DNA from: Deltaproteobacteria bacterium CG11_big_fil_rev_8_21_14_0_20_45_16
GTDB taxonomy: Bacteria; Bdellovibrionota; UBA2394
Direction of reading: 5' to 3'
Length of the DNA: 64,000 nucleotides
Assembly (NCBI GenBank): GCA_002787535.1
Contig: PCXB01000050.1
Coordinates: 8,205 to 72,204 of the forward strand
Shown here: positions 1-64,000 of the stretch, piece by piece
How the letters are laid out: every line of letters begins with the position of its first letter
How positions within the stretch are numbered: the stretch's first letter is position 1
Position numbers and translations under genes: made by a program
Notes under the pieces: generated by a model
The model's input: the letters and a program-made list of their open reading frames with translations, nothing else
Database searches by the model: none
Told to the model about the DNA's origin: nothing

Positions 1-108
1 TATAGCGGGAGCCGCAAAACCAGCAATAATCGCTAGAATCGCAAGAACCGCCAAAAGTTCAATTAAAGTAAAAGCTTTTAATGATGGGGCTATCGAAGGA
101 ATTTTCAC
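1..108 (-). CDS. Type II secretion pseudopilin (GspG-like), N-terminal part only; continues beyond window start
   Basis: Minus-strand translation from GTG at 108 gives VKIPSIAPSLKA-FTLIELLAVLAILAIIAGFAAPAI: a short leader, then the class III prepilin F-T-L-I-E-L motif with Glu+5 and a hydrophobic helix. It sits directly downstream of gspF in gspC-D-E-F-G order. The ORF track missed it because the window edge truncates it. Confidence 0.5.
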   Translation of the reverse strand, partial: MKIPSIAPSLKAFTLIELLAVLAILAIIAGFAAPAI

Positions 109-163
109 GAGGCCAATCTCTCAAAGGCGACTTGGCCCGTCAAGTCAGGACTGAGCGCCACGC

Positions 164-1390
164 TTAGAGGGCAGCGTTATTAAGCTCAAGCATGGGCAGG
201 ATGACGGATAAGACGATCACAGCCACAACACTAGCGAGAGAGATGATCATGATCGGCTCAATCAACGAGGTGAAGCTTTGGATTTTGGAGTCAACTTGAT
301 ATTCATAATGTTGGGCCACACGTTCGAGCATTTCTTCAAGTTCCCCTGTTCGTTCGCCGACGCTAATCATATGGGTAACAAGTGGCGGAAACTGACCACT
401 GCGTTTAAGAGGTCCCGAAATTCCCTGTCCCTCTGTAAGGTTGGTCGTGGCGGCTTCAATGGCTTCTTTGATCGTGATATTGCCCACGACGTTCTTGACA
501 ACCTCGAGACTGGCCAGCAGTGAAATCCCACTTCGCAGCAAAGTGCTTAAGGTTTTGGTGAAGCGAGAAACAGCGACCATGCGAATCACGTCGCCAAATA
601 TTGGAATCTTCAATTTCATTTCATCCCAGCGCCGCTCACCGTAAGCACTCCTTAAGAATCGCCGAATCGCCCATACGCAGGCGCTTGCAACAAGCACGAT
701 GGCCCACCAGTAATTAATGATACTGTCTGAGCACCAGAGAGTGATCCGTGTTATCAAAGGCAAAGTGGTTTTGGTGTCTTCAAAAATGCTCGCGATCTGA
801 GGAATAACAAATGTAAAGATCACAAGCACAACGCCCCCGCCAAACAAGACGACGGCCACGGGGTAAAATAGGGCTCCTATGACTCTTTTTCGAAGTCGTG
901 ATTGATACTCCATAAAGTCTGCCAAGCGGATTAATACGACATCCAAAGCGCCCGACGCCTCGCCCGCTTGAATCATACTGACAAATAAATCCGGAAAAAT
1001 ATCAGGAAATTTGGCCATTGCTTTGTACATTTGAGCACCCTCGTTTACATCCGAACGTACGCGAGCAATAGCTGCCTTGAGATTTGGATTTTCGATTTGA
1101 TCTGTTAAAGCATCTAAGGCCTCCACGAGTGGGATATGCGACGCGATCAAGGTTGATAGCTGGCGGGTCATATTGGCCATATCATCTGCAGAGATGCGCA
1201 TAAAAAACCCAAGTCTGATTTCGCTTCCAGCTTCTTGGGTTTTGGTGCCAACGAGACTTTCGCGAATGGAGCTCACATAAACACCCTCACGTTTGAGTTG
1301 TGTTCGAGCATTGTTGACATTGTCTGTCGTGACAATGCCTTTGACGGACTTTCCACTCGAGTCAAAACCTTGATATTGATACTGAGGCAT
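164..1390 (-). CDS. gspF: Type II secretion system inner-membrane platform protein GspF (PilC/GspF family)
   Basis: 408 aa polytopic membrane protein with two repeated T2SS_F-like halves. Its start overlaps the gspE stop, showing translational coupling. Confidence 0.85.
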   Translation of the reverse strand: MPQYQYQGFDSSGKSVKGIVTTDNVNNARTQLKREGVYVSSIRESLVGTKTQEAGSEIRLGFFMRISADDMANMTRQLSTLIASHIPLVEALDALTDQIENPNLKAAIARVRSDVNEGAQMYKAMAKFPDIFPDLFVSMIQAGEASGALDVVLIRLADFMEYQSRLRKRVIGALFYPVAVVLFGGGVVLVIFTFVIPQIASIFEDTKTTLPLITRITLWCSDSIINYWWAIVLVASACVWAIRRFLRSAYGERRWDEMKLKIPIFGDVIRMVAVSRFTKTLSTLLRSGISLLASLEVVKNVVGNITIKEAIEAATTNLTEGQGISGPLKRSGQFPPLVTHMISVGERTGELEEMLERVAQHYEYQVDSKIQSFTSLIEPIMIISLASVVAVIVLSVILPMLELNNAAL

Positions 1391-3186
1391 TACGCCATTC
1401 TAGAATCTTCGGCGGTAACGGCCAAGACTTCTTCGATCGTTGTTACGCCTGAGAGCACTTTTCGGATACCATCGATGCGCATCGGTTGAAAGCCTTGGGC
1501 CATCGCCGCTTTTTTGATAGAGACCGAATCCGAATGTTTGAGGATGATCGAGCGGAGGTTTTCATCAATTGGCAGGAGTTCGAAAATTCCGACTCGCCCT
1601 GTATAACCCGTATAGTGACATCGTTCGCAGCCTTTATGGCGATAGACGGTCGATCCAGCGGGGAGGCGTTCCAGGTTGATCCGGGCAAGTTGCTCTTGCG
1701 TGGGTTCAATAAGCTCACGGCATTCGGAGCAAACTTGTCGAACGAGTCGTTGAGCCAATATACCGACCAACGAGCTTGCAACCAAAAAGGGCTCTATGCC
1801 CATGTCCACGAGTCGAGCTACACAGGAGCAGGCATCGTTGGTGTGAATCGAAGACAATACCAAGTGACCTGTAAGTGAGGCCTGAACGGCAATTTCGGCA
1901 GTTTCTTTATCACGAATTTCACCAATCAAAATCACATCCGGATCTTGACGTAAAATAGATCGCAAGCCGCTGGCAAAGGTCAGTCCAATTTTGTCGTTCG
2001 TTTGAATCTGCCCAATCCCAGGAATCTGATATTCGATAGGATCTTCAACTGTAATAATATTGATATCCTCTCGATTGATATTGGATAGGCAGGCGTAAAG
2101 AGTAGTTGTTTTACCACTTCCTGTTGGGCCTGTTACGAGCAAAATGCCGTAGGGTTTGGCGATCAGCTCATGGATGTTCTTGAGCATCCTATCTGCAAAA
2201 CCAAGATGCTTGAGGTCCAAAAGATTGGCGCCCTTATCCAACAAGCGCATAACGATGCGTTCACCATGGGCGGTTGGTATTGTAGACAGTCGAAGGTCAA
2301 TGTCTTTGCCAGCAATTTTAATTCGAATTCGACCATCCTGGGGAAGACGCTTTTCGGCGATATTCAGGCCTCCGATAAGCTTGATGCGAGATGTAAACGA
2401 GTTTTGAATTCGTTTGGGTACCTTGAGAATATCATAAAGATCGCCGTCGATTCGAAAACGAACGCTAACTTCGCGTTCATAGGGCTCAACATGAATATCA
2501 CTGGCGCGCTCTTTAACGGATCGAAACAGAATCGAATTGACCAGCCTAATGATGGGGGCTTCATCCTCGGTATCTAAAAGATCGACGGGCTCATTCAATA
2601 CATTTTCGTCCAAAACTTCGGTGTCAAACTCTTCGACAGCCTGATCGGCTGTGGAAATTCGATCGTAAGATCGATTAATGGCCTCCGTGATAACGCTTGT
2701 TGGGCAAACAGCAATGCGGACGGGACGCTCCAGTAAAATCTGAACATCATCAATGGCGGCCGTATTTAAGGGGTCCGCACAAACAACCTCAACTTTTTTG
2801 CCTCTTACACCGACAGGGAGAATCTGAAATTTTTTAGCAAAGCGAGTCGGAATTTTCTTGAGAAGTTCTTCAGGAATTTCTCGATCATTGATGGAGCGCA
2901 CAAATCGCAATCCTAAATGCTTCGCGAGAGCTTCCAAAAGATGCGCCTCAGAGATAACTTTGCGACGAATCAAAATTTCGCCGAGACGTTCTTGATGTCC
3001 TGTTTCAGTTTGTTCATTAAGGGCTTCTCGTAATTGTGACTCATCGATGAGCTGAGCTTTTATGAGATAGGCCCCCAAATCCAAATCTGGGCCGGTATTA
3101 ATCGTCAGTTCATCCTCATGCAGCATTTCTTTGAGCTGCTCTCGATCTGCCTTGGTCAGAATCTGTGTTTGATCTTGGGTGTCCAT
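1390..3186 (-). CDS. gspE: Type II secretion ATPase GspE
   Basis: 598 aa with a Walker A box GPTGSGKTTT, the His/Asp boxes and the C-terminal tetracysteine motif CSECRE...CERCHYTG typical of GspE/PilB ATPases. It carries an N-terminal GspE_N-like domain and is coupled to gspD and gspF by overlapping codons. Confidence 0.9.
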   Translation of the reverse strand: MDTQDQTQILTKADREQLKEMLHEDELTINTGPDLDLGAYLIKAQLIDESQLREALNEQTETGHQERLGEILIRRKVISEAHLLEALAKHLGLRFVRSINDREIPEELLKKIPTRFAKKFQILPVGVRGKKVEVVCADPLNTAAIDDVQILLERPVRIAVCPTSVITEAINRSYDRISTADQAVEEFDTEVLDENVLNEPVDLLDTEDEAPIIRLVNSILFRSVKERASDIHVEPYEREVSVRFRIDGDLYDILKVPKRIQNSFTSRIKLIGGLNIAEKRLPQDGRIRIKIAGKDIDLRLSTIPTAHGERIVMRLLDKGANLLDLKHLGFADRMLKNIHELIAKPYGILLVTGPTGSGKTTTLYACLSNINREDINIITVEDPIEYQIPGIGQIQTNDKIGLTFASGLRSILRQDPDVILIGEIRDKETAEIAVQASLTGHLVLSSIHTNDACSCVARLVDMGIEPFLVASSLVGILAQRLVRQVCSECRELIEPTQEQLARINLERLPAGSTVYRHKGCERCHYTGYTGRVGIFELLPIDENLRSIILKHSDSVSIKKAAMAQGFQPMRIDGIRKVLSGVTTIEEVLAVTAEDSRMA

Positions 3187-6029
3187 TATAAGCTTTTAGT
3201 TTCGATATCCATTGTATCCTTGTTTCGATCTGGATTCGAGGGCAGCTCCTCAAGGTCTGGTATATCAAGCTCCGGTAAATCTTCTTCTTGTTGCGGATTT
3301 TCGAGAGGCTGCAATTCCTCCATGGGAGGAAGACTGATGTCCGGCTCAGGTGGCGACAAAGATTCCATCGGAGGAATGGCTTCCAAGGCAGGGGGTTCCT
3401 CTTCTGGATCGCTCGAGCCAAAGTCCGGCGAGGGCTCAATACTTCGAGGCGCAACGGGGACAGTCGGATAGTCTTTTCGCTCTTCGACACTGGGGAAAGC
3501 TTCGGGTTCCTTAGACATTGCAGCAGGAATGTTTTCGCCGGGAGGTATTTCCCCTTTGGCTTCAGGCGGGAGCTCGGTGGGTAAGGGCTCCAATCGTAAG
3601 CTCTTTACATATTCCTCATCCAAGAAGTCGAGTTGTTCAGGACTGTAACCCGAAATTGGAACGCCAGCAGCTTCTTTCATCCCAAGCCCCTGAAGAAAGC
3701 CCTCACGTTCACGAAGTTTTTTGAAAAACACATCATTCATATCGCCCGTGTCTCGGATAATGTGGGGTGTTATAAAAAGTAGAAGATTGATTTTTTCGGT
3801 ATTGGAATTTCGGGACTTAAACAACCAACCCAAAATAGGAATGTCTCCTAAAAACGGAACCTTCGTCATGGATTCAGATTTTCGATCCCGCATTATACCC
3901 CCGATGACTATCGTCTGCCCGTCTTTGACAATTGAAGTCGTCGTTGCTTCTCGAGTCGTTGTCGCAAATTGTCCACTACCCGTTACAACTTCTTCGCCAC
4001 GCTCATTTACCTTTTGTTGAATTTTCAAAGTTAGGTAATCGCCGGCGTTAATTTGAGGTGTGATACTAAGTTCTGTAGCAACGCGAATCCGATTATATGT
4101 GGCCACCGCGTTGCCCCCTGAACCTTGCTGGGTGCTCGCAATTTGTGGGATTTCTTCACCTATAGACAACGAAGCTTCTTCATTAGCCGTCGCCAAAATA
4201 TGGGGCGTTGATAATACATTTACATGCGAGTTCGTAGCGGCCATTCGTAAGACAGCGGTCAAAAGGGGAACTTGTCGTGTCTCGGTTCCACCCTTTCCAT
4301 CTGGAACAGGAACTCCGATTGTTCCGCCTGACTGAAAACCAAGAGCCAGGCCCGTAATCGCCGTCGAACCTAACAGACCCTCAAGAGTGGATGTTAGCGT
4401 GCTCGGCGTAATGCCCCCCAATCCAAAAGCTCCTGTGGATTTGGGAGTGCCGTTGGTGCTGTCGCCCTTGCCCATTTTGTCCGTCCTAAACAAAGGACCT
4501 CTGAGGTTGGTTCCAAATTCGCTCAACCCCCCCACTTTAGTTTCGAGGATAACACTTTCGATAAAGACCTGACGGCGCCGAATATCGAGTTGTTGAATGA
4601 TCCCTTTGAGGACCTCAAAGTCTCTTGGCGAAGCTTGAATCACAAGAGAATTTGTTCGTTGATCCGCCGTAACTTTGACATCACCATCAAAGAGCGATGC
4701 AGACTCGGAAGCTCCCGCAGCTCCTTTAGGGGCGGTGGTTGTCGGTCGTCTTACGCGCGTTGCACTGGATGTCCGCGTGCTAGTTCGAGCTGATTGAGTA
4801 AGAGAGGCGAGTGTCTGCGAAAGATCTTCAGCCTTTTGGTTTTGGAGTTGATAGACATGGATCTGGCCATCACCACCTTCAATCGGAATATCAATTTGGT
4901 CGATGAATTTTTTGACCTGTTCGATACCACGGTCACTTCCCAAAATAATTAAAGAATTGGTGCGATCATCCGCTACCACCTTTGACAAGACCCCGCGATC
5001 GCTACTTGCCGTCGTGCGGCTTCGAACCGTTGATCGAGTCGTTCCCGAAGAGGTTCCTGTCGGGAATATTTCGCTAATTTTTCGCGCCACATCGGAGGCC
5101 GAAGAATACTTGAGAGGAATAACGGCCACCTGCTCCTGAAAGCCTTCGACATCTAGAATGCTTAGAATTCTAACGATTCTCTTAATATTATTAGCATAGT
5201 CGCTGATGATAAGTGTGTTCGTTGGGGCGTGCTCGATCACATCACCACCGGATCGGGTAACAAGATCTTGAACCGCTCGGCGAATATCCCCGACATTCAA
5301 ATACTTCAGAGTTATGATGCGAGTGACATAGCTGTCATCAGAAGGAGAATCATCCAGATAAAGAGGCACTGGGCTTTTGCGGGCCTCGGCAACTTTTTCA
5401 ATCTTAAAATAGGCGCCGCTTGGGAAGACAACATAGCCGCGGATCTCCATGGCCGATAGGAAAGCTTGATAAGCTTCTGCCACCGTAACATCCGTTGGTG
5501 AAATAATCGTCACTTTTCCTGAAAGGACGGACGGGTCGTAGATAAATTTCTTTCGAAGTCTCTCGGCAAAATATTTTACAACTTCTTCGATCTCGACTTG
5601 GACAAAATCCATTCGTAGTTTCTCGTTGGAGTTGGGAATATCTGAAGCATAGTTAGGGAAAATACGTCCGTTGGCACTTCCGGAGGTGCTCGGACGCGAC
5701 GAGGGTCGTGTGGTGGATGGCCGAGAAAAACTATCCGGCCGACGAATGGGACTAAACTCTCGGTCCATTTCATCATCCACTTGGTTTTCGACACGCTCGC
5801 GAGAATTTTCTTCGTTTAAGTCTTCGGCTGGCGATCGAGAAGGCGGCTTGACGGGACGACTTATCTGAGCATCATCTAAAGGTTCCAAGCCTTCTTCGAA
5901 CATTCCATCTACATTAGGCGGATTATCGGACTCCTCGATAAGTTCTTCTTGGCCAAACACATTCGGCTGGCGAAAGGAAAAGATTAACAATCCCAGCAAG
6001 ATGCTGAGGTAAAGCTTATCGAATCTCAT
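3186..6029 (-). CDS. gspD: Type II secretion secretin GspD with atypical N- and C-terminal low-complexity extensions
   Basis: 947 aa with a signal peptide, N-domains and a C-terminal secretin core (...VPLLGDIPILGWLFKS...). It also has a ~120 aa Ser/Pro/Arg-rich segment after the signal peptide and a ~150 aa Pro/Glu-rich acidic tail. Confidence 0.85.
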   Translation of the reverse strand: MRFDKLYLSILLGLLIFSFRQPNVFGQEELIEESDNPPNVDGMFEEGLEPLDDAQISRPVKPPSRSPAEDLNEENSRERVENQVDDEMDREFSPIRRPDSFSRPSTTRPSSRPSTSGSANGRIFPNYASDIPNSNEKLRMDFVQVEIEEVVKYFAERLRKKFIYDPSVLSGKVTIISPTDVTVAEAYQAFLSAMEIRGYVVFPSGAYFKIEKVAEARKSPVPLYLDDSPSDDSYVTRIITLKYLNVGDIRRAVQDLVTRSGGDVIEHAPTNTLIISDYANNIKRIVRILSILDVEGFQEQVAVIPLKYSSASDVARKISEIFPTGTSSGTTRSTVRSRTTASSDRGVLSKVVADDRTNSLIILGSDRGIEQVKKFIDQIDIPIEGGDGQIHVYQLQNQKAEDLSQTLASLTQSARTSTRTSSATRVRRPTTTAPKGAAGASESASLFDGDVKVTADQRTNSLVIQASPRDFEVLKGIIQQLDIRRRQVFIESVILETKVGGLSEFGTNLRGPLFRTDKMGKGDSTNGTPKSTGAFGLGGITPSTLTSTLEGLLGSTAITGLALGFQSGGTIGVPVPDGKGGTETRQVPLLTAVLRMAATNSHVNVLSTPHILATANEEASLSIGEEIPQIASTQQGSGGNAVATYNRIRVATELSITPQINAGDYLTLKIQQKVNERGEEVVTGSGQFATTTREATTTSIVKDGQTIVIGGIMRDRKSESMTKVPFLGDIPILGWLFKSRNSNTEKINLLLFITPHIIRDTGDMNDVFFKKLREREGFLQGLGMKEAAGVPISGYSPEQLDFLDEEYVKSLRLEPLPTELPPEAKGEIPPGENIPAAMSKEPEAFPSVEERKDYPTVPVAPRSIEPSPDFGSSDPEEEPPALEAIPPMESLSPPEPDISLPPMEELQPLENPQQEEDLPELDIPDLEELPSNPDRNKDTMDIETKSL

Positions 6030-7077
6030 ACGTATAGTTTAACCTGGAACCGCCTCGTTCTATATCAATCGAGATTGATTTTTCGTTGCGCAATGCATTG
6101 AAAAGACTCATTCCCTTTTCGACACTGTTAAGGTCGTCTTCGTTGATGCGCTTTACGATGTCTCCGTTTTTTAAACCGAGCTTGTCGTAGATGCTACCTT
6201 GTTTTATTTCGATCAATTTGAATCCATCAATTTGGTTAGTTTTCCCTATATTAGGAACGGCTCGCGCATCGCGCAAAATCTGAGGCAAATTGTTCATCAA
6301 ACCATCAACCGTATCCTGGGGTATTAAAAATCGATTTGGCCCGAGCTCTTCCAATCCTACATCTCCGGATTTTGGGCTGGGGCCTATTGGACGCGTTGGG
6401 CTGACACTTTGGTCGATTTTACTTTTGGCCGCTTGAAGTTCAAGAGATTCGAGGCGACCATCTCGTTGCAAAATCACTCGAAATCTCTCAATTCGAAATA
6501 GTTTGGCGCCTAAAATAGAATCCCCAATTCCAAAGTATTGGCTCGAGTTGACGCTTCGATCTTTGATTAGTGCGACACTGTACTTTGAATTTTGAAAAAC
6601 AACCGTTCCCATCAACTCAGCATTTATACTTGAGGGTCGAATTTCTTGCTCATTAACGGGCTCGGGTTCAATCGGAATAATCGGTCCAATTTTGGCGCTT
6701 GAATTGAAAAGGTTTCGAGATAATATTCGTCGAAGGTCTGTTTTGGATTCAACATTCAGAGTAGTTTGGCTGCTCGCCGAGTTATCGCCCGGCAGCTCCA
6801 GGGGTAACCAATAGTGTGAGATCAGAAGATTGGCAGTTTTGGCCAAAAAAAAGCTGATCACAACAATGAAGGTCCAGCTCCAAAGCCGATCTCGATTTCT
6901 ATGAAAAAGGGCGGCTGACTGGGTCAGCCATTGGTTGATTTCGGGCATCCGTAAATTTAACTTTAACGAAAAGCGCTGCAAATGCACAGAGTTATCCAGT
7001 AAATCTCTTAGCGGAATCTTGTTAAAGGAAAGCGGTACGGATAAGGTTATCGAATGTTCGCAAAGGCCAAAGTTCAC
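6016..7077 (-). CDS. gspC: GspC-like T2SS inner-membrane component (TM + HR region + C-terminal PDZ)
   Basis: A single TM segment (WSWTFIVVISFFLA) and a C-terminal PDZ-like domain (GFKLIEIKQGSIYDKLGLKNGDIVKRIN...). Its 3' end overlaps the gspD start by 14 nt. The true start is probably the internal Met at 6948 (MPEINQW...), because the 7077 start would overlap the divergent plus-strand gene. Confidence 0.65.
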   Translation of the reverse strand: MNFGLCEHSITLSVPLSFNKIPLRDLLDNSVHLQRFSLKLNLRMPEINQWLTQSAALFHRNRDRLWSWTFIVVISFFLAKTANLLISHYWLPLELPGDNSASSQTTLNVESKTDLRRILSRNLFNSSAKIGPIIPIEPEPVNEQEIRPSSINAELMGTVVFQNSKYSVALIKDRSVNSSQYFGIGDSILGAKLFRIERFRVILQRDGRLESLELQAAKSKIDQSVSPTRPIGPSPKSGDVGLEELGPNRFLIPQDTVDGLMNNLPQILRDARAVPNIGKTNQIDGFKLIEIKQGSIYDKLGLKNGDIVKRINEDDLNSVEKGMSLFNALRNEKSISIDIERGGSRLNYTYEIR

Positions 7078-8193
7078 CTATTATTTTTAACAGCCTGCGG
7101 CTTCTCCATTTTGGTACTTTTATGGTCAGCTTTGCATTGGTTTGACCTGAAGTCTGGAAGTGTTGTGGGGCCCAGCTTCTGTAACATCAATTCATATTGG
7201 AATTGTGATCGGGTCACTGCGTCGGAATATGGATCTTTATTTTCTCTGCCCATCGGAATTTATGGAGCGGCTCTTTTATTTTTTTACGCCACAGCTTCTT
7301 TTGCCAAGGGACTTTATTCTTGGCGATTGGCCCTCTTGGGCCTTCCGGCATGTTTGATTTCTATTGTGATGGCTGGTGTTTTGATTCTTAAACTTCAGGC
7401 AGGTTGCATCGTTTGTTATGCCTCTTATCTTGGAATTTTTGTCGCAACGATTAGCAGTCAATTTATTCGCGCTGATTCGAAGTTAGGGATTTTATCGATA
7501 GGAAAAATCAGTTTCATTTCGCTTATTTTTATGGTCTTTTTAGGATTCTTTGCCTTACGAGGCCTGGAGTCTCAGCCCGCCGCCGTTGACGAACAAGAAC
7601 TTCAGCTTTTTAAAGATTGGTTTGCAAAACTTCCACAGGAGGAAGTGCCTATGGTTTCGAAGTTCCGCAAGGGAAATTTTGGCGCTAAAATCAAAGTGGT
7701 TGAGTTTTCGGATTTTGCCTGCCCGCACTGTCAACGAGCGGCCCTGCAAGTTCTTCCAGAAATTTTGACACGTCCAGATGTGGAGTTCCTTTTTTATCCC
7801 TTGCCAATGGATGGAGCCTGTCATCCCGATGTGGATAAGCGATTTCATATGTACTCTTGTGACTGGTCGCAGGTCATGGTTTGCCTTTGGGGGAAATCGG
7901 AGTTTTGGACTGTTCATGATCAATTGTTTGCCGAGGCAGCTCGAGCGGGTGAGCTTCGATCGCCGGATTTGAATACAATGAAGGACGTGGGAATTTCAGA
8001 TCCTGGCGCCATGAAGGCTTGTTTGGACTCCCAAACTTCTCAAGCTGAGCTAGGTGAGCTGATTGAGGCGTCGCGGAAATTAAATGTAAAGAGTACGCCG
8101 ACTTTTTTTATAAATGGACGAAGGTTAGAAGGACTGTTGGATGCACAGAAGTTTAATATTCTTTTGGACGAAGCAAGCCGTTTGCTACCTTAG
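7054..8193 (+). CDS. VKOR-like membrane thiol oxidoreductase fused to a DsbA-like thioredoxin domain
   Basis: The N-terminal multi-TM domain has loop cysteines (CNINSYWNC) and CIVC in a TM helix, as in vitamin K epoxide reductase homologues. The C-terminal periplasmic domain carries FSDFACPHCQ, the CPHC active site of DsbA. Confidence 0.75.
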   Translation: MFAKAKVHLLFLTACGFSILVLLWSALHWFDLKSGSVVGPSFCNINSYWNCDRVTASEYGSLFSLPIGIYGAALLFFYATASFAKGLYSWRLALLGLPACLISIVMAGVLILKLQAGCIVCYASYLGIFVATISSQFIRADSKLGILSIGKISFISLIFMVFLGFFALRGLESQPAAVDEQELQLFKDWFAKLPQEEVPMVSKFRKGNFGAKIKVVEFSDFACPHCQRAALQVLPEILTRPDVEFLFYPLPMDGACHPDVDKRFHMYSCDWSQVMVCLWGKSEFWTVHDQLFAEAARAGELRSPDLNTMKDVGISDPGAMKACLDSQTSQAELGELIEASRKLNVKSTPTFFINGRRLEGLLDAQKFNILLDEASRLLP

Positions 8194-8611
8194 TTTTGCT
8201 CTTGCGTTTGCTAAGCCCAGCGAGAGTATCGCGTCGATTCGAAAAGCCGATGCTCAATTTGTTGTTATTAGGGGCCATCAGTTTCAGGTTGAAGTTATGA
8301 GGACAGATGCTGAATGGTCTAAAGGTCTAATGTTTCGAGAAAGATTAGGCGCGCGAGAGGGAATGCTGTTTTTTGGGAAGATTGAGCAACCCCGATCCTT
8401 TTGGATGAAAAACACTTATGTCCCTCTTGATATCATTTTTATCTCGAAGGATCGAAAGATTGTCGATATTGGAAAAAATGCGACACCCTTATCGGAGGCA
8501 ACGATCCCGAGTAAAGCTCCAGCTATGCATGTTCTTGAGGTTTTGGCGGGAACGAGTGATAAGTTGGGATTTCAACCCGGCGACAAGGTTGAATTTAAGA
8601 TAAAGAACTAA
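8141..8611 (+). CDS. DUF192 (COG1430) family secreted protein
   Basis: 156 aa with a signal-peptide-like N-terminus and the DUF192 hallmark WMKNTYVPLDIIFI. The called start overlaps the upstream gene by 53 nt, so the start is uncertain. Confidence 0.55.
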   Translation: MHRSLIFFWTKQAVCYLSFALAFAKPSESIASIRKADAQFVVIRGHQFQVEVMRTDAEWSKGLMFRERLGAREGMLFFGKIEQPRSFWMKNTYVPLDIIFISKDRKIVDIGKNATPLSEATIPSKAPAMHVLEVLAGTSDKLGFQPGDKVEFKIKN

Positions 8612-9555
8612 GCGACCACACGATTGCGTCCGCCAACTTTGGCTTCATAGAGCTTTCTGTCTGCTTCTTCAATAAGGGCTGTGAAACTTCGAAATTGAAT
8701 TTTTTCCTTTGTCGAAAGACAGGCGACGCCAATGGAAATCGTTAGTTGAAACTCGTGATTGTCGAATTTGATCTTCAGCTCCGAGATCCCTCGTCGTAAG
8801 GATTCCCCCAAATGTTTGGCCTTTTCTCTCTCGATATCACGCATAAGAATAACAAACTCTTCGCCCCCAAATCGAGCCACGATATCATCTTTGCGTGTAT
8901 GGCTCAGAAGATGATGAGCCACTTTTTTGATCGCTAAATCACCTGCCAAATGACCGTAGGTATCGTTGACCTTTTTGAAATGATCGATGTCCAGAACAAG
9001 GATGGCCAATTCGCCATTGTGCCGTTGGGTATACGCAAATTCATCTTGAAGACGCTCAATGAAATATTTCTTGTTGTAGGTACTAGTTAAAAAATCACGA
9101 GTGGCGGCTTCATAAAGTTGGCCCAAGAATTTGGCTTCGATATCTTCCTGGAAGTGAAATTTTAAAATTGCGACAGAGCCCACCTGAATTTGGTCGCCTT
9201 CTTTTAGCTCGGCTCGATCAACGCGGCGGCCGTTTAAAAGAGTTCCATTTGTGCTCGCAAGATCAATCAATTCTGCACCCTCGGCACTGAGAACAATTTT
9301 ACAGTGATGGCGCGATACCAAATCATCTTCGACGGGAAGATCGCAATTACTGGCACGACCAATCATAAATTCTTCGTTGTTAAGCATCGGAAAAGAGCGT
9401 CCAATCTGTGGACCCGATATCATCAAAAGGGAAGGCGTTCTCTCGACTTCAAAAGGATCGATGGAGGCGATCGGGCTGATAACGGTCTGGTCGTCGGATA
9501 GTTTGAGCGAGTTCAGAATCTCGTCATCTCCTGGTTTTCGACCGCTGCTGCTCAC
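8608..9555 (-). CDS. FHA-domain diguanylate cyclase (FHA-GGDEF)
   Basis: The N-terminus has FHA features (...SRHHCKIVLSAEGAELIDLASTNGTLLNGRRV...). The C-terminal GGDEF domain carries an intact GGEEF active-site motif (ARFGGEEFVILM). Confidence 0.8.
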   Translation of the reverse strand: MSSSGRKPGDDEILNSLKLSDDQTVISPIASIDPFEVERTPSLLMISGPQIGRSFPMLNNEEFMIGRASNCDLPVEDDLVSRHHCKIVLSAEGAELIDLASTNGTLLNGRRVDRAELKEGDQIQVGSVAILKFHFQEDIEAKFLGQLYEAATRDFLTSTYNKKYFIERLQDEFAYTQRHNGELAILVLDIDHFKKVNDTYGHLAGDLAIKKVAHHLLSHTRKDDIVARFGGEEFVILMRDIEREKAKHLGESLRRGISELKIKFDNHEFQLTISIGVACLSTKEKIQFRSFTALIEEADRKLYEAKVGGRNRVVA

Positions 9556-9674
9556 AATTTGGATTCCCCCATGAAAAGTTCGCCAATAAGACTTAATTAT
9601 AGCACGTAGATTTTGATTTCGGGATCTAGGCTCAAGGCCCTATTTTTGAGTTTTTCTCAGTATTTTCGGGGGGC

Positions 9675-10055
9675 TTGTGGAGCGCAGCGTTCTCGATTAA
9701 AAGGCTGTTTATGGCGTTTCAAGCAAAACGAAAATATACGAGAAAGACAGGCCGAGAAGCCGTTAAAATCCTCAGCCAACGAGGCGTTGAATATGCGACT
9801 TTTGAGGATATCAGCGCTGGTGGCCTGAAGTTATGGATGGATCGAGCGATAGAAGCTGGTGAAGTTATGCGAGTGGAATTTTTGCTACCTTATGTGGGGC
9901 ACGGCCGACATTTGGGATTAGAAGTCGACGTTCAAGTGGTGCGCTGTATCAAGCGTGATAAAGCCTTTGAAGTAGGCGTCAAATTTTTAAAGCTCACTGA
10001 CTCAGAGTGGCAGCAGCTCGAAACCGCGGTCGACTGTACGAAAGGAAACTTCTAA
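9675..10055 (+). CDS. PilZ-domain c-di-GMP receptor
   Basis: RKYTRKTGR (RxxxR-like) followed by EDISAGGLKL (DxSxGG), the bipartite PilZ c-di-GMP binding signature. The start may be the Met at ~9711. Confidence 0.7.
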   Translation: MWSAAFSIKRLFMAFQAKRKYTRKTGREAVKILSQRGVEYATFEDISAGGLKLWMDRAIEAGEVMRVEFLLPYVGHGRHLGLEVDVQVVRCIKRDKAFEVGVKFLKLTDSEWQQLETAVDCTKGNF

Positions 10056-10081
10056 AATAACAAAAGGGGAGGTATCTCATT

Positions 10082-10804
10082 TTGTTATTTTTGCGACGTT
10101 CACGATTAAGTTCGATCAACTCAGTAACCGTTCTCACAAGTATCTCATGGCTCATTTTAACTGCAGCCTCCCCATGGCAAAACTCAAGCTCGCGGCGTTC
10201 ACCCTGGCAACTGGATGGGCGAGATCCAGATCGTAAAGAAAGACGAGAAAGTTTTTTCAAAGGCTTAAATTTCTTTAATGCTAAAGACGATTCCCCGAAC
10301 ACTCCTGCTACGAGACCTGCCATTCAATCTGACACTTCTTCGATTGAGCCAACTCCAGAGATCAAAGAACTTCCCTGGCAGGATTATCAAAAAGGCTGGA
10401 CGGCGGGCTATGATAGCTTTTTTTATTGGCCGGTTGAAAATCCGAAAATTTCCTCAGGATTTGGTGTGCGAGAAGGGAAGTTTCATGAAGGTTTGGATTT
10501 GCGCGGTGGGAGTGGCCAAAAGATTCGTAGCATTGGCAGCGGACGTGTTGTCTTTAGTGGCGTCATTAATGGTTATGGCCAAACCGTTGTAATTTATCAT
10601 GGCGCGGGATTGAGTAGTGTTTACGCTCACAACCGCGAAAACCTTGTCAAGAAAGGGCAGCTTGTTGAACGTGGAAAAGTGGTCGCGACCGTAGGATCAA
10701 CCGGTCATGCTACAGGTTCACATTTGCATTTCGAAATTCGCAAGAATGGTGAGCCCGAAAACCCGCTTCGATATCAATTTAGAGAGTTGAGTATTAAGGG
10801 TTAA
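10082..10804 (+). CDS. M23 family (LytM-like) peptidoglycan endopeptidase
   Basis: The C-terminal domain carries ...GLDLRGGSGQKIRSIGSGRVVF...GSHLHFEIRKNGEPENP, the HxxxD/HxH metal-site arrangement of M23 peptidases. The N-terminus is ambiguous: a signal-peptide-like ORF sits in another frame (see findings). Confidence 0.75.
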   Translation: MLFLRRSRLSSINSVTVLTSISWLILTAASPWQNSSSRRSPWQLDGRDPDRKERRESFFKGLNFFNAKDDSPNTPATRPAIQSDTSSIEPTPEIKELPWQDYQKGWTAGYDSFFYWPVENPKISSGFGVREGKFHEGLDLRGGSGQKIRSIGSGRVVFSGVINGYGQTVVIYHGAGLSSVYAHNRENLVKKGQLVERGKVVATVGSTGHATGSHLHFEIRKNGEPENPLRYQFRELSIKG

Positions 10805-10839
10805 TCGCGTTGAGTATCGAACCTACTCAAAAGTACGCT

Positions 10840-11394
10840 TCAAAGATTTTTCAGTTGATGGCGTTTACGACGTTCGGATTTTGGGAGCTTCTTGGCTTTG
10901 CCTTTTTTTCTCGTTGATACTTTAGGGAACAAAGGCGCATCGTCGTCTTTGTCTTCGACAAATGGATCAGAAGTTGATTCTTCAAGAGCCCTCATAAGTT
11001 TGGGAATAAAGTCATCGACTTTCATACTTTGACATTGATGAAGCGCGGCGTATTGCAGAACTTGGTTGTCATTCGATATAACCACATAAGCCCCAGGATG
11101 CTTGGCACAGGCTTGACCGATATATTCGTCGGCAGATTCCGAATGAGAGCTAAAAATGCTTTCGACTTCCCCCCAGCGGCTTCGATTCTCGTAGAGGAGA
11201 GAGCTATGAGGGTCAGAGGCATCGAATACGATTTTGATACCTACGGATCGAACACTTTGATAGCTATGTAGTTGAGAGAGAAGCTTGTCTCGTTGATCCT
11301 CAAGACTCGTGAATTTGGCCTTTAGGAGGCCCTTGTTTTGCAGGGCATGCATCAGATTATAACCGTCGATTAAAAGCTGAATCACTATCTTCAA
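10840..11394 (-). CDS. NYN-domain (YacP/LabA-like) predicted RNase
   Basis: An N-terminal LIDGYNLMH motif typical of the YacP/Rae1-type NYN domain, with a lysine-rich C-terminal tail. Confidence 0.6.
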   Translation of the reverse strand: MKIVIQLLIDGYNLMHALQNKGLLKAKFTSLEDQRDKLLSQLHSYQSVRSVGIKIVFDASDPHSSLLYENRSRWGEVESIFSSHSESADEYIGQACAKHPGAYVVISNDNQVLQYAALHQCQSMKVDDFIPKLMRALEESTSDPFVEDKDDDAPLFPKVSTRKKGKAKKLPKSERRKRHQLKNL

Positions 11395-11431
11395 TCATGA
11401 CAGATTTATAAAAACTCGTCTAAACTTTGAA

Positions 11432-11764
11432 ATGATGGATACACCAAGTATCAAGCGCCGCTATCTACGCAAGGATATTGTTGTGCCGGTTCGCTTTGAG
11501 TGGGAGGGTGAGCAGCGCTCCTGTTTGACTACTACCTTAGGTGAGGGTGGGCTTTATGTTCACAGTCTTTTGCCACCGAGTTTGGGGACGCGATTGGAGT
11601 TAGAATTTGATCTTCCCGGTGTTGGTCAAGTGAAAGTGACGGGCGAAGTCAGGCATTCTCTCGAAAATACCTATGGCTCCCTGCCTTCTGGCTTTGGGGT
11701 TCAGTTTTTGGATCTGAGCGAGGCGGATCGCGAAAAGATCATTCAATATGTTACGACCGAGTAA
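11432..11764 (+). CDS. PilZ-domain protein
   Basis: KRRYLRKDIVVPVRF (RxxxR region) and TTLGEGGLYVHS (D/NxSxGG-like), consistent with a single-domain PilZ c-di-GMP binder. Confidence 0.65.
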   Translation: MMDTPSIKRRYLRKDIVVPVRFEWEGEQRSCLTTTLGEGGLYVHSLLPPSLGTRLELEFDLPGVGQVKVTGEVRHSLENTYGSLPSGFGVQFLDLSEADREKIIQYVTTE

Positions 11765-11832
11765 GTCTCGGACCATTTTTTTGTTCTTTTCCGGGCAAAA
11801 TTCGTGTTACTTGAGCGAAGTTCTTATCTGAG

Positions 11833-11903
11833 GGCGGCATGGCCAAGTGGTAAGGCAAGGGTCTGCAAAATCCTCATCGCCGGTTCGAATCCGGCTGCCG
11901 CCT
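11833..11903 (+). tRNA. tRNA-Cys (anticodon GCA)
   Basis: Manual fold of 71 nt. Acceptor GGCGGCA/TGCCGCC (7 bp), D-arm GCC-AAGTGGTAA-GGC, anticodon stem AGGGT/ATCCT with loop CTGCAAA (anticodon GCA), variable loop CATC, T-arm GCCGG-TTCGAAT-CCGGC, discriminator T. CCA is not encoded. Confidence 0.85.
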
Positions 11904-11928
11904 TAATAGCAAGCACATTACAAAATCC
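11893..11928 (+). repeat. Direct repeat copy 1 (36 bp) spanning the 3' end of tRNA-Cys
   Basis: ggctgccgccttaatagcaagcacattacaaaatcc starts in the tRNA acceptor 3' strand. An identical copy lies 98 bp downstream. Confidence 0.8.
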
Positions 11929-11990
11929 TCATCGCCGGATTCGAACCGGGGACCGGTTCGTCCGACCTTTAGGTCGGCCTTTGGCCGAAC

Positions 11991-12026
11991 GGCTGCCGCC
12001 TTAATAGCAAGCACATTACAAAATCC
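11991..12026 (+). repeat. Direct repeat copy 2 (36 bp), att-like duplication of the tRNA-Cys 3' end
   Basis: An exact repeat of 11893-11928. The 62 bp between the copies contains an inverted T-arm-like box (ccggattcgaaccgg) and small hairpins. Confidence 0.8.
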
Positions 12027-12073
12027 GGACCGGTGGAATATGAGTCAAAAGCACATTCCTTAGGAATGTGCTG
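12027..12073. repeat. Conserved hairpin element, copy A (GCACATTCC-TTA-GGAATGTGC)
   Basis: ggaccggtggaatatgagtcaaaagcacattccttaggaatgtgctgg has a perfect 9-bp stem at 12051-12071. On the minus strand the stem is followed by TTTTG, giving a terminator-like context 6 nt after the NTase gene stop. Related copies are at 15010-15068 and 44806-44846. Confidence 0.7.
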
Positions 12074-12076
12074 GCT

Positions 12077-12724
12077 CTATGCCTTTCTATTCAAAAAAGC
12101 TTTTCTTATTTTCTTTGAAGCCTTCACTAGTTGAGATGGCACCAATTTTTCGACTGACAAAGGCACTTCGATTTCCAAGGCAATCATCTGTGAAACTATA
12201 TAGCCAAGATCCGCCTTTGGTTGAGATTCAAAAATTGCCTTTATATCATCAGCGTCTGCAAATCTCGTCGAATCGTTAGACAAAGAATAGAACTTGGCGA
12301 TGATCATATCTTCGAGAGTCAAGCAAGGTATTTCCAAACTGCCAAACTTGAGCACATTGCTTTGAGCTCTATCCAATGCTTTTTGAAACCACGGCATCGC
12401 TGGAAGAATAAAATCAATACCCACATGACCCTCTTTTCTCCCAACCAAAATATAAAGTGGGGATGACTTCCTCCTGACCACATGCTTTGGGCCTCCTTCA
12501 AGATTTGCCTTGCGAGCTTCTCGAATTTGAAGATTGAAGTCCGTCAGAATTTTCCTGGCGGCGCCTTCCGAGCTAGTTTCCGAATAGATCAAGAAATCAA
12601 GATCGTCAGTTGTTCTCTTATTCTTCCGATAGGTCGAGCTCGCCAAGCCTCCCGCGAGAGCAAATAAAAGCCTTTCCTCCCTCAGACGTTCGACCAGAAG
12701 TCTAGCTTGCTCAACGAGATCCAT
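12077..12724 (-). CDS. AbiEii-like nucleotidyltransferase (putative toxin / abortive-infection effector)
   Basis: 215 aa. The N-terminal LFALAGGLASSTYRKNKRTTDDLDFLI matches the hGG-x-A...Y...R-x-[ST]-x-D-[IL]-D-[FL] core of AbiEii/DUF1814-type polymerase-beta-fold NTases. Its start overlaps the stop of the upstream wHTH gene (12724). Confidence 0.6.
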   Translation of the reverse strand: MDLVEQARLLVERLREERLLFALAGGLASSTYRKNKRTTDDLDFLIYSETSSEGAARKILTDFNLQIREARKANLEGGPKHVVRRKSSPLYILVGRKEGHVGIDFILPAMPWFQKALDRAQSNVLKFGSLEIPCLTLEDMIIAKFYSLSNDSTRFADADDIKAIFESQPKADLGYIVSQMIALEIEVPLSVEKLVPSQLVKASKKIRKAFLNRKA

Positions 12725-13116
12725 TAGCGACTCGATGAAAATAATTGATTAACAGATTGTGCAAATTTATGAGCCTTTGTTGCTTCAGGTTGATGCGTGA
12801 TCGATCTAATTTTTATTTCAGATTTTTCAATTTGCGCAAATATATTCTTTAGTTCCTCATAAAGTGGGTGGCTTTGGTCCATCTGAAACAAGCGATTGTG
12901 CTTGGAGGGGGAATCGCGAACAATTTTTTGCTTTGACAGTGCGTCTAGAGCAACGACTACGGATCGGATCGGTAAATTGAGTAGATTTGCGACTGTCCTA
13001 AGCGGGATGGGTTGCGAGTATTGAATCAAAAGTTTTAGTACCTTGAATTTAGCCCTAGAACTAAAAATGTCAGCGATCTCAGTCATTACTTTTGTATTGT
13101 ATAATATTTTATACAA
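12724..13116 (-). CDS. Winged-helix DNA-binding protein (putative AbiEi-like antitoxin/regulator)
   Basis: 130 aa with an HTH-like region (...PLRTVANLLNLPIRSVVVALDALSKQKIV...), the first gene of a two-gene unit with the NTase. The start is either TTG at 13116 or ATG at 13086. A perfect palindrome overlaps the 5' end. Confidence 0.5.
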   Translation of the reverse strand: MYKILYNTKVMTEIADIFSSRAKFKVLKLLIQYSQPIPLRTVANLLNLPIRSVVVALDALSKQKIVRDSPSKHNRLFQMDQSHPLYEELKNIFAQIEKSEIKIRSITHQPEATKAHKFAQSVNQLFSSSR

Positions 13117-13119
13117 TAC
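13094..13119. promoter_or_regulatory. Perfect 11-bp-arm palindrome (GTATTGTATAA-tatt-TTATACAATAC), candidate operator for the wHTH/NTase unit
   Basis: Read directly from the sequence at the 5' end / promoter region of the minus-strand wHTH gene, inside an AT-rich intergenic stretch (13117-13183). Confidence 0.5.
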
Positions 13120-13183
13120 TTCTATAGATCAACATAACATATTAATATCATTATGTTTTAAATAAGATGCGATTTGACAGCTT

Positions 13184-14914
13184 CTACCTTAGGTTCGGTC
13201 GAATACATCCCGGCTGTGGTATGCAGGATCGCACATTCTTCGTGTTTCTTGAATCGACTCCGTACATCGGCACACAAGCGAGCTTCGGGTTATAGGGAGA
13301 CTCAAGAGATACGACCTCCATAGCGCCCCAGCCTTTTGACGTGATCATATCAGCCATTCCATCATTATCGAGATCCGCATAGGTTGGCGGATATCTTTCG
13401 CCAAAAGACGAAGAGGGTGGGATAGCCTTATAGTTTTTGAGAGCAAATGGAAACCCGCGAAGTGACTGACCAAATCGGTTAAAGGCAAACAGCGCATATT
13501 GATGATCTCCGATAGTTGCTGTGCGGAAACTGTTGAGAGCGATCCCGTAAATATCAGGATATCCATCGCCATCAAGATCGGCGACTCCCAAATTTGTCAT
13601 ATAGGAATAAGGAGGAATGGGACTATTCCAGGTATCCCAAATATCTCGTGGAAAACCTGGCAGAAATGTACCGTTGGAATTTGCTGCAAATACTCTGGTC
13701 GAATCTTGATAAACAATCTGCTGGCTTGCCGAGAAGAAATTAACTAATGCCGCATCATGCGAATAAGTATAGGCTTGCTGAGTACGAAAGCGAGATATCT
13801 CTTTCCCTGATTTGCGGTCAAATATGATCATTTCATAAGGGTAGGAGGGTGGAACGGTTACTATTGAGTTGGCGATAAGCTCACGCCTCCCATTGCCATC
13901 AAGATCGCCAATCATCGGGGGCCGCATATTGTTGGGACCCATATCGTTACTCCACTGAAGATTGCCAAAATAATCATAAGAATTTATGCGATTGCCGTAT
14001 CGAACATCGTAAGGATTAACACTTGCAACAATCCCCATAGCATCGACAGCGGGTTCCAAGAATCGATTGCCAACATTCAGTTGAATCGGCCAACCAGAAA
14101 TAGGAGTTCCATCTCCTCGAAATGCGTACAATCTTCGGCCGCCGTCGGGGTGATTGTTACTCCATCCATAATCAGGAATGAGAATATCGCTCTTACCGTT
14201 ATGGTCTAAATCCACCAAAACAGGATGATTCGAATCGCCACCAGAGAATCCAAGATCCGGACGAATTTCGCTTAGAATCTGTCCAGAATTTGACAGAACA
14301 ATAATCCCGCCGTTAACATCCGCCGACTCATTCCGTCCCGTTGCAACAACGATTTCGGGACGGTAGTCGCCAATAACATCAGCGATTCCAACAATAGATA
14401 AATAACCACATAAATAGGGAAAACTAACGGAATCTAAGATGACGGGAAATCCAGGAAGAAGATTGCCTTGCGAATCCCAAGCATAAACTCCCTGAGGAAC
14501 TAAGGTCGCACAATTCCGAGTCATATCCGCACTAAGCAAAACAGACACGATTTGTTTCCGACCATCAAGAAATAAGTCAGCGATCTTTGGCTGAGTAAAG
14601 GTTCCCGAACCGGGGCCGTCAAGCATATAAAGATCGAATTTGTGAACCGGGCCTTGATACGACGTGCTACAAGCCAAACCTTCAGGCGAGAATTGAAGGG
14701 CATCTGGTAAGAACTCGGAATTTTGATGTTCAGTTAGGGATTGAAAGTTCGGAGGTCTTACGGCATTCGATACGGAATTCACTAGGACTTCGTCTTCTCG
14801 CCCCAGTTGAATGAGTGTTTGTAGGTCTGCGGCATTTAGGACGTAACTTTCCAAAAAGCCTGACCCGCTAGTCAGAAAAACTAAATTCAATAGGACTAAA
14901 ATTAGGGGTTTCAT
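13184..14914 (-). CDS. Secreted FG-GAP/integrin-alpha-like beta-propeller repeat protein
   Basis: 576 aa with signal peptide MKPLILVLLNLVFLTSGSG. It has multiple D-x-D-x-D-G Ca-binding-like repeats (DLDHNGKSD, DLDGNGRRE, DLDGDGYPD, DLDNDGMAD) spaced as in FG-GAP/VCBS propellers. Confidence 0.6.
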   Translation of the reverse strand: MKPLILVLLNLVFLTSGSGFLESYVLNAADLQTLIQLGREDEVLVNSVSNAVRPPNFQSLTEHQNSEFLPDALQFSPEGLACSTSYQGPVHKFDLYMLDGPGSGTFTQPKIADLFLDGRKQIVSVLLSADMTRNCATLVPQGVYAWDSQGNLLPGFPVILDSVSFPYLCGYLSIVGIADVIGDYRPEIVVATGRNESADVNGGIIVLSNSGQILSEIRPDLGFSGGDSNHPVLVDLDHNGKSDILIPDYGWSNNHPDGGRRLYAFRGDGTPISGWPIQLNVGNRFLEPAVDAMGIVASVNPYDVRYGNRINSYDYFGNLQWSNDMGPNNMRPPMIGDLDGNGRRELIANSIVTVPPSYPYEMIIFDRKSGKEISRFRTQQAYTYSHDAALVNFFSASQQIVYQDSTRVFAANSNGTFLPGFPRDIWDTWNSPIPPYSYMTNLGVADLDGDGYPDIYGIALNSFRTATIGDHQYALFAFNRFGQSLRGFPFALKNYKAIPPSSSFGERYPPTYADLDNDGMADMITSKGWGAMEVVSLESPYNPKLACVPMYGVDSRNTKNVRSCIPQPGCIRPNLR

Positions 14915-15009
14915 TTTACGACTCCTTCCAATTAATTCAATTTCAGCCTGCCATCGCGCCGTTCTACTAACGACATATCATGGCCTTCCCTGGATGTGCA
15001 TTTGGCTGC

Positions 15010-15068
15010 GGATTCGAACCGGAGACCGGTGGAATATGACTCAGAATTACATTCCAAAGGAATGCTCG
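15010..15068. repeat. Conserved hairpin element, copy B, with T-arm-like box
   Basis: ggattcgaaccggagaccggtggaatatgactcagaattacattccaaaggaatgct aligns base-for-base with the split copy A (box 11937-11956 plus hairpin 12027-12071). It lies immediately after the stop of the minus-strand gene ending at 15071. Confidence 0.65.
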
Positions 15069-15070
15069 AT

Positions 15071-15445
15071 TTAGCGTTTTCTCCGCGTTTTAGATTTCTT
15101 TCGCTCTTTGGGAGTGATGCCCAATCGTCGGTCGGCGCGCTTAATGGCGCGGATTAGTTTTTGTGCTTCCAGCTCAAAGTTTTCACTGTCGGAACTTAAA
15201 TACAACCATTTTTTAAGAATGGGATGTTGTTGCAAACAATCAAACTCACCGAGCAAACTTTCATGATCTTCAAAATCAACTGGAAATAACAGGCCGCGCC
15301 ACGGTGCTTCGGAATCCGCCATCACGAGGACCATCAGTCCGTGCAAATAGATGGCTTTGCAGCCAAACATTCTCTTGGACAAATAGGAATCCAGATCCGT
15401 CAAATCTTCAATTAAATAATCGAGGCTATGAGTGAGAGCGGCCAT
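15071..15445 (-). CDS. TfoX N-terminal-domain-like protein
   Basis: 124 aa. The KRMFGCKAIYLHGLMVLV segment resembles the K-x-MFGG-x-x-x-Y core of the TfoX/Sxy N-domain, and the protein has a basic C-terminal tail. Confidence 0.4.
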   Translation of the reverse strand: MAALTHSLDYLIEDLTDLDSYLSKRMFGCKAIYLHGLMVLVMADSEAPWRGLLFPVDFEDHESLLGEFDCLQQHPILKKWLYLSSDSENFELEAQKLIRAIKRADRRLGITPKERKKSKTRRKR

Positions 15446-15580
15446 AGCTTGGAATTTGCCTCATCAAGGCGATCAAATAAATCTCAAATTTGTTACGACG
15501 CATCACCTGACATTATTTCTATTTTACTTTGAGGAAGTTTGACCACTTGATAGGCTCAATGACGTAGGGAGATTGAATCT

Positions 15581-16282
15581 ATGAGTTTGATGTATGTAGT
15601 ACTGAGCAGTTATTTTATGATTACCGAAATTTCTGATGACGACGGATATTATCGGGTCTGGAGTTCAGATCCCAGCTCGATCTCGGCTGTTGCGAGCGAT
15701 GAGGCTCTTGAGCAAACGATTAAAATTCAGGTCGATCGACTGGCAACAAATGAAACTTGGAAGTTTAAGTTCAAAAGTGGCACGGAATTCCTAACCAAAG
15801 GCCATGGAAGCTTTAGTATCATTCAAAGACTGGAGGCTACCGATGGCACTATGTCTTGTAATCGCGGACTTCCAAGCTATACAACGGTTACCGATTTGGC
15901 GGACATTATTAACTCATGTCCTTTTGTTAGAGCCGTAACTTACAATACTGGAGATGGTTCAAAGCGTCCTTTTGCCTTATCGATTCAGGCGACTTGGCGA
16001 TTGGGCAAAATTCACTCGGATAACACGCCTGGTAAAAATTTCAATTTGAAATTTGTCGGCGAAGGAATGATAACGCGAGTCTTTGAAAATGCTAAACCTT
16101 TGTTTGAGGGGCGTGACGCTAAAATTTATCTCAATGGGGATCTGCATTCTCCCATTTTTTTTGATTCCAACCTAGTCACTGGAATCATTCCAGGCGTGGA
16201 CATTCGCCTTAAGCAGCCGACGACAATGCCGGTCACACTGGTTCATGATAAGTCGAAGGATAAGTACTGCACGCAAGATTGA
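15581..16282 (+). CDS. Hypothetical protein
   Basis: 233 aa ORF with a good RBS (agggag, 8 nt upstream) and no recognisable motifs. Confidence 0.45.
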   Translation: MSLMYVVLSSYFMITEISDDDGYYRVWSSDPSSISAVASDEALEQTIKIQVDRLATNETWKFKFKSGTEFLTKGHGSFSIIQRLEATDGTMSCNRGLPSYTTVTDLADIINSCPFVRAVTYNTGDGSKRPFALSIQATWRLGKIHSDNTPGKNFNLKFVGEGMITRVFENAKPLFEGRDAKIYLNGDLHSPIFFDSNLVTGIIPGVDIRLKQPTTMPVTLVHDKSKDKYCTQD

Positions 16283-16409
16283 AGTTTAGTGGTTCTAACT
16301 GTCCTATGAATACCTTTATGACATTGCAAAATGTCGCGACCCAGGCTGAGACTTGAAGCTAAGCCCCTGAAATTATTGCAGTGATTAACATACTCGTAAG
16401 GCACGAAAA

Positions 16410-18902
16410 GTGCTAACTCTCTTGGGCGTGCGAACGACGGCTTATCTAATAGTATGGATGCTGAGCTTGGGCTTTGGGACCTGCTTGGCGCAAACATCTT
16501 CAGGCCTTGCGGCAGGATTAGAAATTTCACAAATCTTGACCGACCCGGGTCAGACGGCCGCTGCTTTGAGAGATCCTCGACAACTTGAATTTGTCGCCAA
16601 ACGTTTGGATAGCTATCTCGAGGAAGCAAAAAAGAATATTAATTTTAGCGATATTCGAGACGTTGTGGAGTCGTGGGATGAGTCCTACCGAGATCAATTT
16701 TTTAAATCCCAAGCGATTGATAGTTTTACATGGGAAAAATTCGAATCGAAATTCTCGGGTCTGGATCCGGAAGCTCTAAGCGTAGTAGAAAAGGCGCTTA
16801 TCATTCATGCGGCAAGCATGTTGCAGTTGGGCGAGTTCCGAAATCGAATGGATACCGAATCGATTGATCGACAGCAGAAGTTTCAGGAGTCTCTAGAATC
16901 CAGCCCAGATCGAATTATTCAGAGTTTGCAAACCGACTCGACTTATTTTTGGTCCTCTCTTGAGCGGGTTACCACATTCATGAGTCGGGCTCAGGCTGCT
17001 AAGGGCTCCAATGATCTGAATCGAATTTATAGAAATAATCCTGAGAAGTTTGCTGCCTTTGAAATAGAGTGGAAATGGTTTCAGGCTTGGCAGGCAAAAA
17101 GTGAATTAGATAAGAATCTTTTTCAATCAGAACTAAATCCACGTCGAATGGCCTTTTTAGTTTCTCTTTCTTCCGCTCAGACGGGCCAGGGGGGTTATAG
17201 CTGGGGCGAGGCAGATTATAAAATTCTGAGTGATGCCTTCGTTGGAGACTCTGATCGAAGGTTCGGGGTTTTGGATCCGAACTCGCAGGAGATGATTTAT
17301 CAAAATACCTTTCCCTATGCGCGAACCGAGTATGATCGCTTGTATCGGGAAGATCGAGAGGATCTAACTCGGTACTTGCCCTTAAATACAGATATCACTC
17401 AGGGCGAGGGGTCTGTTACCCGGCCGCTTACGTTTTGGGGCGCACATTTTTTAATGCGAAGAGCGACGAGAGGATCTCGATTGCCGCAAGCAATGTCCCT
17501 ACCGTCGGCACGTTATCAATCAGCCATGCGAAATTTTTGGCCGCATGGATTGAGTGAACAAAAATTAGCGAATCTGCTTAAGATTACGGATAAGGCGGAA
17601 CTTAAGAGAGCGCTTGGTGCGGCTGTCCCCAATGCCCGTCCTGAGTTTTATTCCAATTTTTGGCAGGAATGGCATACGCAGCAAAGTATTCAGAATGCTC
17701 GGGCGAAGATTGAAAGGGCCTACGGTCCAGTTGAAGCTCAAAAATTTGATAAATGGGTAAATGATAATAAGCTGGCGGGTAACGCTGCCTTGCATGACAA
17801 AATGGCGGCACTTTGCAAGCCATCTTTTGCCGCTATAGCGGAAGGTGGAATGAGCTTGAGAAATGCTGGCAATTTAAATCGTGGAGATTTAGTGCGACGT
17901 GGATTTAATGATTCTCTTCCATCGGCGAGAGCGCAGGCTAAAGATTTTGCCGCTGAAAATTTGCCCAGAAATCTTGTAACGCGAGCAACTGGTGGACTTC
18001 CTTTTAGTAGATATCGGCGAGCGCGTAGCGCTGTCCGTAAAATTGGGCCCGGGCACGTGTCCTCTAGCAACCCTATTCTCGAAGCCTTTCCTTCGAGTGC
18101 TAGGTTAGATGAAGTGGGCAATGGCGCGCTTTATAGGCATATGATTCGGCAGTCTTTTTTGGAGAGAATTTTGAAATCAGCGACGGACGCGCTTTTTTGG
18201 GCGGCTCTGTCGGACACGGTATCAGATGGCTTATTGGTAGGTACGGATCTTCTGAAGTCGGCGCCTGAAATTAATGAAGGAGGTTTTGAACCCAGCAATC
18301 CCGATTCTTATAAAATCGAAGACTTTGATCCTGAGGTCTGGAAACAAGCCGTTGGAGATTTGAAAGTCCTTGAAGATTTGAAGGCGATGGTCTCCGCTCC
18401 TTTATTTGATCAGCTAAGGCAAATGGAAGTGGAGATGAACGAAGTTCGAAAATCTAAAGATCTTCCAGCCATTGAATTTGTTTTAAGTCCTGAGTCGGTA
18501 AGCGCTTTAGTCGACGAAGCAGGTGTTGCTCGAGGGCTGCCACTTGTGACAGGCAGATTTCCTTCGGTTTATGTTTTGATGAAAGTTAAGGAAAATCCTT
18601 CGGATCGTGAATTGAGAATTAAGCATATTCATGAAGGAATAATGATTCAAATGCAAATGCATTGGGATCCACCCGAGGCCGCACATATTGGAGATGCAAA
18701 GTCTGTTTACTGGCTACCAAAAGCCGCCACCAATATGATCGATCCAAGTCAGATTTATCAGAAAAAAGTGGCGCGCTCGATAAGTTCGAGTGATACGACC
18801 TACCCATTGTCTTCTGATCCCAATCAGTCGGGCGTTTGGATCAATCCAGAGTTCGCTAAAGATCTTTTTTATCGAAGCAATTCCAATATTTTTAACCGAT
18901 AA
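16410..18902 (+). CDS. Large hypothetical secreted protein
   Basis: 830 aa with an N-terminal signal peptide (…YLIVWMLSLGFGTCLAQTSSG) and no recognisable catalytic motifs. Confidence 0.55.
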   Translation: MLTLLGVRTTAYLIVWMLSLGFGTCLAQTSSGLAAGLEISQILTDPGQTAAALRDPRQLEFVAKRLDSYLEEAKKNINFSDIRDVVESWDESYRDQFFKSQAIDSFTWEKFESKFSGLDPEALSVVEKALIIHAASMLQLGEFRNRMDTESIDRQQKFQESLESSPDRIIQSLQTDSTYFWSSLERVTTFMSRAQAAKGSNDLNRIYRNNPEKFAAFEIEWKWFQAWQAKSELDKNLFQSELNPRRMAFLVSLSSAQTGQGGYSWGEADYKILSDAFVGDSDRRFGVLDPNSQEMIYQNTFPYARTEYDRLYREDREDLTRYLPLNTDITQGEGSVTRPLTFWGAHFLMRRATRGSRLPQAMSLPSARYQSAMRNFWPHGLSEQKLANLLKITDKAELKRALGAAVPNARPEFYSNFWQEWHTQQSIQNARAKIERAYGPVEAQKFDKWVNDNKLAGNAALHDKMAALCKPSFAAIAEGGMSLRNAGNLNRGDLVRRGFNDSLPSARAQAKDFAAENLPRNLVTRATGGLPFSRYRRARSAVRKIGPGHVSSSNPILEAFPSSARLDEVGNGALYRHMIRQSFLERILKSATDALFWAALSDTVSDGLLVGTDLLKSAPEINEGGFEPSNPDSYKIEDFDPEVWKQAVGDLKVLEDLKAMVSAPLFDQLRQMEVEMNEVRKSKDLPAIEFVLSPESVSALVDEAGVARGLPLVTGRFPSVYVLMKVKENPSDRELRIKHIHEGIMIQMQMHWDPPEAAHIGDAKSVYWLPKAATNMIDPSQIYQKKVARSISSSDTTYPLSSDPNQSGVWINPEFAKDLFYRSNSNIFNR

Positions 18903-18941
18903 GACAAGTGTTGGGAGAATTTTTACCCAGCTCATACCGAA

Positions 18942-19439
18942 TTATTCCATGGCGGCCCATGTGTCGATCAGGGCTTTTTGTTCGGACGACCAAGCCGCGA
19001 AGGAATTATGGCCCTCGTCTTTTCTGTTTTTGAGAGTGTCGCTCCCGTTGGTTGTGAAGCTGCTCACTTCCGAAACGGTCCGTCGATAGCGCGCCCACTG
19101 CCAAGAATTGTCGCTGCTATCTGGATCAACCTGAAAAAATGTTTGCTCGTTTGACGAGGCATCACCTGACAAATGGCAGCCCGAAATCGCGCAGCCTCCT
19201 TGGGGAAGAGAGTCCAATGCCATAATCGGAAATAAATTGTCGATAAAGTAAGCCTTCATGGCCACTTCTTGCTCGTCTCGTTGGATATCTCCAAGGGGCA
19301 GCTCGCTCGCTTTGCCAAAGTCGGTATCAATGTTGACATGACCATCGCCACAACCCACTAGAAGCCCCAGAGCCATAAGCGGCACGCCCGATTTTATCTT
19401 AATCTTCAATTTATTTAACGCTTCTAAGTATGGCATCAA
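18942..19439 (-). CDS. Hypothetical lipoprotein
   Basis: Lipobox LLVGC after the internal Met (MALGLLVGCGDG), so the likely true start is ~19376. The body contains GGCAISGCH. Confidence 0.5.
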   Translation of the reverse strand: MMPYLEALNKLKIKIKSGVPLMALGLLVGCGDGHVNIDTDFGKASELPLGDIQRDEQEVAMKAYFIDNLFPIMALDSLPQGGCAISGCHLSGDASSNEQTFFQVDPDSSDNSWQWARYRRTVSEVSSFTTNGSDTLKNRKDEGHNSFAAWSSEQKALIDTWAAME

Positions 19440-21123
19440 GTTCTGATTTTACCTCAGCTGTGCGCGGATCATTAGGAAATTTACGCAAAAAATCACCAAA
19501 AGCGTAGACAGCCTTCGTGATATCATCAGTACCTTGATAGCAAAGTGCTTCGGCCAAGATTCGGTCCGCCAGTTCAAGTTCGGTATGTGATTTGAACCAA
19601 GCGCAGGGCTTTTCAAGCCTTCCCATACGGATCAGAACAAATTGACGTTTGACTTCAATGGAGCTTTCGAACGAGTTGATATTGAGAGCTCGATCATAGG
19701 CCCTGAGGGCAGCTGGCCAATCCTTTACTTTTTCCGCATCCGTGCCTTTGTTGACCCAATACAAAAGGCTTCCCATCTCAGGTTTGGAAGAACGTGTTTC
19801 GTCAGTAGTGTTAGAAGAATTCTCAGGTATTTGAACTAATCCCGGTTGATCGATTAAAGATGTCCAGTTTTTGGAACCGAATTCATAGAACTTTGAACCA
19901 TACGGTGTTGTCCAAAGGTAGAAGCCAGAGCAAAGAACGAAAAGAAGACTTCCAAGTCCAATGCTGGAGCGTACAAATTTTTTATTTACTTTAGGATCAT
20001 ATAGAAGGCGCCGTAAAAGGCCGATTTCTGAATTTCGATTGGCAGCATGACGAATGCCCGGTGAAGAAGGGACGTTGACAAAGCGATCCAGAAGCAAATC
20101 AGTGTCGGCTCCGCCTGATACGAAAATATCCTTCCAGGATTCCTTACGAATTTCAGGTACTCTTAGATCGAAGTCTTCTCGAAACATCAAGCGAGTGACT
20201 TTGGCAACAGCTCGAGTGTCGGATCGAGGGTAGTATTTTTTCAAAAATGCTTGAATATCATCAGCCAATTCCCCGCAACTTCCATAGCGTGCACTCTTTT
20301 TAAGTTTAAGTGCCTTTAAAACGATTCGATCCAGCTCCTTGGGCAGTCCTTTCCGGATTTTACTTGGGGGGTTGACTTTAGCTTTACACACTCGCTCGAG
20401 AGTTTCGATTTCATCTTTGGTATAGAATAGACTTTTTGAACACAAAAGTTCATGAAACACAATTCCAAGACTGAAAACATCGCTCTGGCGATCCAGCTCC
20501 ATACCTTGGGCTTGTTCAGGGGACATATAGCAAAATTTTCCTTTGAGAATCCCAGATCGAGTGTTTTTGTTACTTACGGCGGTAACCGCCTTAGCAATTC
20601 CAAAGTCCAAGACTTTAGCTTCACCATTGTAACTGATCAAAATATTAGGCGGAGAAATATCGCGATGGACGATACTAACTTGATTTCCGAAGCCATCGTT
20701 AAAATGATGGGCGTAGTCTAAGCCTCGGCAACATTGCATAATGATCAAACAGGCGGCGTCGAGCGGGATATGAATCTTTTGTTCCACACTACGCTTGAGT
20801 AAGCTTCCAAGATCCTGACCAAACACATATTCCATCGCGAGATAGTAGGTGCCTTCATTGGCTCCAAAATCAATAACTCGAACGATATTATTATGTTTGA
20901 GAGCCAATGAAATTTTGGCTTCTTCCAAAAACATTTTTATAAAATCTTCATTTGCGGAATAATCAGGAAGAATTTTTTTGATGATAAGGCTGCGATTGCC
21001 GTTGGTGGAGGCGCGATATATCTTGGCCATTCCTCCTGAAGCCAAATGTTCAAGGAGATCATAGCGGCCAAATTTTTCTGGGGCCTCCCCAGAGTCAGAT
21101 CTCGATAGGGGTCGATCAGTCAA
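19411..21123 (-). CDS. Hanks-type Ser/Thr protein kinase with TM segment and C-terminal TPR-like extracytoplasmic domain
   Basis: Glycine loop plus Lys (GGMAKIYRA...IKKI), catalytic loop HRDISPPNIL and DFGIAK. A TM helix follows (LGSLLFVLCSGFYLW), then a helical repeat region. Confidence 0.85.
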   Translation of the reverse strand: MTDRPLSRSDSGEAPEKFGRYDLLEHLASGGMAKIYRASTNGNRSLIIKKILPDYSANEDFIKMFLEEAKISLALKHNNIVRVIDFGANEGTYYLAMEYVFGQDLGSLLKRSVEQKIHIPLDAACLIIMQCCRGLDYAHHFNDGFGNQVSIVHRDISPPNILISYNGEAKVLDFGIAKAVTAVSNKNTRSGILKGKFCYMSPEQAQGMELDRQSDVFSLGIVFHELLCSKSLFYTKDEIETLERVCKAKVNPPSKIRKGLPKELDRIVLKALKLKKSARYGSCGELADDIQAFLKKYYPRSDTRAVAKVTRLMFREDFDLRVPEIRKESWKDIFVSGGADTDLLLDRFVNVPSSPGIRHAANRNSEIGLLRRLLYDPKVNKKFVRSSIGLGSLLFVLCSGFYLWTTPYGSKFYEFGSKNWTSLIDQPGLVQIPENSSNTTDETRSSKPEMGSLLYWVNKGTDAEKVKDWPAALRAYDRALNINSFESSIEVKRQFVLIRMGRLEKPCAWFKSHTELELADRILAEALCYQGTDDITKAVYAFGDFLRKFPNDPRTAEVKSELDAILRSVK

Positions 21124-21195
21124 AAACGCACCTTCTCCAGTTCACCATTGTACTTCAAAATGGCTGCTTAGGGGCCGGAGGCATTATAAAATGAA

Positions 21196-21651
21196 TTATC
21201 TTTGGGGCTGTGGTGCGCTGCTTTTTAGATAGGTCTCAAGCTCTGCAATTAAATGGCTTTCGGCTTGCCTTCCCGAAGCTTCTTCTTTCCAGCTATGGCC
21301 ATCTTCTGAGCTTTGACGCTCGAAATGTGCTGTCAGAATCGAGCCTTGAATGTCTTCGTTGACGCGGATCGTGACTCTATGCCGCTCGGCCACAGAGTCA
21401 TCAACCCACTCCGTTACGATTAGACCTCGGGCACCATCCCGAATACTTAAATTGTAGGCCCGATAGTATTCAAGATATTGAATTGTTCGATTGAGCAAAT
21501 CCAATGGAGCCAGAGTAGACTGCATATAAGTTTTGAGTTCCTTATTTGCAAATTCTTCTTTGTTCTTTCCGGCACCGGAACAGCTCAACAAAAAAATTAC
21601 TGACAGTCCGATCCACAAAAAATATTGGCCTCTCATAGGCGTGTAATCCAA
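21196..21651 (-). CDS. Hypothetical lipoprotein
   Basis: 151 aa with a signal peptide and lipobox (LLSCSG). Overlaps the ilvE stop by 19 nt. Confidence 0.5.
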   Translation of the reverse strand: MDYTPMRGQYFLWIGLSVIFLLSCSGAGKNKEEFANKELKTYMQSTLAPLDLLNRTIQYLEYYRAYNLSIRDGARGLIVTEWVDDSVAERHRVTIRVNEDIQGSILTAHFERQSSEDGHSWKEEASGRQAESHLIAELETYLKSSAPQPQR

Positions 21652-22583
21652 TGAGAATATTTTTTATTATTATCACTCACAATATCGAAGTATCGTTTTT
21701 GAATATCGGTGGAAATGGAACCAGGCTTTCCTACGCCAATTTTTCGATTGTCGATTTCCGAAATGGGAGTGATTTCCGCAGCCGTCCCACAGAAGAAAAT
21801 TTCATCAGCGACATAGAGCTCATCTCTAGTCATTCGTCTCTCTGTTAGAGGGACTCCCATATCAGAAAGAATATTAACGACCGTATCACGCGTAATGCCT
21901 TCCAGGACAGTTTCCACAGAAGGCGTAATAACTTTGCCGCGCTTTACAACAAAAATATTTTCTCCTGAACCCTCTGCCACAAAACCTTCAGTGTCCAGCA
22001 GAAGGGCCTCATCGAAACCAAGCTTTTTGGCTTCAACCTTTGCAAAAACACTATTGATATAATTCCCAGTCAACTTGGCTTTGGTCATGGCAACATTGGG
22101 ATGATGGCGAGAAAAAGAAGAAATCTTTATCTTTGCGCCTTGCTCCGCCGCCGTATGACCTAAGTATTTACCCCAATCGGCAGCGACAATCGCGACGGTA
22201 AAAGGATGCGTTTCGGCATTGAATGCCACCCCCAAAGGACCGGCATCCAAAAATGCTATCGGGCGCAAGTAGCAGGCCCCCATTCCGGAGGCTCGCGCTG
22301 TATCACGACAAGCCGTCACTAATTCTTCGACACTATAGCGGATCGGAAGTCCCGCAATATGAAGCGATTGATTGAAGCGGGTCATATGATCATAGCAGCG
22401 ATAGATTCCGACGCTTCCATCCTGAAGTTTGTAGGCGCGAATACCTTCGAAGGCTCCTAAGCCATAGTGGAGGCTGTGAGCGGTCACATGAATGGTGGCG
22501 TCTTCGGTTGGGATTAACTTCCCATTCCACCAGGTTTGCTTTCCAAAATTAGACCCATAAGGCTTACGTTCGCTCATCAGCAC
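21633..22583 (-). CDS. ilvE: Branched-chain amino acid aminotransferase (class IV)
   Basis: 316 aa. The N-terminal ...WNGKLIPTEDATIHVTAHSLHYGLGAFEGIRAY... and overall fold pattern match BCAT. Confidence 0.85.
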   Translation of the reverse strand: MLMSERKPYGSNFGKQTWWNGKLIPTEDATIHVTAHSLHYGLGAFEGIRAYKLQDGSVGIYRCYDHMTRFNQSLHIAGLPIRYSVEELVTACRDTARASGMGACYLRPIAFLDAGPLGVAFNAETHPFTVAIVAADWGKYLGHTAAEQGAKIKISSFSRHHPNVAMTKAKLTGNYINSVFAKVEAKKLGFDEALLLDTEGFVAEGSGENIFVVKRGKVITPSVETVLEGITRDTVVNILSDMGVPLTERRMTRDELYVADEIFFCGTAAEITPISEIDNRKIGVGKPGSISTDIQKRYFDIVSDNNKKYSHWITRL

Positions 22584-22648
22584 CTCCTCGGTGAGTGTAT
22601 TCTAGGCCTAAAAATTGGGCATCTGACAAGCTATAAACTCCTTTTATA

Positions 22649-24097
22649 TTAGGCTTTCAGCTTCTCTTCCAAAATCTTCTTAAGAGTCTGAGGGTTTCCT
22701 TTGCCTTTAAGCTCCTTTTGAGACTGGCCCATAAAAAATCCAAAAAGCTTATCTTTGCCTGAGCGGAATTCAGCCAATTGGCTAGGATTGTCCTTCATGA
22801 CTTTTTCCACGATAGCAAGCAGGCTAGCTTCATCGCTTACTTGCGCAAGACCGCGTTCCTCAATAATACTTGCTGCGCCCCGCTTTTCTTGATGCATGAC
22901 TTCAAAAACTTCCTTGGCCATTCCCAAGGACAAGGCCCCCGACTTCACACGATTCAATAAGTCAGATAGAGCGGAAGGGTCCGGATAAAAATTTTCAAAT
23001 CCAGCTTCAGGATCTTGAATCAAAGCCAAGACATTGGTCTGAATAAAATTCGAGCTTAATTGAGCCTCTTTCGTAAATTCCACAACGCTTTCGAAATATT
23101 CCGATAGGGCCTTTGACGAAGTGAGAACTTCCGCATCGTAAGCCGATCTCTCATAGTGCGTGATAAAACGCTGCATTTTTTGGATGGGCAGTTCGGGTTG
23201 ATTTTTTTTAATTCTATCTAGCCGATCCGACGATAGAACAAGAGGAAATAAATCAGGTTCAGGCATATAACGGTAGTCGGCGGCTTCTTCTTTAGAGCGC
23301 ATACTAAGAGATTTATTTTCATCGGCATTCCAGAGTCGTGTCTCCTGGACGATGCTCTCGCCATCTTCCAAGGCCTGATATTGGCGAGTGGCTTCATACA
23401 CAATGGCTCGCTCAAGATTGCGGAAGCTATTAATGTTTTTAAGTTCCACCCGCGTCCCAAATTTCGGTGCTCCCCGAACGCGCAAACTCACATTGGCATC
23501 ACAACGAAGACTGCCTTCTTCCATATTGCCATCACAAACATCCAGATATCGAAGCACTCGACGTAAAGCCTTGAGATAAGCAGCGGCTTCTTCCGGAGAT
23601 CGCATTTCGGGCTCTGATACAATTTCGATAAGCGGAACGGATGATCGGTTAAGATCCACAAGGCTAATTCCGCGATCATCGAAGTGAAGATTCTTGCCCG
23701 CATCTTCTTCCATATGAATTCGAGTTAAGTTGATCTCTCGCGGTTTGTCGTCCAAATAAAACTCAACGCGCCCGCCTTCGGCATACGGTCGATCATATTG
23801 AGAAATTTGATAACCCTTCGGGAGGTCAGGATAAAAATAATGTTTTCGTGAAAACACAGAAGTTGGTTTGATCTCGCAGTGAAAAGCAAGAGCTGATCGA
23901 ATGGCCATATCGACAGCTTGCAAATTAATCACGGGAAGTGCGCCGGGCATTCCGGTGCATACCGTGGAAACGGCCGAGTTAGGTTCCGCGCCAAATATAT
24001 TGGAGGCAGGACTCATAAGCTTAGTTTCAGTTTTCAGTTGGGCATGAACTTCAAGCCCAATCACGAGTTCATATTTCTCCAAAATTTTCTCTAACAT
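22649..24097 (-). CDS. gatB: Asp-tRNA(Asn)/Glu-tRNA(Gln) amidotransferase subunit B
   Basis: 482 aa. The N-terminal YELVIGLEVHAQL... is the GatB signature. It is the last gene of a gatC-gatA-gatB unit. Confidence 0.9.
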   Translation of the reverse strand: MLEKILEKYELVIGLEVHAQLKTETKLMSPASNIFGAEPNSAVSTVCTGMPGALPVINLQAVDMAIRSALAFHCEIKPTSVFSRKHYFYPDLPKGYQISQYDRPYAEGGRVEFYLDDKPREINLTRIHMEEDAGKNLHFDDRGISLVDLNRSSVPLIEIVSEPEMRSPEEAAAYLKALRRVLRYLDVCDGNMEEGSLRCDANVSLRVRGAPKFGTRVELKNINSFRNLERAIVYEATRQYQALEDGESIVQETRLWNADENKSLSMRSKEEAADYRYMPEPDLFPLVLSSDRLDRIKKNQPELPIQKMQRFITHYERSAYDAEVLTSSKALSEYFESVVEFTKEAQLSSNFIQTNVLALIQDPEAGFENFYPDPSALSDLLNRVKSGALSLGMAKEVFEVMHQEKRGAASIIEERGLAQVSDEASLLAIVEKVMKDNPSQLAEFRSGKDKLFGFFMGQSQKELKGKGNPQTLKKILEEKLKA

Positions 24098-25533
24098 TCG
24101 ATCGCTCCAGATTCATAAAGTCCAAGGCGTTCGCAGGCCGCAGCGGCCGCTAAGATTTGATCTTCGGAGAAGGGGTTTCCAATCAATTGACCGCCAATGG
24201 GTAGGCCTAGTGCATCCTTGCCAATGGGGATCGAAACACCAGGCAAACCGGCAAGGTTAACAGTGACCGTAAATATATCCAAAAGATACATGGCCAAGGG
24301 ATCGTTAACTTTCTCTCCGATTTTAAAGGCAGTCGTTGGACAAGTCGGGCAAAAAATGAAATCCACTTTTTTAAAGGCATCCAAAAATTCTTTTTGAATC
24401 TTGGATCGAACAAGCTGCGCCTTGGAGTAATACGCATCGTAGTAACCAGAACTTAAGGCGAAAGTGCCGAGCATGATTCGCCGTTTGACCTCGGATCCAA
24501 AACCCTCGGAGCGAGACTGCATGATTAGATCTTTTAAGTTTTTAAAATCCTTGGCCCGATGGCCGTAGCGAATCCCATCATAGCGGGCTAGGTTGCTGGC
24601 GGCTTCGGCCGTGGCGACTACATAATAGACCGCGATACCATAGGGAAGATGCGGCATCGAAAGTTTTTCCACACTCGCCCCTTCGCGCTTTACCGCATCG
24701 ATAAAAGTTTGGCTGGCTTCCGCCACTTCTTTTTGCGTGCCTTGCATACTAAAAAATTCATCGGGAATGCCAATTTTCTTTCCTTTGAGGTTCGCACTTT
24801 TGATGGCCGCCACATAATCAGGGACGGGAATATTCATAGAGGTGGCATCGCGAGAATCTCGACCCGCAATGGATTGCATTATATACGCGCAATCCATGGC
24901 ATCATCTGCAAAAGGGCCAACCTGATCGAGCGAACTCGCAAAAGCAATCACGCCCGATCTCGAGACGCGTCCATAGGTCGTGCGCAATCCCGTGATTCCG
25001 CAAAAGGCTGCCGGTAATCGTATGCTCCCGCCCGTGTCTGTACCAAGCGAGGCCACGCATAAATCCGCACGGACGGCGGCAGCGGATCCTCCCGAACTTC
25101 CCCCTGCCGTTCGCTCCAGTTTGATGGGGTTTTTTACGGGGCCAAATGGCGTATTTTCGTTGCTCGATCCCATCGCAAATTCATCGCAATTACAGCGGCC
25201 TGGAAATATCGCACCATCTCTTTGGAGTCTCTCGGTAACCGTAGCTGAGCGCGGGGCTTTGTAAGATTTTAAAATCTTGGAAGAAGCATTGAGCTCTTTG
25301 CCTTGGATCGAAATAATATCTTTGACCCCGATAGGAATGCCTTCAAGAGATCTTTTTTCTGATTTTTGATCGAGAGCCTCCGCTTTTTGTAGGCAGTCTT
25401 CTTCAAAAACTTCGAGATAAGCATTGAGCTTCGGGTTTCGAATATGAATTCGCTTAAACAAAGCCTCGTAATATTCTTTAAATCCAATTTTTTTGGATCC
25501 AAAATCTTCTCGCAGTTTAGCTAATCTTCCCAT
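24091..25533 (-). CDS. gatA: Glu-tRNA(Gln) amidotransferase subunit A (amidase signature family)
   Basis: 480 aa with an amidase signature region (...GGSSGGSAAAVRADLCVASLGTDTGGSIRLPAAFCG...). Overlaps gatB by 7 nt. Confidence 0.9.
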   Translation of the reverse strand: MGRLAKLREDFGSKKIGFKEYYEALFKRIHIRNPKLNAYLEVFEEDCLQKAEALDQKSEKRSLEGIPIGVKDIISIQGKELNASSKILKSYKAPRSATVTERLQRDGAIFPGRCNCDEFAMGSSNENTPFGPVKNPIKLERTAGGSSGGSAAAVRADLCVASLGTDTGGSIRLPAAFCGITGLRTTYGRVSRSGVIAFASSLDQVGPFADDAMDCAYIMQSIAGRDSRDATSMNIPVPDYVAAIKSANLKGKKIGIPDEFFSMQGTQKEVAEASQTFIDAVKREGASVEKLSMPHLPYGIAVYYVVATAEAASNLARYDGIRYGHRAKDFKNLKDLIMQSRSEGFGSEVKRRIMLGTFALSSGYYDAYYSKAQLVRSKIQKEFLDAFKKVDFIFCPTCPTTAFKIGEKVNDPLAMYLLDIFTVTVNLAGLPGVSIPIGKDALGLPIGGQLIGNPFSEDQILAAAAACERLGLYESGAIEC

Positions 25534-25543
25534 TTATCTCGGC

Positions 25544-25897
25544 CTATCTATCAATGATGGAGGGGACTTCAAAAAGAAGTTGATTCGGTAGCCCGCTTGA
25601 GCGCGGGGCATTCATTAAAGCTTCCTCATTGCTAAGTATAAGTTTTTCAAAATCCGGGGAACTATCCTTCTCGTTTCGTAAGCTTTCGAGGGGGTCAATT
25701 TTGAACATTTCATAAAAAGCCGTCTGAACATGAAAGGCGCCCATAGTCTTAGCCTCATCGGCACTCATCGGGATCTTTTGTAATTGATCGACGTAATCCA
25801 AGATTTGCGCGAACTGAGCGCTGAAATTCTTTTTCTCTGTATCGTTTAGCTTTAGATAAGCGAGGCTCGCCACTTTATCGACATCAAATTCTGCCAT
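25544..25897 (-). CDS. gatC: Glu-tRNA(Gln) amidotransferase subunit C
   Basis: 117 aa. ...VASLAYLKLNDTEKKNFSAQFAQILDYVDQL... matches GatC. Lies immediately upstream of gatA. Confidence 0.8.
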   Translation of the reverse strand: MAEFDVDKVASLAYLKLNDTEKKNFSAQFAQILDYVDQLQKIPMSADEAKTMGAFHVQTAFYEMFKIDPLESLRNEKDSSPDFEKLILSNEEALMNAPRSSGLPNQLLFEVPSIIDR

Positions 25898-26185
25898 AAG
25901 CGGCTACCTTATAATGTCATATGCGTTTGAATCAAGAAGGCTGGCGATAGAGGGGCAATATATTATGTTAATATGTCTGAGCTTTCTAAGCCCATTAGGA
26001 TCTAGATATCCCTTTGGCTTCAAATTCCAATTTTTGTCGGGCGAGCTGGACCCCTCTGCAGATCTTATAGGGTCGAGGTCCTAAGTGAGGAAAATCAAAG
26101 GTGGTTTTAATAGCATGGCAATTGCAAAACTAAAAATCAGCACTCGTAGTAGTGAATCTGCACACAGGATCCAAGGAGTTACAAG

Positions 26186-26290
26186 ATGCTAAAGCAAATT
26201 TCTTTCAAACATTTAAGCTACCTTATGATATTCGCGGCCTCGGCACTTCTGCCTGGCTGTAAGAACAGGATCCTATCTGGCGATTATTGA
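26186..26290 (+). CDS. Lipoprotein signal-peptide-only ORF (34 aa), probably the 5' part of a frameshifted gene
   Basis: Strong SD (aaggag, 7 nt upstream) followed by ATG. The product MLKQISFKHLSYLMIFAASALLPGCKNRILSGDY has lipobox LLPGC. Its stop overlaps the start of the following ORF, which is in another frame. Confidence 0.4.
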   Translation: MLKQISFKHLSYLMIFAASALLPGCKNRILSGDY

Positions 26291-26673
26291 TTCCGCAGTA
26301 TGCGCGCTTTTGTGATGTCTTTCCTGCAGAGGGTTTAGAATTCAATGATGTTGGTGAAAATTTAAATAACTTAGATTCGCTCAACCCACGTCAGCAAGTC
26401 GAGGTACTTAATCAGCTCCAAGGTGCTTCAGTAGAAGACGCTTGTGGGCAGCTTCACGAATTATTAAATGGCAATAACTGTGTAAGCGTTGAAGACTTAT
26501 GTAATGCAAATCCTGAGGATTGTCAGGATCCAAGTGAGCTTCGAAGAGCCTTAGCGAAATGTGGCGTTGAAGACTGTGCCGATTGTGAAAGTTGCCAATC
26601 TCAAGCTTTAGGAAATGTATCAAGCCTCGAGGCTTGTTCTGCTGGCGAGGCCGAGTTTGAAGGCGATTTTTAA
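26287..26673 (+). CDS. Acidic cysteine-rich protein, likely the mature part of the frameshifted lipoprotein
   Basis: 128 aa with 10 Cys and many Asp/Glu (…EDCADCESCQSQ…). It has a TTG start and no RBS of its own. Its frame is open from 26263, overlapping the upstream signal-peptide ORF. Confidence 0.45.
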   Translation: MIPQYARFCDVFPAEGLEFNDVGENLNNLDSLNPRQQVEVLNQLQGASVEDACGQLHELLNGNNCVSVEDLCNANPEDCQDPSELRRALAKCGVEDCADCESCQSQALGNVSSLEACSAGEAEFEGDF

Positions 26674-27395
26674 TAGTGCCTTTTTGTAAGCTGCAGGAAT
26701 CTAAAACTTAGCGCCGCCGAGGCCGTCAGAAGTCCAATGGCAAGACCAACCCAGATTCCGATGGCTCCGAGGCTTGTGTGAAAGCCAAGATAGTAGCAAA
26801 GAGGTAAGGCCCAGAAGCTATAATTAAATAAGCTAATCAGTGTTGGCATTCGAATATCAGAAATTCCACGCAAGCATCCCAGGCTGATCACTTGAACCCC
26901 ATCAAAAATTTGAAAAATGGCAGCGACGATCATAAAGTCACCAGCAATATTCAGGATTGCTGAGTCATTTGTATAGATGGCGGGGAGGCTTCGATGGCCA
27001 AAGGCAAAAATTATTCCAAATAATCCCATGCTTAAAATTCCAAGTAGGAGAGCACTAAGGCCTTCGCGCCTCGCTTCGCGAATTTGCTTTCGTCCGAAGG
27101 CCATGCCAACAAGGATAGTGGCGGCAAAAGAAATTCCGAGTGCAAACATAAAGGTTGTGGCGGCCATACTCAGAGCAATCTGATGGGCAGCAAGTTCGTT
27201 AACACCAATCCATCCCATCATCACGGCAGCCATAGCAAAAGTGCCTACTTCGAAGAGTCCTTGAAAGCCGCTTGGAAAGCCAATCTTAATCGCGGACTTA
27301 AATAGCCCAGCTTGAAATTTTGCCATCCAAGATTTGGGAAAGAAATCTTTAAAGTAAGGATTTTTGAAAATAAGCCAGGCAAGGCCGACGAACAT
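26670..27395 (-). pseudogene. MATE-family efflux transporter, C-terminal half only (5'-truncated by mobile element insertion)
   Basis: The 241 aa product has six TM helices typical of the second MATE lobe. The reading frame stays open upstream of the Met right into the left inverted repeat (stop inside the repeat at 27411-13), and no N-terminal half exists upstream. Confidence 0.6.
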
Positions 27396-27406
27396 CAGAC
27401 ATAGAT

Positions 27407-28232
27407 GGGGTCAGGGCGGTTAAGTGCCAGGTAATCTTATATATGAGCTTTCCGGAAAGTTGCATAGATTTTCGGTTTATGGATGAAAAAGTGGATCAAC
27501 ATCCTGAATTGCCCGGCATTGGGGTGGGATTGCGAATTGCATTATGTTCTCAGATAATGTCACGAACAAGACGCCTCGAAATGCCTGGCGCCTACTATCA
27601 TATAATGAACCGTGGTCTTGCCAAGCAAACCATTGTTTTTGATCACGCCGATTTCGATTACTTTACTAAGGGCTTGAAGGAGATTTCAGAACTCTACGAC
27701 GTAGAGATTTTTGCCTATTGTTTGATGAGTAACCATTATCATCTGCTGATTAGAACGCGCATACCCAACTTATCACGGGCGATGCGCCACTTTGGTCATA
27801 CTTTTACGCAACGAGTCAATCTACGTGTTAAACGAGACGGCCCACTTTTTCGTGGGCGATTCAAGTCGCTATTGGTTTGTGATGATTCTTATTTGCTTCA
27901 ATTAGTCCGCTATATTCATCGTAATCCCGTGAAGGCCGGAATTGTTGAGAGAGTCCGAGACTATGAATGGTCGAGTGCTTTAGGCTATGAAAGCCCCAGT
28001 TTTCCAGTATGGCTCTCGCGAGATGAAATTCTTAGCAGATTCAATAGTAACAGGAAGTCAGCTTCCAAGGCTTATTGTGAGTTTGTTGAAAACGAGAGCT
28101 CGGGGGAGCTTGAAGCTTTTTATTCACGTCAAAGGCTCGGAGATCGCTTAACGGAAGAACGAATTCTTCGTGCTCATGAAAATGCAATTAAAGAAGGTCG
28201 GAGCTTACCTGGCACTTAACCGCCCTGACCCC
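27407..28232 (+). mobile_element. 826-bp element: RAYT/IS200-like Y1 transposase gene flanked by perfect 27-bp inverted repeats
   Basis: Left repeat GGGGTCAGGGCGGTTAAGTGCCAGGTA (27407-27433) and right repeat TACCTGGCACTTAACCGCCCTGACCCC (28206-28232) are exact reverse complements. No target-site duplication is visible. The element disrupts the MATE gene on one side and supplies the last 14 codons of the hydrolase gene on the other. Confidence 0.75.
27557..28219 (+). CDS. Y1 HUH tyrosine transposase, IS200-like / REP-associated (RAYT-like)
   Basis: YYHIMNRG...CLMSNHYHLLIRT holds the HUH motif HYH. VRYIHRNPVKAGIV matches the YIHxNPVKxG catalytic-Tyr motif of RAYT/IS200-like proteins. The ORF track starts at 27443, but the family-typical start is MSRTRRLEMPGAYYH at 27557 (in frame). 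Confidence 0.7.
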   Translation: MSRTRRLEMPGAYYHIMNRGLAKQTIVFDHADFDYFTKGLKEISELYDVEIFAYCLMSNHYHLLIRTRIPNLSRAMRHFGHTFTQRVNLRVKRDGPLFRGRFKSLLVCDDSYLLQLVRYIHRNPVKAGIVERVRDYEWSSALGYESPSFPVWLSRDEILSRFNSNRKSASKAYCEFVENESSGELEAFYSRQRLGDRLTEERILRAHENAIKEGRSLPGT

Positions 28233-29447
28233 CAAGCTTGGAAAGTCGGTTGAGTAATCGATTTCGTAGAGACTGGAGCCGCATTGATAGCTAATTTTTT
28301 CGCCACGCTCAAAATCATCTTGCTGCACAAGATGATTTTGGCGTCTTTGAGGGTCGGCGAAGTCCAAGATCAATCCTTTGAAGCTCGTCTCATCGTGTTG
28401 ATCTAAACTTTGATACCCGATGGGGAGTCCTACATTGGAAGTTAAATATTCAAGGTCAAAGCCATTTTCTTTCATAAGTCGAACGAAGACCTCTTTTTCA
28501 GATCGTGGATGCATTTCGTCATCGATTTGCTGTGTCATGACGAAATGCGGTCCGGGGCCCCTAGTTTGCGCTTTCCATTGTTGAATTTGATTCGTATCAA
28601 GTTGAGTTCGAATCATCGCTCTATCGGGAGAAAAATAATTTTGGCTGTTTGGATCTCGTGACCAATAGTTTTCCATGATGAGATGCATTTTGATACTTTC
28701 GTTTTGTACGGTAGCCGCCCAATCACCTTTATGAATCCATTTGAGATAGGGCTTAACCCAACCATAAGAATTAATAATCAGTGAGAATGTATTAGGAGCA
28801 AAGCGAGCACATTGAGTGCTCAAATAGCCCCCATGGCTAATGCCGGCAGCTGTTAACTGGTTCCAATTTGCTTTCGGAAACTTCTCTTTGGCGAGGCGAA
28901 TGGCCCATAGGCAATCTATTGTTTGCATCAGGCCAAAATCATAGTGATCATCAGGAAACCGTTTGCCAATGACGCCCATATATTCTCCGGCTTCCAGATG
29001 ATATTGCTCTCGCAACTTTTTAAGATAATTAACAGTCAAATGAGCTGCCTTTGGACTTTGGAGGACGTCCGCGGGTATGAGAGGTAGACCTAATTCAACC
29101 AATCTTTCATTGGTCATTTTTAGGCAGACTTCGTCAAAAAAGGGAATGCCGTTCAAGTCTCGAAGAATCTTTGTGCCCAGGTAATCCAAGGTGATGACAA
29201 GGGCATTGCATTTGGTGCGAATACTCTCATGAAAAGATTTAAGGTAATCGGAATCCCCGAGTCGCCCAAAACCATGAAGCGCTAGAAGTGGAAAGGTCTC
29301 CGAATTGACGCCATCCGGAGGTTCTGAAATCCATACGGGAAGCTGTTGCCGCTCAACGACTGCAAGCTCGGGCGGTTGTGGAGGGGCGAGCAAGAAGCTA
29401 TGTCGCCCATTGCTAACTTCCTTGTGTTCGATGATTGGGTTCGCCAC
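28188..29447 (-). CDS. Putative alpha/beta-hydrolase (esterase/lipase-like); 3' end now supplied by the mobile element
   Basis: 419 aa with a GISHG nucleophile-elbow (GxSxG) and an LALHGFG oxyanion-like region. The last 14 codons (GVRAVKCQVSSDLL) are encoded by the right inverted repeat of the element, so the native 3' end has been replaced. Confidence 0.5.
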   Translation of the reverse strand: MANPIIEHKEVSNGRHSFLLAPPQPPELAVVERQQLPVWISEPPDGVNSETFPLLALHGFGRLGDSDYLKSFHESIRTKCNALVITLDYLGTKILRDLNGIPFFDEVCLKMTNERLVELGLPLIPADVLQSPKAAHLTVNYLKKLREQYHLEAGEYMGVIGKRFPDDHYDFGLMQTIDCLWAIRLAKEKFPKANWNQLTAAGISHGGYLSTQCARFAPNTFSLIINSYGWVKPYLKWIHKGDWAATVQNESIKMHLIMENYWSRDPNSQNYFSPDRAMIRTQLDTNQIQQWKAQTRGPGPHFVMTQQIDDEMHPRSEKEVFVRLMKENGFDLEYLTSNVGLPIGYQSLDQHDETSFKGLILDFADPQRRQNHLVQQDDFERGEKISYQCGSSLYEIDYSTDFPSLGVRAVKCQVSSDLL

Positions 29448-29558
29448 TCACTCGCAGTCTATACTAACTTTACTAACTTTTTGAATCGGATCTATGCTTT
29501 AAGCAGTGCGACAGCTCGTTCATAGGATGGGAATGAGCTCAAATAAGTCTTTGAAACT

Positions 29559-30797
29559 ATGGGGTTTTTCAGGGCTAAAATAGGCATAGGGCTTGCAAAT
29601 TTTAGAATCGTGATTCGTAGGCTTTCTTCTATCCTTCTGAGTTTAGTTTTAAGTACGTCCGTTTTGGCGCAAACGGAAGACGATAAAAAGTTTGTAATGA
29701 TTCTTAGTGGTCAGGATGAGTCGGCGCCGATTAAGACGCCGAATGTTTGGTCAAAGGCTCTCAGCGAAATTTTATTACATTATGATTTAACTAGAGCTTC
29801 AAAGATTGAAGCTCTTCCCGATCTCCGTGTGCCGGACGGATTGAGTGAAACGAGTCAAAAAAAATTAGAGTACCTTTATAGTGTTTATTTAAAATTTAGG
29901 ACTGAATCGCCAAAATCAAGATGGTTTCTTGAGACAAGACTGCCGGAGCTTATTGGCGATCTTTCAAAGTCTTTTGAGGCCGAGAGAGATTTGAGGCCGG
30001 CCGATGGCTCTCCAGTTCAAGCTTGCCCGCCGGACGCTGGAGGCGTCGAAGATTTTGTGAACGAGGCAACAAGGACCGGCGAAGCCCGTGTTGAAGCAAT
30101 CGATATCGCCGCTTGGAAAAATAACTGGAGCCCGCGAGTTGCTGCCGCGTTTATTCGTCAGAAAATTAAAGATTATTCCTTTGCTTTAAATGCCCCTATT
30201 GTTTCGCGGGAGAGTTCGGGAATGAAGCCCCCTAAAAGTGATATCAATCAATGGGCTCCTAACGCGGCTATACGAAGAATTATCGTTCATCATACGGTTA
30301 CCTCGAATAAACTTACGGCGACTGATATTCAGCAAATGCATTTTGATAACCCGACAGAAAAATACTCCGATGTCGCCTACCACTTTCTGATTGGGGATGA
30401 TGGAAAAATTTATGAAGGTCGAGAACTAAAATATAAGGGGGGTCATTCTGAAAACAATAATGATGACTCTATCGGCATCACCTTTATTCGAAATAGCCAG
30501 TCCTTTGATGCCATCAATAATCCATCGGGTTGGACCGATCCCAAAGACGCGCCCCCTTCCCCTGAAGCCCTTTTGGCCTTTGCGCAGCTTGTTCACTCTT
30601 TAGAAACACCAGGAGCCAAGCTTCATGATCAGCTTGTGAATCAAAATCTTAGAGTCGAATTTCGGCATATCATCGGGCATACTCATACGAAAGCTACGGA
30701 TTGTCCTGGGGATGGATGCTTAGAGGCGGTCAAAGCTTTTGATGATGTTATGATGGTCGAGCCAAAGGCAGCGGCTAAGGAGAAGAAGAAAAAATGA
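29559..30797 (+). CDS. Secreted N-acetylmuramoyl-L-alanine amidase (Amidase_2/PGRP domain) with N-terminal unknown domain
   Basis: The C-terminal domain has ...IIVHHTVTS...DVAYHFLIGDDGKIYEGR...IGHTHTKATDCPG, the zinc-ligand pattern of amidase_2/PGRP. A signal-peptide-like N-terminus is present. Confidence 0.7.
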   Translation: MGFFRAKIGIGLANFRIVIRRLSSILLSLVLSTSVLAQTEDDKKFVMILSGQDESAPIKTPNVWSKALSEILLHYDLTRASKIEALPDLRVPDGLSETSQKKLEYLYSVYLKFRTESPKSRWFLETRLPELIGDLSKSFEAERDLRPADGSPVQACPPDAGGVEDFVNEATRTGEARVEAIDIAAWKNNWSPRVAAAFIRQKIKDYSFALNAPIVSRESSGMKPPKSDINQWAPNAAIRRIIVHHTVTSNKLTATDIQQMHFDNPTEKYSDVAYHFLIGDDGKIYEGRELKYKGGHSENNNDDSIGITFIRNSQSFDAINNPSGWTDPKDAPPSPEALLAFAQLVHSLETPGAKLHDQLVNQNLRVEFRHIIGHTHTKATDCPGDGCLEAVKAFDDVMMVEPKAAAKEKKKK

Positions 30798-31210
30798 AAG
30801 CTTTTGTTGAAAAATTGAGTTTATGTTTTCTCTTGGCGGCGAGTTTTTCTTTGCATGCAAGTGCCTCGAAACCTAAGGAAGAAAAAGAAAGCTTGCAGAA
30901 AACAAAAGTAAAAGTATTTCTAGAGGATTATGCCTCAAAGATCGGCACAGCTTCCAAGGCAGAGATCGCTGTCTATTATACGGAACGTTTGAAAAATATT
31001 TTAGGCCCCAAGCTTTTGGAGAATCTATCTTCCACTAAGGCCTTTGATTCTAAAGAAGTCGAAATTTTGGATTTCAAGGAGAAGGGCGATAGGGTTTTTG
31101 TAAAATGGAATATTAAAGGTCGGGATACTAAGCTTTCAAAATGGTATGTTTTGATTCCGTCTAAGGAAAAGACGCCTTATCAGATCTTCGATATCACCGA
31201 AGATCTCTAA
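30794..31210 (+). CDS. Hypothetical secreted protein
   Basis: 138 aa with signal peptide MKAFVEKLSLCFLLAASFSLHASA. Shares a 4-nt ATGA overlap with the upstream gene. Confidence 0.5.
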   Translation: MKAFVEKLSLCFLLAASFSLHASASKPKEEKESLQKTKVKVFLEDYASKIGTASKAEIAVYYTERLKNILGPKLLENLSSTKAFDSKEVEILDFKEKGDRVFVKWNIKGRDTKLSKWYVLIPSKEKTPYQIFDITEDL

Positions 31211-31230
31211 ATCGCGGAGAAATGAGCCTA

Positions 31231-31259
31231 TTGACGCCATATGTGACGTCAGTTATGCT
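31231..31259 (+). promoter_or_regulatory. Near-consensus sigma70-type promoter (TTGACG-17 nt-TATGCT) with internal TGACGTCA palindrome; would give a leaderless transcript for the NTase gene
   Basis: -35 at 31231-36 and -10 at 31254-59 with 17 nt spacing. The GTG start of the downstream CDS lies 6 nt after the -10. The palindrome TGACGTCA at 31243-50 sits in the spacer. Confidence 0.4.
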
Positions 31260-31264
31260 AAATT

Positions 31265-31672
31265 GTGAATCGGATCGTCATCAAAGAGCTAGTGGATGAA
31301 TTGGTAGATAAACTGCCTGGCGATTGGGTGTTACTAGGAGGCTCGTTGCTATCCTACTTAAATATTTCAGATCGGCAAACTTATGATATCGATCTTGCCC
31401 CCAAGGGAAAAATTTCAAACGATATAACTTTGGCGGCCATGGAGATTGCCTCAAAAAAGGGGATGCCTCCAGAGGCGATCAATTTTTCTGTAGCATACTT
31501 TCTTAAAAAGCAGAGGTCTTGGGAGTCGGAATTGATTTTGATTCGGAAAACCAAATCATCTCGGCTGTTTCGTCCTACAAAGAAACTTTTTCGAAAATTA
31601 AAGGAAGCTAGAGGGACAGAGACAGATATTAGAGACATAGAATTGTACGAATCTGGAGTAGAAGATCGGTGA
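31265..31672 (+). CDS. Minimal AbiEii-like nucleotidyltransferase
   Basis: 135 aa. VLLGGSLLSYLNISDRQTYDIDLAPK carries the same GG...Y...R-x-T-x-DIDL core as the 215-aa NTase at 12077-12724. GTG start. Confidence 0.55.
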   Translation: MNRIVIKELVDELVDKLPGDWVLLGGSLLSYLNISDRQTYDIDLAPKGKISNDITLAAMEIASKKGMPPEAINFSVAYFLKKQRSWESELILIRKTKSSRLFRPTKKLFRKLKEARGTETDIRDIELYESGVEDR

Positions 31673-32205
31673 GGGAGTTTGGCCAATTTTTGAAGGTCTT
31701 GCGAGTTGAAACTGGGCTTTCCCAAAGGGAGCTCGCTAAGTTATCGAAGGTAAGTTTCCGTCAGATTCAGCGGATCGAAAAAGGCCAATGTGACCCAAGT
31801 CTCGGGCTCGCTGACTTGCTTTTCAAACAGTTTCGCGTTGAGCTGAAGCCTCTATATGAAGAGCCAGATTGGGGATTCCTGTCCAGTATCGGGTGGCCAA
31901 TGATTGATTCATATCAGCAGAAGGAAAGGGCTAAGAGAGTGAGCTGGACGAGGGTATCCGGCGAAATAATCTATGCAGCTAAATATATTTTAAGAAATCG
32001 AAATGAATTTTCTGACGACCGTCATTTTGATGCCATGAAAGCCTTATTATTTGCCTTGAAAACGCACTATCCAACGAAGTTCCGAGAACTCGAAGCGATT
32101 CTGGGTCCTAAATTTCTCAAACCCTATGAGCTGGCGGAAATCCGGGGAAGAGATATTAAGCTCCGTAATATTTCATTGGGACGGCTATATAAATACCTTT
32201 CGTAA
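31669..32205 (+). CDS. XRE-family HTH protein with C-terminal domain of unknown function (putative partner of the NTase)
   Basis: 178 aa. The N-terminal LRVETGLSQRELAKLSKVSFRQIQRIEKG is a Cro/C1-type HTH. The GTG start overlaps the NTase stop by 4 nt. Confidence 0.55.
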   Translation: MREFGQFLKVLRVETGLSQRELAKLSKVSFRQIQRIEKGQCDPSLGLADLLFKQFRVELKPLYEEPDWGFLSSIGWPMIDSYQQKERAKRVSWTRVSGEIIYAAKYILRNRNEFSDDRHFDAMKALLFALKTHYPTKFRELEAILGPKFLKPYELAEIRGRDIKLRNISLGRLYKYLS

Positions 32206-32260
32206 ATTCTGGAGAGAAGGCTTGCAAGGTGGATGTTCATAGAGGCATCCTTAGGCTTAT

Positions 32261-32986
32261 ATGGAAGCTTTCGAATGGATTGTTGCTCTACTAACTCTGA
32301 CCGGATTGGAGATTGTTTTGGGAATCGACAATCTTGTAATGATTACGATTCTCACTGAAAAGTTGCCGAAGAATGCGCGATCCAAAGCGCGTCGAGTGGG
32401 CTTGATTTTAGCGTTGATTGGACGAGTTATATTTTTGAGCACAGCAGTTTGGTTAACTAAGCTTACAACTGTGCTTTTTGTTCTTAGTGGTAATGAAGTC
32501 TCAATACGCGATATTGTTTTGGCATCAGGGGGTGTTGCACTTTTAATTAAAGCGACTTTGGAGATCGCCAGTTTTGTTGAAGCGCATGAAACGATTGCAT
32601 CACAACAAGTACATCCGGCTAAGCAGTTTTGGGGCGTGATTATTCAGATTTTCTTCTTTGATTTCTTGTTTTCACTAGATTCAGTGCTAACCGCGATTGG
32701 CTTGACGCAACAACTTCCGATAATGGTTTTATCGGTTATGGTCGCTATCGTGATCATGATCGTGTTCGTTAATAAGATCTCAGACTTTGTAGAGCATAAT
32801 CCTGCTATCAGATTGTTGGCGCTGGCGTTTTTGATTTTGATTGGTGTTCTATTGATTGCGGAGGGCTTTGGCTCGCATGTTGATCGTTCGTACGTTTATT
32901 TCGCGATGTGTTTTTCGCTGGCTATCGAATTGCTCAATCGGCGACGGCAGAAAAAGGTGAATCAGAAGAAAAATGGGACTAGCTAA
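32261..32986 (+). CDS. TerC-family integral membrane protein
   Basis: 241 aa and multi-TM. LEIVLGIDNLVMITIL contains the GIDN motif characteristic of TerC/Alx-family proteins. Confidence 0.65.
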   Translation: MEAFEWIVALLTLTGLEIVLGIDNLVMITILTEKLPKNARSKARRVGLILALIGRVIFLSTAVWLTKLTTVLFVLSGNEVSIRDIVLASGGVALLIKATLEIASFVEAHETIASQQVHPAKQFWGVIIQIFFFDFLFSLDSVLTAIGLTQQLPIMVLSVMVAIVIMIVFVNKISDFVEHNPAIRLLALAFLILIGVLLIAEGFGSHVDRSYVYFAMCFSLAIELLNRRRQKKVNQKKNGTS

Positions 32987-33046
32987 ACCCCATCAAGATT
33001 TATCCCCTTCATCCTCAAGCTGAACTGTATCAATGATACAGTCGGC

Positions 33047-34915
33047 TCAGCTCATTTTGTTCCAAAGTTTGAAGCCTTTTCTTGAATGGCCGATGAATAG
33101 TCCGAAAGTGAGTAGGAAGCCGAAGACTAGGGGGCCGGCCGATGTCGTGTTTTGGCTTTGAAGACTGCAGCCACCACCGCCTCCGGAAGAGTTGCCTGAG
33201 TTGTCGGGATCCGTTCCATCGGCAAAGACAATTCCCGCGTTGGGGCTCGAATTCCAATCTTGAATCGTAATATCTCTTTCCGCAGTAAAGTCTCCATACT
33301 TTGAATCGGAGAGTGTGACCGTAATGGTGTAAGAACCATTTAAATCGGATGGAGTTGTAGGCAAATGCATCGTCATGGTTGCCGAAATCGTGCGCAAGTC
33401 TCCGGTTGGTACAAAATCTGTCCAATCATAAGTTGTCGATCCTTTAAGGGCACTGACGCTTACTTGCGGATTAGAAAAGACTGAAAGATCCGTCGGAATC
33501 GTAAGTTCCACTGTCAGTGGATTGGAGTTTGTAATCGTAGGGACATTGCTTGAATCATCTGGATTGACAGTGAGTGCCGTAGATACCGCATCGTTGGGAG
33601 AGGTAAAGCTGGTCGAAAGGTAAAAATTAATGTCGGTTTCGGCAGGGGCGTCTGAGCTTAGCGTAAACTTGGTTGCTTCTCCTAAGCCGGGCGATGAGCT
33701 TGCATCACCCGTCAAGCGTACATCAGCAACTTGAACGTCAGGATAGGCTTCAACGGCGAAAGTTTTGTAACCTTCGGAGCTGCTCGAAAGGGCCGACGTA
33801 ATTGGTGTATTGTAAACATTGTAAACAAAATTAGAGTGAACATTTGGTCGGTGGACCGGTTCGACAAAGACAATAAACTCCGTGTTAAGAGGAAGTCCTT
33901 TGATTGTATAAGCGCCATCTGGTTCGGATTTTGTTCCGGCCATTCCTGTCATGACCGCGGCCAAGCTCGTTGCAGCTCCTGTCGCAAAGGCTGTTACGTG
34001 AGCACCGCGCTGGGGAGTTCCATCCGCCCGATAAACATAGCCCGATACACTTCCCGAGTAATTACTGGAACTAAAGCTGCCCGATGCCGTATAGAGATTC
34101 ATAATGGAAGCGATGTCGTCTCGAAACAAGTTTTGAATCGCGAGAGAGTGATTCAAACTGCTCACGGCTTGAAACATCGTGGCATAGGTGTTGAAGCCAT
34201 CGCTATCATTGTCGTCATTGACCGGAGAGTGAGCCAGTCCAAGCGCATGGCCCATTTCATGGGTAAGCACTCCTAGAAAGCTAAATTTTGTTGTTGAATT
34301 ACTTGGACTATTGGCATCGATATAATCTTGAGTCAAAAAATCAATGCCCGCATTAGAGTTAAAAAGGATATCAGCATCCACAATCCGAAGTTTTTCGTTT
34401 TGCATTTCCAAACTCAAAATTGTAAAGGCCAGCACCCCGGAGTCCATGCCGTCTCCATTATCGAAGACATTATTAAAAAATATTTCATTTTTTCCATCGT
34501 TCCCGCCGTAGGCCGTTCCCAGATTAGGGCCACAGCCAGAGTTGGCGGTTGCGGTAGCCATCGTCAGGCTTGTGCCGGCCCCCGCGCCTTTCCAGGTCTG
34601 AATGGCCTCATTGATGTCTGCAACAAGTTGGGCTGATTTGCTAGGAGCGCCCATTTCAGTTGATTCAAGGATTCCTGCTGTGCCGTATCCTGTTCCGCCT
34701 GTGCAAATTTTAAAGTTAACGCTTCCACCCCAGGTAGGATTCATAATTTGATCGGAACTCGAGGCGGTAGTTGTGCGAAGCGTCGACCCGTCGGAGCTTA
34801 CAAACTCAGAAAGATAAGCATAGGCCCATAGTTGAGATGGAGCGCTTAACATTAGGATGGCAAATCCAAGCCTCGTAAAACTTGATTTCATTTGCCGATC
34901 GTTTCCTTTACCCAC
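33047..34915 (-). CDS. Secreted metzincin-type zinc metalloprotease with C-terminal Cys-containing sorting-signal-like tail
   Basis: 622 aa with a signal peptide. The zinc site HEMGHALGLAH is an HExxHxxGxxH metzincin motif. The C-terminus reads GGGGGCS, a 10-aa spacer, the hydrophobic helix PLVFGFLLTFGLFIG, then HSRKG. Confidence 0.75.
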   Translation of the reverse strand: MGKGNDRQMKSSFTRLGFAILMLSAPSQLWAYAYLSEFVSSDGSTLRTTTASSSDQIMNPTWGGSVNFKICTGGTGYGTAGILESTEMGAPSKSAQLVADINEAIQTWKGAGAGTSLTMATATANSGCGPNLGTAYGGNDGKNEIFFNNVFDNGDGMDSGVLAFTILSLEMQNEKLRIVDADILFNSNAGIDFLTQDYIDANSPSNSTTKFSFLGVLTHEMGHALGLAHSPVNDDNDSDGFNTYATMFQAVSSLNHSLAIQNLFRDDIASIMNLYTASGSFSSSNYSGSVSGYVYRADGTPQRGAHVTAFATGAATSLAAVMTGMAGTKSEPDGAYTIKGLPLNTEFIVFVEPVHRPNVHSNFVYNVYNTPITSALSSSSEGYKTFAVEAYPDVQVADVRLTGDASSSPGLGEATKFTLSSDAPAETDINFYLSTSFTSPNDAVSTALTVNPDDSSNVPTITNSNPLTVELTIPTDLSVFSNPQVSVSALKGSTTYDWTDFVPTGDLRTISATMTMHLPTTPSDLNGSYTITVTLSDSKYGDFTAERDITIQDWNSSPNAGIVFADGTDPDNSGNSSGGGGGCSLQSQNTTSAGPLVFGFLLTFGLFIGHSRKGFKLWNKMS

Positions 34916-35502
34916 GTGGCATAGTCTTCAAGATTCTGTTTGGTCGTCGTGACTAATCCCTCTGGCGATAGTTTGGGTCGGAAGCGATTTTCGATTTGAT
35001 AACTTTCGGCCGAGGCTTCGAGGGGTTTTATATCCCAGGATTGAATTTCAAAGCTGCCCGGCTCTTTGTCGCTTTTTCGAAGTGACAGAATATAAGCTTC
35101 GCCAACTCTTAGTTCGGGTGCGCCGGGAATCAATGTTCGCAAACTTTCTTTGTGTCCGTCTTCATGGAGCTTTTCGTAGGTGCCACCTGGCCATCGAATC
35201 TTAATGGAAACTTCAAGCGCCCCTTTAAAGCAGCGGATAATTTTGGCGAGACCTTCGCTGGAAACATTCTCACCGGTGAGGTGGGTACTTACTTCGGTCA
35301 TTAAGACCGCGCAATGATAGTCCGCCATTTGAAGTTTTTCTTTTTCGCTCATGGCTCTAAAGCTAGTGGCTTGAGCGTTGGTAAAAAGACTAATGCCAAA
35401 AATCATGGCCAAGCATCGTCCGGCTTGTTTCAAGATAAGTTCCCCCTCTTCAAATAGTATAGCAGAGCTAAAGCGAGGAAATCGCTTTGCCTTTCTTGGC
35501 AA
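34888..35502 (-). CDS. Hypothetical secreted protein
   Basis: 204 aa. An internal Met precedes signal-like MIFGISLFTNAQA. No known motifs. Confidence 0.4.
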   Translation of the reverse strand: MPRKAKRFPRFSSAILFEEGELILKQAGRCLAMIFGISLFTNAQATSFRAMSEKEKLQMADYHCAVLMTEVSTHLTGENVSSEGLAKIIRCFKGALEVSIKIRWPGGTYEKLHEDGHKESLRTLIPGAPELRVGEAYILSLRKSDKEPGSFEIQSWDIKPLEASAESYQIENRFRPKLSPEGLVTTTKQNLEDYATWVKETIGK

Positions 35503-36296
35503 AGAGCGTCAATATAGGAACTGAAGTTTGTATGAAAAATCTTGTGGAATTTAGGGCTTGGTTTGGGGGATGTGGCCTCGTCGGCTGGATCTTGATCTGG
35601 GGACTTGGCACCTCAGTAATGGCCCAATCAGTTGATGAAGAGATCTCGCCCGAGCCCGGACCAGTTTTAGAAGAGCCTGCCATTGTCGAAAGCCCTCGGA
35701 CACGTTGGGCAGAATCTCAAGAAATGAAAGAAGAGCGAGCTCGTCTTTTGAATGTTCTTAAGACTGAAGCGGAACCCAATTTAATGGAAAAAGACATCCA
35801 GCGCTTGAAGCGAAATGTTATGCGCCTTGGAAGTTTTAGAAGTTATTGGTCGCTGGAGGCAAAAGATTTTTTGGTGGGTAATGCGCCATTGGCCGAACTT
35901 TATCTTTATGACTATTCGCGAATTCAGAATGAGCGGCTCAACACCCAGATCATTGATACTTTGGTTAGATTTACATCCTTCAAATTCCCCACGGCACCAA
36001 TGGCTTTTGCATCGTCCTTAATGGCGAACGAAGGTGGGGCTGAAAACTTGATCCGAGTTTTCGAGCGAATTGTGGAGATGGAGCCGAGAGCCGCGCAAGA
36101 TATTTTTGGTTTCGTATTCGGTAGCTGGGGGCGGGATCTGCCCGGGGCTAGTAAGTTCTATTTTGCATTAAAATCTTGTGAAGCGGGGTATCGAGCGGCA
36201 GGGAGTCAGATCGATGCTTTGGGCGCCGGTCAAGAGGACTCACTATGGGCAGATGTATTGGTGACAGAACTTCATGCCTGTGCCGAAGGAGCCTAA
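35487..36296 (+). CDS. Hypothetical secreted protein
   Basis: 269 aa with an N-terminal hydrophobic signal segment (GLVGWILIWGLGTSVMAQS). Confidence 0.45.
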   Translation: MPFLAKSVNIGTEVCMKNLVEFRAWFGGCGLVGWILIWGLGTSVMAQSVDEEISPEPGPVLEEPAIVESPRTRWAESQEMKEERARLLNVLKTEAEPNLMEKDIQRLKRNVMRLGSFRSYWSLEAKDFLVGNAPLAELYLYDYSRIQNERLNTQIIDTLVRFTSFKFPTAPMAFASSLMANEGGAENLIRVFERIVEMEPRAAQDIFGFVFGSWGRDLPGASKFYFALKSCEAGYRAAGSQIDALGAGQEDSLWADVLVTELHACAEGA

Positions 36297-37376
36297 ATGA
36301 TGTCGTCGGTTCCCCGGCGAAGCCGAGCCCAGATTGTTGTTAGCGATTTTCATCTTGGTGAAGGTCGTCGCAACTGGGATGGCAGTCTTAATATCTTAGA
36401 AGATTTTACACTCGATCAGCGTTTCGTCGAATTTCTCGATCATTATTTTCAATCTTATGATGAAGTCGAGCTTGTGCTGGCAGGGAACTTTTTTGAGATG
36501 CTTCGTTCCAAAGCAGTGCCCGACTATCCGGATATTTTATTCGAAACCTATGCCCTCGATCAGATTCGGGTATCGATGAGTGGACACCGGGCGATTATGG
36601 ATGCGCTCAATCGCTTTATGGAAAGGCCTGGCAATCGACTAGTGTATTTGATGGGGGAGGCGGACTGGGGAGTAATGTGGCCCAAAGTGCAAAATGAAAT
36701 TCGAAATCGCATTTCGGAGCGAATGGAATTTTATCCTAACGATTATTTTCGTGACGGGATCTACATTCAACATGGTCATCAATACGATGCCATGTATGCG
36801 ATGAATTATGCAGAACCATTTAGAAAGATCGAAGGAATAAATGTCCTCAAACTTCCGTGGGGTGCATTTTTCTACGCAAACTTTATTCAGCCCTTGCGAC
36901 GAATTCGACCCCAGTTTTATAGGGTTCGGCCGATGCGAAATTATTTGATGTGGGCGTTTTTGTTCGAAACCAGATTTTTTTTAAAGATCCTAAGGCAGTT
37001 TTTTAAAATGATATTTATGGCGAGCTCGCGTCGCCTTTATCCCGGAAACTCTTTGCGAGATGTTTTTAAAATTTTCAGTCAGCCGGCAGACTCGGAGGCT
37101 CTCGAGCGATACGCCGAACTTCTTTTAAGCGCCGATACGACGCAGAAGGTCATTTTTGGGCATTCGCATCTTGCCAACTATCGTCAGTTTCGAAATGCTA
37201 AGGAGTATTTTAACTGTGGTACATGGACTCGAAATTTGAGCCTAGATATGCGTTCATTCGGATCCTTCCATAAGCTAACCTATGTATTAGTGGAATTTAA
37301 GGGTGAAGCCCAAGAGCCTCATGCAAGGTTGATGGAGTGGCATGGAAAACATGAAGTTATTGAGGATTATATATAA
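36297..37376 (+). CDS. Metallophosphoesterase-like protein
   Basis: IVVSDFHLGEG (D-x-H motif I) near the N-terminus, with GNFFE and HGHQYD downstream, a pattern compatible with calcineurin-like phosphoesterases. Confidence 0.45.
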   Translation: MMSSVPRRSRAQIVVSDFHLGEGRRNWDGSLNILEDFTLDQRFVEFLDHYFQSYDEVELVLAGNFFEMLRSKAVPDYPDILFETYALDQIRVSMSGHRAIMDALNRFMERPGNRLVYLMGEADWGVMWPKVQNEIRNRISERMEFYPNDYFRDGIYIQHGHQYDAMYAMNYAEPFRKIEGINVLKLPWGAFFYANFIQPLRRIRPQFYRVRPMRNYLMWAFLFETRFFLKILRQFFKMIFMASSRRLYPGNSLRDVFKIFSQPADSEALERYAELLLSADTTQKVIFGHSHLANYRQFRNAKEYFNCGTWTRNLSLDMRSFGSFHKLTYVLVEFKGEAQEPHARLMEWHGKHEVIEDYI

Positions 37377-37384
37377 GGAGAGAT

Positions 37385-38695
37385 ATGAACTTTCGACCTA
37401 AACAATTTTCGGGAAGAAATGTGGCGATCGTATCAGGCGTGCGAACGCCTTTGGCTAAAGCTGGGACGGCTTTGACAAAATTAGGTGCTGTGGACTTAGG
37501 CGTATTTGCACTTCAGGGGGCGATCGCCGAGGCGGAGATTCGGCCCGAAGAGATTGAACATGTCGTGATCGGAAATATTGCTCAGCCTGCCGATGCTGCG
37601 AATGTTGCGCGTGTGATTAGTTTGTTTGCGGGCGTGCCTAAGTCAGTCCCGGCGTTTACCGTTCAACGAAATTGCGCCAGCGGGATGGAGGCGGTTTCTC
37701 AAGGGGCGATGCAAATTGCGACGGGTCAGGCCGAGATTGTGGCTTGTGGTGGAACAGAGAGCATGTCTCAGATCCCACTTCTTTTTACCGAGGAACTAAA
37801 GAATATTTTCTTTGGCGTAGCGCTTGGAAGGGGGTTGGGTAAAAAACTTAGTGCGCTCTCTAAATTAAAAATGAAATATCTCAAACCCATCATTGGTTTG
37901 GAGACTGGATTGACCGATCCGGTTTCCGGATTAAATATGGGTCAAACGGCGGAGCGACTCGCTCGAGATTTTCATATTTCGCGCGAAGAGCAAGATCGAT
38001 TTGCTCTCAAATCTCATGAAAAAGCCATTGCAGCAAGAGCGCGATTTGCAGAAGAAATAGTTCCAAGCTATATTCCTCCCAAATACGACCTAATTGTCAG
38101 TGAAGATGTTGGGCCTCGTGATAATCAAACCATGGAATCTTTGGCCAAACTCAAACCTTATTTTGATAGGAAGCATGGCACGGTTACGGTCGGGAACTCT
38201 TGTCCGATAACGGATGGAGCCTGCATGATGATTTTGATGAGTGAGGAGCGAGCCAAAGCGGAAGGTCGAGAGATTTTAGGAATCATTCGAGCCGTAGAAT
38301 TTTCGGGTTGCGAGCCGAGTCGAATGGGTTTGGGCCCAGCTTTTGCTAGTCCCGCAGCTTTAAAGACGGCTGGATTCGAACTGAAGGATATGGATTTGGT
38401 TGAGCTTAATGAAGCCTTTGCCGTTCAGGTTTTGGCTTGTTTGCGAGCGCTGGCCAGCAAAGACTTTGCGACGAAACATCTTGGTCGATCCGAGGCGGTA
38501 GGAGATTTGGATCCTGCAAAACTAAATGTCAACGGTGGAGCGATTGCTTTGGGGCATCCAGTAGGAACTTCGGGGGCGAGAATTATTTTAACGCTCTTAA
38601 AGGAACTAAAACGGCGGGGATTGCAGCGCGGTTTGGCTACCATGTGTATCGGTGGCGGACAAGGTAGTGCATGCATCGTGGAGAGAGCGGCCTAA
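37385..38695 (+). CDS. fadA: Acetyl-CoA C-acyltransferase (3-ketoacyl-CoA thiolase)
   Basis: 436 aa. The thiolase C-terminal signature ...NVNGGAIALGHPVGTSGARI... is present, with the active-site Cys region NQTMESLAKL.../CASG. Sits upstream of fadB. Confidence 0.85.
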   Translation: MNFRPKQFSGRNVAIVSGVRTPLAKAGTALTKLGAVDLGVFALQGAIAEAEIRPEEIEHVVIGNIAQPADAANVARVISLFAGVPKSVPAFTVQRNCASGMEAVSQGAMQIATGQAEIVACGGTESMSQIPLLFTEELKNIFFGVALGRGLGKKLSALSKLKMKYLKPIIGLETGLTDPVSGLNMGQTAERLARDFHISREEQDRFALKSHEKAIAARARFAEEIVPSYIPPKYDLIVSEDVGPRDNQTMESLAKLKPYFDRKHGTVTVGNSCPITDGACMMILMSEERAKAEGREILGIIRAVEFSGCEPSRMGLGPAFASPAALKTAGFELKDMDLVELNEAFAVQVLACLRALASKDFATKHLGRSEAVGDLDPAKLNVNGGAIALGHPVGTSGARIILTLLKELKRRGLQRGLATMCIGGGQGSACIVERAA

Positions 38696-38712
38696 GGGTC
38701 GAAGGAGTGAGT

Positions 38713-40890
38713 ATGGAAGCATCAGCAGCTTGGGGAAAGAAAACAGATTTAGAGGCGGGCGTAGCAATGCGCTTGGAAATTCTCGAGGGTGAGCATGCCG
38801 AGATCATTATCGACAGTCCGGGTAAGAAGGTGAATGTTTTAGATCGCCAGGCCTTGACGGATCTTCACAATCACCTAGCAATACTAAAAACTAAAACCGA
38901 AATTAAGACACTTCTAATTTATTCGGCTAAGCCAGATATCTTTTTGGCCGGTGCCGATATCAACGAAATTCAATTGATGAAGACAAAAGAAGATGCTCTC
39001 AAATTAGTGGAGCAGATGCAGGATATCTTTAATGAGCTTGATAATCTTCCACAAGTGACGATGGCCCTCATAGATGGCCCTTGTATGGGTGGTGGGACAG
39101 AGCTTGCCTTATCTTGTGATTATCGAGTTTGTTCTGACAATCCCAGGACTAAGATTGGATTGCCGGAAGTTCAGCTCGGGGTCCTACCAGGTGCCGGTGG
39201 AACGCAACGAGCTCCACGGCTTCTTGGAATTGTCGATGCGATTACGATGATCACGAGTGGCGCGGCCTATGTGGGACCTAAGGCCCTTAAGTTGAAGCTT
39301 GTCGATGATTTGATGCCTACGGAAACGATGCTCGAAATTGCTCGACGAAAAATGAGAGATGGGAGCTACAAAAAATATCTGGCACGTCGTGAGAAAACGT
39401 TCTTTCAGCGGCTTCAAGAAATGTCGCCTCTTAAGAGTTTTGTATTTAAGCAGGCACGAAAACAAATCATGGCCAAAACCAAGGGGCAGTACCCAGCGGT
39501 TTTGAAAGCTTTGTCTGTAATTGAGGAAACGCTTGGGGGCCCGCTTAAGCAAGGACTTGCTATCGAGGCTTTGGCTTTTGCTGAGTTGGCGATCAGTCCC
39601 GTGGCAAAGAATTTAATTGGGATTTTTTTTGGATCGGAGGAGCTAAAAAAACAAACGGGCATTTTGCCCCACGAAGCACCGAATTTTAAACCCAAAAAAT
39701 ATCAGCGTGTCGGCGTGATCGGTGCGGGGATTATGGGTGGCGGCATCGCCGCGGTGGCTTCTTCCAAGTCAATTGAGGTGCATTTAAAAGATATCGCGGA
39801 TCATTCGATCGCGACAGCCTTGAAAACGGCTCAATCGCTCTTTGATCGGGATCTTAAAAAGAAAAAGATCGATAGGGCAGAATTCCTCAAGCGGCGTTAT
39901 CGAATCATACCGAGTTTGAAATGGGTAGGCTTTGGCCACCTTCCGATAGTGGTTGAGGCCGTTATCGAAAGGATGTCGATCAAAAAAGATGTCATCGCCG
40001 ACCTAGAAAAGATTCTGCCAGTGGACGCGATTATTGCGACCAACACAAGTTCACTGAGTATTTCGGAAATGGCTTCTGAGGCTCGTCATCCAGAGCGAAT
40101 TGTGGGGATGCATTTTTTCAATCCTGTTCCAATGATGCCCCTGGTTGAAGTTGTTCGAGCTGAAAAGACCTCACCTGAAGTTGTGGCTCAGACGGTCGCC
40201 TTTGGGAAGCAGCTGGGCAAAACCGTCATCGTCGTCAAGGATAGCCCAGGATTTTTGATCAATCGGATTTTGATGCCGTTTTTGATTGAAAGCGGCCACC
40301 TCAAGCAAGAGGGCTATAGTGTGGCTCAAATCGATAAGGCGGCGACGAAGTTTGGAATGCCGATGGGTCCCTTTCGATTGATGGATGAAGTTGGGCTCGA
40401 TACGGGCGCCAAAGTTGCCGACGTGATCGCTTCGGGCTTTCCTCATATGAAAGTTCTTCCGATGATTCATGAAATGGTAGCCAAAGGCTATCTTGGGAAG
40501 AAAAACGGCAAGGGATTTTATCTTTATGATCCCAAAGGAAAGCCAGCTGGGGTTCGGCCTGAATTTCAAAAAGCCGCGATGGATGATTCGGAGGCAACCG
40601 ATCGAAGTATTCAAGACCGGTTGATTTTGCCAATGGTGACAGAAGCAACCATGGCCTTGGATGAAGGCATTGTCTCAGGAGTTCGAGAGTTGGATCTTGG
40701 GTTGATCTATGGCATAGGATTTCCTCCATTCAAAGGTGGCCTATTACGCTGGGTAAGTAGTCTTGGCGAAAGAGAGATTTTGGATCGAATGAATGTGGTT
40801 CACAATGCGACTAAGGGGCGGCTCATTGTTCCCAAGGCGTTTGTTCAGCGTGTTCAGTCGGGGCATAGTTTTTATCCGAGCGAAGCTTAG
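38713..40890 (+). CDS. fadB: Fatty acid oxidation complex alpha subunit (enoyl-CoA hydratase/3-hydroxyacyl-CoA dehydrogenase)
   Basis: The N-terminal crotonase fold is followed by a Rossmann GxGxxG (GVIGAGIMGGGIA) 3-HCDH domain. The start is set at the ATG with RBS aaggag (MEASAAW...), not the overlapping upstream ATG at 38671. Confidence 0.85.
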   Translation: MEASAAWGKKTDLEAGVAMRLEILEGEHAEIIIDSPGKKVNVLDRQALTDLHNHLAILKTKTEIKTLLIYSAKPDIFLAGADINEIQLMKTKEDALKLVEQMQDIFNELDNLPQVTMALIDGPCMGGGTELALSCDYRVCSDNPRTKIGLPEVQLGVLPGAGGTQRAPRLLGIVDAITMITSGAAYVGPKALKLKLVDDLMPTETMLEIARRKMRDGSYKKYLARREKTFFQRLQEMSPLKSFVFKQARKQIMAKTKGQYPAVLKALSVIEETLGGPLKQGLAIEALAFAELAISPVAKNLIGIFFGSEELKKQTGILPHEAPNFKPKKYQRVGVIGAGIMGGGIAAVASSKSIEVHLKDIADHSIATALKTAQSLFDRDLKKKKIDRAEFLKRRYRIIPSLKWVGFGHLPIVVEAVIERMSIKKDVIADLEKILPVDAIIATNTSSLSISEMASEARHPERIVGMHFFNPVPMMPLVEVVRAEKTSPEVVAQTVAFGKQLGKTVIVVKDSPGFLINRILMPFLIESGHLKQEGYSVAQIDKAATKFGMPMGPFRLMDEVGLDTGAKVADVIASGFPHMKVLPMIHEMVAKGYLGKKNGKGFYLYDPKGKPAGVRPEFQKAAMDDSEATDRSIQDRLILPMVTEATMALDEGIVSGVRELDLGLIYGIGFPPFKGGLLRWVSSLGEREILDRMNVVHNATKGRLIVPKAFVQRVQSGHSFYPSEA

Positions 40891-40899
40891 AGGTTTGCG

Positions 40900-42102
40900 A
40901 TGAGTATCTCGGTCTGCATGATTGCGAAAAACGAAGAGCGCTTCATCGGAGGCTGCATTGATCATCTTAAAAATCTTGCGAAAGAAATCATTGTTGTCGA
41001 TACAGGCTCCAGCGACCGTACGGTGGAGATTGCTCAGCAAAGTGGCGCTCGCGTCTCAAGTACAAAATGGGAAAATGATTTTGCCAAGGCCCGCAATCTG
41101 AGTCTGGATAAGGCGACTCAAAAATGGATTTTGATTATCGATCCTGATGAGCGAATTGCAGATCGTGATATCGAAAGGATTTTGGCGCTGACCAACGACA
41201 CATCGAATATGGCGTACTCCTTTAACGCTCGGAACTACAGTGAGAACCCGATGGCTAGCGGCTTTATACCATGCCAAGGAGCTTATTCGGAAGAAGAGGG
41301 TTACCCTGGTTATTTTGAGAGTCGTAAAGTCAGATTGTTTCAAAATATCCCAAGTATTCGATTTAAAGGATCGGTGCATGAACTTGTTGAAAGTACGGTC
41401 AAGGGCAAGATCGTGGAAAGCGACATTCCCTTCCATCATTTTGGATCTAGCAAGCAAGTAGCCGAAGAAAAGGCTAAGCGACAATTTTATCAAAAACGGG
41501 CGGAACAGAAAGTTTCGGAGGAGCCCGGCAATTGGAAGGCACATTTTGAACAAGGTGTGGAATGGTTGGGAGCTTCCGAATATAAGAAGGCAGCTGTTGC
41601 TTTAAAAAAAGCACGGGAGTTCAATCCGCAAGAGAAACTTGTTTTGAGTAATCTTGGCTATGCGCTTATGGAATCAGGTCAGCATGATGAAGCTGAAGAA
41701 GCTTTGAAAGCTTGTCTTAAGGTGGATCCACGTAATCATGATGCGGTTTTGAATTTGGGTGTGAATGAAATGCGCCGTCAGCGGTACGATCGAGCCCTGC
41801 AGATTTTTGACAAATTGGTTCGGATGTATCCCAATTCATTTTTGGCCTTTAGAAACTCTGGCAATTGTTTAGCGAGACTCAAGAAGATGAGGGAGGCGGC
41901 TGCTTGTTTCGAAAAAGCCCTAAGCATTTTTCCGGATTATAATGATGCTCGCATTGACCTTGGAATCGTGTGTTTTGCTGCTGGAAGACTTGATTTGGCT
42001 GAGAAAGTTCTTAACGTTGCGCTCCAGAGGGATCCTATGAGTCTTCGAACCCAGGCCGTTTTGGATGAAATCAAGAAACTTAAGTCCACGAAGAAGGCTT
42101 AA
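40900..42102 (+). CDS. Family 2 glycosyltransferase fused to C-terminal TPR repeats
   Basis: The N-terminus reads ISVCMIAKNEERFIGGCIDHLKNLAKEIIVVDTGSSDRT (GT2 DxD-type). The C-terminal half has repeated A-x-x-Y/F...A TPR-like helices. Confidence 0.7.
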   Translation: MSISVCMIAKNEERFIGGCIDHLKNLAKEIIVVDTGSSDRTVEIAQQSGARVSSTKWENDFAKARNLSLDKATQKWILIIDPDERIADRDIERILALTNDTSNMAYSFNARNYSENPMASGFIPCQGAYSEEEGYPGYFESRKVRLFQNIPSIRFKGSVHELVESTVKGKIVESDIPFHHFGSSKQVAEEKAKRQFYQKRAEQKVSEEPGNWKAHFEQGVEWLGASEYKKAAVALKKAREFNPQEKLVLSNLGYALMESGQHDEAEEALKACLKVDPRNHDAVLNLGVNEMRRQRYDRALQIFDKLVRMYPNSFLAFRNSGNCLARLKKMREAAACFEKALSIFPDYNDARIDLGIVCFAAGRLDLAEKVLNVALQRDPMSLRTQAVLDEIKKLKSTKKA

Positions 42103-42165
42103 GCCTTCTTTTCAGTGAAATTTAGTTCCTCGCGATAGCTTTCTTTTGTAAGAAATAGTCTACCG

Positions 42166-43980
42166 ATGGTGGATTCCAGCAAAATTAGAAACTTTTCGAT
42201 TATTGCCCATATTGATCACGGTAAGTCTACATTAGCCGATCGCTTGATTCAGAGTACTGGCGCGCTCAGCCAGCGGGAGATGAAAGCTCAGGTTTTGGAC
42301 AGTATGGACTTGGAACGAGAACGAGGCATTACGATTAAGGCCCAAACCGTTCGTCTGCCTTACAGAGCCAAAGATGGTAAGGACTATATCCTCAATTTGA
42401 TAGACACCCCTGGGCATGTAGATTTTTCTTACGAAGTCTCGCGAAGTCTCGCGGCCTGCGAGGGAGCTCTGCTGGTGGTGGATGCTAGTCAAGGTATTCA
42501 AGCTCAGACTTTGGCTAATGTTTATCTGGCTTTGGATAACAATTTAGAAATCGTTCCTGTTATTAATAAGATCGATCTTCCAGCGGCTCAGCCGGAAAAA
42601 GTTCGACAAGAGATCGAAGATGTCATTGGGTTGGATGCCAAAGATGCAGTTTTAATCTCAGCCAAAACTGGTCTTGGTATCGAGGATGTTTTGGAGGCAG
42701 TGGTTCAACGAGTGCCGGCGCCTAAACCAAAGTCTGCGGATCCAACTAAGCTGGCCGCTCTTATTTTTGATAGTTGGTTTGATTCGTATCGAGGCGTTGT
42801 TGTGTTAGTTCGCGTTTTTTCTGGCGAAATAAAGAAGCGAGATAAAATGCGGTTGATGAGTACGGGTCGTGACTATGAAGTTTTGAGTTTGGGGGTCTTC
42901 ACACCTCGGCCTAAAGAAGTTGATTCACTGACGGCGGGAGAGGTCGGCTATATTATTTCGGGATTCAAAACTGTTCACGATGCCAAGATTGGCGACACGA
43001 TAACTTTGGCTCGGGATCCGGTTCCTCAAGCGCTTGCTGGCTTTAAGGAAATTAAGCCAATGGTTTTTTCGGGAATTTTTCCGACGGAAACAGATCAGTA
43101 TGAAGCCTTAAAAGATGCACTGGAGAAACTGGTGCTGAATGATTCGGCCGTGACCTACGAACCAGAAGTTTCGGATCATTTGGGATTTGGATTCCGCTGT
43201 GGCTACCTAGGGCTTCTCCATATGGAAATCGTTCAAGAGCGGCTTGAGCGTGAGTATGGATTAAGTCTCATCACGACCGTTCCAACAGTGAAGTACCGTG
43301 TATTTAAAAATGATGGTGAGATCGTAGAGGTTTCCAATCCCAGTAAGCTGCCAGAGCCTAACCATGTGGAGCGCTACGAAGAGCCCATCTATAAAGTTGT
43401 CCTTCATACTCCGCCTGAATACATCGGTGGCTTGATGCAATTGTGTACCGACAAGCGAGGTATTCAGAGGAAGATGGATTATATTACGCCGACGCGAGTG
43501 GTTTTAGAATACGAGGTTCCGCTTAATGAGATCGTTTTGAATTTCTATGATCGCGTAAAGTCTATCACCAAAGGTTATGCAAGTTTGGATTATGAGTTTT
43601 TGGAATATCGTCCAGCGGAGCTTGTGAAATTGGATATTCTTTTAAATGGCGAAAAAGTTGAGGCGTTATCTCTCATTATTCACAAAGATTTTGCGATTTT
43701 TAGAGGGCGGGAACTGGCCAAAAAAATGAAAGAGCTATTGCCCCGTCAAATGTTCCAGATCGCGATTCAAGCCGCCATTGGAGCTAAAGTTATTGCTCGC
43801 GAGACCCTAAGTGCACTTCGAAAAGATGTAACCGCCAAATGTTACGGGGGCGACATCACTCGAAAGCGAAAGCTTTTGGAGAAGCAAAAAGAGGGTAAGA
43901 AAAAGATGAAGCAAATCGGAAATGTAGAGGTACCGAAGGAAGCCTTCCTGGCTGTTCTTCGCCTTGAGGATGGTAGCTAA
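42166..43980 (+). CDS. lepA: Elongation factor 4 (LepA)
   Basis: 604 aa. [19 protein letters not shown]1 motif, [12 protein letters not shown] and the LepA-specific C-terminal domain. Confidence 0.95.
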
Positions 43981-43991
43981 GAGTCAACTTT

Positions 43992-44729
43992 ATGACGAGC
44001 TATCCGCTCTTATCGCCTAGCGTTAAAATAAATCTATCACTTATGTTGCTAGCGACTTACTCACTGGTTTTGTGGGCCTCTATAGCTTTTTCTTGGGAAG
44101 AAGCCTTTCCGGCTGTTTCTGAATCTAAGGTCGAAAATTTTGGGGCGGAGATGGCGTCAGATTCTGGCCTTGGTCTAGTGTTTTCCGAAACCTATAGTGG
44201 GGATGCTCTTCGAAACTATCTTCAAAACAAAGTTGATTCGGCAGCTAACGATCAGCCTTTATTGAGTGAGCCGCAGCAGTTGGCGGCCATAACGGAATCC
44301 TTAAGAGGCTGGATAGTTTCTCGACAATGGGAAGACGAAGACTTTGTCCTGGCATATGGCAAAAATGCGGAGGGCAGTTTGATTGTAGCGGCTTGGTCGA
44401 AGAGTAATAATGAAATTAGTTTGCAGGAGTTGGTGCGAGTCTACTTGGATGAACAACTTGCCAAAGTAACGACGGTTGAAGAGCATGACCAGTGGCAATC
44501 CGAGCGACGCTATCTTCAGGGAAATTTGTATGGAATCGAAAACTCAGCAGCGCCCGTTAAGTTTATTGCCTCCAGCTCATCGGCCCCCAGTCTTTCGCCG
44601 CCCACCGCTTCTCAGCAGATCGTCAGCAAGCGTCCAATGATTCTCGAGTTTGGCCACACGCGCGTTGCGGCCAAGAACTCTGAGATTCTTAAGGGCTCAG
44701 CCGACATGGACTTCTCGGAACTCAATTAA
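43992..44729 (+). CDS. Hypothetical membrane-anchored protein
   Basis: 245 aa with one N-terminal TM helix (LSLMLLATYSLVLWASIAF). No known motifs. Confidence 0.45.
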   Translation: MTSYPLLSPSVKINLSLMLLATYSLVLWASIAFSWEEAFPAVSESKVENFGAEMASDSGLGLVFSETYSGDALRNYLQNKVDSAANDQPLLSEPQQLAAITESLRGWIVSRQWEDEDFVLAYGKNAEGSLIVAAWSKSNNEISLQELVRVYLDEQLAKVTTVEEHDQWQSERRYLQGNLYGIENSAAPVKFIASSSSAPSLSPPTASQQIVSKRPMILEFGHTRVAAKNSEILKGSADMDFSELN

Positions 44730-44805
44730 TTTTCAATGTTCCTTATATCCCGCCGTCCCACAGCTGGACATGTTACGTCGAGTTTTCAAAACATCTCCAG
44801 GAATC

Positions 44806-44846
44806 GGTCGAGTATGAGTCAAAATCACATTCCTAAGGAATGTCCG
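44806..44846. repeat. Conserved hairpin element, copy C, nested in a larger inverted repeat
   Basis: gtcgagtatgagtcaaaatcacattcctaaggaatgtccg has an 8-bp stem (ACATTCC/GGAATGT). Flanking inverted repeats are cacagctggaca at 44768-81 and tgtccagctgggg at 44850-62. Confidence 0.6.
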
Positions 44847-44980
44847 TCCTGTCCAGCTGGGGTCCCACGCGAGTTCTTTAAATCCCATTCGATACTATTC
44901 AATCGCATGTAATGACGAGGCTTTTTCAGTTGCAGCTATGGAACGCTTCTTGAATAGATAGCTACTGGAGGACGGATCTA

Positions 44981-46321
44981 ATGAAATCTTTGAATAATAA
45001 ACTCACGCTGTTTTTTGCGCTAATTATCACTGTGACGGGTTTGCCGTGGGCAGCTCATGCGATAGACGTGATTCTTCCTCGTGGAAATTCTCTGTCAAGA
45101 GCTGCAGCGGTTTACGATAATTATATTTCAAATCCGGAATGGCGGGAGCTCTACGGCAGGGCCGCTCGGAAAGCCATTGATCAGGATGTATTTGAGGTCG
45201 TAAATGAAAAAGTTTTTTCAGAATTCAACTCAGACGCCCGATCACTTCTTGCCAATAACTATGGCGTAAGTTTTCGCTTTCCTAAGGGCACCTTGGCCGT
45301 CGAAAAAGCTGAGATTTATGGAAAAATTTTAAGTGATATTCAGGCTGGCAAAGCCATTGGAGCCCGTGACAAAACAGGTAGTAAGTTGGGACTTGATCTT
45401 GGATACTTTCGTGGTGTTCAAGCCTATGCTTCTCTAAAAGACTTGTATCAAGATAAAGATGTGCCTGGCGTAGATTATCTTTCTAGAGCTGGTGTTCAGC
45501 CGATGACAGCTTTTGTTTTTGATGACGTCTCAAAGCGTTTTGAGATTGAATTGGTAAAATCTCTTTCTGGAATGCAAACCTTTCAGGTCAATGAATTAAA
45601 GGATCATTTTAATTTTGTGAATTCTTCCAAAGTGAGAGTGGCAAAAGTCAGGGCTTGCCAGGATAGGGAAGGAAAAGAATTAAATGAGAAGTGTTTAGTC
45701 TTAAGTCTCGATGGGAATTCCGAGTTTTCAATTAGCCTTAAAGACAATGCGGCTCTGGCAGACTTTGCCGCGGCAATTCCAGCTGAGGGATTGAATATCT
45801 CCGCGATTAGATTGGATCCGAAGACCTCGAGCCTCACCTTTGATGTAGAAAATATGAAATTTGAAATTCCAGCTACGGCGGAAATTGCGGTGATTACAGG
45901 TGAGGATTCGACGGTTCCCGCCAATATATGGTTATCATCCGACAAAGTAGCTCAGATGGAGCATCTCGATGCTTTGTCTGTGGGACATCATAATGTATGG
46001 ATTTCATCGCCCGAAGCGGCAAGTGCGGCTTTTGTTTTCTCGGATGCAAAGTTTATGGCCTCACTCAAGGCTGCGGAGGTTTCGGCTTTAGCAAAGAAAA
46101 ATCAGGAAGATGAAAAGCAAGCTCAAGTTCTTCTTCGCGAAGTCGAAAGGCAAGCCGCACTCGACGCCTTGGCTAAGAAAAAACTCGACGACCAGCGCGC
46201 CAAAAAGGAGGCCGAACAGGCCAAAGAAGAAGAGGCCCGTAAGAAAAAAATTGCGGACGATATTTTGAAAGGGATTTCCTTAGGCCCCATCCAGATGAAT
46301 TCCTGTGACCACGTTATTTGA
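44981..46321 (+). CDS. Hypothetical secreted protein with charged coiled-coil C-terminus
   Basis: 446 aa with signal peptide (LFFALIITVTGLPWAAHA). The C-terminal ~70 aa is K/E/A-rich (QEDEKQAQVLLREVERQAALDALAKKKLDDQRAKKEAEQAKEEEARKKK). Confidence 0.5.
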   Translation: MKSLNNKLTLFFALIITVTGLPWAAHAIDVILPRGNSLSRAAAVYDNYISNPEWRELYGRAARKAIDQDVFEVVNEKVFSEFNSDARSLLANNYGVSFRFPKGTLAVEKAEIYGKILSDIQAGKAIGARDKTGSKLGLDLGYFRGVQAYASLKDLYQDKDVPGVDYLSRAGVQPMTAFVFDDVSKRFEIELVKSLSGMQTFQVNELKDHFNFVNSSKVRVAKVRACQDREGKELNEKCLVLSLDGNSEFSISLKDNAALADFAAAIPAEGLNISAIRLDPKTSSLTFDVENMKFEIPATAEIAVITGEDSTVPANIWLSSDKVAQMEHLDALSVGHHNVWISSPEAASAAFVFSDAKFMASLKAAEVSALAKKNQEDEKQAQVLLREVERQAALDALAKKKLDDQRAKKEAEQAKEEEARKKKIADDILKGISLGPIQMNSCDHVI

Positions 46322-47474
46322 TTAGCTTCGAGTAAGCTGCAAGAAATCGATCGATATCGTCTTTATTGTTATACCAATGAATAGCGACTCGAAGATTTTC
46401 GCTTCGAGCGCTTACATAGATCCCCTGATCGGCTAGTGATTTTTCGGCTGCGCCCACATCGTTGACCGGAAAGAAAATTAAAGAGGATCGATTCTCAGTT
46501 GGAAATAGGTGTCGAGGTGACAATCCCAACTCAATCGAGCGCGAATACGTATATTCAACAAGCTCTTTTACTCGAGACCAGATTGCCGAAACGCCGCCCA
46601 TTTTTTGAATCCACTTTAAGACCGCCCCCAAACTAAAAATTTGTAAAAGAGCCGGACAGCCCAATTCAAAAACTCGCGCCTCGCGCAACGGCTCCACTTT
46701 ATGTTCAAAAAACTTCCATGGATCTTTTTGGGACAACCATCCATAGACCGGTAGGGGATCATCGAGATAATCTTGTCGAACTTTAAAAATCGAAAGTCCA
46801 AAACCTGACATAAGCCACTTGTGAATCGAGGCGCATACAAAGGGAATCTTGGAAGCATCCAACGGAATAACGCCAAGAGATTGGGTCGCGTTAACGAGTA
46901 GAGGGACCCCCTTCTCAGAAGCAAAAGAGTTGACAACTTCGATTGGATGCGAAAAGCCGGTTAAAGATTCCACAGACGAAAGCACGATTGGAGATTTTTC
47001 GTCATGCGATTTTAAAATCTGATTCCAATCGTGAGAAAAGCCATCAGTCGTTGCAAACTCCGGTTCTAGTCCGGCATTGATAAATGGCAAAGTGCTGGTC
47101 GGAAACTCTTCACGGAAGCTAAAAAACTTCCGATGGCCCTTGTTTTTAAGAAGCTGGGCCGCCAAGCTAAAGGCCATCGAACTGGAACTGACAAAACAAA
47201 TTTCTTCGGGCTTGGAATTCAAGAGCTGAGCCGCTAGCACTCGAACCTCGTCCATTGCCACAACATTAAGCTCCCAGCATTTATCTCCCTGTTGATGGAG
47301 TTGATCGAGGAAGTTCTTCGAAACTTCCAGAGCATCGGGATGTAGAATCCCGGCCGCGGCACTCATCAAATACGTCTCCGTGCGGCACAGGGGTAGGCGG
47401 TTTCTTTCAGTGTCCCAATTCATCGGATATATATCTATTTTGGCGTCTTTGAGGAGGCAAGCCAGGAAGCTCAA
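46314..47474 (-). CDS. Class V aminotransferase-fold PLP enzyme (cysteine desulfurase/epimerase-like)
   Basis: 386 aa. ASIHKWLMSGFG contains the S-x-HK PLP-lysine motif of fold-type I class V enzymes. The true start is possibly the internal Met (MNWDT...). Confidence 0.55.
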   Translation of the reverse strand: MSFLACLLKDAKIDIYPMNWDTERNRLPLCRTETYLMSAAAGILHPDALEVSKNFLDQLHQQGDKCWELNVVAMDEVRVLAAQLLNSKPEEICFVSSSSMAFSLAAQLLKNKGHRKFFSFREEFPTSTLPFINAGLEPEFATTDGFSHDWNQILKSHDEKSPIVLSSVESLTGFSHPIEVVNSFASEKGVPLLVNATQSLGVIPLDASKIPFVCASIHKWLMSGFGLSIFKVRQDYLDDPLPVYGWLSQKDPWKFFEHKVEPLREARVFELGCPALLQIFSLGAVLKWIQKMGGVSAIWSRVKELVEYTYSRSIELGLSPRHLFPTENRSSLIFFPVNDVGAAEKSLADQGIYVSARSENLRVAIHWYNNKDDIDRFLAAYSKLIK

Positions 47475-47527
47475 TTTAGGAGCATTTTCCTTGACCCATT
47501 TTGAGCTAAGACTAAGCTATATTTTTA

Positions 47528-48421
47528 GTGTCCCCCATCGGTACAGACGGCTTACTTAGTGTTGACGAAATTTCGCCCTCGAGCCTTCTCCAATTTTTCA
47601 AAGAGATTCCTGAAGTTTCTCAATCCGTAGCTCACAATAATTTTAGCCCAAGAGGGTCCGCCCTGGGATGCCTGGGCTTTTTTGAACTTAGCACTCGAAC
47701 ACGCGTAAGTTTTGAGGCCGCTGGGCGATTGCTTGGAATTGATTGGATTCATTGGTCCGATGTCCATACGAGTGTTCAAAAGGGTGAATCTTGGAAAGAT
47801 AGCTTTGAGGTGCTCTCTCATTACGGGATCGATTTCTATGTCATTCGGCACGAGGCAGTTGGCTTTCCGAGGATGGTTAGGGAGTGGACAGACGCCCCCG
47901 TTTTTAATGCCGGAGATGGAGCCGCCGAGCACCCCAGCCAATCGATAGGGGATGTCTATTGCCTGTGGAAATTGAATTCTTCCAAAGAATGGAAGATCGG
48001 CTTTTATGGCGATATTCTTCGTAGCCGAGTTTTTGCCTCGAGTTCTCGCCTAATGAAAAAACTGGGCTGGGAAGTATTTGCTATAGACGACGGAGATGTA
48101 AATCTGGCCGGAAGAGTGACCGAACTTGGAGTTCCCTTGATCCCACGTGAGAGCCTTCGGGATCTGGATGTATGCTTTGTGCTTCGAACCCAAAAGGAGC
48201 GTGGGGGCGTTTCGACATTGGGTCCATTGAAGCAAGGGGATTTAAGGCCGGATATGTATTGGATGCATGCTGGGCCTGTAATACGTGGCCAAGATATGGA
48301 AGAGGATTTGTGTAATTATCATGAGCCCAAGTGTTTGGTTCTCGATCAAGTAAAGGCTTGTTTTGAAACCAGAATCTTGTTGTTAAAGAATTGGCTTCGA
48401 GGAAAGCAAATAGAAAAATGA
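47528..48421 (+). CDS. pyrB: Aspartate carbamoyltransferase catalytic subunit
   Basis: The carbamoyl-phosphate binding motif STRTR (FFELSTRTRVSF) and the HPxQ region are present. GTG start, and the stop overlaps the carA start as ATGA. Confidence 0.8.
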   Translation: MSPIGTDGLLSVDEISPSSLLQFFKEIPEVSQSVAHNNFSPRGSALGCLGFFELSTRTRVSFEAAGRLLGIDWIHWSDVHTSVQKGESWKDSFEVLSHYGIDFYVIRHEAVGFPRMVREWTDAPVFNAGDGAAEHPSQSIGDVYCLWKLNSSKEWKIGFYGDILRSRVFASSSRLMKKLGWEVFAIDDGDVNLAGRVTELGVPLIPRESLRDLDVCFVLRTQKERGGVSTLGPLKQGDLRPDMYWMHAGPVIRGQDMEEDLCNYHEPKCLVLDQVKACFETRILLLKNWLRGKQIEK

Positions 48422-49578
48422 AATCTAAAAAGATAAATTTACAATCCAAATCAAATTCCATTTTGCTTTTAGAAGACGGAAGTTTTTATCGAGGCCGGTC
48501 CTTTGGGGCCAAAAAAACCGAAATCGGTGAGTTGGTTTTTCACACCGGTCATTCGGGCTATCAGGAAGTTCTAACGGACCCTTCTTATCGAAAGCAAATC
48601 ATCGTGTTTACGGCACCTCATATTGGCAACCAAGGCTTTCATCCCGATGATTGGGAGAGCAAGGCCTGCTGGGCCTCGGGTGCGGTGATGCGAAATGTCG
48701 TAGACGCGGGATTTCATTGGCGACGCCGGCAAAGTTTGGAGGCCTTTTTAACGGAAGCCAAAGTTCCGGCCTTGATAGGGCCGGATACGAGACGCTTAGT
48801 TTTGAAGTTGCGTTCGAGCGGAAATATGTGGGCTGTTATTTCAACTGAGACCGCTAATATTAAAGAACTTGAAAAGCATTTTGATCATAAACTCAGCATG
48901 GAGGGCTTAAGTCTTGTTCGCGAAGTTTCGACCAAAACTTCCTACACCTGGGTAACGAAGTCGGTGAACTTGATGGCTGATCATGTTGAGGCGCGCTCTT
49001 CGAAGGGCGGTCGTTGTGTCGTAATGGATTTTGGAGTTAAACGGCAGATTTTAAGATATCTTTTGGACAGCGGTTTTGAAGAGGTGATCGTCGTCCCAAG
49101 TCGTACGTCCGCCGATGAGATTATGAGTCTAAGTCCCGATGCACTTCTTCTATCTAATGGGCCTGGTGACCCAGCTGCTGAAAAGGAAATTGTCGCTGAG
49201 GTCCAAAAGCTATTGGGGCGATTTCCGATATTTGGAATTTGTTTGGGGCACCAAATCTTGGCGTTGGCGCTAGGTTTACAGACGTACAAACTAAAATTCG
49301 GACACCACGGCGCCAATCATCCTGTCAAAAATCTTCATCGAGACTTTGTCGAGATAAGTTCGCAGAATCATGGATTCGCGGTACTTCCGGCTTCGAGTAA
49401 GCCCGAGATTGAGATGACATACATTAATTTGAATGATCAGAGTTTAGCAGGCTTTCGACATAAAGGCCTGAATGTTTGTGGCATTCAGTTTCATCCGGAA
49501 TCCTCACCAGGCCCCATTGATTCAGCCAAGCTCTTTGAATATTTTCATGAAAACAATTGGGAAGAGGCTTTTGGATGA
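48418..49578 (+). CDS. carA: Carbamoyl-phosphate synthase small (glutaminase) subunit
   Basis: The N-terminal ...ILLLEDGSFYRGRSFG matches CarA, and the class I GATase triad region GICLGHQIL is present. Start set at the ATG overlapping the pyrB stop. Confidence 0.85.
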   Translation: MKSKKINLQSKSNSILLLEDGSFYRGRSFGAKKTEIGELVFHTGHSGYQEVLTDPSYRKQIIVFTAPHIGNQGFHPDDWESKACWASGAVMRNVVDAGFHWRRRQSLEAFLTEAKVPALIGPDTRRLVLKLRSSGNMWAVISTETANIKELEKHFDHKLSMEGLSLVREVSTKTSYTWVTKSVNLMADHVEARSSKGGRCVVMDFGVKRQILRYLLDSGFEEVIVVPSRTSADEIMSLSPDALLLSNGPGDPAAEKEIVAEVQKLLGRFPIFGICLGHQILALALGLQTYKLKFGHHGANHPVKNLHRDFVEISSQNHGFAVLPASSKPEIEMTYINLNDQSLAGFRHKGLNVCGIQFHPESSPGPIDSAKLFEYFHENNWEEAFG

Positions 49579-50306
49579 AGATTTCAGCTATAGCGCCTTT
49601 GGATTTTTCGCAAATACCGGATAAATCCGAGTTAAGCGAATTCTTCGAGTCGATCGCCCTATTTTTCTCAGTGGAGCCGTATACTTCCGAAATCTTAAAA
49701 GCTCGAAGCGTATTTTTTGAAAAAGTTGGGCGCTCGCATGAGATCCAAGAAGAATTTTTTGAGTCGGTTAGCTTGTCTTTCTTGGAATGGTTTTTGTTTG
49801 ATTATCAAACGATGGCCCACGATAAGGCGCCAGCGATTGTATTTATCAGCCGTGAGATGGGAAGTCCGGAGCAGCGAGCTCGATTAGAATCGTATCTATT
49901 TCATCACTGGTCTCTTTTTGAAGTGAAGTCCGTTTTATCGGACGAAGTGATTTTGAACGACCTTTTGATTCAGAAGGAACGCCGACTTGTTCGTGAAATC
50001 CATCATCCAGCTTTTAAATCTTGGCGAATTAAACCGGGCCAGATCATACAGACTAGATTATTTGGAGTCGAAGATGGTCGTCGGCAGCGTCTAACCCATA
50101 TTTGGATCCATGCAGATTCAGAACATGATGTGATTGTGGATTTATGTGAGGAACTTTCAAAAAGCTGGGGACTGCATCGAGATTTTTTGCGTTCCTCGAT
50201 GGAAGCCTTGATCCGAAGTTTAAGTGTTCGAGATCAAATGGCCATTACACGCACCCAAAACTGGGTGTATCAGGAGTTAAAGAAACGTTATGCCAAGAAG
50301 AAATGA
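49575..50306 (+). CDS. Hypothetical protein inserted between carA and carB
   Basis: 243 aa. The ATG overlaps the carA stop (ATGA) and the 3' end overlaps the carB start by 17 nt. No known motifs. Confidence 0.5.
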   Translation: MKISAIAPLDFSQIPDKSELSEFFESIALFFSVEPYTSEILKARSVFFEKVGRSHEIQEEFFESVSLSFLEWFLFDYQTMAHDKAPAIVFISREMGSPEQRARLESYLFHHWSLFEVKSVLSDEVILNDLLIQKERRLVREIHHPAFKSWRIKPGQIIQTRLFGVEDGRRQRLTHIWIHADSEHDVIVDLCEELSKSWGLHRDFLRSSMEALIRSLSVRDQMAITRTQNWVYQELKKRYAKKK

Positions 50307-53300
50307 CATCAAAAAAATTCTCGTCATCGGAAGTGGGCCGATTCAGATTGGCCAGGCCTGTGAGTTTGACTATTCCGGTACCCAAGCTCTCCGAGCCTTG
50401 CGCGCCGAAGGTTATACGACTGTTTTAGTAAATTCCAATCCCGCCACTATCATGACAGATCCTTCAATGGCAGATCGGACTTATATTGAGCCGCTTACGG
50501 CAGAATTTGTCGAAAAAATTATTGAACGGGAGCGGCCGGATGCGATTTTGCCTACTCTAGGCGGGCAAGTGGCTTTGAATCTCACCATGGAACTGGCGCG
50601 CCACGGTGTCTTTGAAACCTACAAAGTTGAAGTTTTGGGGGCGCGAATTCCTTCGATTGATATTGCTGAGGATCGGGAAAAGTTTAGAACGATGCTGGCC
50701 GAGAATTCTCTTCCCTTTTGCCGCTCTAGAGTCATCCGAACGCAGGCCGAAGGAATCGCTGCTGCGGAAGAAATTGGCTTTCCGATGATCCTCAGGCCTT
50801 CGTTTACTTTAGGGGGAACGGGCGGTGGGGCTGTCTACAATCGAGAGGAGCTGGCTGAAAAGTTAACGGATGCCTTAAGGGCTTCGCCGGTATCTGAAGT
50901 TTTGCTCGAAGAATCCATCGCTGGTTGGAAAGAGGTGGAATACGAAATCATGGCGGATCGTAAGGGCCAAGTTGTTGTGGTTTGTACGATTGAAAATCTT
51001 GATCCCATGGGGATTCATACTGGGGATTCCATTACTGTAGCGCCCATTCAGACTTTGACGGACAAGGAACATCAGCGCCTGAGGGAAGCTTGTAAAATTA
51101 TTGCTCGGGGTGTTGGTATTGAAACGGGCGGTTGTAATATTCAATTTGCTTTGGATCCTCAATCCGAACGATGGGTCGTTGTTGAAATGAATCCTCGTGT
51201 CTCTCGTTCAAGCGCTTTAGCGTCGAAGGCGACTGGCTTTCCGATCGCTAAAATGGCAGCGCTCCTAGCTGTCGGTTATAGTTTGGACGAGCTTCAAAAC
51301 GATATTACCAAGAAAACTCCAGCTAGTTTTGAGCCTGCGCTTGATTATGTTGTCGTAAAGATACCACGATTTACTTTCGAAAAATTCCAACAATCCGAGC
51401 CTCTGTTAGGAACGCAGATGAAATCGGTCGGCGAAGTGATGGCTTTAGGTCGAAGTTTTAAAGAGGCTTTGATGAAGGCCCTGTATTCTCTCGAGTTGTC
51501 ACACCAAGGCCTGGAGCTTCCCAAAGACTGGCATTCTCAGGATCTGAGTTTGGCAGTGATTCGCGCGACTCGCTATGATCGCCTTTACTTGATTGCTGAG
51601 TTATTTCGACGTGGCGAAAGCCTGGAGGCGATCCATCAAGCAACCTCCATTGATCCCTGGTTTTTAGTTCAGATTAAAGAGCTGATTGAACAGGAGAGAA
51701 ACTTGGCCTCCAAGTCGATGCCTAAGTTGCAACCCGAAGAATTGTTTGATGCGAAGGTTAATGGATTTTCGGATCTTAGTATTGCCAAACTTCTGTCAAC
51801 TACGGAGTCAAAGGTTTCTCAATTGAGAAAAAAATGGGGTATAGAATCTTCGCTCAATCAAGTTGACACTTGTGCCGGTGAATTTGAAGCCCTAACACCT
51901 TATTATTATTTTGCTTACGAAAAATATCCGGAAGAGTCCTTAGTCAAAGTAGGGCGCTCCAGTTCAGCCTTAGGTACCAAACCTGAATCAGTAATCATTC
52001 TCGGAAGCGGTCCCAATCGAATTGGCCAAGGTATCGAGTTTGATTATTCCTGTGTGAAAGCGGTCCAGTCCGTCAATGCCCTTGGCTATGAGAGTGTGAT
52101 GGTAAATTGCAATCCAGAAACAGTTTCGACGGATTATGATATTTCGACGCGTCTCTATTTTGAGCCACTATTGTGGGAAACTCTCAAGCGCATCATAGAC
52201 GAGGAATCAAAACGATCGCGTATCAAAGGAATCATCTGCCAGACGGGTGGCCAGACAGCCTTGCGGCTTTCACAGGAGATTCGGGGCGTAAATATATTGG
52301 GCACTTCCTCTGCGTCGATCGATCGAGCTGAAGATCGTTCAAAGTTTGAGAGCCTTCTGAAAAAACTGAAATTAAAGCGACCTAAAGGTGTCAATGTCCG
52401 GAATCTATCGGAACTAAAGAGAGCTTGCCGTCAATTAGGCTACCCCGTGCTCGTAAGACCCAGTTATGTGTTGGGCGGTCGCGCTATGCATATTGTGTAT
52501 TCTGACCAGCAGCTTGAAAAAATTAGCCTCGAGATCGAAAGCGCTCCCGCAGAGCATTGGCCCATTCTTGTCGATCGATTTTTGGAAGATGCGATTGAAG
52601 TGGATGTGGATTGTATTGGTGATGGTAAAGACGTGATCGTGACGGCCGTAATGGAGCATATTGAAGAAGCGGGCATTCACTCTGGCGATAGTTCCTGCAC
52701 CTTACCTCCTGTTACGCTGACCAATGCTGTCATCGAGAAAATTCATAAACTTTCCGTGAAGATTGCCAAAGAACTTAAGCTTTGTGGTTTTATGAATATT
52801 CAGGTCGCCCTTCACAAAAATGAAATTTATATTTTGGAAGTAAACCCACGCGCCTCGCGCACGATTCCATTTGTTTGTAAGGCCACTGGATCGGATTGGG
52901 TGAGCGTTGGCATTAAGGCTATTTTGGGACAGAGCTTCAAGGCTCAGTCTGTAAAACAACCCGATCTGTATCCTAAAAAAGGCCAGGCCATAGCCGTCAA
53001 ACAGGTTGTGTTTCCGTTTTTGAAGTTTCCAGGCGTGGATGTTTTGCTCGGACCTGAAATGCGTTCGACGGGAGAAATTATGGCGGTGGGTGGGGACTTT
53101 TTTGAGGCCTTTGCCAAGGGACTTCTGGCCAGTCATCATCGACTTCCCAAAGTAGGTACAGCTTTTGTGAGTGTCAAAGATTCAGACAAATCCAAAATAA
53201 TTGACCTTTGTGTAAAACTAAAAGATCTTGGTTTTCGCATCATCGCGACGCACGGGACGGCTGAATTTTTGAGGCGTGCGGATGTCGTGAGTTCAGGAGT

Positions 53301-53631
53301 CAACAAAGTCAAAGAGGGTCAGCCTCATATTGTGGATGCGATCATCAATATGGAGATTGATATGGTGATCAATACGACTGACGGAGAGTCTGCTATATCG
53401 GATTCCTTTTCGATCCGTCGCTCGGCTTTGCAGGCCGGACTTCCTTATTTTACGACCTTGACGGCGGCGCGTGCGGCGGTGAGTTCGTTGGAGCGTTGGA
53501 TACGGGGTGATTTGGGTGTTAAAGCTCTTCAGGATTATTTTCCGACGAAGCGAGTCAATCAAAAACCTTCGAAAAGACTCGAACCCAAACTTCCGAAAAA
53601 ACAAATGAAATTACGACAAGCCAAGGCATAG
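50290..53631 (+). CDS. carB: Carbamoyl-phosphate synthase large subunit
   Basis: 1113 aa with duplicated ATP-grasp halves, each starting KILVIGSGPIxIGQAxEFDYSG-like (found at residues 9 and ~570), plus an MGS-like C-terminal domain. Confidence 0.95.
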   Translation: MPRRNDIKKILVIGSGPIQIGQACEFDYSGTQALRALRAEGYTTVLVNSNPATIMTDPSMADRTYIEPLTAEFVEKIIERERPDAILPTLGGQVALNLTMELARHGVFETYKVEVLGARIPSIDIAEDREKFRTMLAENSLPFCRSRVIRTQAEGIAAAEEIGFPMILRPSFTLGGTGGGAVYNREELAEKLTDALRASPVSEVLLEESIAGWKEVEYEIMADRKGQVVVVCTIENLDPMGIHTGDSITVAPIQTLTDKEHQRLREACKIIARGVGIETGGCNIQFALDPQSERWVVVEMNPRVSRSSALASKATGFPIAKMAALLAVGYSLDELQNDITKKTPASFEPALDYVVVKIPRFTFEKFQQSEPLLGTQMKSVGEVMALGRSFKEALMKALYSLELSHQGLELPKDWHSQDLSLAVIRATRYDRLYLIAELFRRGESLEAIHQATSIDPWFLVQIKELIEQERNLASKSMPKLQPEELFDAKVNGFSDLSIAKLLSTTESKVSQLRKKWGIESSLNQVDTCAGEFEALTPYYYFAYEKYPEESLVKVGRSSSALGTKPESVIILGSGPNRIGQGIEFDYSCVKAVQSVNALGYESVMVNCNPETVSTDYDISTRLYFEPLLWETLKRIIDEESKRSRIKGIICQTGGQTALRLSQEIRGVNILGTSSASIDRAEDRSKFESLLKKLKLKRPKGVNVRNLSELKRACRQLGYPVLVRPSYVLGGRAMHIVYSDQQLEKISLEIESAPAEHWPILVDRFLEDAIEVDVDCIGDGKDVIVTAVMEHIEEAGIHSGDSSCTLPPVTLTNAVIEKIHKLSVKIAKELKLCGFMNIQVALHKNEIYILEVNPRASRTIPFVCKATGSDWVSVGIKAILGQSFKAQSVKQPDLYPKKGQAIAVKQVVFPFLKFPGVDVLLGPEMRSTGEIMAVGGDFFEAFAKGLLASHHRLPKVGTAFVSVKDSDKSKIIDLCVKLKDLGFRIIATHGTAEFLRRADVVSSGVNKVKEGQPHIVDAIINMEIDMVINTTDGESAISDSFSIRRSALQAGLPYFTTLTAARAAVSSLERWIRGDLGVKALQDYFPTKRVNQKPSKRLEPKLPKKQMKLRQAKA

Positions 53632-53701
53632 AATTTCAATCGAGTTTTTGTTCAAGAGATGTTACAAGCAGAGGTTTGTTAGTAAAGGAATTGAATTTTT
53701 T

Positions 53702-54181
53702 ATGTCAGCTGAAAGAGAACCTATTACCCCGGCGGGCTATGACAGGCTCCATAAAGAGCTTGAGCATGCCAAAAACGTAGAGCGGCCTAATAATATTAAG
53801 GCGATTGAGGAGGCTCGAGCTCATGGTGATTTATCGGAAAATGCCGAATATCATGCGGCCAAAGAAGAACAGGGCTTGATCGCGGCCAAAATCTCAAAAC
53901 TCGAGGGAATTTTTTCGAGGGCTGAGATTATCGATCCTAAGATCTATAAAGGATCCGATATCGTTTTTGGGGCCACCGTGCATCTCATTGATGCTGAGAC
54001 AGATGAAAAATTGACCTACCAAATTGTGGGAACCTACGAGGCAGATATCAAGAAGGGGACGATTAGTATTGAATCGCCAATTGGCAAAGCATTAATCGGA
54101 AAACAAGAGGGTGATGACGTTCGAGTCAATGCACCGGGTGGAGTGCGTGAACTTTCAATCGAAAAGGTCGAATACAAATAA
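53702..54181 (+). CDS. greA: Transcription elongation factor GreA
   Basis: 159 aa from ATG at 53702. ...ITPAGYDRLHKELEHAK...AHGDLSENAEYHAAKEEQ is the GreA coiled-coil acidic tip plus the FKBP-like C-terminal domain. Confidence 0.85.
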   Translation: MSAEREPITPAGYDRLHKELEHAKNVERPNNIKAIEEARAHGDLSENAEYHAAKEEQGLIAAKISKLEGIFSRAEIIDPKIYKGSDIVFGATVHLIDAETDEKLTYQIVGTYEADIKKGTISIESPIGKALIGKQEGDDVRVNAPGGVRELSIEKVEYK

Positions 54182-56282
54182 AATAGCCACTGTCGAAGAA
54201 GAGCTTTCGAAATCCGTTCGCTATATCAAGGGCGTAGGCGAGAGACTGGCTCTCGTTCTGGCTCGCAAGCAAATCATTAGTATTCGCGATGCACTTTTTA
54301 ATTTTCCGCGATCTTATGAGGATCGTCGGAAGCTCTATCAGGTGCGTGAGGCTAAGTTGGCTGATTATGCTTGTGTCATCGGGAAAATTCAGCGAGCGTT
54401 CCCCGTGAGCTTCACCCGTTCCAAGAAGCAAGGGTTTGAAGTGGTATTGGAGGATCTGAGTGAGCCATTTCGCTTATTTCGATTAAAGTGGTTTCATAAG
54501 CCTTACCTAGCGAACCGATTAGAAAAAGGACATCTCGTCATTGCATCGGGTGCGATCACAAGATTTGGCGCGCAGTTACAGATGGCTCACCCTGAAATGG
54601 AAATATTGGGACGCGTGGACGATGTTGATACAAGTGTTTCAGCGGGCATTGTCCCAGTTTATTCGCAGACTGAGGGATTATATCAAAAAACAATTAGAAA
54701 AATAGAAAACGAGGTCGCTCGGAATTATGCACAGCTTTTGGAGGATCCAGTTCCTGACTTGCTTCGACACAAGCATGAGCTGCCAACTTTATCTCAGGCC
54801 GTTAAGGCTCTTCATTGTCCCGACCTAGAAATAGATTGGGATGAGCTGATAGAGGGGCGCTCACCGGCGCATCGTCGGCTAATTTACGGTGAGTTTTTTT
54901 TATTTTCATGTGTTCTCGCTATGAATCGTCGGGATTTTGTACAGAAGCCAGGTATCAGTTTTCCAAAACCTAAAAGATTATGGGATATTTTTGCTGAAAA
55001 TTTGAGTTTTAAATTTACAAAAGCTCAAAAGCGTGTCGTCCAAGAAATCCTAGAGGCGATGCAAGCTCCCAAGGTGATGTTCCGCCTCGTGCAGGGGGAT
55101 GTTGGATCAGGCAAAACCGCTGTGGCTGCTGCGGCTGCTTTGGTAGCCTTGGAGGCGGGTTATCAGGTGGCGATGATGGCACCGACCGAGGTGCTGGTCG
55201 ACCAGCATATCGAAAAGTTTCGTCAGTGGTTTAAAGCTACGGGTATTTATTGTCTCAAGCTAACAGGAAGCATGAGTGCTTCAGAGGTTCAGCAAGTTTT
55301 GAAAACCTTAGCCCATGAGTCATCTGTGATGATTTTTGGGACCCAAGCAATTTTTGAAGAGCGTGTGAAATTCAAAAAATTGGGCCTGGTCATTATGGAT
55401 GAGCAGCATCGTTTTGGAGTTAGGCAGCGCGCCTCGCTTATCGAAAAAGCGGAGGCGCCTGATGTTCTCGTGATGACCGCGACGCCGATTCCTAGGAGTC
55501 TGGCCCTCACGCTATATGGGGATCTCGATATTTCCGTTATTGATGAGTTACCTCCGGGTCGAAAGCCGATTGAGACGAAAGTATTTACGGACTCGAAGCG
55601 AGAGCAGATGTTGCGAGCGGTTCGCGCCCAGCTGGTTAAGGGTCGACAGGCCTATGTCGTTTTTCCATTGATTGAGGAAAGTGAAAAGTTAGCCCTGAAG
55701 AGCATTCAGGAGATGATGCCAAAGCTTATGAAAGAGTTTGAAGGCTTTCGGTTGGAGCAACTTCACGGACGCTTAGCTCCCGACGAAAAATCGAGAATCA
55801 TAGAGGAATTTCGTCAGGGAAAGATCCAAGTTTTAATCTCGACAACAGTTATCGAAGTGGGTGTCGATGTCCAAAATGCCTGTGTGATGATTGTGGAAAA
55901 CGCGGAAAGGTTTGGTCTTAGTCAATTGCATCAGTTACGAGGTCGCGTGGGACGTGGTGGAAGCGAAAGTTTTTGTTTTTTGATGGCTTCACATCTTGGG
56001 AGCCCGGAAATTGTTAAAAGGTTGCGGTCTATGGAGAAAACTCAGGACGGCTTTAAGTTGTCAGAAGTCGACCTTGAAATGCGCGGGCCTGGAGAATTTT
56101 TGGGGACAAAACAATCCGGTGTGCCTGAATTTCAACTGGCTCGTCTTCCAAAGGATCTGGATTGGCTTAAATTGGCGCGGAGCGACGCCTTCGAACTGAT
56201 TGAGGAGGATCCAGAGCTTAAGGGGCATCTTAAGCTGAAAGCGGAGTTAACGCGTCGCTTTCAAACCTATCATCCCAGTTAA
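54129..56282 (+). CDS. recG: ATP-dependent DNA helicase RecG
   Basis: N-terminal wedge region (...KGVGERLALVLARKQIISIRDALFNFPRSYEDR), helicase motifs GDVGSGKT, DEQHRFG and a TRG motif region. The start is ambiguous: no canonical start lies after the greA stop, so the nearest in-frame ATG, overlapping greA by 53 nt, is used. Confidence 0.85.
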   Translation: MHRVECVNFQSKRSNTNKIATVEEELSKSVRYIKGVGERLALVLARKQIISIRDALFNFPRSYEDRRKLYQVREAKLADYACVIGKIQRAFPVSFTRSKKQGFEVVLEDLSEPFRLFRLKWFHKPYLANRLEKGHLVIASGAITRFGAQLQMAHPEMEILGRVDDVDTSVSAGIVPVYSQTEGLYQKTIRKIENEVARNYAQLLEDPVPDLLRHKHELPTLSQAVKALHCPDLEIDWDELIEGRSPAHRRLIYGEFFLFSCVLAMNRRDFVQKPGISFPKPKRLWDIFAENLSFKFTKAQKRVVQEILEAMQAPKVMFRLVQGDVGSGKTAVAAAAALVALEAGYQVAMMAPTEVLVDQHIEKFRQWFKATGIYCLKLTGSMSASEVQQVLKTLAHESSVMIFGTQAIFEERVKFKKLGLVIMDEQHRFGVRQRASLIEKAEAPDVLVMTATPIPRSLALTLYGDLDISVIDELPPGRKPIETKVFTDSKREQMLRAVRAQLVKGRQAYVVFPLIEESEKLALKSIQEMMPKLMKEFEGFRLEQLHGRLAPDEKSRIIEEFRQGKIQVLISTTVIEVGVDVQNACVMIVENAERFGLSQLHQLRGRVGRGGSESFCFLMASHLGSPEIVKRLRSMEKTQDGFKLSEVDLEMRGPGEFLGTKQSGVPEFQLARLPKDLDWLKLARSDAFELIEEDPELKGHLKLKAELTRRFQTYHPS

Positions 56283-56356
56283 ATTTGTGAGGAAAGGTGC
56301 TTGAGCTTTAGAATGAGGCTCACGTAGTCTTATCAAAAGAAAGGACCTCTTTAACT

Positions 56357-57091
56357 ATGAAGGCATATATTTCGAAATTACCCCAAATTTTAGTTCTCTT
56401 GAGTTTTGGTATGGTCTTGAGTTCCTGTGCGACGGAAGATCGCGTATTCAAAATGATCGACAAATATTTTGAAGATAAAGGCGTTGAAGCTGTTGAAAAA
56501 ACTCTCGATAAGATCATTCAAAAGCGACAGAAGGCGGCCCAACCGACTCTTGAAGATCGGATGAAAAATCGAGTGGAAACCTCAATCGTTGGAGCTCCCG
56601 TTAAAGGTCTTGAGAATGCTCCGATTACGATCGTTGAGTTTTCTGACTTTGAATGTCCGTTTTGTTCTCGTGTATTACCCGCGGTTGATCAGGTGATGAA
56701 AACATACGAAGGAAAGGTCAAACTTGCTTTCCGTCAGAATCCATTGCCTTTTCACAAGAGCGCGACGCCTGCGGCTAAGGCGGCTATGGCGGCACAGGAG
56801 CAAGGTAAATTCTGGGAATATCACGACTTACTCTTCAAGAATCAGCGCGAACTTAACGAGAAAAACTTTATTAAGTGGGCTAAAGATTTGAAGCTAGACG
56901 TCGCAAAATTTGAGAAGGATATGAAAAATCCTGCTTATCAAAAGCGAATTGATGAAGATCAAGATTTTGCTCGTAAGAATGGTGCTGGCGGAACACCGAG
57001 TTTTTTTATTAACGGCGTTCGCTTAGTAGGCGCTCAACCCTTCGAAAATTTCAAAGAGATTATCGATGGCTTGTTGAAAGAAAAAAGCTAA
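56357..57091 (+). CDS. DsbA-family thiol:disulfide oxidoreductase (lipoprotein-like signal)
   Basis: Signal peptide with LSSCA, and an FSDFECPFCSRV thioredoxin CxxC active site. Confidence 0.75.
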   Translation: MKAYISKLPQILVLLSFGMVLSSCATEDRVFKMIDKYFEDKGVEAVEKTLDKIIQKRQKAAQPTLEDRMKNRVETSIVGAPVKGLENAPITIVEFSDFECPFCSRVLPAVDQVMKTYEGKVKLAFRQNPLPFHKSATPAAKAAMAAQEQGKFWEYHDLLFKNQRELNEKNFIKWAKDLKLDVAKFEKDMKNPAYQKRIDEDQDFARKNGAGGTPSFFINGVRLVGAQPFENFKEIIDGLLKEKS

Positions 57092-57114
57092 TCACAGTTT
57101 TTGAAATTCAATCT

Positions 57115-57146
57115 AAAAAAGGGAGATCTGAGATCTCCCTTTTTTT
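57115..57146. terminator. Bidirectional intrinsic terminator
   Basis: aaaaaa-GGGAGATC-tga-GATCTCCC-ttttttt forms a perfect 8-bp GC-rich stem flanked by an A-run and a T-run. It lies between the convergent dsbA-like gene (+) and purA (-). Confidence 0.8.
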
Positions 57147-57162
57147 ATTGCCACAAGTAGTG

Positions 57163-59396
<2,234 letters not shown>

Positions 59397-59449
59397 GACA
59401 AGTTGAGTTTTACTGGCCTTCAGACGCGCAAGCAAGATAAAGGGAATTT

Positions 59450-59842
59450 ATGGATCGGGCATTGATTTGGAAAACTTTAAAGCTAGAGGCCACAAAGTAT
59501 TCAGGCCTCCGCTTGCCCAAGGTTCAGTCCGCCGTACGACCTCAGAGTCTGGTTTTTGTGCTCCAAGCCCACGAGGCTTCAAAATATGCGGAGCTTGTAA
59601 AAAGTCTTAAGACTGCCCTTTCTGAACAGTTGAATTTTAATGTTTTGGAGGATTGTAAGTGTGAAGACACTTCAACCGCGGAATTGCCCGAAGCCGACGT
59701 CCGACTGGTATTTGGAGATCGTGGTATTGAGAGGCGATCCGCTGATATATTGGAAGCCCCCAGTCTTCATGATCTTAGTACTAACCGACTTCGAAAAAAG
59801 GAACTTTGGGAGCGCTTGAAAGCCTTGGCTTCAGTTAACTGA
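59450..59842 (+). CDS. Hypothetical protein
   Basis: 130 aa ORF with no motifs. Confidence 0.35.
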   Translation: MDRALIWKTLKLEATKYSGLRLPKVQSAVRPQSLVFVLQAHEASKYAELVKSLKTALSEQLNFNVLEDCKCEDTSTAELPEADVRLVFGDRGIERRSADILEAPSLHDLSTNRLRKKELWERLKALASVN

Positions 59843-59850
59843 AGAGAGAA

Positions 59851-60810
59851 TTACTTCAGGTAGACGGCCGACTGCCATTGAGCACCTTTCAAATCCGTCA
59901 AGCTGCTGGCTGCCTGATTGGTCAACGTGAATTGACTCTGTCGTGTTCCGTTTGTGAACATATGTTTTTCGATCAAATAGGATCGACCATTCGCATCAGC
60001 AGAAAGGCCGGGAATTAGGGGTAAAATTTCAGTTTGTTGTTTGAGATCGTAAATCCAGCACTTTGAAGTTTCGTCATAATTTAGATCAAGATTTGAAGCA
60101 TCAAGCGAACGAAACTCCACACAGGTCGAGAAAACAAAGGCTTCTCTCGCCCCATTAAGCTTCTCAGACAGTCCCGTCACGATGCCATTAGCTGTCGAAT
60201 GTCTCGTATAAAGATTGTGATAGTCAGATTTCCTGTTCTTATATTCCATCCGTACGCGATTAGAATCAAAGTCCACAATTCGTCGAAGGAGTATAAAAAA
60301 GCGATACTGTATTCTATCGGCCTTGCTTGGTTCTGTCGCGAAAGCGATGCTAGAAATTGGAATATTCAATGTCTTGCTGCCGGTCAGTTCGTAGGCCGAA
60401 ATATAATTAGGGTGGTAGTCAAAAAATATTTCTTGGCCACCTAGTTCAATATAGACAATCTTCGAGTTCACGGCTCGATTATCAAACTCTAATCGGAATG
60501 AATCCGAAGTTTTGACGAGGTATTGCGACCTTCTTTCAACAAGTTCCTCGGTTTTTCGGGTGTAATTATCTACCAGCTCAGCATGCTTTTCCATAACCGA
60601 CAAAATTGGCTTAAAGATGCTTGTGGTTTCACCCCCAACATACCCAGTCTGCATGCTAACTTCTCGGTTCGATCGCATAAAAGTTCGCATCGGCGTTGGG
60701 AGGATGCCGCGAGATTTGTAGGTTTCGGGCAAAGCTAAATCATACTGAACGTTGGAGGTTTCCAGTGAAGGAATTTGCATTAAAATTAGGTATAAAAAAC
60801 TTGAAATCAT
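59851..60810 (-). CDS. Hypothetical secreted protein
   Basis: 319 aa with a hydrophobic N-terminus. No known motifs. Confidence 0.45.
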   Translation of the reverse strand: MISSFLYLILMQIPSLETSNVQYDLALPETYKSRGILPTPMRTFMRSNREVSMQTGYVGGETTSIFKPILSVMEKHAELVDNYTRKTEELVERRSQYLVKTSDSFRLEFDNRAVNSKIVYIELGGQEIFFDYHPNYISAYELTGSKTLNIPISSIAFATEPSKADRIQYRFFILLRRIVDFDSNRVRMEYKNRKSDYHNLYTRHSTANGIVTGLSEKLNGAREAFVFSTCVEFRSLDASNLDLNYDETSKCWIYDLKQQTEILPLIPGLSADANGRSYLIEKHMFTNGTRQSQFTLTNQAASSLTDLKGAQWQSAVYLK

Positions 60811-60986
60811 CGAAACGGCCTTTAGCAGCTTTTATACCAAATTGCGACAGGCTTGTCGCGCTTTGCGGACTTTTGGTCGCAGTTCCTTTAAACAGATCCT
60901 AACATGCTGAAACCATTAACTAAGTTGCTAAGATTAAGCGCCAATTCGGGGCACCCAACTTGCACCTTTCGAGGCTTGGTGCCCCT

Positions 60987-63900
60987 TTGAGAAAAATTTT
61001 AGCCGCTAGCCTTGTGTTCAGTCTTTTTAGCATTCCGGCGTCTCTGCCTGCCCAACAGGCAGATTTTGGGATCGTATTTAGGCCTGATTTTATTCGTACA
61101 ACGATTCCACAAGCAGCACCGGCCTATTTTGAATTGGAATTCGTAAAGCGAAGCATGGTCTCAGAACTGACCAAAGCGTTGCGTGCGGCGGAGTTCGAGA
61201 TCACAACTGACGAGGATGGCACCACATCGGCTAAGCCTTACAATGTTCAGAATCAGACTACGGTGAACGTGGGTCAGAAAATTCTGAATGAAACCGTGTT
61301 GGAAGATCCTGAGAGACAGATCTGGGTAACTCGACGGGAGCATTTTCGAAATCAGTTAGAAAGATCATTGAGGGCGCCTCAGATGCAGCTGCCGGACCAG
61401 GCAATCAGAGATTATCTTCAGGCTTTTGATGATTTTATGGAAGACCTTAAAAACTGGGAATTGATTGTTGATTACCAGCTTGAGGTAAAACCCAATTTCG
61501 AATGGATTAGTATCGAGTCTATAATTCCCAGGGATCCCGGTTCGTCACTTGAAAGCGCGCTAGTGATGGAAAATCAAATCGAGTTGAGACTTAATCCTGT
61601 TATTCATGTGAAGTCGATTACCGGAGTTTTGAGAAATCCAGTTACAAGTCAAACTGTCGATTTGGATTTATTTCCAGAATACAATGAAAATTGGGAGATC
61701 GACGGACTTAAAGTCGAGCTCGATGCTCCGGTCACCATAGATATTCGTCATCCCACTCAGAAGGTTCGTATTGATTTGGCGCCGATTCCTGATCTTTCTG
61801 CCGATCAAATGAATGAGACTAATTATTATCGGCATCGCCCTGTTCGTACAAACCTTGTTGAAGAGAAGGATGAAAGCGGAGAAATTTTGCATCCAGGAGT
61901 AAGACTGCGCCAAGACGATGTTGATGTTTTTCTCAATCGGTTTTTCAGGTCGGACCGATTGGACACGGTTCTTGGGCAAATTTTTCCTCGTCCTGGGGAA
62001 TTCCTAGGTTCACCAAGCGACCCTAGTCAAAAGGCTTTGTTAGAAGATATGTTAGCGGCCACTTCTGAGTTGGCCTTTCAGGCCATAAAAAATCATAAGG
62101 TTAAAATATTGGTCTGGTTGGAGCTCAATAACGAGACTGGGGAGTTGGATACACATGCCATACTGGCAGAATCTCAAAGCCGAGAGGCAGAAAGATTGAG
62201 CCAACTGCGAGGGGGAGAGATTCCAGGGTTTCAGCTAGTAGGAGAATTTATATCAGAACTTTCGCTTAGCCCGGAGAAAGTGCGGGTTGGCTACTCTCTC
62301 AACAGAGTTGTTGATCCTTCCACTGGATTGCCTCTTTGGGATTTTGCCAATGGCGAATGGTTTTACCAACGCGAAGCCTATATCAAAATTGATCTTCCCC
62401 CGGAATTTACAAGCGATTGGAAGATCCTATCCGCCTTTGTTCCCGAAGCTCTCGTTAACGATGACAAAAATAATATTGCTAACAATGTCCTAGATTCCGT
62501 CAATGGTATGAATCTGGCTGATGGGAAGGACTCAAGATTTTCGATGACTGTTCAATGGCCTGATTTGGGCAAAGATGTTTCGGATCTTGAGGTTCGACTT
62601 CCATTTGAAATTGAAAGAACCGAACAAGGCTTGGATGCTCTTAAACCCGTTGTAGATCAACTCTATTTGGTGACCCCAGCCTTATCTGAGACAAGCTTTG
62701 GTGCGCTTGAGGTTTGGCTCGATTCGACTCTTGATCCCATTCGAATTGACGGACGTTCCAGTCTTTCCTGGGTGGAGCAATTCGAGGATCAATTTAGTTT
62801 AATTATTGAGCATCTCTATTATCTTACTCCTGAGGTTGCTAAAGAGAAAATTCAGACGGAGCTATCCGGAAAAATTAAAGAAGGTGTGCTGGGAATTAAT
62901 CGGCGTGTCGTTACGCCAGATAGTAGCTTTGATCTATCAATAGTGAACTTTGATCTAGATGAGAATTCGCTCTTTATTGATTGGTTTGCTTCGGAGTTAA
63001 ATGGCGTGAATATTAAACCCGTGGATATTACTCAATTGCCAGCGGCTTATGCCGCCATGCTTGGCACAGACGCTCTGCAGGAAATCGCGATCAAGGTTCG
63101 GCTACCTTCGGAAATGAGATTACGGATTACTAATCTTATTTCTCCCGACGCGGATATTGGAGGCATTGAGTTTAGTCTCCGCGCTCAGGGCGAGCCCGAA
63201 TTGGAAATGTATTTGCGAGTAACTCAGGACGCCTATGGAAATGGTCAAGTTATTCCTGAGTTTCACAATATTGATCATGTTATTTCTCAGTATTCGCTCG
63301 TCAAAGGTGAGAAGCCAGAGAATGGAGGCATAGCCGCCTGGGGGGTGGTTGTGCATTTTGCGCCAAGCAGTGTAGGGGATGGTGCTTATGATATGGCGGC
63401 CGTTGTAGGCGATAGAGTTAGTTCGGGCTTAGGTGTTCTAGGATTTTTCGGCTCAGTTTTCGCTCCCAACAATTGGTTTGGGAATAGGCTTATCCGCCCT
63501 CTTTCCGGCGGTGCTAGCTTAGCAGCAAAGGCTTGGAATACAGGCTTAGAAGTTCCGGCCATCGAAGAGAAGTTAGAGGAGCAATTATTTAATTTACGTC
63601 TCGCTATGGGGCCAATTCTTGTCAATGCCGTCATTGCTCAAGCCAATGGAGATAGAGAATTTAATTTCGAGGAGTTCTTAAAAAGAATTCAGGCGGGGGA
63701 TTTTAGGTTGCTTCGATCCACTGAGTATTCTGTAAGAGATTTTCATTCGGACTTGGCCCTTGAGTTAAATGGTCCAGTTAGGATAGATCCCGGATCGACG
63801 GTGAGGATATCGGACGATCGCGCTGAAGAGATTCTGGCAGATTTGTCAGCATACGAAATTCCCGTTATGGATGATGAGGGTAAGATTCATATTTTTATTC

Positions 63901-64000
63901 AGCGATCTGACGGTAGTTTTTTTAATGAACGAGCTTGGAAAAGTTCACCCGTTGGTCAGGTCTTCAGTATGTATCGAAATGAAATTGGTCGAGTGGAGGA
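60987..64000 (+). CDS. Large secreted protein of unknown function (>1000 aa), 3'-truncated by window end
   Basis: Manual translation in frame 0 from TTG at 60987 runs with no stop codon through position 64000 (>1000 codons). The N-terminus (M)RKILAASLVFSLFSIPASLPAQQA is a classic signal peptide. The ORF track omitted it because it has no in-window stop. Confidence 0.6.
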   Translation, partial: MRKILAASLVFSLFSIPASLPAQQADFGIVFRPDFIRTTIPQAAPAYFELEFVKRSMVSELTKALRAAEFEITTDEDGTTSAKPYNVQNQTTVNVGQKILNETVLEDPERQIWVTRREHFRNQLERSLRAPQMQLPDQAIRDYLQAFDDFMEDLKNWELIVDYQLEVKPNFEWISIESIIPRDPGSSLESALVMENQIELRLNPVIHVKSITGVLRNPVTSQTVDLDLFPEYNENWEIDGLKVELDAPVTIDIRHPTQKVRIDLAPIPDLSADQMNETNYYRHRPVRTNLVEEKDESGEILHPGVRLRQDDVDVFLNRFFRSDRLDTVLGQIFPRPGEFLGSPSDPSQKALLEDMLAATSELAFQAIKNHKVKILVWLELNNETGELDTHAILAESQSREAERLSQLRGGEIPGFQLVGEFISELSLSPEKVRVGYSLNRVVDPSTGLPLWDFANGEWFYQREAYIKIDLPPEFTSDWKILSAFVPEALVNDDKNNIANNVLDSVNGMNLADGKDSRFSMTVQWPDLGKDVSDLEVRLPFEIERTEQGLDALKPVVDQLYLVTPALSETSFGALEVWLDSTLDPIRIDGRSSLSWVEQFEDQFSLIIEHLYYLTPEVAKEKIQTELSGKIKEGVLGINRRVVTPDSSFDLSIVNFDLDENSLFIDWFASELNGVNIKPVDITQLPAAYAAMLGTDALQEIAIKVRLPSEMRLRITNLISPDADIGGIEFSLRAQGEPELEMYLRVTQDAYGNGQVIPEFHNIDHVISQYSLVKGEKPENGGIAAWGVVVHFAPSSVGDGAYDMAAVVGDRVSSGLGVLGFFGSVFAPNNWFGNRLIRPLSGGASLAAKAWNTGLEVPAIEEKLEEQLFNLRLAMGPILVNAVIAQANGDREFNFEEFLKRIQAGDFRLLRSTEYSVRDFHSDLALELNGPVRIDPGSTVRISDDRAEEILADLSAYEIPVMDDEGKIHIFIQRSDGSFFNERAWKSSPVGQVFSMYRNEIGRVE

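Follow-up and report, generated by a model that had tools for sequence, protein, structure and literature searches.

Repeats of tRNA 3' ends are routinely taken as integration scars and are used to delimit genomic islands. The locus described here raises the question of what such a repeat represents when its two copies lie only 61 nt apart. The stretch of DNA analysed, referred to below as the window, is 64,000 nt long and carries on its plus strand a 71-nt gene for tRNA-Cys(GCA) at positions 11833-11903, which was identified by ARAGORN and scored 65.8 bits against the Rfam tRNA model. This gene does not encode CCA, and its discriminator base is T. A previous sequence-only reading had reported that the 3' end of the gene is duplicated as an exact 36-bp repeat. 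The duplication is real and, on recount with a repeat finder, one base longer: the 37-nt exact direct repeat CGGCTGCCGCCTTAATAGCAAGCACATTACAAAATCC consists of the last 12 nt of the tRNA and 25 nt of flank, with a proximal copy at 11892-11928 and a distal copy at 11990-12026, both on the plus strand. Taken alone, the 25-nt flank had no chance match in 100 shuffles. If a 2-nt gap is allowed, the match of the distal tRNA-end copy can be followed as far as the T-loop (CGAA--CGGCTGCCGCCT). A search for a third tRNA-end copy found none in the 64 kb window.

A shorter repeat, absent from the earlier description, was also observed. The sequence CAAAATCCTCATCGCCGG, corresponding to tRNA positions 34-51 (11866-11883), recurs exactly at 11921-11938 as an 18-nt direct repeat. 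The layout of the window thus begins with the 5' part of the tRNA and continues with a 55-nt unit made of the tRNA 3' half and 17 nt of flank. The same unit is then repeated in a form 98 nt long, in which approximately 50 nt of hairpins replace the T-loop, and is followed by CAAAATCC.

Between the tRNA and these hairpins lies an A/T-rich spacer of 30 nt (11904-11933, plus strand), whose length is conserved across species at 30-32 nt and whose sequence is not. Its 3' end (11921-11933, running on to 11938) is the direct copy of tRNA positions 34-51, in the window as well as in the sister species introduced below as L013. The spacer is followed by a conserved module of 68 nt (11934-12001, plus strand) that is linked to the tRNA-Cys gene and was found in four species. 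The module opens with an inverted T-arm copy, GCCGGATTCGAACCGG (11934-11949), and closes with the last 12 nt of the tRNA copied in direct orientation, CGGCTGCCGCCT (11990-12001). An inverted T-arm-like palindrome and two hairpins had been proposed between the repeat copies; the flipped T-arm was recovered, and the hairpins number three: H1, CGAACCGG-GGA-CCGGTTCG (11942-11960); H2, CCGACC-TTTA-GGTCGG (11962-11977); and H3, GGCC-TTT-GGCC (11976-11986). The T-loop of the module is flipped relative to that of the tRNA, whose T-arm, CCGGTTCGAATCCGG, is close to a perfect palindrome. In two of the species carrying the module, L027 and L032, its inverted T-arm extends 2-3 nt into the acceptor. When the 36-nt middle of the module was compared in both orientations with tRNA positions 8-48, the similarity was no better than that of shuffled sequences (p about 0.65). 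By these comparisons, the tRNA-derived parts of the module are its ends only, and its middle is composed of GC-rich hairpins.

The module does not correspond to a known family of RNAs or repeats. In a search of Rfam 15, the tRNA alone passed the gathering threshold, with all other matches far below it (E >= 0.18), and neither ARAGORN nor Rfam detected a second tRNA in the region. The reverse complement of the module, which starts with GGCGGCA and contains a canonical T-arm, was considered as a minus-strand second tRNA or pseudogene and rejected, since it has no acceptor partner, anticodon loop or detector match and its middle is unlike a tRNA. Each locus carries a single copy: no second one was found in the 145 kb searched, including with a covariance model (R1) that scored 93-98 bits on the four known copies and had no other match. 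A dispersed repeat or MITE was discarded because no further copy occurs in the window or in the compared loci. A RAYT gene is present in the same window (27443-28219), and short GC-rich intergenic hairpins are also typical of the REP/BIME sequences associated with RAYT. The module differs from these in being single-copy in 145 kb and bound to one tRNA locus. Its sequence has no relation to that of the 31-nt repeats on either side of the RAYT gene, and an identity as the REP of this RAYT was therefore rejected. Integron attC sites, IS200/IS605 ends and T-box elements were set aside: their core motifs were absent on inspection, and the scanned ORFs included no partner gene.

To place this arrangement in an evolutionary context, we compared orthologous tRNA-Cys loci, as the sequence-only reading had suggested. 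The loci share a conserved synteny of genes for an M23 peptidase, an NYN protein and a PilZ protein followed by tRNA-Cys. In the window, the PilZ protein upstream of the tRNA is identical to PIR22716.1 from a MAG designated 'Deltaproteobacteria bacterium CG11_big_fil_rev...', and the annotations of its relatives read Bacteriovoracaceae, Bradymonadales or Deltaproteobacteria. A module of 66-68 nt follows tRNA-Cys in the window; in L013, the sister species of the window (NYN protein 88% identical); in L027 (GCA_044351695.1; PilZ 71% identical); and in L032 (GCA_964433805.1; PilZ 69% identical). These four carriers represent two deep lineages, each a close pair (window/L013 and L027/L032). The 96-98 nt unit is present in the sister species and in the two more distant ones, and it is missing only in the outgroups L026 and L028, where the PilZ-tRNA-Cys synteny is kept, the tRNA is present and the module was not found. 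In a PilZ tree, the module carriers fall in one clade, with L026 and L028 outside it.

Conservation within this clade is markedly uneven. Across the two deep lineages, that is, for the window or L013 against L027 or L032, identity is 96% for the tRNA (96-100% over all six pairs) and 85-88% for the module (85-96%), compared with 40-57% for the spacer (34-73%) and 42-52% for the 60 nt upstream (42-92%). The spacer and flanks are largely unalignable across these lineages. The 12-nt core copy of the tRNA end occurs in all four species, the spacer measures 30, 30, 32 and 30 nt, and the two tRNA-end copies start 98, 98, 98 and 96 nt apart. The suggestion that the insert marks the recent excision or deletion of a former element was not supported, since the insert is a module kept in four species at nearly the level of the tRNA, with diverged spacers beside it. 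In our reading of the alignments, what is present today is not the scar of a recent excision but an old, constrained module whose spacing is fixed and for which a function is inferred. Its origin as a displaced tRNA fragment is plausible.

The possibility that the repeat is a collapsed or chimeric product of assembly can practically be dismissed. Its only encouragement comes from several contigs (L004, L005, L009 and L014) that break within the tRNA. In particular, L004 and L014, from samples 3300004209 and 3300004208 of one series and representing two species, stop at the same base, ...GCCGGTTCGA. The presence of sister species with an identical tRNA in the same samples explains these JGI breaks, and for the same reason they were ruled out as a sign of an occupied site. 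Against an artefact, the region 11833-12080 is identical in seven independent metagenome assemblies (two ENA and five JGI samples), which were retrieved by exact-protein look-up of two flanking genes. These assemblies represent two upstream haplotypes, with C or T at 16 nt before the tRNA; collapse or mis-assembly, which had been named as a potential refutation of the repeat, is thus excluded. Moreover, three further species, assembled independently, share the architecture.

If the 12-nt core is old, the origin of the much longer exact repeat must be addressed. The flank common to both tRNA-end copies is specific to each lineage: it comprises 25 nt in the window, 14 nt of unrelated sequence, GATCTTCAATCAAC, in L027, 2 nt in L013, and none in L032. 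Since the 25-nt flank is not common to the sister species, it does not represent a conserved att core. The first spacer of the window resembles that of L013 at 17 of 25 positions (counted manually on the alignment), and its likeness to the distal flank of L013 is confined to TTACAAAA. The 18-nt copy, exact in the window, matches at 16 of 18 positions in L013. The simplest account of the flank identity, inferred from these patterns, is local gene conversion of the tRNA-proximal copy onto the distal copy. Such conversion would have been anchored on the common tRNA end and the TTACAAAA patch and would have occurred independently in the window lineage and the L027 lineage. In the former, the event would have extended 25 nt into the flank, producing the exact 37-nt and exact 18-nt repeats; in the latter, a separate event would have generated the 14-nt flank. 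The tRNA-like module ends may thus have been repeatedly overwritten from the tRNA lying 55-98 nt upstream, a single process that would yield both the exact 18-nt copy and the co-variation of the module ends with the tRNA. This co-variation is visible in the ends themselves, which follow the tRNA of each locus: the window and L013 have GCCGG..CGGC, and L027 and L032 have CCCGG..CGGG.

Differences between the module copies fall mainly in hairpin loops. The RNAalifold consensus consists of a short closing stem around the three hairpins, followed by a single-stranded tail, UGCCGCCU. In the module alignment, 13 of 70 columns vary, and the variation is concentrated outside the stems (3 of 44 paired columns vs 10 of 26 unpaired ones; Fisher p=0.003, for four sequences from two deep lineages). 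Among the hairpin-loop columns, 7 of 10 vary. For instance, the loop of H1 reads GGA in the window and TCC in L013, H1 is closed by a tetraloop in L027 and L032, and the H2 loop is either TTTA or GAA. The palindromic arms around GGA and TCC are identical and the two triplets are exact reverse complements, so this difference represents a flip of the loop. Small hairpin-loop inversions of this kind are well known in the non-coding DNA of chloroplast spacers. The likeness extends to the T-loop of the module, flipped relative to that of the tRNA; the parallel accounts for the mode of change and not for the retention of the module. In L032, two substitutions convert the A.C and G.U of L027 into A-U and G-C inside a 10-bp hairpin. 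No double compensatory change was found within H1-H3 under the consensus fold in the four sequences. The module is closed by a G-C pair in the window and L013 and by a C-G pair in L027 and L032, mirroring the T-stem of each species' own tRNA. The only pair that covaries may be a mere copy from the tRNA. The hairpins are palindromic, and the minus strand folds about equally well; the structure may act either as RNA or as DNA, and on either strand.

For the precursor of the window, a strongly favoured alternative fold is predicted (-76.5 kcal/mol, z=-3.7), in which the tRNA is paired to the anti-T-arm and to the distal acceptor strand. This minimum-free-energy fold had suggested that the entire module pairs with the tRNA as a long-range antisense, a reading that was rejected: on inspection of the sequences, the pairing between the module middle and the tRNA D-arm is weakened by the substitutions in L027 and L032 and is not kept up there, and the local hairpins are kept or improved. 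From that long-range pairing, only the anti-T-arm part survives.

Downstream of the module, the gene content differs between species. The module is followed by a sequence at 12027-12072 that begins with GGACCGGT, a second copy of 11950-11957, and continues with GGAATATGAGTC and a hairpin, AGCACATTCC-TTA-GGAATGTGCT. This hairpin, with a minus-strand T-run behind it, is probably the terminator of the convergent gene. The whole sequence at 12027-12072 also forms the left repeat of a pair bracketing a 3-kb block (12077-15008, minus strand) that is missing in L013, as seen by alignment with that species. According to Pfam, NCBIfam and PADLOC scans, the block encodes, all on the minus strand, an AbiEii-like nucleotidyltransferase (12077-12724; Pfam, 1.6e-08), a partner of about 120-130 aa (12724-13116) with weak wHTH-type PADLOC matches (PDC-M05A, Csa3), and a 576-aa protein with FG-GAP repeats found in domain scans (13184-14914). 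Its bracketing repeats are imperfect direct repeats of 41-56 nt: the segment GACCGGTGGAATATGA...hairpin at 12028-12068 is 85% identical to 15024-15064, and ahead of the right copy stands CGGATTCGAACCGGAGACCGGT, with 95% identity to 11936-11957. The right-hand copy as a whole, termed R (CGGATTCGAACCGGAGACCGGTGGAATATGACTCAGAATTACATTCCAAAGGAATG, 15009-15064), therefore corresponds to 11936-11957 joined to 12028-12068, that is, to the left region from which 77 nt have been removed between two GGACCGGT octamers. Together with 15003-15008, R reads as the tRNA T-arm and the beginning of the acceptor strand in inverted form. Parts of the module are thus also involved in rearrangements of the DNA. The tRNA region of L013 is joined directly to the ortholog of the window gene at 15071-15445; the block may be either a gain of the window lineage or a loss in L013. 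In L026, tRNA-Cys is followed by a pair consisting of an 80-aa and a PIN-type protein. The region behind tRNA-Cys is a variable hot spot between species.

Considering these observations together, we assign a probability of roughly one half to the reading in which the module is an old, selected and structured element tethered to its tRNA, probably acting in the 3' trailer of tRNA-Cys. It would have started as a displaced or duplicated tRNA 3' fragment, undergone remodelling by fold-back copying at the near-palindromic T-arm, of which the flipped H1 loop would be a continuing trace, and then been retained by purifying selection. Its function would be that of a cis-acting structure within the trailer transcript, where it may bound or stabilise the trailer and shape the 3' processing of a tRNA that lacks an encoded CCA. 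The anti-T-arm, with 16-19 nt complementary to the tRNA, and the acceptor-strand copy could provide a competing precursor fold. In a scan of the plus strand, no Rho-independent terminator was found within 11904-12080, the sole find being the terminator of the upstream PilZ gene (11757-11771). No module hairpin is followed by a U-tract, which sets the module apart from canonical intrinsic terminators. Given that no canonical terminator separates the two, the tRNA and the module are probably co-transcribed. A known counterpart is the 3'ETS of leuZ in E. coli, a functional tRNA 3' trailer that acts as an sRNA sponge. Both consist of conserved sequence directly downstream of a tRNA in the same probable transcription unit; the module differs in being made of tRNA-derived pieces (the anti-T-arm and the acceptor-strand copy). 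A more specific proposal, which we regard as improbable, is that the module is a functional RNA of a kind not yet described, which forms part of the tRNA-Cys transcript as a tRNA-derived 3'-trailer element and controls the maturation or supply of tRNA-Cys. By means of the anti-T-arm and the spare acceptor strand, the precursor could alternate between a cloverleaf open to processing and a long-range fold that locks it, or the two could mimic a tRNA end towards tRNA-processing or tRNA-modifying enzymes.

The main rival to a trailer element is a long-lived recombination site used by unseen elements, an explanation to which we give a limited though appreciable weight. According to it, the distal copy would be the attR fragment of an island inserted into tRNA-Cys by a tyrosine integrase, the module would be the element arm beside the core, and the pair of sites would still serve as a landing pad, which would account for the variable downstream cargo and for the repeated re-creation of identical flanks. 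Several features of the locus are consistent with this history, including part of what the sequence-only reading described as attL/attR-like scars: the tRNA 3' copy is in direct orientation and the downstream region is variable. The 2-nt gap extension of the distal copy into the T-loop and, in the window and L013, the further copy from the anticodon loop place the boundaries in the two classic crossover sublocations. A regenerated tRNA with a displaced fragment also matches the general model of integration (PMC4383910). Furthermore, the module directly abuts the distal copy in all four species, with the free spacer on its other side; the defence-like 3-kb block between 41-56 nt repeats is missing in L013; and a PIN-type pair follows tRNA-Cys in L026. 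The L027 contig stops just past the distal copy, as that of a second assembly probably does according to its gene table, and Logan contigs from three related species stop in the tRNA anticodon loop, which may reflect either an alternative continuation or a repeat beginning at about tRNA position 8-10.

The remainder of the scar interpretation, however, was not supported, as neither an integrase nor a matching attP was found in the sequences searched. Among the 26 window ORFs scanned with Pfam, none encodes an integrase, the only recombinase-like gene being that for RAYT, 15 kb away; the Pfam gene tables of the fetched flanks of L026, L028 and L032 contain none either. IMG/VR contained no match for the flank 25-mer, the tRNA 3' half, the module core or the R copy, and blastn searches of phage and plasmid collections returned no attP-like match. 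Three high-GC phage contigs from one viral scan showed only a T-arm-like motif, taken as chance. A scan of genome contigs with the 29-mer from the tRNA 3' end retrieved a single unrelated Planctomycetota MAG with a plain locus, and a metagenome scan retrieved only two contigs, both already among the loci compared. Islands of the type described by Islander (PMC4383910) resemble the locus in having, behind an intact tRNA, its 3' end copied in direct orientation, with copy boundaries in the T-loop and anticodon loop and variable defence-type cargo beside the tRNA. Here, in contrast, the copies enclose a mere 61 nt, with neither an integrase nor an island, and the 64 kb contain no third tRNA-end copy; the inter-repeat DNA is conserved near the level of the tRNA with a fixed spacing of 96-98 nt; and the flank part of the repeat varies by lineage. 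A host would have no obvious reason to conserve an element arm to that degree beside a spacer that diverges to 34-57% identity. Arm-type sites are also not normally GC-rich hairpins with variable loops.

A neutral origin is another explanation, and one that we consider doubtful. Duplication and template switching at the near-palindromic T-arm could have produced a functionless array of tRNA fragments, the conservation of which would reflect sparse sampling and gene conversion. The near-perfect palindrome of the T-arm, the opposite orientations of the H1 loop in the window and in L013 (a mutational pattern characteristic of hairpins), the evident exchange of sequence between the module ends and the tRNA, and the absence of a match to a known RNA family or of a terminator signature all agree with such a by-product. 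It does not readily explain the 36-nt middle, which has no tRNA template and is nevertheless nearly invariant across lineages with diverged spacers and upstream regions, nor the maintenance of both the spacer length (30-32 nt) and the repeat spacing (96-98 nt), nor the avoidance of stems by substitutions. The conservation of the non-tRNA middle and of the spacing thus makes a purely neutral array less likely.

The locus presents a repeat of the type from which islands are commonly called, and this repeat encloses a short sequence conserved nearly as well as the tRNA amid barely alignable neighbouring DNA. Its exactness appears to be a product of local sequence homogenisation and not of a recent element, so that the usual logic of island finding would make a false call here. 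If the module works as an RNA, it would represent a rare tRNA-derived cis element that controls the transcript of its own tRNA, in a poorly known clade of predatory type. A module working as DNA would instead be a recombination site of unusual longevity.

The first hairpin (H1, 11942-11960) of the module that follows tRNA-Cys(GCA) differs between the window and L013, the sister species, in the three nucleotides of its loop, which read GGA in the window (11950-11952) and TCC in L013 (4434-4436). The two loop sequences are reverse complements of each other, while the 8-bp arms are identical in both species; this difference is a hairpin-loop inversion. Near the tRNA, a 233-aa ORF of unknown function (window 15581-16282) corresponds in L013 to an ortholog of 138 aa (3380-3796), which retains both ends of the longer protein and lacks its middle; this length difference is the mark of a second indel that separates the two species in this neighbourhood.

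The closest relative of the PilZ gene outside this species pair, 81% identical, lies on contig L021 (276-1227). No tRNA-Cys is found behind the PilZ gene there, and a convergent 196-aa gene lies 22 nt beyond it, which implies that the synteny of PilZ and tRNA-Cys is not universal.

At the tRNA-Cys of an outgroup species (L026, 10460-10520), we observed a perfect 16-bp palindrome whose left arm is the 3' end of the tRNA (GTGCCGCCTTTTGATA...TATCAAAAGGCGGCAC) and which extends to approximately 24 bp when near-perfect pairing is included, with a gene pair encoding an 80-aa protein and a PIN protein located downstream. This is a different way for a tRNA-Cys gene to be followed by its own 3' end in inverted orientation.

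The window also encodes a REP-associated tyrosine transposase (RAYT) of 258 aa (27443-28219), identified by an NCBIfam match of 82 bits (cut-off 80) and by the Pfam domain Y1_Tnp. It is bracketed by inverted repeats of 31 nt each (27407-27437 and 28202-28232) that are 97% complementary, and no further copies of this repeat occur elsewhere within the 64-kb window.

Several contigs of related genomes end at or near tRNA-Cys. Four Logan contigs (k=31) from three related species, L022 to L025, end within tRNA-Cys at sequential positions 37-39 (...CTGCAAA), on the 3' margin of the anticodon loop. Such a shared stop indicates a branch in the assembly graph at that point, which could reflect an alternative continuation or a repeat beginning near tRNA position 8-10. 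In a more distant species that carries the module, the contig (L027 9853-9879, GCA_044351695.1) terminates directly past the distal copy of the tRNA end; similarly, in a second NCBI assembly of that species, GCA_041442895.1, the contig apparently stops approximately 300 nt past PilZ, as judged from the gene table alone. The ends of these two contigs hint at repeat or variable DNA further on.

Follow-up and report, generated by a model that had tools for sequence, protein, structure and literature searches.

How did a block of about 3 kb carrying accessory genes come to lie beside tRNA-Cys in this genome, and what do its genes encode? An earlier note on the window (the whole stretch of DNA analysed, 64,000 nucleotides) had described an islet bounded by imperfect direct repeats, with a defence-type gene pair and no integrase. 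We compared the locus with that of a sister species found in the same aquifer, whose TfoX-like protein is 83% identical and whose flanking DNA is ~75-92% identical, and with homologues of the islet genes.

The islet and its empty site

The features that define the site are:

11832..11904, + strand: tRNA-Cys (GCA); ARAGORN, Rfam tRNA 65.8 bits
11921..12003, + strand: tRNA-Cys 3'-half relic, anticodon loop to acceptor end; repeat search and sister alignment
12015..12078, + strand: left module copy (L), core 12028-12072
12050-12072: 10-bp hairpin of L, AGCACATTCC-TTA-GGAATGTGCT
15009..15068, + strand: right module copy (R), compact form
15071..15445, - strand: TfoX_N-like gene, host flank outside the islet, with a syntenic ortholog in the sister (P0002)

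The 3-kb block is a genuine islet, as its direct repeats mirror the single site of the empty allele. Such an allele, which the earlier note had proposed to look for in close relatives, was found in sister contigs L094-L098. The order there is PilZ, tRNA-Cys, tRNA 3'-half relic, a single hairpin module and the TfoX-like stop codon, with only ~300 nt between PilZ/tRNA-Cys and the TfoX-like gene. The window has 2,996 extra bases relative to the sister, exactly between its two module copies. The sister's 44-nt module matches both 12029-12072 and 15025-15068 of the window (BLAST), homology in the alignment of the two species stops at ~12072 on the left side, and the window DNA between 12072 and 15025 has no match in the sister contigs compared (BLAST). 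An assembly artefact is excluded because both junctions are spanned by independent ENA, JGI and Logan assemblies (99.3-100% identity). Within 14 kb, at least three further indels separate the two species.

The repeats lie where they had been reported, and both exceed chance: GGATTCGAACCGGRGACCGG lies at 11937-11956 and again at 15010-15029 (chance expectation 0.01 matches) and GACCGGTGGAATATGASTCARAA at 12028-12050 and 15024-15046 (0.00 expected). The repeat search returned a 22-nt pair at 95% identity (11936-11957 and 15009-15030; the box) and a 41-nt pair at 85% identity (12028-12068 and 15024-15064; the hairpin module). L begins 4 nt beyond the stop codon of a nucleotidyltransferase (NTase) gene on the minus strand and has a fold of -18.8 kcal/mol (z -3.4). 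In R, which ends 2 nt short of the TfoX-like stop codon, the box (15009-15030) is joined straight to the module (15024-15064; hairpin 15049-15064); R corresponds to the left region without the 77 nt that separate two GACCGGT heptamers. The left copy had been described as interrupted by a 70-bp insertion, but the sister has the same layout, so the long form (box, 77 nt, hairpin module) is ancestral.

The adjacent tRNA-Cys, correctly recognised in the earlier note, is 100% identical in the sister. The relic, a direct partial copy, starts 17 nt downstream of it: 11866-11894 resembles 11921-11949, and 11892-11928 recurs exactly at 11990-12026, a duplication of the tRNA 3' half that the earlier note had overlooked. 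A partial direct copy of a tRNA 3' half is the usual sign of past integration at that site. The T-loop of the relic is inverted (ATTCGAA vs TTCGAAT), its T-arm holds extra inserted hairpins, and the box CGGATTCGAACCGGGGACCGGT lies within it at 11936-11957. The relic is 77/83 identical to the sister's and, because it is also present at the empty site, predates the islet. The point of islet insertion is ~125-170 nt downstream of tRNA-Cys, not inside the tRNA, and the tRNA was the only Rfam match for the islet. The flanking repeats, which had been read as tRNA 3'-end remnants, are not simple att scars of the tRNA 3' end, since the relic is shared with the empty-site species and the boundary falls at the hairpin module. 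The box does match the reverse complement of a T-arm, but this likeness arises from the inverted hairpin loop in a same-strand copy; the 'T-arm box' in R is a copy of a piece of the relic.

No integrase was identified by Pfam among all islet ORFs or in the precomputed Pfam annotation of their neighbours, consistent with the earlier reading. Integrase and transposase domains were not found in annotated genes across ~65 kb of the ~79 kb examined. No recombinase was seen in those ~79 kb, nor was a circular form or a second occupied site seen. Atypical base composition was not found; the three islet genes (GC 0.39-0.46, GC3 0.37-0.44) are within the range of neighbouring genes. Because it lacks an integrase, has host-like composition and occurs in all assemblies recovered for the window species, the islet is probably an old, CIME-like element that is now immobile. 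It is probably fixed and decaying.

CIMEs are islands without integration and transfer genes in which attL and attR are kept (PMC6323972). The islet shares with them direct repeats that duplicate a single empty-allele site, the lack of integrase and transfer genes, and a small accessory cargo. Unlike CIMEs, it has no identified partner ICE or integrase, and its repeats are 85-95% identical, one being a compact derivative.

Genes of the islet

Between the two module copies we identified:

12077..12724, - strand: NTase, 215 aa, toxin candidate of the DUF1814/AbiEii family, MenT1-like; Pfam, profile and fold search
12724..13086, - strand: antitoxin candidate, 120 aa, N-terminal winged-helix domain and C-terminal helix; gene call in metagenome records
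13094..13119: perfect 11-bp inverted repeat GTATTGTATAA-N4-TTATACAATAC; repeat search
13184..14914, - strand: secreted FG-GAP beta-propeller protein, 576 aa; Pfam FG-GAP_3, E 6.8e-15

The assignment of the NTase as AbiEii-like was upheld by a Pfam match above the cut-off (PF08843, 35.2 bits vs 22.5). The motifs GG..DLD, D104 and K144..R154..D157..D160 are present, and alignment with 27 homologues shows conservation of G25-G26, D41/D43, D104, K144, R154, D157 and D160. Residues 4-174 match the profile of PDB 8an4 (MenT1, E 1.3e-6), and the AF2 model (pLDDT 92.7) has MenT1 as its top Foldseek matches (E 2.5e-8, TM 0.61-0.68), at an identity to MenT1 and structural relatives of 17-20%. The best PADLOC AbiEii match (E 0.0027, 14.7 bits) covers the N-terminal motif region only. 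By these profile and model comparisons, the protein is a short DUF1814/AbiEii-family enzyme, closest to MenT1 of M. tuberculosis. Plasmid and phage collections contained no match to the islet DNA or to the NTase protein, and no viral relatives of the NTase family were found.

The partner stop codon and the NTase start codon share 1 nt (TAATG); a longer ORF reaching 13116 is probably not used. The partner family has 149 cluster representatives of ~120 aa. Its profile matches ArsR/SmtB/MarR winged-helix structures (E 3e-4 to 1e-2) and members of the family match HTH_IclR, MarR and TrmB; an AF2 model built from the partner sequence alone was too poor to use (pLDDT 46). The description of the two genes as an AbiE-like pair therefore stands for the NTase and for the presence of an overlapping small winged-helix gene, but the 120-aa partner has no AbiEi domain (no Pfam or PADLOC AbiEi match, only generic winged-helix similarity). 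A PADLOC match of the partner to PDC-M05A (E 3e-7) was read as shared-domain similarity, not membership; PDC-M05 is a candidate system of an NTase and HEPN (PMC12988326). The inverted repeat at 13094..13119, a candidate operator, is 8 nt upstream of the partner start codon and overlaps a TATAAT-like box.

NTase homologues at 80%, 69% and 61% identity are each preceded by an overlapping or abutting gene for 119-123 aa. Such a gene thus precedes the NTase in 4/4 contexts (aligned in 3/4), and partner homologues in two other loci aligned at 71% and 45% identity. The flanks of these homologous pairs are housekeeping genes in two cases (miaA/mutL in L104 and maf/yggS in L105), and are unannotated in the third contig. 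At none of the three loci was an FG-GAP gene or a hairpin module found. These sequence comparisons indicate that the winged-helix gene and the NTase move as a unit, mobile between contexts.

The NTase resembles MenAT1 (Rv0078A/Rv0078B of M. tuberculosis) and DUF1814 toxins, including AbiEii, in its Pfam domain and in the GG..DxD and K..R..D..D motifs. It is like MenT1, its best sequence-profile and fold match, in being short (~200 aa) and in forming an operon with one other gene, an upstream partner that overlaps it. The pair differs from MenAT1 in that the partner is a 120-aa winged-helix protein rather than the 68-aa MenA1, and the two NTases share only the low identity given above. Neither is the partner like the COG5340 AbiEi/MenA3-type antitoxin, which has ~200-300 aa with a winged helix and a C-terminal domain (PMC10435456). 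Diversity of antitoxins among MenT-type systems is documented (PMC10435456), and conservation of an adjacent partner gene alongside the toxin, by which MenAT-type systems are recognised, was found in 4/4 contexts. We infer, by analogy with these distant structural relatives, that the pair is a two-gene toxin-antitoxin module. The NTase would probably add nucleotides to the 3' ends of tRNAs and so block translation, as may be expected from MenT1 and MenT3 (PMC10435456, PMC7450476), and the partner would probably neutralise the toxin and repress the operon at the upstream palindrome.

The FG-GAP gene, called as such in the earlier note and confirmed by Pfam, encodes a signal-like segment at the N-terminus, along with four calcium-type loops (DxDxD/NG), and is a transcription unit apart from the pair. 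Among 5.8 billion proteins, only one homologue above 30% identity was found (41%, in an unrelated context). Because the three homologous NTase pairs elsewhere never carry FG-GAP, we regard the gene as unrelated cargo, not as the co-traveller of the pair that it had been taken for. The TfoX_N-like gene (21.7 bits in Pfam, short of the 30.1 cut-off) had been placed between the repeats, but lies outside the right copy. Its distant relatives (L100, L101; 49-51% identity) are uninformative on gain vs loss of the block because they occur in a different context, without a tRNA.

The hairpin module beyond the islet

One further copy of the module, missed in the earlier note, was identified:

44775..44852, + strand: third module copy, lacking the box, in intergenic DNA of an unrelated locus

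This copy shares 89% identity with the sister's copy across 62 nt, at non-homologous sites. It is nested within a 10-bp perfect inverted repeat (CAGCTGGACA / TGTCCAGCTG), has a fold z of -3.8 on the minus strand and gave no Rfam match. Its presence makes the module a low-copy dispersed repeat. The search for further copies proposed in the earlier note thus found one at an unrelated locus, which goes part of the way towards the scattered REP-like element that the note would have taken to argue against an islet, but the total is 3 copies at 2 loci in ~79 kb (unfiltered nhmmer search), not hundreds. An exact-pattern scan of metagenome contigs returned one contig of the window species and one of the sister and no other loci, a weak negative because the window's own longer contigs were also missed; the same kind of scan of viral contigs gave no matches.

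L and R differ by ~12.5% over 56 nt, and the modules of the window and sister by ~13%. On these figures the event dates from around the species split, unless R stems from a diverged donor. Derived states common to L and R set them apart from the sister and third copies (e.g., GGAATAT vs GGAGTAT), and none of five changes private to R is found in the sister's copy; L is nearer to the sister than R is, at 2/45 positions only. R derives from this locus because it carries the box, part of the locus-specific tRNA relic, which the third copy lacks.

L, R and the sister's copy are each 2-5 nt past a stop codon, and on the gene strand a short run of T comes after the hairpin. The hairpins were not called by a simple terminator scan and are weak terminators at best. 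The module is like REP-like repeats in its length (~60 nt), its hairpin, its intergenic placement just after stop codons, its occurrence at more than one locus and its conservation across species at non-homologous sites. It is unlike them in its low observed copy number (3 in ~79 kb) and in that no RAYT-type gene and no inverted-pair (REPIN) organisation were seen.

Several known recombination systems were considered for the module. An IS200/IS605-like element, with hairpins at both ends, was rejected as the empty site keeps one complete module. The four module copies, read directly, have no R''/R' cores (RYYYAAC / GTTRRRY) of the attC type, and the third copy sits behind no co-oriented gene; a dif-like site was ruled out by direct inspection of the sequence. 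There is a slim chance that the ~60-nt module is a dedicated att-like landing site, just after stop codons, at which a recombinase encoded elsewhere inserts and duplicates integrase-less gene blocks. In favour of this, the module is 89% conserved between non-homologous loci in two species, is found at more than one locus in a genome and coincides with the exact boundaries of this indel. If this reading were true, the module would belong to a cassette-like system distinct from integrons.

Origin of the islet

We consider it reasonably likely that the block was inserted at the hairpin-module spacer, is framed by an imperfect duplication, in direct orientation, of its insertion site and is now a CIME-like islet. 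The 2,996-bp block (~12073-15068) would have entered the short spacer between the module and the TfoX-like stop codon, most likely via a Campbell-type single crossover, in which circular or donor DNA with a copy of the site recombined with the chromosomal site. Either a recombinase encoded elsewhere or plain homologous recombination may account for the crossover; given the third module copy, recombination between dispersed repeats could also have been involved.

The direction of the event is unproven because no outgroup sharing this synteny was found, and loss from the sister via repeat recombination would look the same. A scan of a genome collection with the neighbouring YacP gave identities of at most 36%, mostly in Planctomycetota. 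An ancestral block, deleted from the sister by recombination between the direct repeats, would fit the single module left there, the similarity of L-R divergence to species divergence, the host-like composition and the other indels near the locus. We nevertheless judge it rather unlikely, as the private changes of R are absent from the sister's copy, a collection of 5.8 billion proteins (sister contigs included) contains no FG-GAP relative above 41% identity, the pair is demonstrably mobile between contexts, and an earlier insertion would still be needed to create the repeats. Distinctly unlikely is that the flanking modules are independent copies of a REP-like or terminator-like dispersed repeat, their arrangement incidental or due to recombination between dispersed copies. 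The third copy, its similarity to the sister's module at a non-homologous site, the placement of the other copies after stop codons with hairpin and T-run, and the end of contig L114 inside the third module (at window position ~44842) are consistent with this. Against it are the few copies in ~79 kb, the locus-specific box in R, the third copy's lack of orientation behind a co-directional gene and, weakly given the missed contigs, the exact-pattern scans.

The islet adjoins a tRNA with a partial direct 3'-half copy, as tyrosine-integrase tRNA islands do. The adjacent tRNA-Cys, the relic 17 nt downstream and the T-arm likeness of the box would suit a classical island whose integrase acted at the tRNA 3' end, left the repeats as att scars and was later lost. 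This is very improbable and is largely refuted by the sister locus, where the relic is nearly unchanged at the empty site and so records an older event. The islet's own repeats are the downstream hairpin module, its boundary is there and not in the tRNA, the reversed T-arm likeness comes from the inverted loop of a same-strand copy, and there is no compositional signature and no integrase in the islet ORFs or neighbours (Pfam).

As small genomic islets go, the block is of an ordinary kind and challenges no current model. It provides a clean, small example of accessory-gene placement in an uncultured groundwater bacterium (the 'Deltaproteobacteria bacterium CG11' MAG), with occupied and empty alleles both found in sister species of one aquifer. 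Another contribution of the locus is a subfamily of putative toxins, short MenT1-like NTases with a winged-helix partner of ~120 aa (149 cluster representatives), which may be of interest to those who catalogue toxin-antitoxin and defence systems.

Occupied and empty forms of the site

The features of the segment next to tRNA-Cys, which an earlier note interpreted as an islet between direct repeats, are listed below. Every gene in or beside the segment is on the minus strand. In NCBI, the three islet genes and the TfoX-like gene have locus tags between COV44_06070 and COV44_06085, and the proteins are listed under 'Deltaproteobacteria bacterium CG11_big_fil_rev_8_21_14_0...'.

Features of the islet, its surroundings and the distant module copy (window coordinates; expected numbers are chance matches)
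11832-11904: tRNA-Cys
11921-12003: relic, a partial direct copy of the tRNA-Cys 3' half (anticodon loop to acceptor end), common to both species
11937-11956 and 15010-15029: box, 20 nt (0.01 matches expected)
12028-12050 and 15024-15046: adjoining 23-nt pattern (0.00 matches expected)
12077-12724, minus strand: nucleotidyltransferase (NTase)
12724-13116, minus strand: ORF of the small partner gene (120 aa, 12724-13086, in metagenome records)
13184-14914, minus strand: FG-GAP protein, 576 aa
15009-15068: right copy, a compact derivative with the box fused straight to the hairpin module
15071-15445, minus strand: weak TfoX_N-like gene
44775-44852: third module copy, found by BLAST of fetched loci against the window

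The claimed repeats exist at these positions and exceed chance expectation. A repeat search of the window returned a 41-nt pair (85% identity) and a 22-nt pair (95%). The TfoX_N-like gene, previously placed between the copies, lies beyond the right repeat.

Using the TfoX-like protein as a query, we identified an ortholog (P0002, 83% identical) in a sister species whose contigs (L094-L098) derive from the same aquifer samples. There, PilZ, tRNA-Cys and the TfoX-like gene occur within ~300 nt, and synteny is otherwise conserved. Window positions 11780-12072 align with the sister at 91% column identity, and homology ends right after the hairpin sequence GGAATGT. The sister's 44-nt module matches the window twice (12029-12072 and 15025-15068), and no match to the window between 12072 and 15025 was identified in L094-L098. 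The window is thus longer by 2,996 bases, and the exact limits of the extra stretch are marked by two copies of a sequence that the sister has only once. The earlier note had suggested this comparison as a check. This close relative, with one module copy and without the block, supports the islet reading, which stands in outline and fails in several particulars; what the note observed is for the most part right.

Both junctions are covered by contigs of independent ENA, JGI and Logan assemblies of several samples, which match the window at 99.3-100% identity, so the arrangement is not an assembly artefact. It was found in all recovered contigs of the window population. Several short contigs of this species break at ~16031 and ~14959. 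A search of the species-representative genome set, which does not include this organism, with the neighbouring YacP gave no match above 36% identity.

The tRNA-Cys relic and the hairpin module

The T-loop of the relic is inverted (ATTCGAA at 11939-11945 vs TTCGAAT at 11884-11890 in tRNA-Cys), and for this reason the relic resembles a reverse-complemented T-arm; its T-arm also holds additional inserted hairpins. The relic is older than the islet. The first reading was therefore wrong on what the tRNA-like repeats are and how old they are, as the sister has the relic too, and the "70-bp insertion flanked by ggaccgg" noted in the left copy belongs to the ancestral layout, also found in the sister. 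Between the two species the relic is identical at 77/83 positions, the spacers on both sides are 50-75% identical and the TfoX-like coding DNA 75%. The relic is conserved far better than its neighbours; it may be functional (e.g., a terminator or tRNA processing element) or may be kept alike by gene conversion.

The T-loop change is one of two hairpin-loop inversions between CCGG stems. In the other, the window has CCGG-GGA-CCGG (loop at 11950-11952) vs CCGG-TCC-CCGG in the sister (L094 ~8611-8613), within ~76 nt that are otherwise identical. Both look like template-switch (quasipalindrome) mutations. An exact 37-nt duplication (11892-11928 and 11990-12026), comprising the tRNA 3' end and 23 nt of spacer, is missing in the sister, in which the second spacer differs; it suggests recent gene conversion within the tRNA-Cys locus.

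The right copy corresponds exactly to the left region minus the 77 nt separating its two GACCGGT heptamers. The box belongs to the locus-specific tRNA relic, which means that the right copy must originate here or at the corresponding locus of a relative; this rules out a generic repeat. In a 45-nt core, the left and right copies have common states absent from the sister and from the third copy; private changes number five in the right copy and two in the left. The left and right copies diverge by ~12.5% over 56 nt, approximately as much as the module does between window and sister. The islet event would then date from around the time the species separated, unless the right copy arrived on diverged donor DNA.

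The third module copy (surroundings 44745-44875) sits between two unrelated plus-strand genes without Pfam matches. It is 89% identical to the sister's copy over 62 nt, at a non-homologous locus, lacks the box, and is enclosed by a perfect 10-bp inverted repeat, CAGCTGGACA / TGTCCAGCTG (fold z -3.8). A short contig (L114) stops within it, at ~44842. Unfiltered nhmmer, with a profile built from four copies, found exactly three copies across the whole window and none in a further 8.3 kb and 6.8 kb of sequence beyond its two ends; these counts make the module a low-copy dispersed repeat. No Rfam match was identified. The earlier note would have counted a REP-like element scattered over hundreds of unrelated sites against the islet; the third copy, at an unrelated site, goes part of the way towards this, but the three copies found do not reach such numbers.

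A candidate toxin-antitoxin pair and an unrelated protein

The AbiEii-like assignment of the NTase holds (Pfam AbiEii, 35.2 bits vs a cut-off of 22.5). We identified 26 further relatives, 39-80% identical, in which the motifs GG..DLD, D104 and K144..R154..D157..D160 are conserved. Their profile matches M. tuberculosis MenT1 (8an4; E 1.3e-6), and the best fold matches of the confident AF2 model (pLDDT 92.7) are MenT1 and MenAT1 (E 2.5e-8, TM 0.61-0.68). MenT toxins extend tRNA 3' ends by nucleotides, and their antitoxins come from diverse families (PMC10435456, PMC7450476).

The stop codon of the partner gene overlaps the NTase start by 1 base. The partner itself gave no Pfam match and is not an AbiEi (COG5340) protein, as an AbiE-type pair would imply. 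Its family (149 cluster representatives, ~120 aa) has members matching HTH_IclR, MarR and TrmB, and the family profile matches ArsR/SmtB/MarR winged-helix structures (E 3e-4 to 1e-2). A perfect 11-bp inverted repeat, GTATTGTATAA-N4-TTATACAATAC (13094-13119), lies 8 nt upstream of the partner start codon and overlaps a TATAAT-like box; it is plausibly an autoregulatory operator.

Three NTase homologues (80%, 69% and 61% identity) each lie immediately behind a gene of 119-123 aa, and in two of these cases the partner could be aligned (71% and 45% identity). Housekeeping genes flank the pair in L104 and L105 (miaA/mutL and maf/yggS); the third contig has unannotated neighbours only. The FG-GAP gene and the module are absent from all three loci. 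The pair is a self-contained mobile two-gene unit, and the proposed association of FG-GAP with it is not borne out. The FG-GAP protein, with a single relative above 30% identity (41%, adjoining a glycosyltransferase gene), is cargo unrelated to the pair.

Origin of the islet

The TfoX-like/YacP neighbourhood is rich in indels. A weakly FliD-like 233-aa gene (15581-16282) adjoins the TfoX-like gene; its 138-aa sister ortholog (L094 7566-7982) lacks 277 nt (~15730-16006) in frame. The sister alone has a 190-aa gene without a Pfam match between YacP and an M23 peptidase gene (L094 9749-10321), and a 1.1-kb block with a 137-aa gene (L094 6463-7565); the hairpin module is associated with neither. 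In a distant lineage, an Xre/ParS-type antitoxin and RES toxin pair (L101 1790-2900) lies immediately downstream of a TfoX-like gene (~50% identical), in place of 263 nt in a 90%-identical relative (L100 3110-3372). This is a second toxin-antitoxin pair directly after a TfoX-like gene.

The base composition of the islet is host-like. No integrase or transposase domains were identified in it, as the earlier note had stated for integrase, nor in annotated genes over ~65 kb of the ~79 kb examined. The empty allele has one site copy and the occupied allele two direct copies around the insert, a pattern consistent with a Campbell-type crossover in which the chromosomal site would have recombined with a site copy on incoming circular or donor DNA. 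A recombinase acting in trans could have catalysed this, or it could have been plain homologous recombination. The sister may instead have lost the block through repeat-mediated deletion, but this still needs a prior insertion of the same kind.

Insertion by crossover would leave a structure resembling a CIME, in which attL and attR are kept and integration genes are missing (PMC6323972). The likeness lies in direct copies at both ends without an integrase; present-day mobility is inferred only. We conclude that the locus is an islet, small, old and without an integrase, whose cargo is a MenT1/AbiEii-class candidate toxin-antitoxin pair together with an unrelated, predicted secreted protein.

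Follow-up and report, generated by a model that had tools for sequence, protein, structure and literature searches.

Positions 26186-26673 of the window, the whole stretch of 64,000 nt analysed in this study, raise the question of why a lipoprotein signal peptide stops a few codons after its lipobox while an acidic, Cys-rich polypeptide continues in another reading frame. The original prediction read this as a single lipoprotein gene split by a frameshift and gave three options for the split: a sequencing error, a pseudogene, or programmed -1 recoding. In our view, the locus is most probably a recently inactivated frameshift pseudogene and not a case of programmed recoding. The Shine-Dalgarno (SD) sequence and the ATG that were first described are present, and the positions first assigned to the stop of the upstream ORF (26288-90) and the start of the open downstream frame (26263) hold. 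The features of the split gene are as follows:

26173..26178, + strand, SD sequence AAGGAG, 7 nt 5' of the ATG at 26186, read from the sequence
26186..26260, + strand, frame A, predicted lipoprotein signal peptide MLKQISFKHLSYLMIFAASALLPGC, up to the codon of the lipidated Cys at 26258-60, from homology to the N-terminus of P0003
26261..26290, + strand, frame A, tail KNRILSGDY and TGA (26288-90), a probable out-of-frame read-through made by the frameshift
26263..26286, + strand, interval of the frameshift, net -1 nt, from spacing and codon comparison with the orthologue
26263..26673, + strand, frame B, predicted mature part of the lipoprotein, acidic, 10 Cys, 136 codons and TAA, from HMMER, tblastn and codon usage

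The upstream piece, ORF-A (26186-26290, + strand), has 34 codons, encodes MLKQISFKHLSYLMIFAASALLPGC followed by KNRILSGDY and stops at the TGA. Its n-region is positive (Lys at residues 3 and 8), as in substrates of signal peptidase II, and the h-region, residues 9-24, consists of 16 residues without D, E, R or K, followed by the Cys. The strict lipobox pattern is [LVI][ASTVI][GAS]C, with the Cys at +1. The lipobox L-L-P-G-C of the window fails the strict and PROSITE-type core patterns by its Pro at -2, and L-P-G-C is accepted by the broader G+LPPv2 pattern. The three relatives described below, whose signal peptides end in …FLLVSC (P0003) and …SLSGC (P0004 and P0006), all pass the strict pattern (LVSC and LSGC). 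ORF-A appears to encode a good signal peptide, as had been predicted, but its lipobox falls short of the textbook form that had been claimed for it. Promoters and terminators were also sought in 25800-27500, and near the gene no score exceeded the shuffle expectation.

The downstream piece lies in frame B, the -1 frame relative to ORF-A (offset +2). This frame is closed by a TAA at 26260-62, is open from 26263 and ends with the TAA at 26671-73. The sole possible start codon in it is the TTG at 26287, which has no SD. Public gene callers start a 128-aa ORF at this TTG (ORF-B), which contains 10 Cys, 25 Asp+Glu and only 5 Lys+Arg, with a pI of 4.05. The public record for it is PIR22730.1, assigned to a 'Deltaproteobacteria bacterium' MAG and labelled a hypothetical protein of 128 aa; JGI metagenomes contain it as well. 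Coding character was measured with log-odds scores of codon usage, for which the long ORFs of the window served as the training set. The score of frame B was 0.17 bits/codon, and none of the remaining five frames of this stretch exceeded 0.04. The real genes of the window scored 0.26 ± 0.07 bits/codon (5th percentile 0.155), and its off-frames scored -0.04 ± 0.09 (95th percentile 0.09). Since the score of frame B is above the 95th percentile of the off-frames and inside the range of the real genes, frame B resembles real coding sequence.

An exhaustive HMMER search of 1.84 billion representatives gave two relatives, P0003 (172 aa, E 5.7e-15) and P0004 (138 aa, E 4.8e-4). P0006 (145 aa) was the one addition from a profile search. 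P0005 (HMMER E 6.4e-4), a repetitive acidic protein of 295 aa, was not counted as a relative. All three relatives (3/3) are encoded by one contiguous ORF each, with a lipobox signal followed by an acidic, Cys-rich part; this in-frame state rests on three sequences, with P0003 as the one close orthologue (n = 1). The original prediction had proposed to ask of orthologues whether they have a single ORF, and this is how each of them is built. It had also named the arrangement that would speak against a split gene, a Cys-rich protein that has its own start and signal peptide, preceded by an independent gene for a short lipopeptide, and this was found in no orthologue.

P0003 comes from a sister genome in the same groundwater samples (e.g., JGI Ga0210019_1007374 and ENA ERZ27293412 k141_772232). 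Its locus (L010/L011) has the order aminotransferase-gatB-gatA-gatC on one strand, followed by the P0003 gene and a convergent MatE gene; the window has the same order. The two genes lie between gatC and MatE in equal orientation and encode homologous signal peptides. Judging by this gene order, P0003 is the positional orthologue of the window gene. Further searches gave little. A word-indexed protein search with the fused in-frame construct and P0003 as queries returned only the queries themselves, the Cys-rich protein had no match in the genome contigs, and the family profile matched only the sister contig among the metagenome contigs. When GatA was searched against the genome contigs, the nearest species representative was 66% identical and carried efp, not an orthologue, upstream of its gatC, so synteny yields no more orthologues. 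A search of the literature on the source MAGs turned up no item relevant to this gene.

The alignment with P0003 runs through both pieces. The N-terminus of P0003 is MSSQKILFKRLGYLSFFVASFLLVSC-VSILDPFLRALIPEYARIC…, and its continuation (…DPIWRLLIPQYARFC…) matches frame B. Its first 26 residues (MSSQKILFKRLGYLSFFVASFLLVSC) gave a Smith-Waterman score of 56 against ORF-A, compared with 17.9 ± 3.8 for shuffled sequences, and none of 5000 shuffles scored as high. The SD of the window gene has its equivalent in a GGAGGAG of the orthologue, at a similar spacing to the start. On the other side of the junction, HMMER aligned frame B with P0003 over query residues 3-114, beginning six codons upstream of the TTG, and tblastn of frame B against the syntenic gene gave 41.7% identity. 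The repaired window protein matched P0003 in a single BLASTP alignment (residues 3-139, E 7e-31, 42% identity) that passes through the junction. The two proteins have the motifs LIPxYARxC and NNCVxxExxCxxxPExC...CGVxDCAxCxxC in common, 9-10 of the 10 Cys of ORF-B are shared, with 9 matched to a Cys of P0003 in the BLASTP alignment, and P0003 is likewise acidic (pI 4.35). The differences are that the orthologue is an uninterrupted ORF, that its lipobox is LVSC instead of LPGC, that its MatE neighbour is of full length, and that the two proteins are only about 41-42% identical, whereas the flanking proteins of the two genomes are 83-94% identical. Single-ORF relatives, synteny and the alignment across the junction all agree with the earlier reading of one lipoprotein gene split by a frameshift.

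The same comparison bears on the possibility that the locus holds two cistrons. According to this explanation, a tiny lipopeptide is made from ORF-A, and a cytoplasmic, Cys-rich acidic protein is started at TTG 26287 by termination-reinitiation at TTGA. The stop/start overlap could in principle permit such reinitiation, frame B is open and coding-like, and public callers do annotate the 128-aa ORF from the TTG. However, this TTG lacks an SD and aligns with an internal Leu codon of P0003, and the HMMER match begins upstream of it. The TGA that ends ORF-A is an out-of-frame reading of TTGATTCC, which is in-frame Leu-Ile-Pro in the orthologue. Because the TGA and the TTG are both read from the conserved TTGATT, the TTGA overlap is only a by-product, with no role as a coupling device. 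In all relatives the domain is exported as a predicted lipoprotein, a domain with 10 Cys would be unlikely to fold alike in the reducing cytoplasm, and the two-gene arrangement occurs in none of the relatives. We consider two cistrons improbable; the lipopeptide that they would require would be a signal peptide with a mature part of 10 residues (the lipidated Cys, then KNRILSGDY). The earlier description of frame B as an acidic, 10-Cys, -1 frame with a TTG that has no ribosome-binding site was right, but the TTG does not hold as a dedicated start.

The frame break is a real mutation. Nine contigs carry the locus (from four JGI samples, three ENA assemblies and two SRA runs assembled by Logan), and the junction stretch of 115 nt at 26186-26300 is exact in 9/9. 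Because these independently assembled contigs share an identical junction, we read the break as a mutation and not as an assembly error. The option of a sequencing or assembly artefact, with an intact gene in the true genome, draws on the fact that every dataset is a short-read metagenome assembly from one site and that some of these assemblies may draw on shared read sets. Against this, the nine contigs were made by different assemblers and are identical over about 700-890 compared nt except for one mismatch in total, away from the junction. In 26250-26295 no base occurs more than twice in a row, and the junction is thus not a typical error site; it is not of low complexity either. The fused in-frame construct of 163 aa was searched against 5.8 billion proteins, and an intact allele was not found in any protein collection searched. 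An artefact is very unlikely, and a true genome with an intact gene is hardly to be expected.

Programmed recoding was the second option for the split. The programmed -1 ribosomal frameshift genes include dnaX and the transposase genes of the IS3 family, and the locus resembles them in that its overlapping frames are in a -1 relation. Unlike them, the locus lacks a slippery heptamer, a downstream hairpin or pseudoknot, a stimulatory internal SD and any conservation of the shift in relatives. No heptamer of the form X XXY YYZ was present in 26240-26290, the RNA fold of 26240-26400 was no better than that of shuffles (z = 0.21), and no Rfam element matched. No frame break was found in the relatives P0003, P0004 and P0006. 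Programmed recoding is unsupported because the heptamer, the homopolymer, the stimulatory structure and the conserved shift are all missing, and this option of the original prediction was set aside. There is also a looser version, in which ribosomes still make some full-length lipoprotein, by a non-canonical -1 frameshift or by a short hop. A possible hop would carry peptidyl-tRNA-Ile from ATC 26270-72 to ATC 26275-77, a shift of +5 that is equivalent to -1. The -1 relation of the frames, the intact frame B with every Cys kept, and the pair of ATC codons 5 nt apart at the junction are in its favour. It meets the same lack of a heptamer, a homopolymer, a stimulatory structure and an Rfam element, nothing is conserved, since P0003 and the two distant relatives all read in frame, and the hop would omit the Leu-Asp that is present in every intact relative. 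We regard it as very improbable.

The site of the mutation can be narrowed by comparison with the orthologue. From the Cys codon to the conserved TTGATTCC (Leu-Ile-Pro) there are 37 nt in the window and 41 nt in the orthologue, a difference of one codon and one base. In frame A, the GATCCT at 26269-74 gives Ile-Leu (ATC CTA), and in frame B it gives Asp-Pro (GAT CCT). At this place the orthologue encodes Ile-Leu-Asp-Pro (ATC CTT GAC CCG), an imperfect repeat with a period of 7 nt (GATCCTt/GACCCGt), and Leu-Asp is kept in 3/3 intact relatives. The most economical model would be a 7-nt deletion between GATCCTnGATCCT direct repeats, which would explain both matches; a deletion of 1 nt is the alternative. 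The short segments that flank the junction are singly not significant (p = 0.05 and 0.11), and therefore the event is placed only within 26263-26286, with GATCCT at 26269-74 most plausibly the deletion site. Separately, the 9-mer ACAGGATCC occurs twice, 100 nt apart, at 26164-26172 (just before the SD) and at 26264-26272 (at the frameshift site). By a rough estimate made without a tool, such a duplication is at about chance level for a region of this size.

With a sequencing error and programmed recoding set aside, a genuine inactivating frameshift remains of the three options. We propose that 26186-26673 was one gene for a precursor of about 163 aa, a small, acidic, Cys-rich lipoprotein. It would have been broken by a small deletion (net -1 nt) a few codons past the lipobox Cys. 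Translation from the SD and ATG would now yield the signal peptide and nine out-of-frame residues before the TGA at 26288. The Cys-rich mature domain would be stranded in the -1 frame, with neither a signal peptide nor a proper start, and the gene has presumably lost its function. Classical frameshift pseudogenes, which are met in bacterial genomes with ongoing gene decay, are similar in several respects: two ORFs in different frames align to a single-ORF orthologue, only the upstream piece has an SD and a proper start, and the gene next to them has been truncated near a mobile element. The difference is that the downstream frame of the window shows no further decay, which points to a very young or a constrained frame.

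The age of the frameshift was considered with a simulation of neutral decay. This replaced dN/dS on frame B because the synonymous sites are saturated between the genomes (pS 0.55-0.87). Frame B is still open over 136 codons and retains 10/10 Cys. Under neutrality, the probability of an open frame with all Cys was 0.12 at 0.05 substitutions/site and 0.016 at 0.1, and once about 0.07 substitutions per site were exceeded, it was below 0.05. This leaves either a very recent frameshift or a frame B still under selection, and the latter is not predicted by a pure pseudogene. If the frame drifted neutrally, the frameshift is at most about 0.07 substitutions/site old. The window differs from the sister genome by a dS of about 1-3, and a young frameshift would fall roughly within the last tenth of the separate history of the lineage. 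Selection on frame B would mean that the gene is alive: the preserved -1 frame, with its 10 Cys and no stops, would be used through motif-less recoding at GATCCTATC or as a cytoplasmic protein started at TTGA. We think this unlikely; were it so, the gene would belong to a very rapidly diversifying, Cys-scaffolded family of orphan lipoproteins. On the preferred reading of a pseudogene, the frameshift is probably recent, and most of the protein divergence then accrued while the gene was functional.

The value of this result lies foremost in annotation, and the ORF of PIR22730.1 is more aptly annotated as the 3' portion of a lipoprotein gene with a frameshift. In this uncultured groundwater bacterium it is most probably an ordinary frameshift-inactivated gene, from a lipoprotein family that is small and uncharacterised, and the locus opens no long-standing question. 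Minor biological interest lies in the fact that the family is very small, has a six-Cys core and evolves fast.

The original prediction saw no obvious known family for the Cys-rich protein, and the searches bear this out. Pfam and NCBIfam gave no hit above the cutoff for the window ORF, P0003 or P0004, and a profile search of the PDB sequences gave a best E-value of 0.6. The family comprises four sequence clusters, including that of the window gene, in a search space of 5.8 billion proteins, and is unannotated. All members are acidic (pI 4.0-4.4). Six Cys are invariant in 4/4 members (C45, C103, C110, C117, C132 and C138 in the numbering of P0003), and the conserved core is NCVxxxxxCxxxPxxC…GxxDC…C. 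The six invariant Cys are consistent with three conserved disulfides, and the intact protein would be a disulfide-bonded lipoprotein of the periplasm or the surface. The family may also bind metal. AlphaFold2, run on P0003 with the 4-sequence alignment, gave a mostly helical but unreliable model with a mean pLDDT of 50.9. Two distant members (L016 1071-2905; L018 4938-6838) adjoin a convergent gene for a DCC1-like thiol-disulfide oxidoreductase and a divergent DUF6268 gene. The DCC1-like neighbour may hint at disulfide chemistry, which is suggestive only.

The dN of the window gene (26263-26673 against L010 7355-7789) was 0.62, compared with 0.04-0.12 for nine flanking genes. This indicates that the non-synonymous evolution of the lipoprotein gene was about 5-15 times faster than that of its housekeeping neighbours. 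Fast non-synonymous evolution is typical of exposed envelope proteins. The locus is a hyper-divergent lipoprotein gene, with saturated synonymous sites, inside an otherwise conserved syntenic block (flanks 83-94% identical).

Two further features lie downstream of the lipoprotein gene:

26670..27395, - strand, 5'-truncated MatE efflux gene, with one Pfam MatE domain only
27407..28232, + strand, REP-associated tyrosine transposase gene (27443-28219) in 31-nt inverted repeats, from Pfam Y1_Tnp and NCBIfam NF047646

The truncated MatE gene keeps the equivalent of residues 192-436 of the 436-aa protein of the sister genome. By tblastn and blastn, its homology to the sister locus ends at 27398-27404, and the N-terminal half is absent from the whole window. 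An in-frame, conserved Met in the truncated gene gives rise to a spurious ORF of 241 aa. The transposase scored 82.1 bits against NF047646 (cutoff 80), and its inverted repeats at 27407-27437 and 28202-28232 match at 30/31 positions (96.8%). It abuts the MatE breakpoint, and the window has only this one copy of it. The sister locus has neither the transposase nor the adjacent DUF2920 gene (window 28188-29447). The loss of the lipoprotein gene, the truncated MatE and the inserted transposase together show local gene decay in this lineage.

Decay was also seen on the other side. The sister genome lacks the three ORFs that precede TerC at 30794-32205 of the window. An Amidase_2 gene of 412 aa is intact in the window (29559-30797) and is present only as fragments in the sister genome (L011 5479-5895); these encode 57 aa and 80 aa and show 49% identity over residues 106-293. 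Judged from these gene contents, the decay between the window and the sister genome is reciprocal.

Follow-up and report, generated by a model that had tools for sequence, protein, structure and literature searches.

A compact, probable TIRYT gene between terminal inverted repeats and an adjoining, probably recent rearrangement of a MATE gene and a hydrolase gene in an uncultured "Deltaproteobacteria" genome

Does a Y1 transposase-like gene that is enclosed by inverted repeats and flush with two altered genes mark a mobile insertion sequence (IS), or does it stay in place while its repeats spread through the genome? The question is raised by an 826-bp unit in the window, that is, the whole 64-kb stretch of DNA that was analysed. 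The first-pass annotation of this DNA described a RAYT-like cassette that behaves as a mobile IS and that had recently truncated a MATE transporter gene and become fused to a hydrolase gene. The unit spans 27407-28232, and these coordinates of its two inverted arms return the length given in that annotation. Its features and those of the adjoining genes are collected in Table 1.

Table 1. Features of the 826-bp unit and of the two genes that adjoin it (window coordinates).
Feature	Coordinates	Strand	Remarks
MATE (NorM-type) remnant	26670..27406	-	C-terminal half; ORF 26670-27395
Left TIR	27407..27437	+	GGGGTCAGGGCGGTTAAGTGCCAGGTAAtCT; outer 28 nt exact; GGGGWSAS motif at start
Leader	27438..27556	+	119 nt, from left TIR to probable true Y1 start codon
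TIRYT / RAYT-like HUH-Y1 nuclease gene	27557..28219	+	220 aa
Right TIR	28202..28232	-	reverse complement of left TIR; holds Y1 stop (+ strand)
DUF2920 alpha/beta-hydrolase gene	28188..29447	-	419 aa

A perfect inverted pair of 27 bp had been reported at the ends of the unit. The exact pair is there and only its length needs correction: the terminal inverted repeats (TIRs) measure 31 nt with 97% complementarity and one mismatch, and their outer 28 nt are exact. They begin with GGGGTCAG, which fits the published motif GGGGWSAS (PMC3733652, PMC6006769). Both tips are intact and each is flush with an unrelated gene fragment, the left one with the middle of the MATE gene and the right one with the 3′ tail of the hydrolase gene. 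Beyond the two arms, the whole 64-kb window held no further copy with up to 3 mismatches, and a look for weaker copies in the window (half-site patterns, 3 mismatches) yielded nothing above chance. Folding of the single window TIR gave -1.7 kcal/mol (z = -0.64), and the value for two further lineage variants was 0 kcal/mol; no hairpin was conserved among the lineage variants, and in three of four of them the single TIR folded no better than shuffles. Thus the repeat is a TIR and not a REP-type palindrome. In addition, the GTAG or GT[AG]G foot is absent from the TIR, and no Rfam family matched in the region.

Metagenome assemblies carry a general risk of breaking or joining at repeats, and the repeat and the gene fragments beside it might on this account be products of chance or misassembly. 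We regard this as exceedingly improbable, given that none of 100 shuffled sequences produced a 28-nt exact inverted repeat and that the junctions are identical in all eight assemblies compared. These assemblies, from JGI, ENA and Logan samples (L001-L006, L012 and L013), match the window with 100% identity across 26201-29600, or across as much of it as each covers, and hence the locus is not an assembly artefact.

The gene between the arms is, as first described, of the RAYT-like Y1 type with a YIHxNPVKxG signature. The mechanically called ORF (27443-28219, plus strand) matched Y1_Tnp (36 bits) as its sole Pfam domain and passed the NCBIfam REP_Tyr_transpos model (NF047646) marginally, with 82.1 bits against a cut-off of 80. 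In an alignment of the window protein with 11 homologues (A1), the HUH residues H98 and H100 (NHYHLL) and the tyrosine Y157 (YIHRNPVKAG) are invariant. Because every homologue in this alignment begins at window M39 and none has the N-terminal extension of the mechanical ORF, the gene is probably the shorter frame of Table 1. A weak sigma-70-like site, recognised by consensus match alone, lies around the end of the leader (27530-27558). At the other end of the gene, the C-terminal LPGT and the stop codon are supplied by the right TIR, and the Y1 and hydrolase ORFs are convergent and overlap by 32 nt. In NCBI the product is listed as hypothetical, under the locus tag COV44_06145, in the metagenome-assembled genome (MAG) of a "Deltaproteobacteria bacterium", which also includes the locus tag COV44_06150 and the proteins PIR22732.1 and PIR22733.1.

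A search returned 3969 homologues of the Y1 protein, and the best 120 listed are mostly proteins of about 326 aa that combine Y1_Tnp with Bac_DnaA_C. Among the matches listed, the closest relatives form a subfamily of 219-224 aa with 51-55% identity, and PF08299 is present in most relatives at 45-50% identity. Pfam detected no C-terminal Bac_DnaA_C, HTH_23 or HTH_28 domain in the window protein, which stops at the point where the 326-aa relatives continue into their DnaA_C domain (A1). Compared with solved structures, the profile of the Y1 family matched E. coli TnpA_REP (4ER8, E = 1.8e-5) and nothing else, the TnpA structures of IS200/IS605 included; 4ER8 was reached by the family profile alone, as phmmer with the single protein found no matches in the PDB.

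The anatomy of the unit recurs around homologous genes. Two units with Y1 proteins of 55% (L007) and 51% (L008) identity are 821-822 bp long, carry the inverted TIRs GGGGTCAGG-N5-TAAGTGCCAGGT at both ends and have a leader of 104-113 nt between the left TIR and the ORF. Their contexts are unrelated, the unit of L007 standing after fliL and that of L008 after a pilin-like gene and its terminator. Their Y1 ORFs end in (S/L)PGT plus a stop codon within the right TIR; the Y1 proteins P0002 and P0004, two of the closest homologues, end in SPGT and LPGT, much as the window protein does. Furthermore, the ORF of another relative, the DnaA_C-bearing protein P0047 (324 aa), is flanked by 32-nt TIRs that contain GGGGTCAAG, and the right TIR there also encodes a conserved C-terminal KGQ and the stop codon. 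The overlap of TIR and ORF is thus kept across diverged Y1 homologues.

The conservation of a whole unit (TIR, leader and ORF ending in the TIR) at 51-55% protein identity and in different contexts is what would be expected of an autonomous IS-like element, in which case the entire 826-bp unit would recently have transposed into the MATE gene, with or without an adjacent deletion reaching the hydrolase tail. The contigs of a related element that are exactly as long as the element can be counted on the same side, and assembly breaks at multi-copy TIRs explain them equally well. Against transposition of this kind stands the copy number. All contigs recovered from JGI, ENA, Logan and NCBI by exact look-up of the Y1 protein represent one locus, and so do those found with its start-codon and cluster variants (P0001, P0210) and with the neighbouring GatC. 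No second genomic context for the window Y1 gene was found among all recovered contigs, in which the gene is single-copy; where an IS200/IS605 element would be expected in several identical copies per genome, all recovered assemblies had one locus. Moreover, homologues are scarce on plasmids (27 of 72,556 records), and none of the viral contigs scanned for the TIR carries it. We therefore consider an autonomous IS-like element unlikely, and the evidence at hand does not bear out the mobile behaviour that had been ascribed to the gene.

The TIR, by contrast with the gene, is dispersed. A metagenome scan with the 26-mer returned 37 loci, and after removal of same-locus duplicates between samples 14 of them were of the window type, which is marked by GCGGT or GCGGA in its variable block. 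The window-type repeat is thus present at at least 14 further loci, and the counts are lower bounds because the scan, which was either non-exhaustive or masked, missed known positives, the window's own JGI contigs. No target duplication was seen at any of these other loci. None of them encodes a Y1 homologue, a further point against an IS-like element. Twelve of the 14 are tight inverted dimers of 56-77 bp overall with 4-25 nt between the arms, and the other two are TIR-bounded non-coding units of 259 bp. The latter matched no Rfam family, and we rejected them as deletion derivatives of the 826-bp unit, with which they share nothing except the TIRs. Folding of a head-to-head dimer gave a perfect hairpin of -36.5 kcal/mol (z = -12.5), with a stem of about 27 bp in single-stranded DNA. 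The other TIR loci are for the most part extragenic. An ORF next to the dimer enters the TIR by 14 nt and ends at the TAA of the TIR at six or more loci, and hence a neighbouring gene that ends inside the repeat, like the hydrolase gene of the window, is a recurrent feature of the family.

The dimer-bearing contigs appear to derive from the genome of the window, as judged from shared samples, GC content and tetranucleotide usage. The window-type loci belong to the contig series Ga0210019, Ga0210057, Ga0066639, Ga0066649 and Ga0210050, four of which five also contain the window locus. The GC content of dimer-bearing contigs is 0.43-0.46. In tetranucleotide usage, window-type contigs correlate with the window at 0.90-0.97, as against 0.77-0.89 for the contigs of ERZ761607, which carry another variant. 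Four window-type TIR loci lie on a single 168-kb contig. A scan of genomes with a degenerate 26-mer, covering one genome per species and a set to which the source MAG does not belong, matched one MAG, that of an uncultured Bacteriovoracaceae bacterium. It holds 26 identical TIR copies on 20 contigs, including four inverted doublets of 136-178 bp, and its one Y1 gene (52% identity to that of the window) is situated between two TIR copies. In this MAG, most TIR copies are preceded by A or TA.

The first-pass annotation had itself named a dispersed repeat, present at many unrelated sites and with no link to the gene, as the alternative to its own interpretation. The dispersal at unrelated sites is confirmed by these scans; the missing link is not, as the Y1 protein is the presumed cognate enzyme of the TIRs, a link that is drawn by association. 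Another possibility is that the repeats are the ends of a MITE family that depends for its movement on a DDE transposase from another site, with the Y1 gene as a passenger between them. The non-coding TIR-bounded units of 56-259 bp do resemble MITEs, and the A or TA in front of most copies in the Bacteriovoracaceae MAG could be read in the same way. Yet neither the dimers nor the 826-bp unit have target-site duplications, an unsystematic look near TIR copies revealed no DDE transposase, and the association of TIR and Y1 gene persists, together with the stop codon inside the TIR, at about 50% identity. Besides, GGGGWSAS is reported specifically for TIRs that flank Y1 genes (PMC3733652). We hold a MITE family with a passenger gene to be very improbable.

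Which known system, then, does the pair of TIRs and Y1 gene resemble? The likeness to IS200/IS605 elements such as IS608 and ISDra2 extends to the HUH-Y1 core and to the lack of a target-site duplication. Those elements have asymmetric ends in which imperfect hairpins lie subterminally and TIRs are lacking, and they occur in multiple copies and choose insertion sites 3′ of a tetra- or pentanucleotide, whereas the window unit has symmetric 28-nt TIRs at its tips and a family profile that matches no IS200/IS605 TnpA structure. The REPtron, or REPIN-RAYT, systems are represented by E. coli TnpA_REP/YafM and by the RAYTs of Pseudomonas (Nunvar 2010, Bertels and Rainey 2011, Ton-Hoang 2012, Messing 2012). 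They share several features with the locus: a single-copy Y1 gene is bracketed by inverted copies of a dispersed repeat that forms hairpin doublets, the window protein scores above the REP_Tyr_transpos cut-off, and TnpA_REP is its only solved relative. In contrast to REPs, the window repeat is not individually palindromic and is without the foot, its copies are modest in number (tens versus hundreds), and it directly abuts and overlaps the ORF.

The closest match is a third system. The first-pass annotation considered the architecture unusual, yet RAYT-like genes with long TIRs instead of REPs were named TIRYTs, or TIRtrons, in 2013 (Di Nocera, De Gregorio and Rocco, BMC Genomics 14:522, PMC3733652), and in 2018 it was stated that this kind "probably corresponds" to TnpAY1 subclass 2.1 (Quentin et al., BMC Genomics 19:475, PMC6006769). 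TIRtrons share the GGGGWSAS motif and have TIRs that overlap the gene ends; the TIR families are moderately abundant and many are organised in dimers (PMC3733652). A dispersed family of dimers is reported for some TIRtrons only and is hence not a strictly defining trait. The window locus has a RAYT-like HUH-Y1 gene flanked by long TIRs that are not self-complementary, a TIR that starts with this motif and overlaps the 3′ end of the Y1 gene, and a single copy of that gene. Its TIRs likewise make up a moderately abundant dispersed family, largely of dimers, provided that these are rightly assigned to the same genome. It differs from the described TIRtrons in its short protein of 220 aa without Bac_DnaA_C, HTH_23 and HTH_28, in its host, an uncultured "Deltaproteobacteria" MAG with related repeats in a Bacteriovoracaceae MAG, in its very tight dimers with loops of 4-25 nt, and in abutting two truncated genes. 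The 20 TIRYTs that Quentin et al. assigned to subclass 2.1 are all said to carry Bac_DnaA_C or HTH C-terminal extensions (PMC6006769), and the window protein has no HTH-type extension. We infer that it is related to subclass 2.1 because its nearest relatives bear DnaA_C and because the TIR has the motif, and we file the locus as a TIRtron encoding a short relative of this subclass, not a confirmed member. Movement of REPtrons or TIRtrons as units is not reported (PMC6006769), which also weighs against an IS-like element.

We next turn to the two genes that the unit adjoins. The MATE ORF (26670-27395, minus strand) covers positions 204-447 of the 464 of the NorM profile and is the C-terminal part of such a gene, as had been noted, with about 190-195 N-terminal codons missing. 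Its frame enters the left TIR by one codon and is then closed by the TGA of the TIR. A search with the remnant gave one close relative, P0130 (85% identity), on the contig L011. This contig has the same gene order as the window to either side of the locus, with gatCAB in one direction and TerC and peptidase M10 in the other, and its nucleotide identity to the window is about 80%. This relative has an intact MATE ORF of 436 aa. Nucleotide homology between the window and L011 ends at 27398, or, with a two-codon indel, extends up to 27406, the base before the TIR. Since the MATE gene of L011 is intact and homology ends no more than 9 nt from the TIR tip, the truncation is real, in agreement with the first-pass annotation. 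A search for population variation or pseudogene decay in the remnant found neither: the contigs are 100% identical, and the differences in remnant length reflect start choices of the gene callers.

The remnant has no stop in 241 codons and its dN/dS against L011 is 0.03, next to 0.024-0.049 for gatA, gatB, gatC and TerC, a coarse comparison as synonymous sites are saturated. This argues either for a late truncation on the branch or for continued selection on the half gene. Because the remnant shows no decay, the truncation is probably recent, and the proposed recency of the event fits these values. An undecayed remnant is also what the IS-like reading would predict, as is a MATE breakpoint flush with an intact TIR tip where the relative has the whole gene.

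The rest of the interval does not agree with a simple insertion. Beyond the MATE start, L011 has about 118 bp and then a divergent, decayed Amidase_2 pseudogene; the hydrolase gene, the Y1 gene and the TIR are all absent from the L011 interval. Relative to L011, the window thus lacks about 585 bp from the 5′ part of the MATE gene as well as the intergenic DNA, and has the Y1 unit and the hydrolase gene there instead. The sequences that flank the unit do not adjoin each other in the relative, so that the locus is not accounted for by a simple insertion, and this tells against an IS-like element as well. The comparison of ancestral order draws on one close relative, which has several deletions of its own in the interval (within the amidase, most of orf138, and orf135 together with the HTH gene next to it). 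For the right-hand boundary of the difference, no alignment was obtained upstream of the amidase start. Transposition of the unit and then an adjacent deletion is weakly suggested by a single positive observation, the flush junction.

On the right, the unit takes in the last 14 codons and the stop codon of the hydrolase gene (28188-28232); about 10 of these codons fall in the right TIR proper, and 4 plus the stop are antisense to the 3′ end of the Y1 gene. The fusion that had been described is borne out, and the homologues indicate that it is a replacement. Native hydrolase sequence ends in ...DFPSL and is followed by the unit-encoded tail GVRAVKCQVSSDLL and a stop, while the homologues end 5-8 residues past the conserved FPxL; judged by this alignment, a native tail of about 5-8 codons is replaced by 14 unit codons. 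The whole database contained eight homologues including that of the window, the nearest other one with 49% identity. S204 (within GISHGG), D310 and H313 are invariant in their alignment and could form a catalytic triad, and because of this invariance the hydrolase is probably still functional. In L009, L010, L083 and L084, with homologues of 43-49% identity, the hydrolase gene is not syntenic with a MATE or Y1 gene. Either the hydrolase gene is ancestral and was lost in L011, or it was gained in the lineage of the window.

Both tips are intact and flush with unrelated gene fragments, so that a random deletion is unlikely, and the data point to an event specific for the TIR ends. How such an event might proceed can be considered by analogy. 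TnpA_REP and the HUH-Y1 enzymes of IS200/IS605 cleave and rejoin DNA and provide the basis for the comparison; TIRtrons and TIRYTs themselves have, to our knowledge, been described by bioinformatics alone. By analogy with the action of TnpA_REP on REPs and REPINs, the TIRYT would probably act at the TIR tips, where it would cut and rejoin single-stranded DNA. The dimers would be its non-autonomous substrates, spread in trans, while the Y1 gene itself would remain in place. For the rearrangement, three routes can be envisaged. The first is recombination or slippage between the TIR and a nearby second copy, which might have been a dimer at the hydrolase tail, a typical site, or one within the MATE gene. 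In the second, the Y1 enzyme would have performed an aberrant one-ended cleavage and joining, and in the third the TIRtron would have been imported along with the hydrolase gene. The data fit all three routes alike. In each case the outcome would be a half MATE gene, which we propose to be dead or crippled, and a hydrolase whose C-terminal tail has been exchanged.

Taken together, it is likely that the 826-bp unit is a TIRtron with a single-copy TIRYT gene that stays put and spreads the dimers in trans. That the TIRtron moved as a unit, possibly with the DUF2920 hydrolase gene, and recently landed in the MATE gene or deleted into it, seems to us rather doubtful. If it did move, a supposedly domesticated and immobile RAYT-like gene would have acted in cis on its own TIRs, and the locus would be a natural example of such a gene causing a gene truncation and the swap of a gene tail.

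The locus does not overturn current views. It is probably an addition to the known TIRtron/TIRYT kind beside a real, probably recent, TIR-associated rearrangement. What it adds is a compact HTH-less TIRYT from an uncultured lineage that resembles predatory bacteria, together with a clean repeat system of enzyme plus dimers. Its TIR doubles as coding sequence, from which the enzyme takes its C-terminus and stop codon and neighbouring genes take a stop codon or a tail. Furthermore, the window and L011 form a before-and-after pair in which the position of an intact TIR tip agrees with that of a gene breakpoint, a hint that TIR ends may take part in genome rearrangement. With a TIR of 28 nt and a dimer of 58 nt, the locus also offers a small and defined substrate on which TIRYTs may be tested.

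At six or more loci where two inverted copies of the 28-nt terminal inverted repeat (TIR) form a dimer, a flanking ORF enters the repeat by 14 nt and ends at the TIR's own TAA. Two of the TIR's three frames on the strand of these ORFs contain stops; the DUF2920 hydrolase gene of the window reads the third, open frame and has therefore gained a tail of 14 residues. TIR copy counts from the metagenome contig scan are lower bounds: it missed JGI contigs with two known exact matches, e.g. Ga0066639_10001545 (L002), so either its coverage is incomplete or the locus of the window is masked in it.

A tRNA gene is adjoined at its 5' end by TIR dimers at apparently orthologous sites in L045 (9938-10014) and L049/L053. 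Between the two sites both arms differ together (GCGGA vs GCGGT) and the loop measures 25 vs 13 nt. Within each dimer the arms co-vary, which would be expected were dimers copied whole. The same TIRs also bound 259-bp non-coding units, whose interior showed no relation to the 826-bp Y1 unit and matched no Rfam family. The copies at the two loci share 91.5% identity and have opposite orientations; in L034 the unit follows a tRNA gene from 6 nt on.

Features identified around TIR copies and in related contigs
Feature	Contig and position	Description
259-bp non-coding unit	L034 12781-13039 (also L047, L069)	bounded by the same 28-nt TIRs as the 826-bp unit
259-bp non-coding unit	L066 2560-2818	bounded by the same 28-nt TIRs as the 826-bp unit
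TIR dimers with flanking ORF ending at the TIR TAA	L041, L048/L067, L057/L063, L060, L035	
P0047 element	L075 2944-3991; also L078, L080	Y1_Tnp+Bac_DnaA_C relative, 324 aa
Decayed Amidase_2 pseudogene	L011 3188-3756	versus window 29559-32212

In the Bacteriovoracaceae MAG CAZSZT01, some TIR copies (L015, L018-L022, L024, L031, L033) are enclosed by a longer repeat, with conserved sequence of approximately CCGAAATCCCCCGCCTTTTTCTA outside the TIR tip and AACCTGCGAC inside. Nearly all copies in this MAG are preceded by A, often as TA. In L021, such a copy lies about 180 bp past the Y1 ORF, with an apparently older, degenerate TIR upstream of it.

The mechanical ORF and the NCBI/JGI calls (258, 246 and 242 aa) give the window Y1 protein an N-terminal extension of 22-38 residues (27443-27556), which was found in no homologue; the gene most likely starts at M39 (27557). 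The element encoding its relative P0047 ends in 32-nt TIRs, AAGATAGGGGTCAAGTCTACATTTGACCATTA, the right one of which encodes the protein's KGQM and stop. Several contigs are exactly as long as this element (1015-1049 bp), suggesting that assemblies broke where TIRs are multi-copy.

In L011, the syntenic relative of about 80% nucleotide identity, the Amidase_2 gene is a decayed pseudogene carrying internal deletions, and orf135 with the adjoining HTH_31/XRE-type gene (window 31227-32212) is missing there. The two genes together resemble an accessory module, and both lineages have a rearrangement hot spot in this interval.
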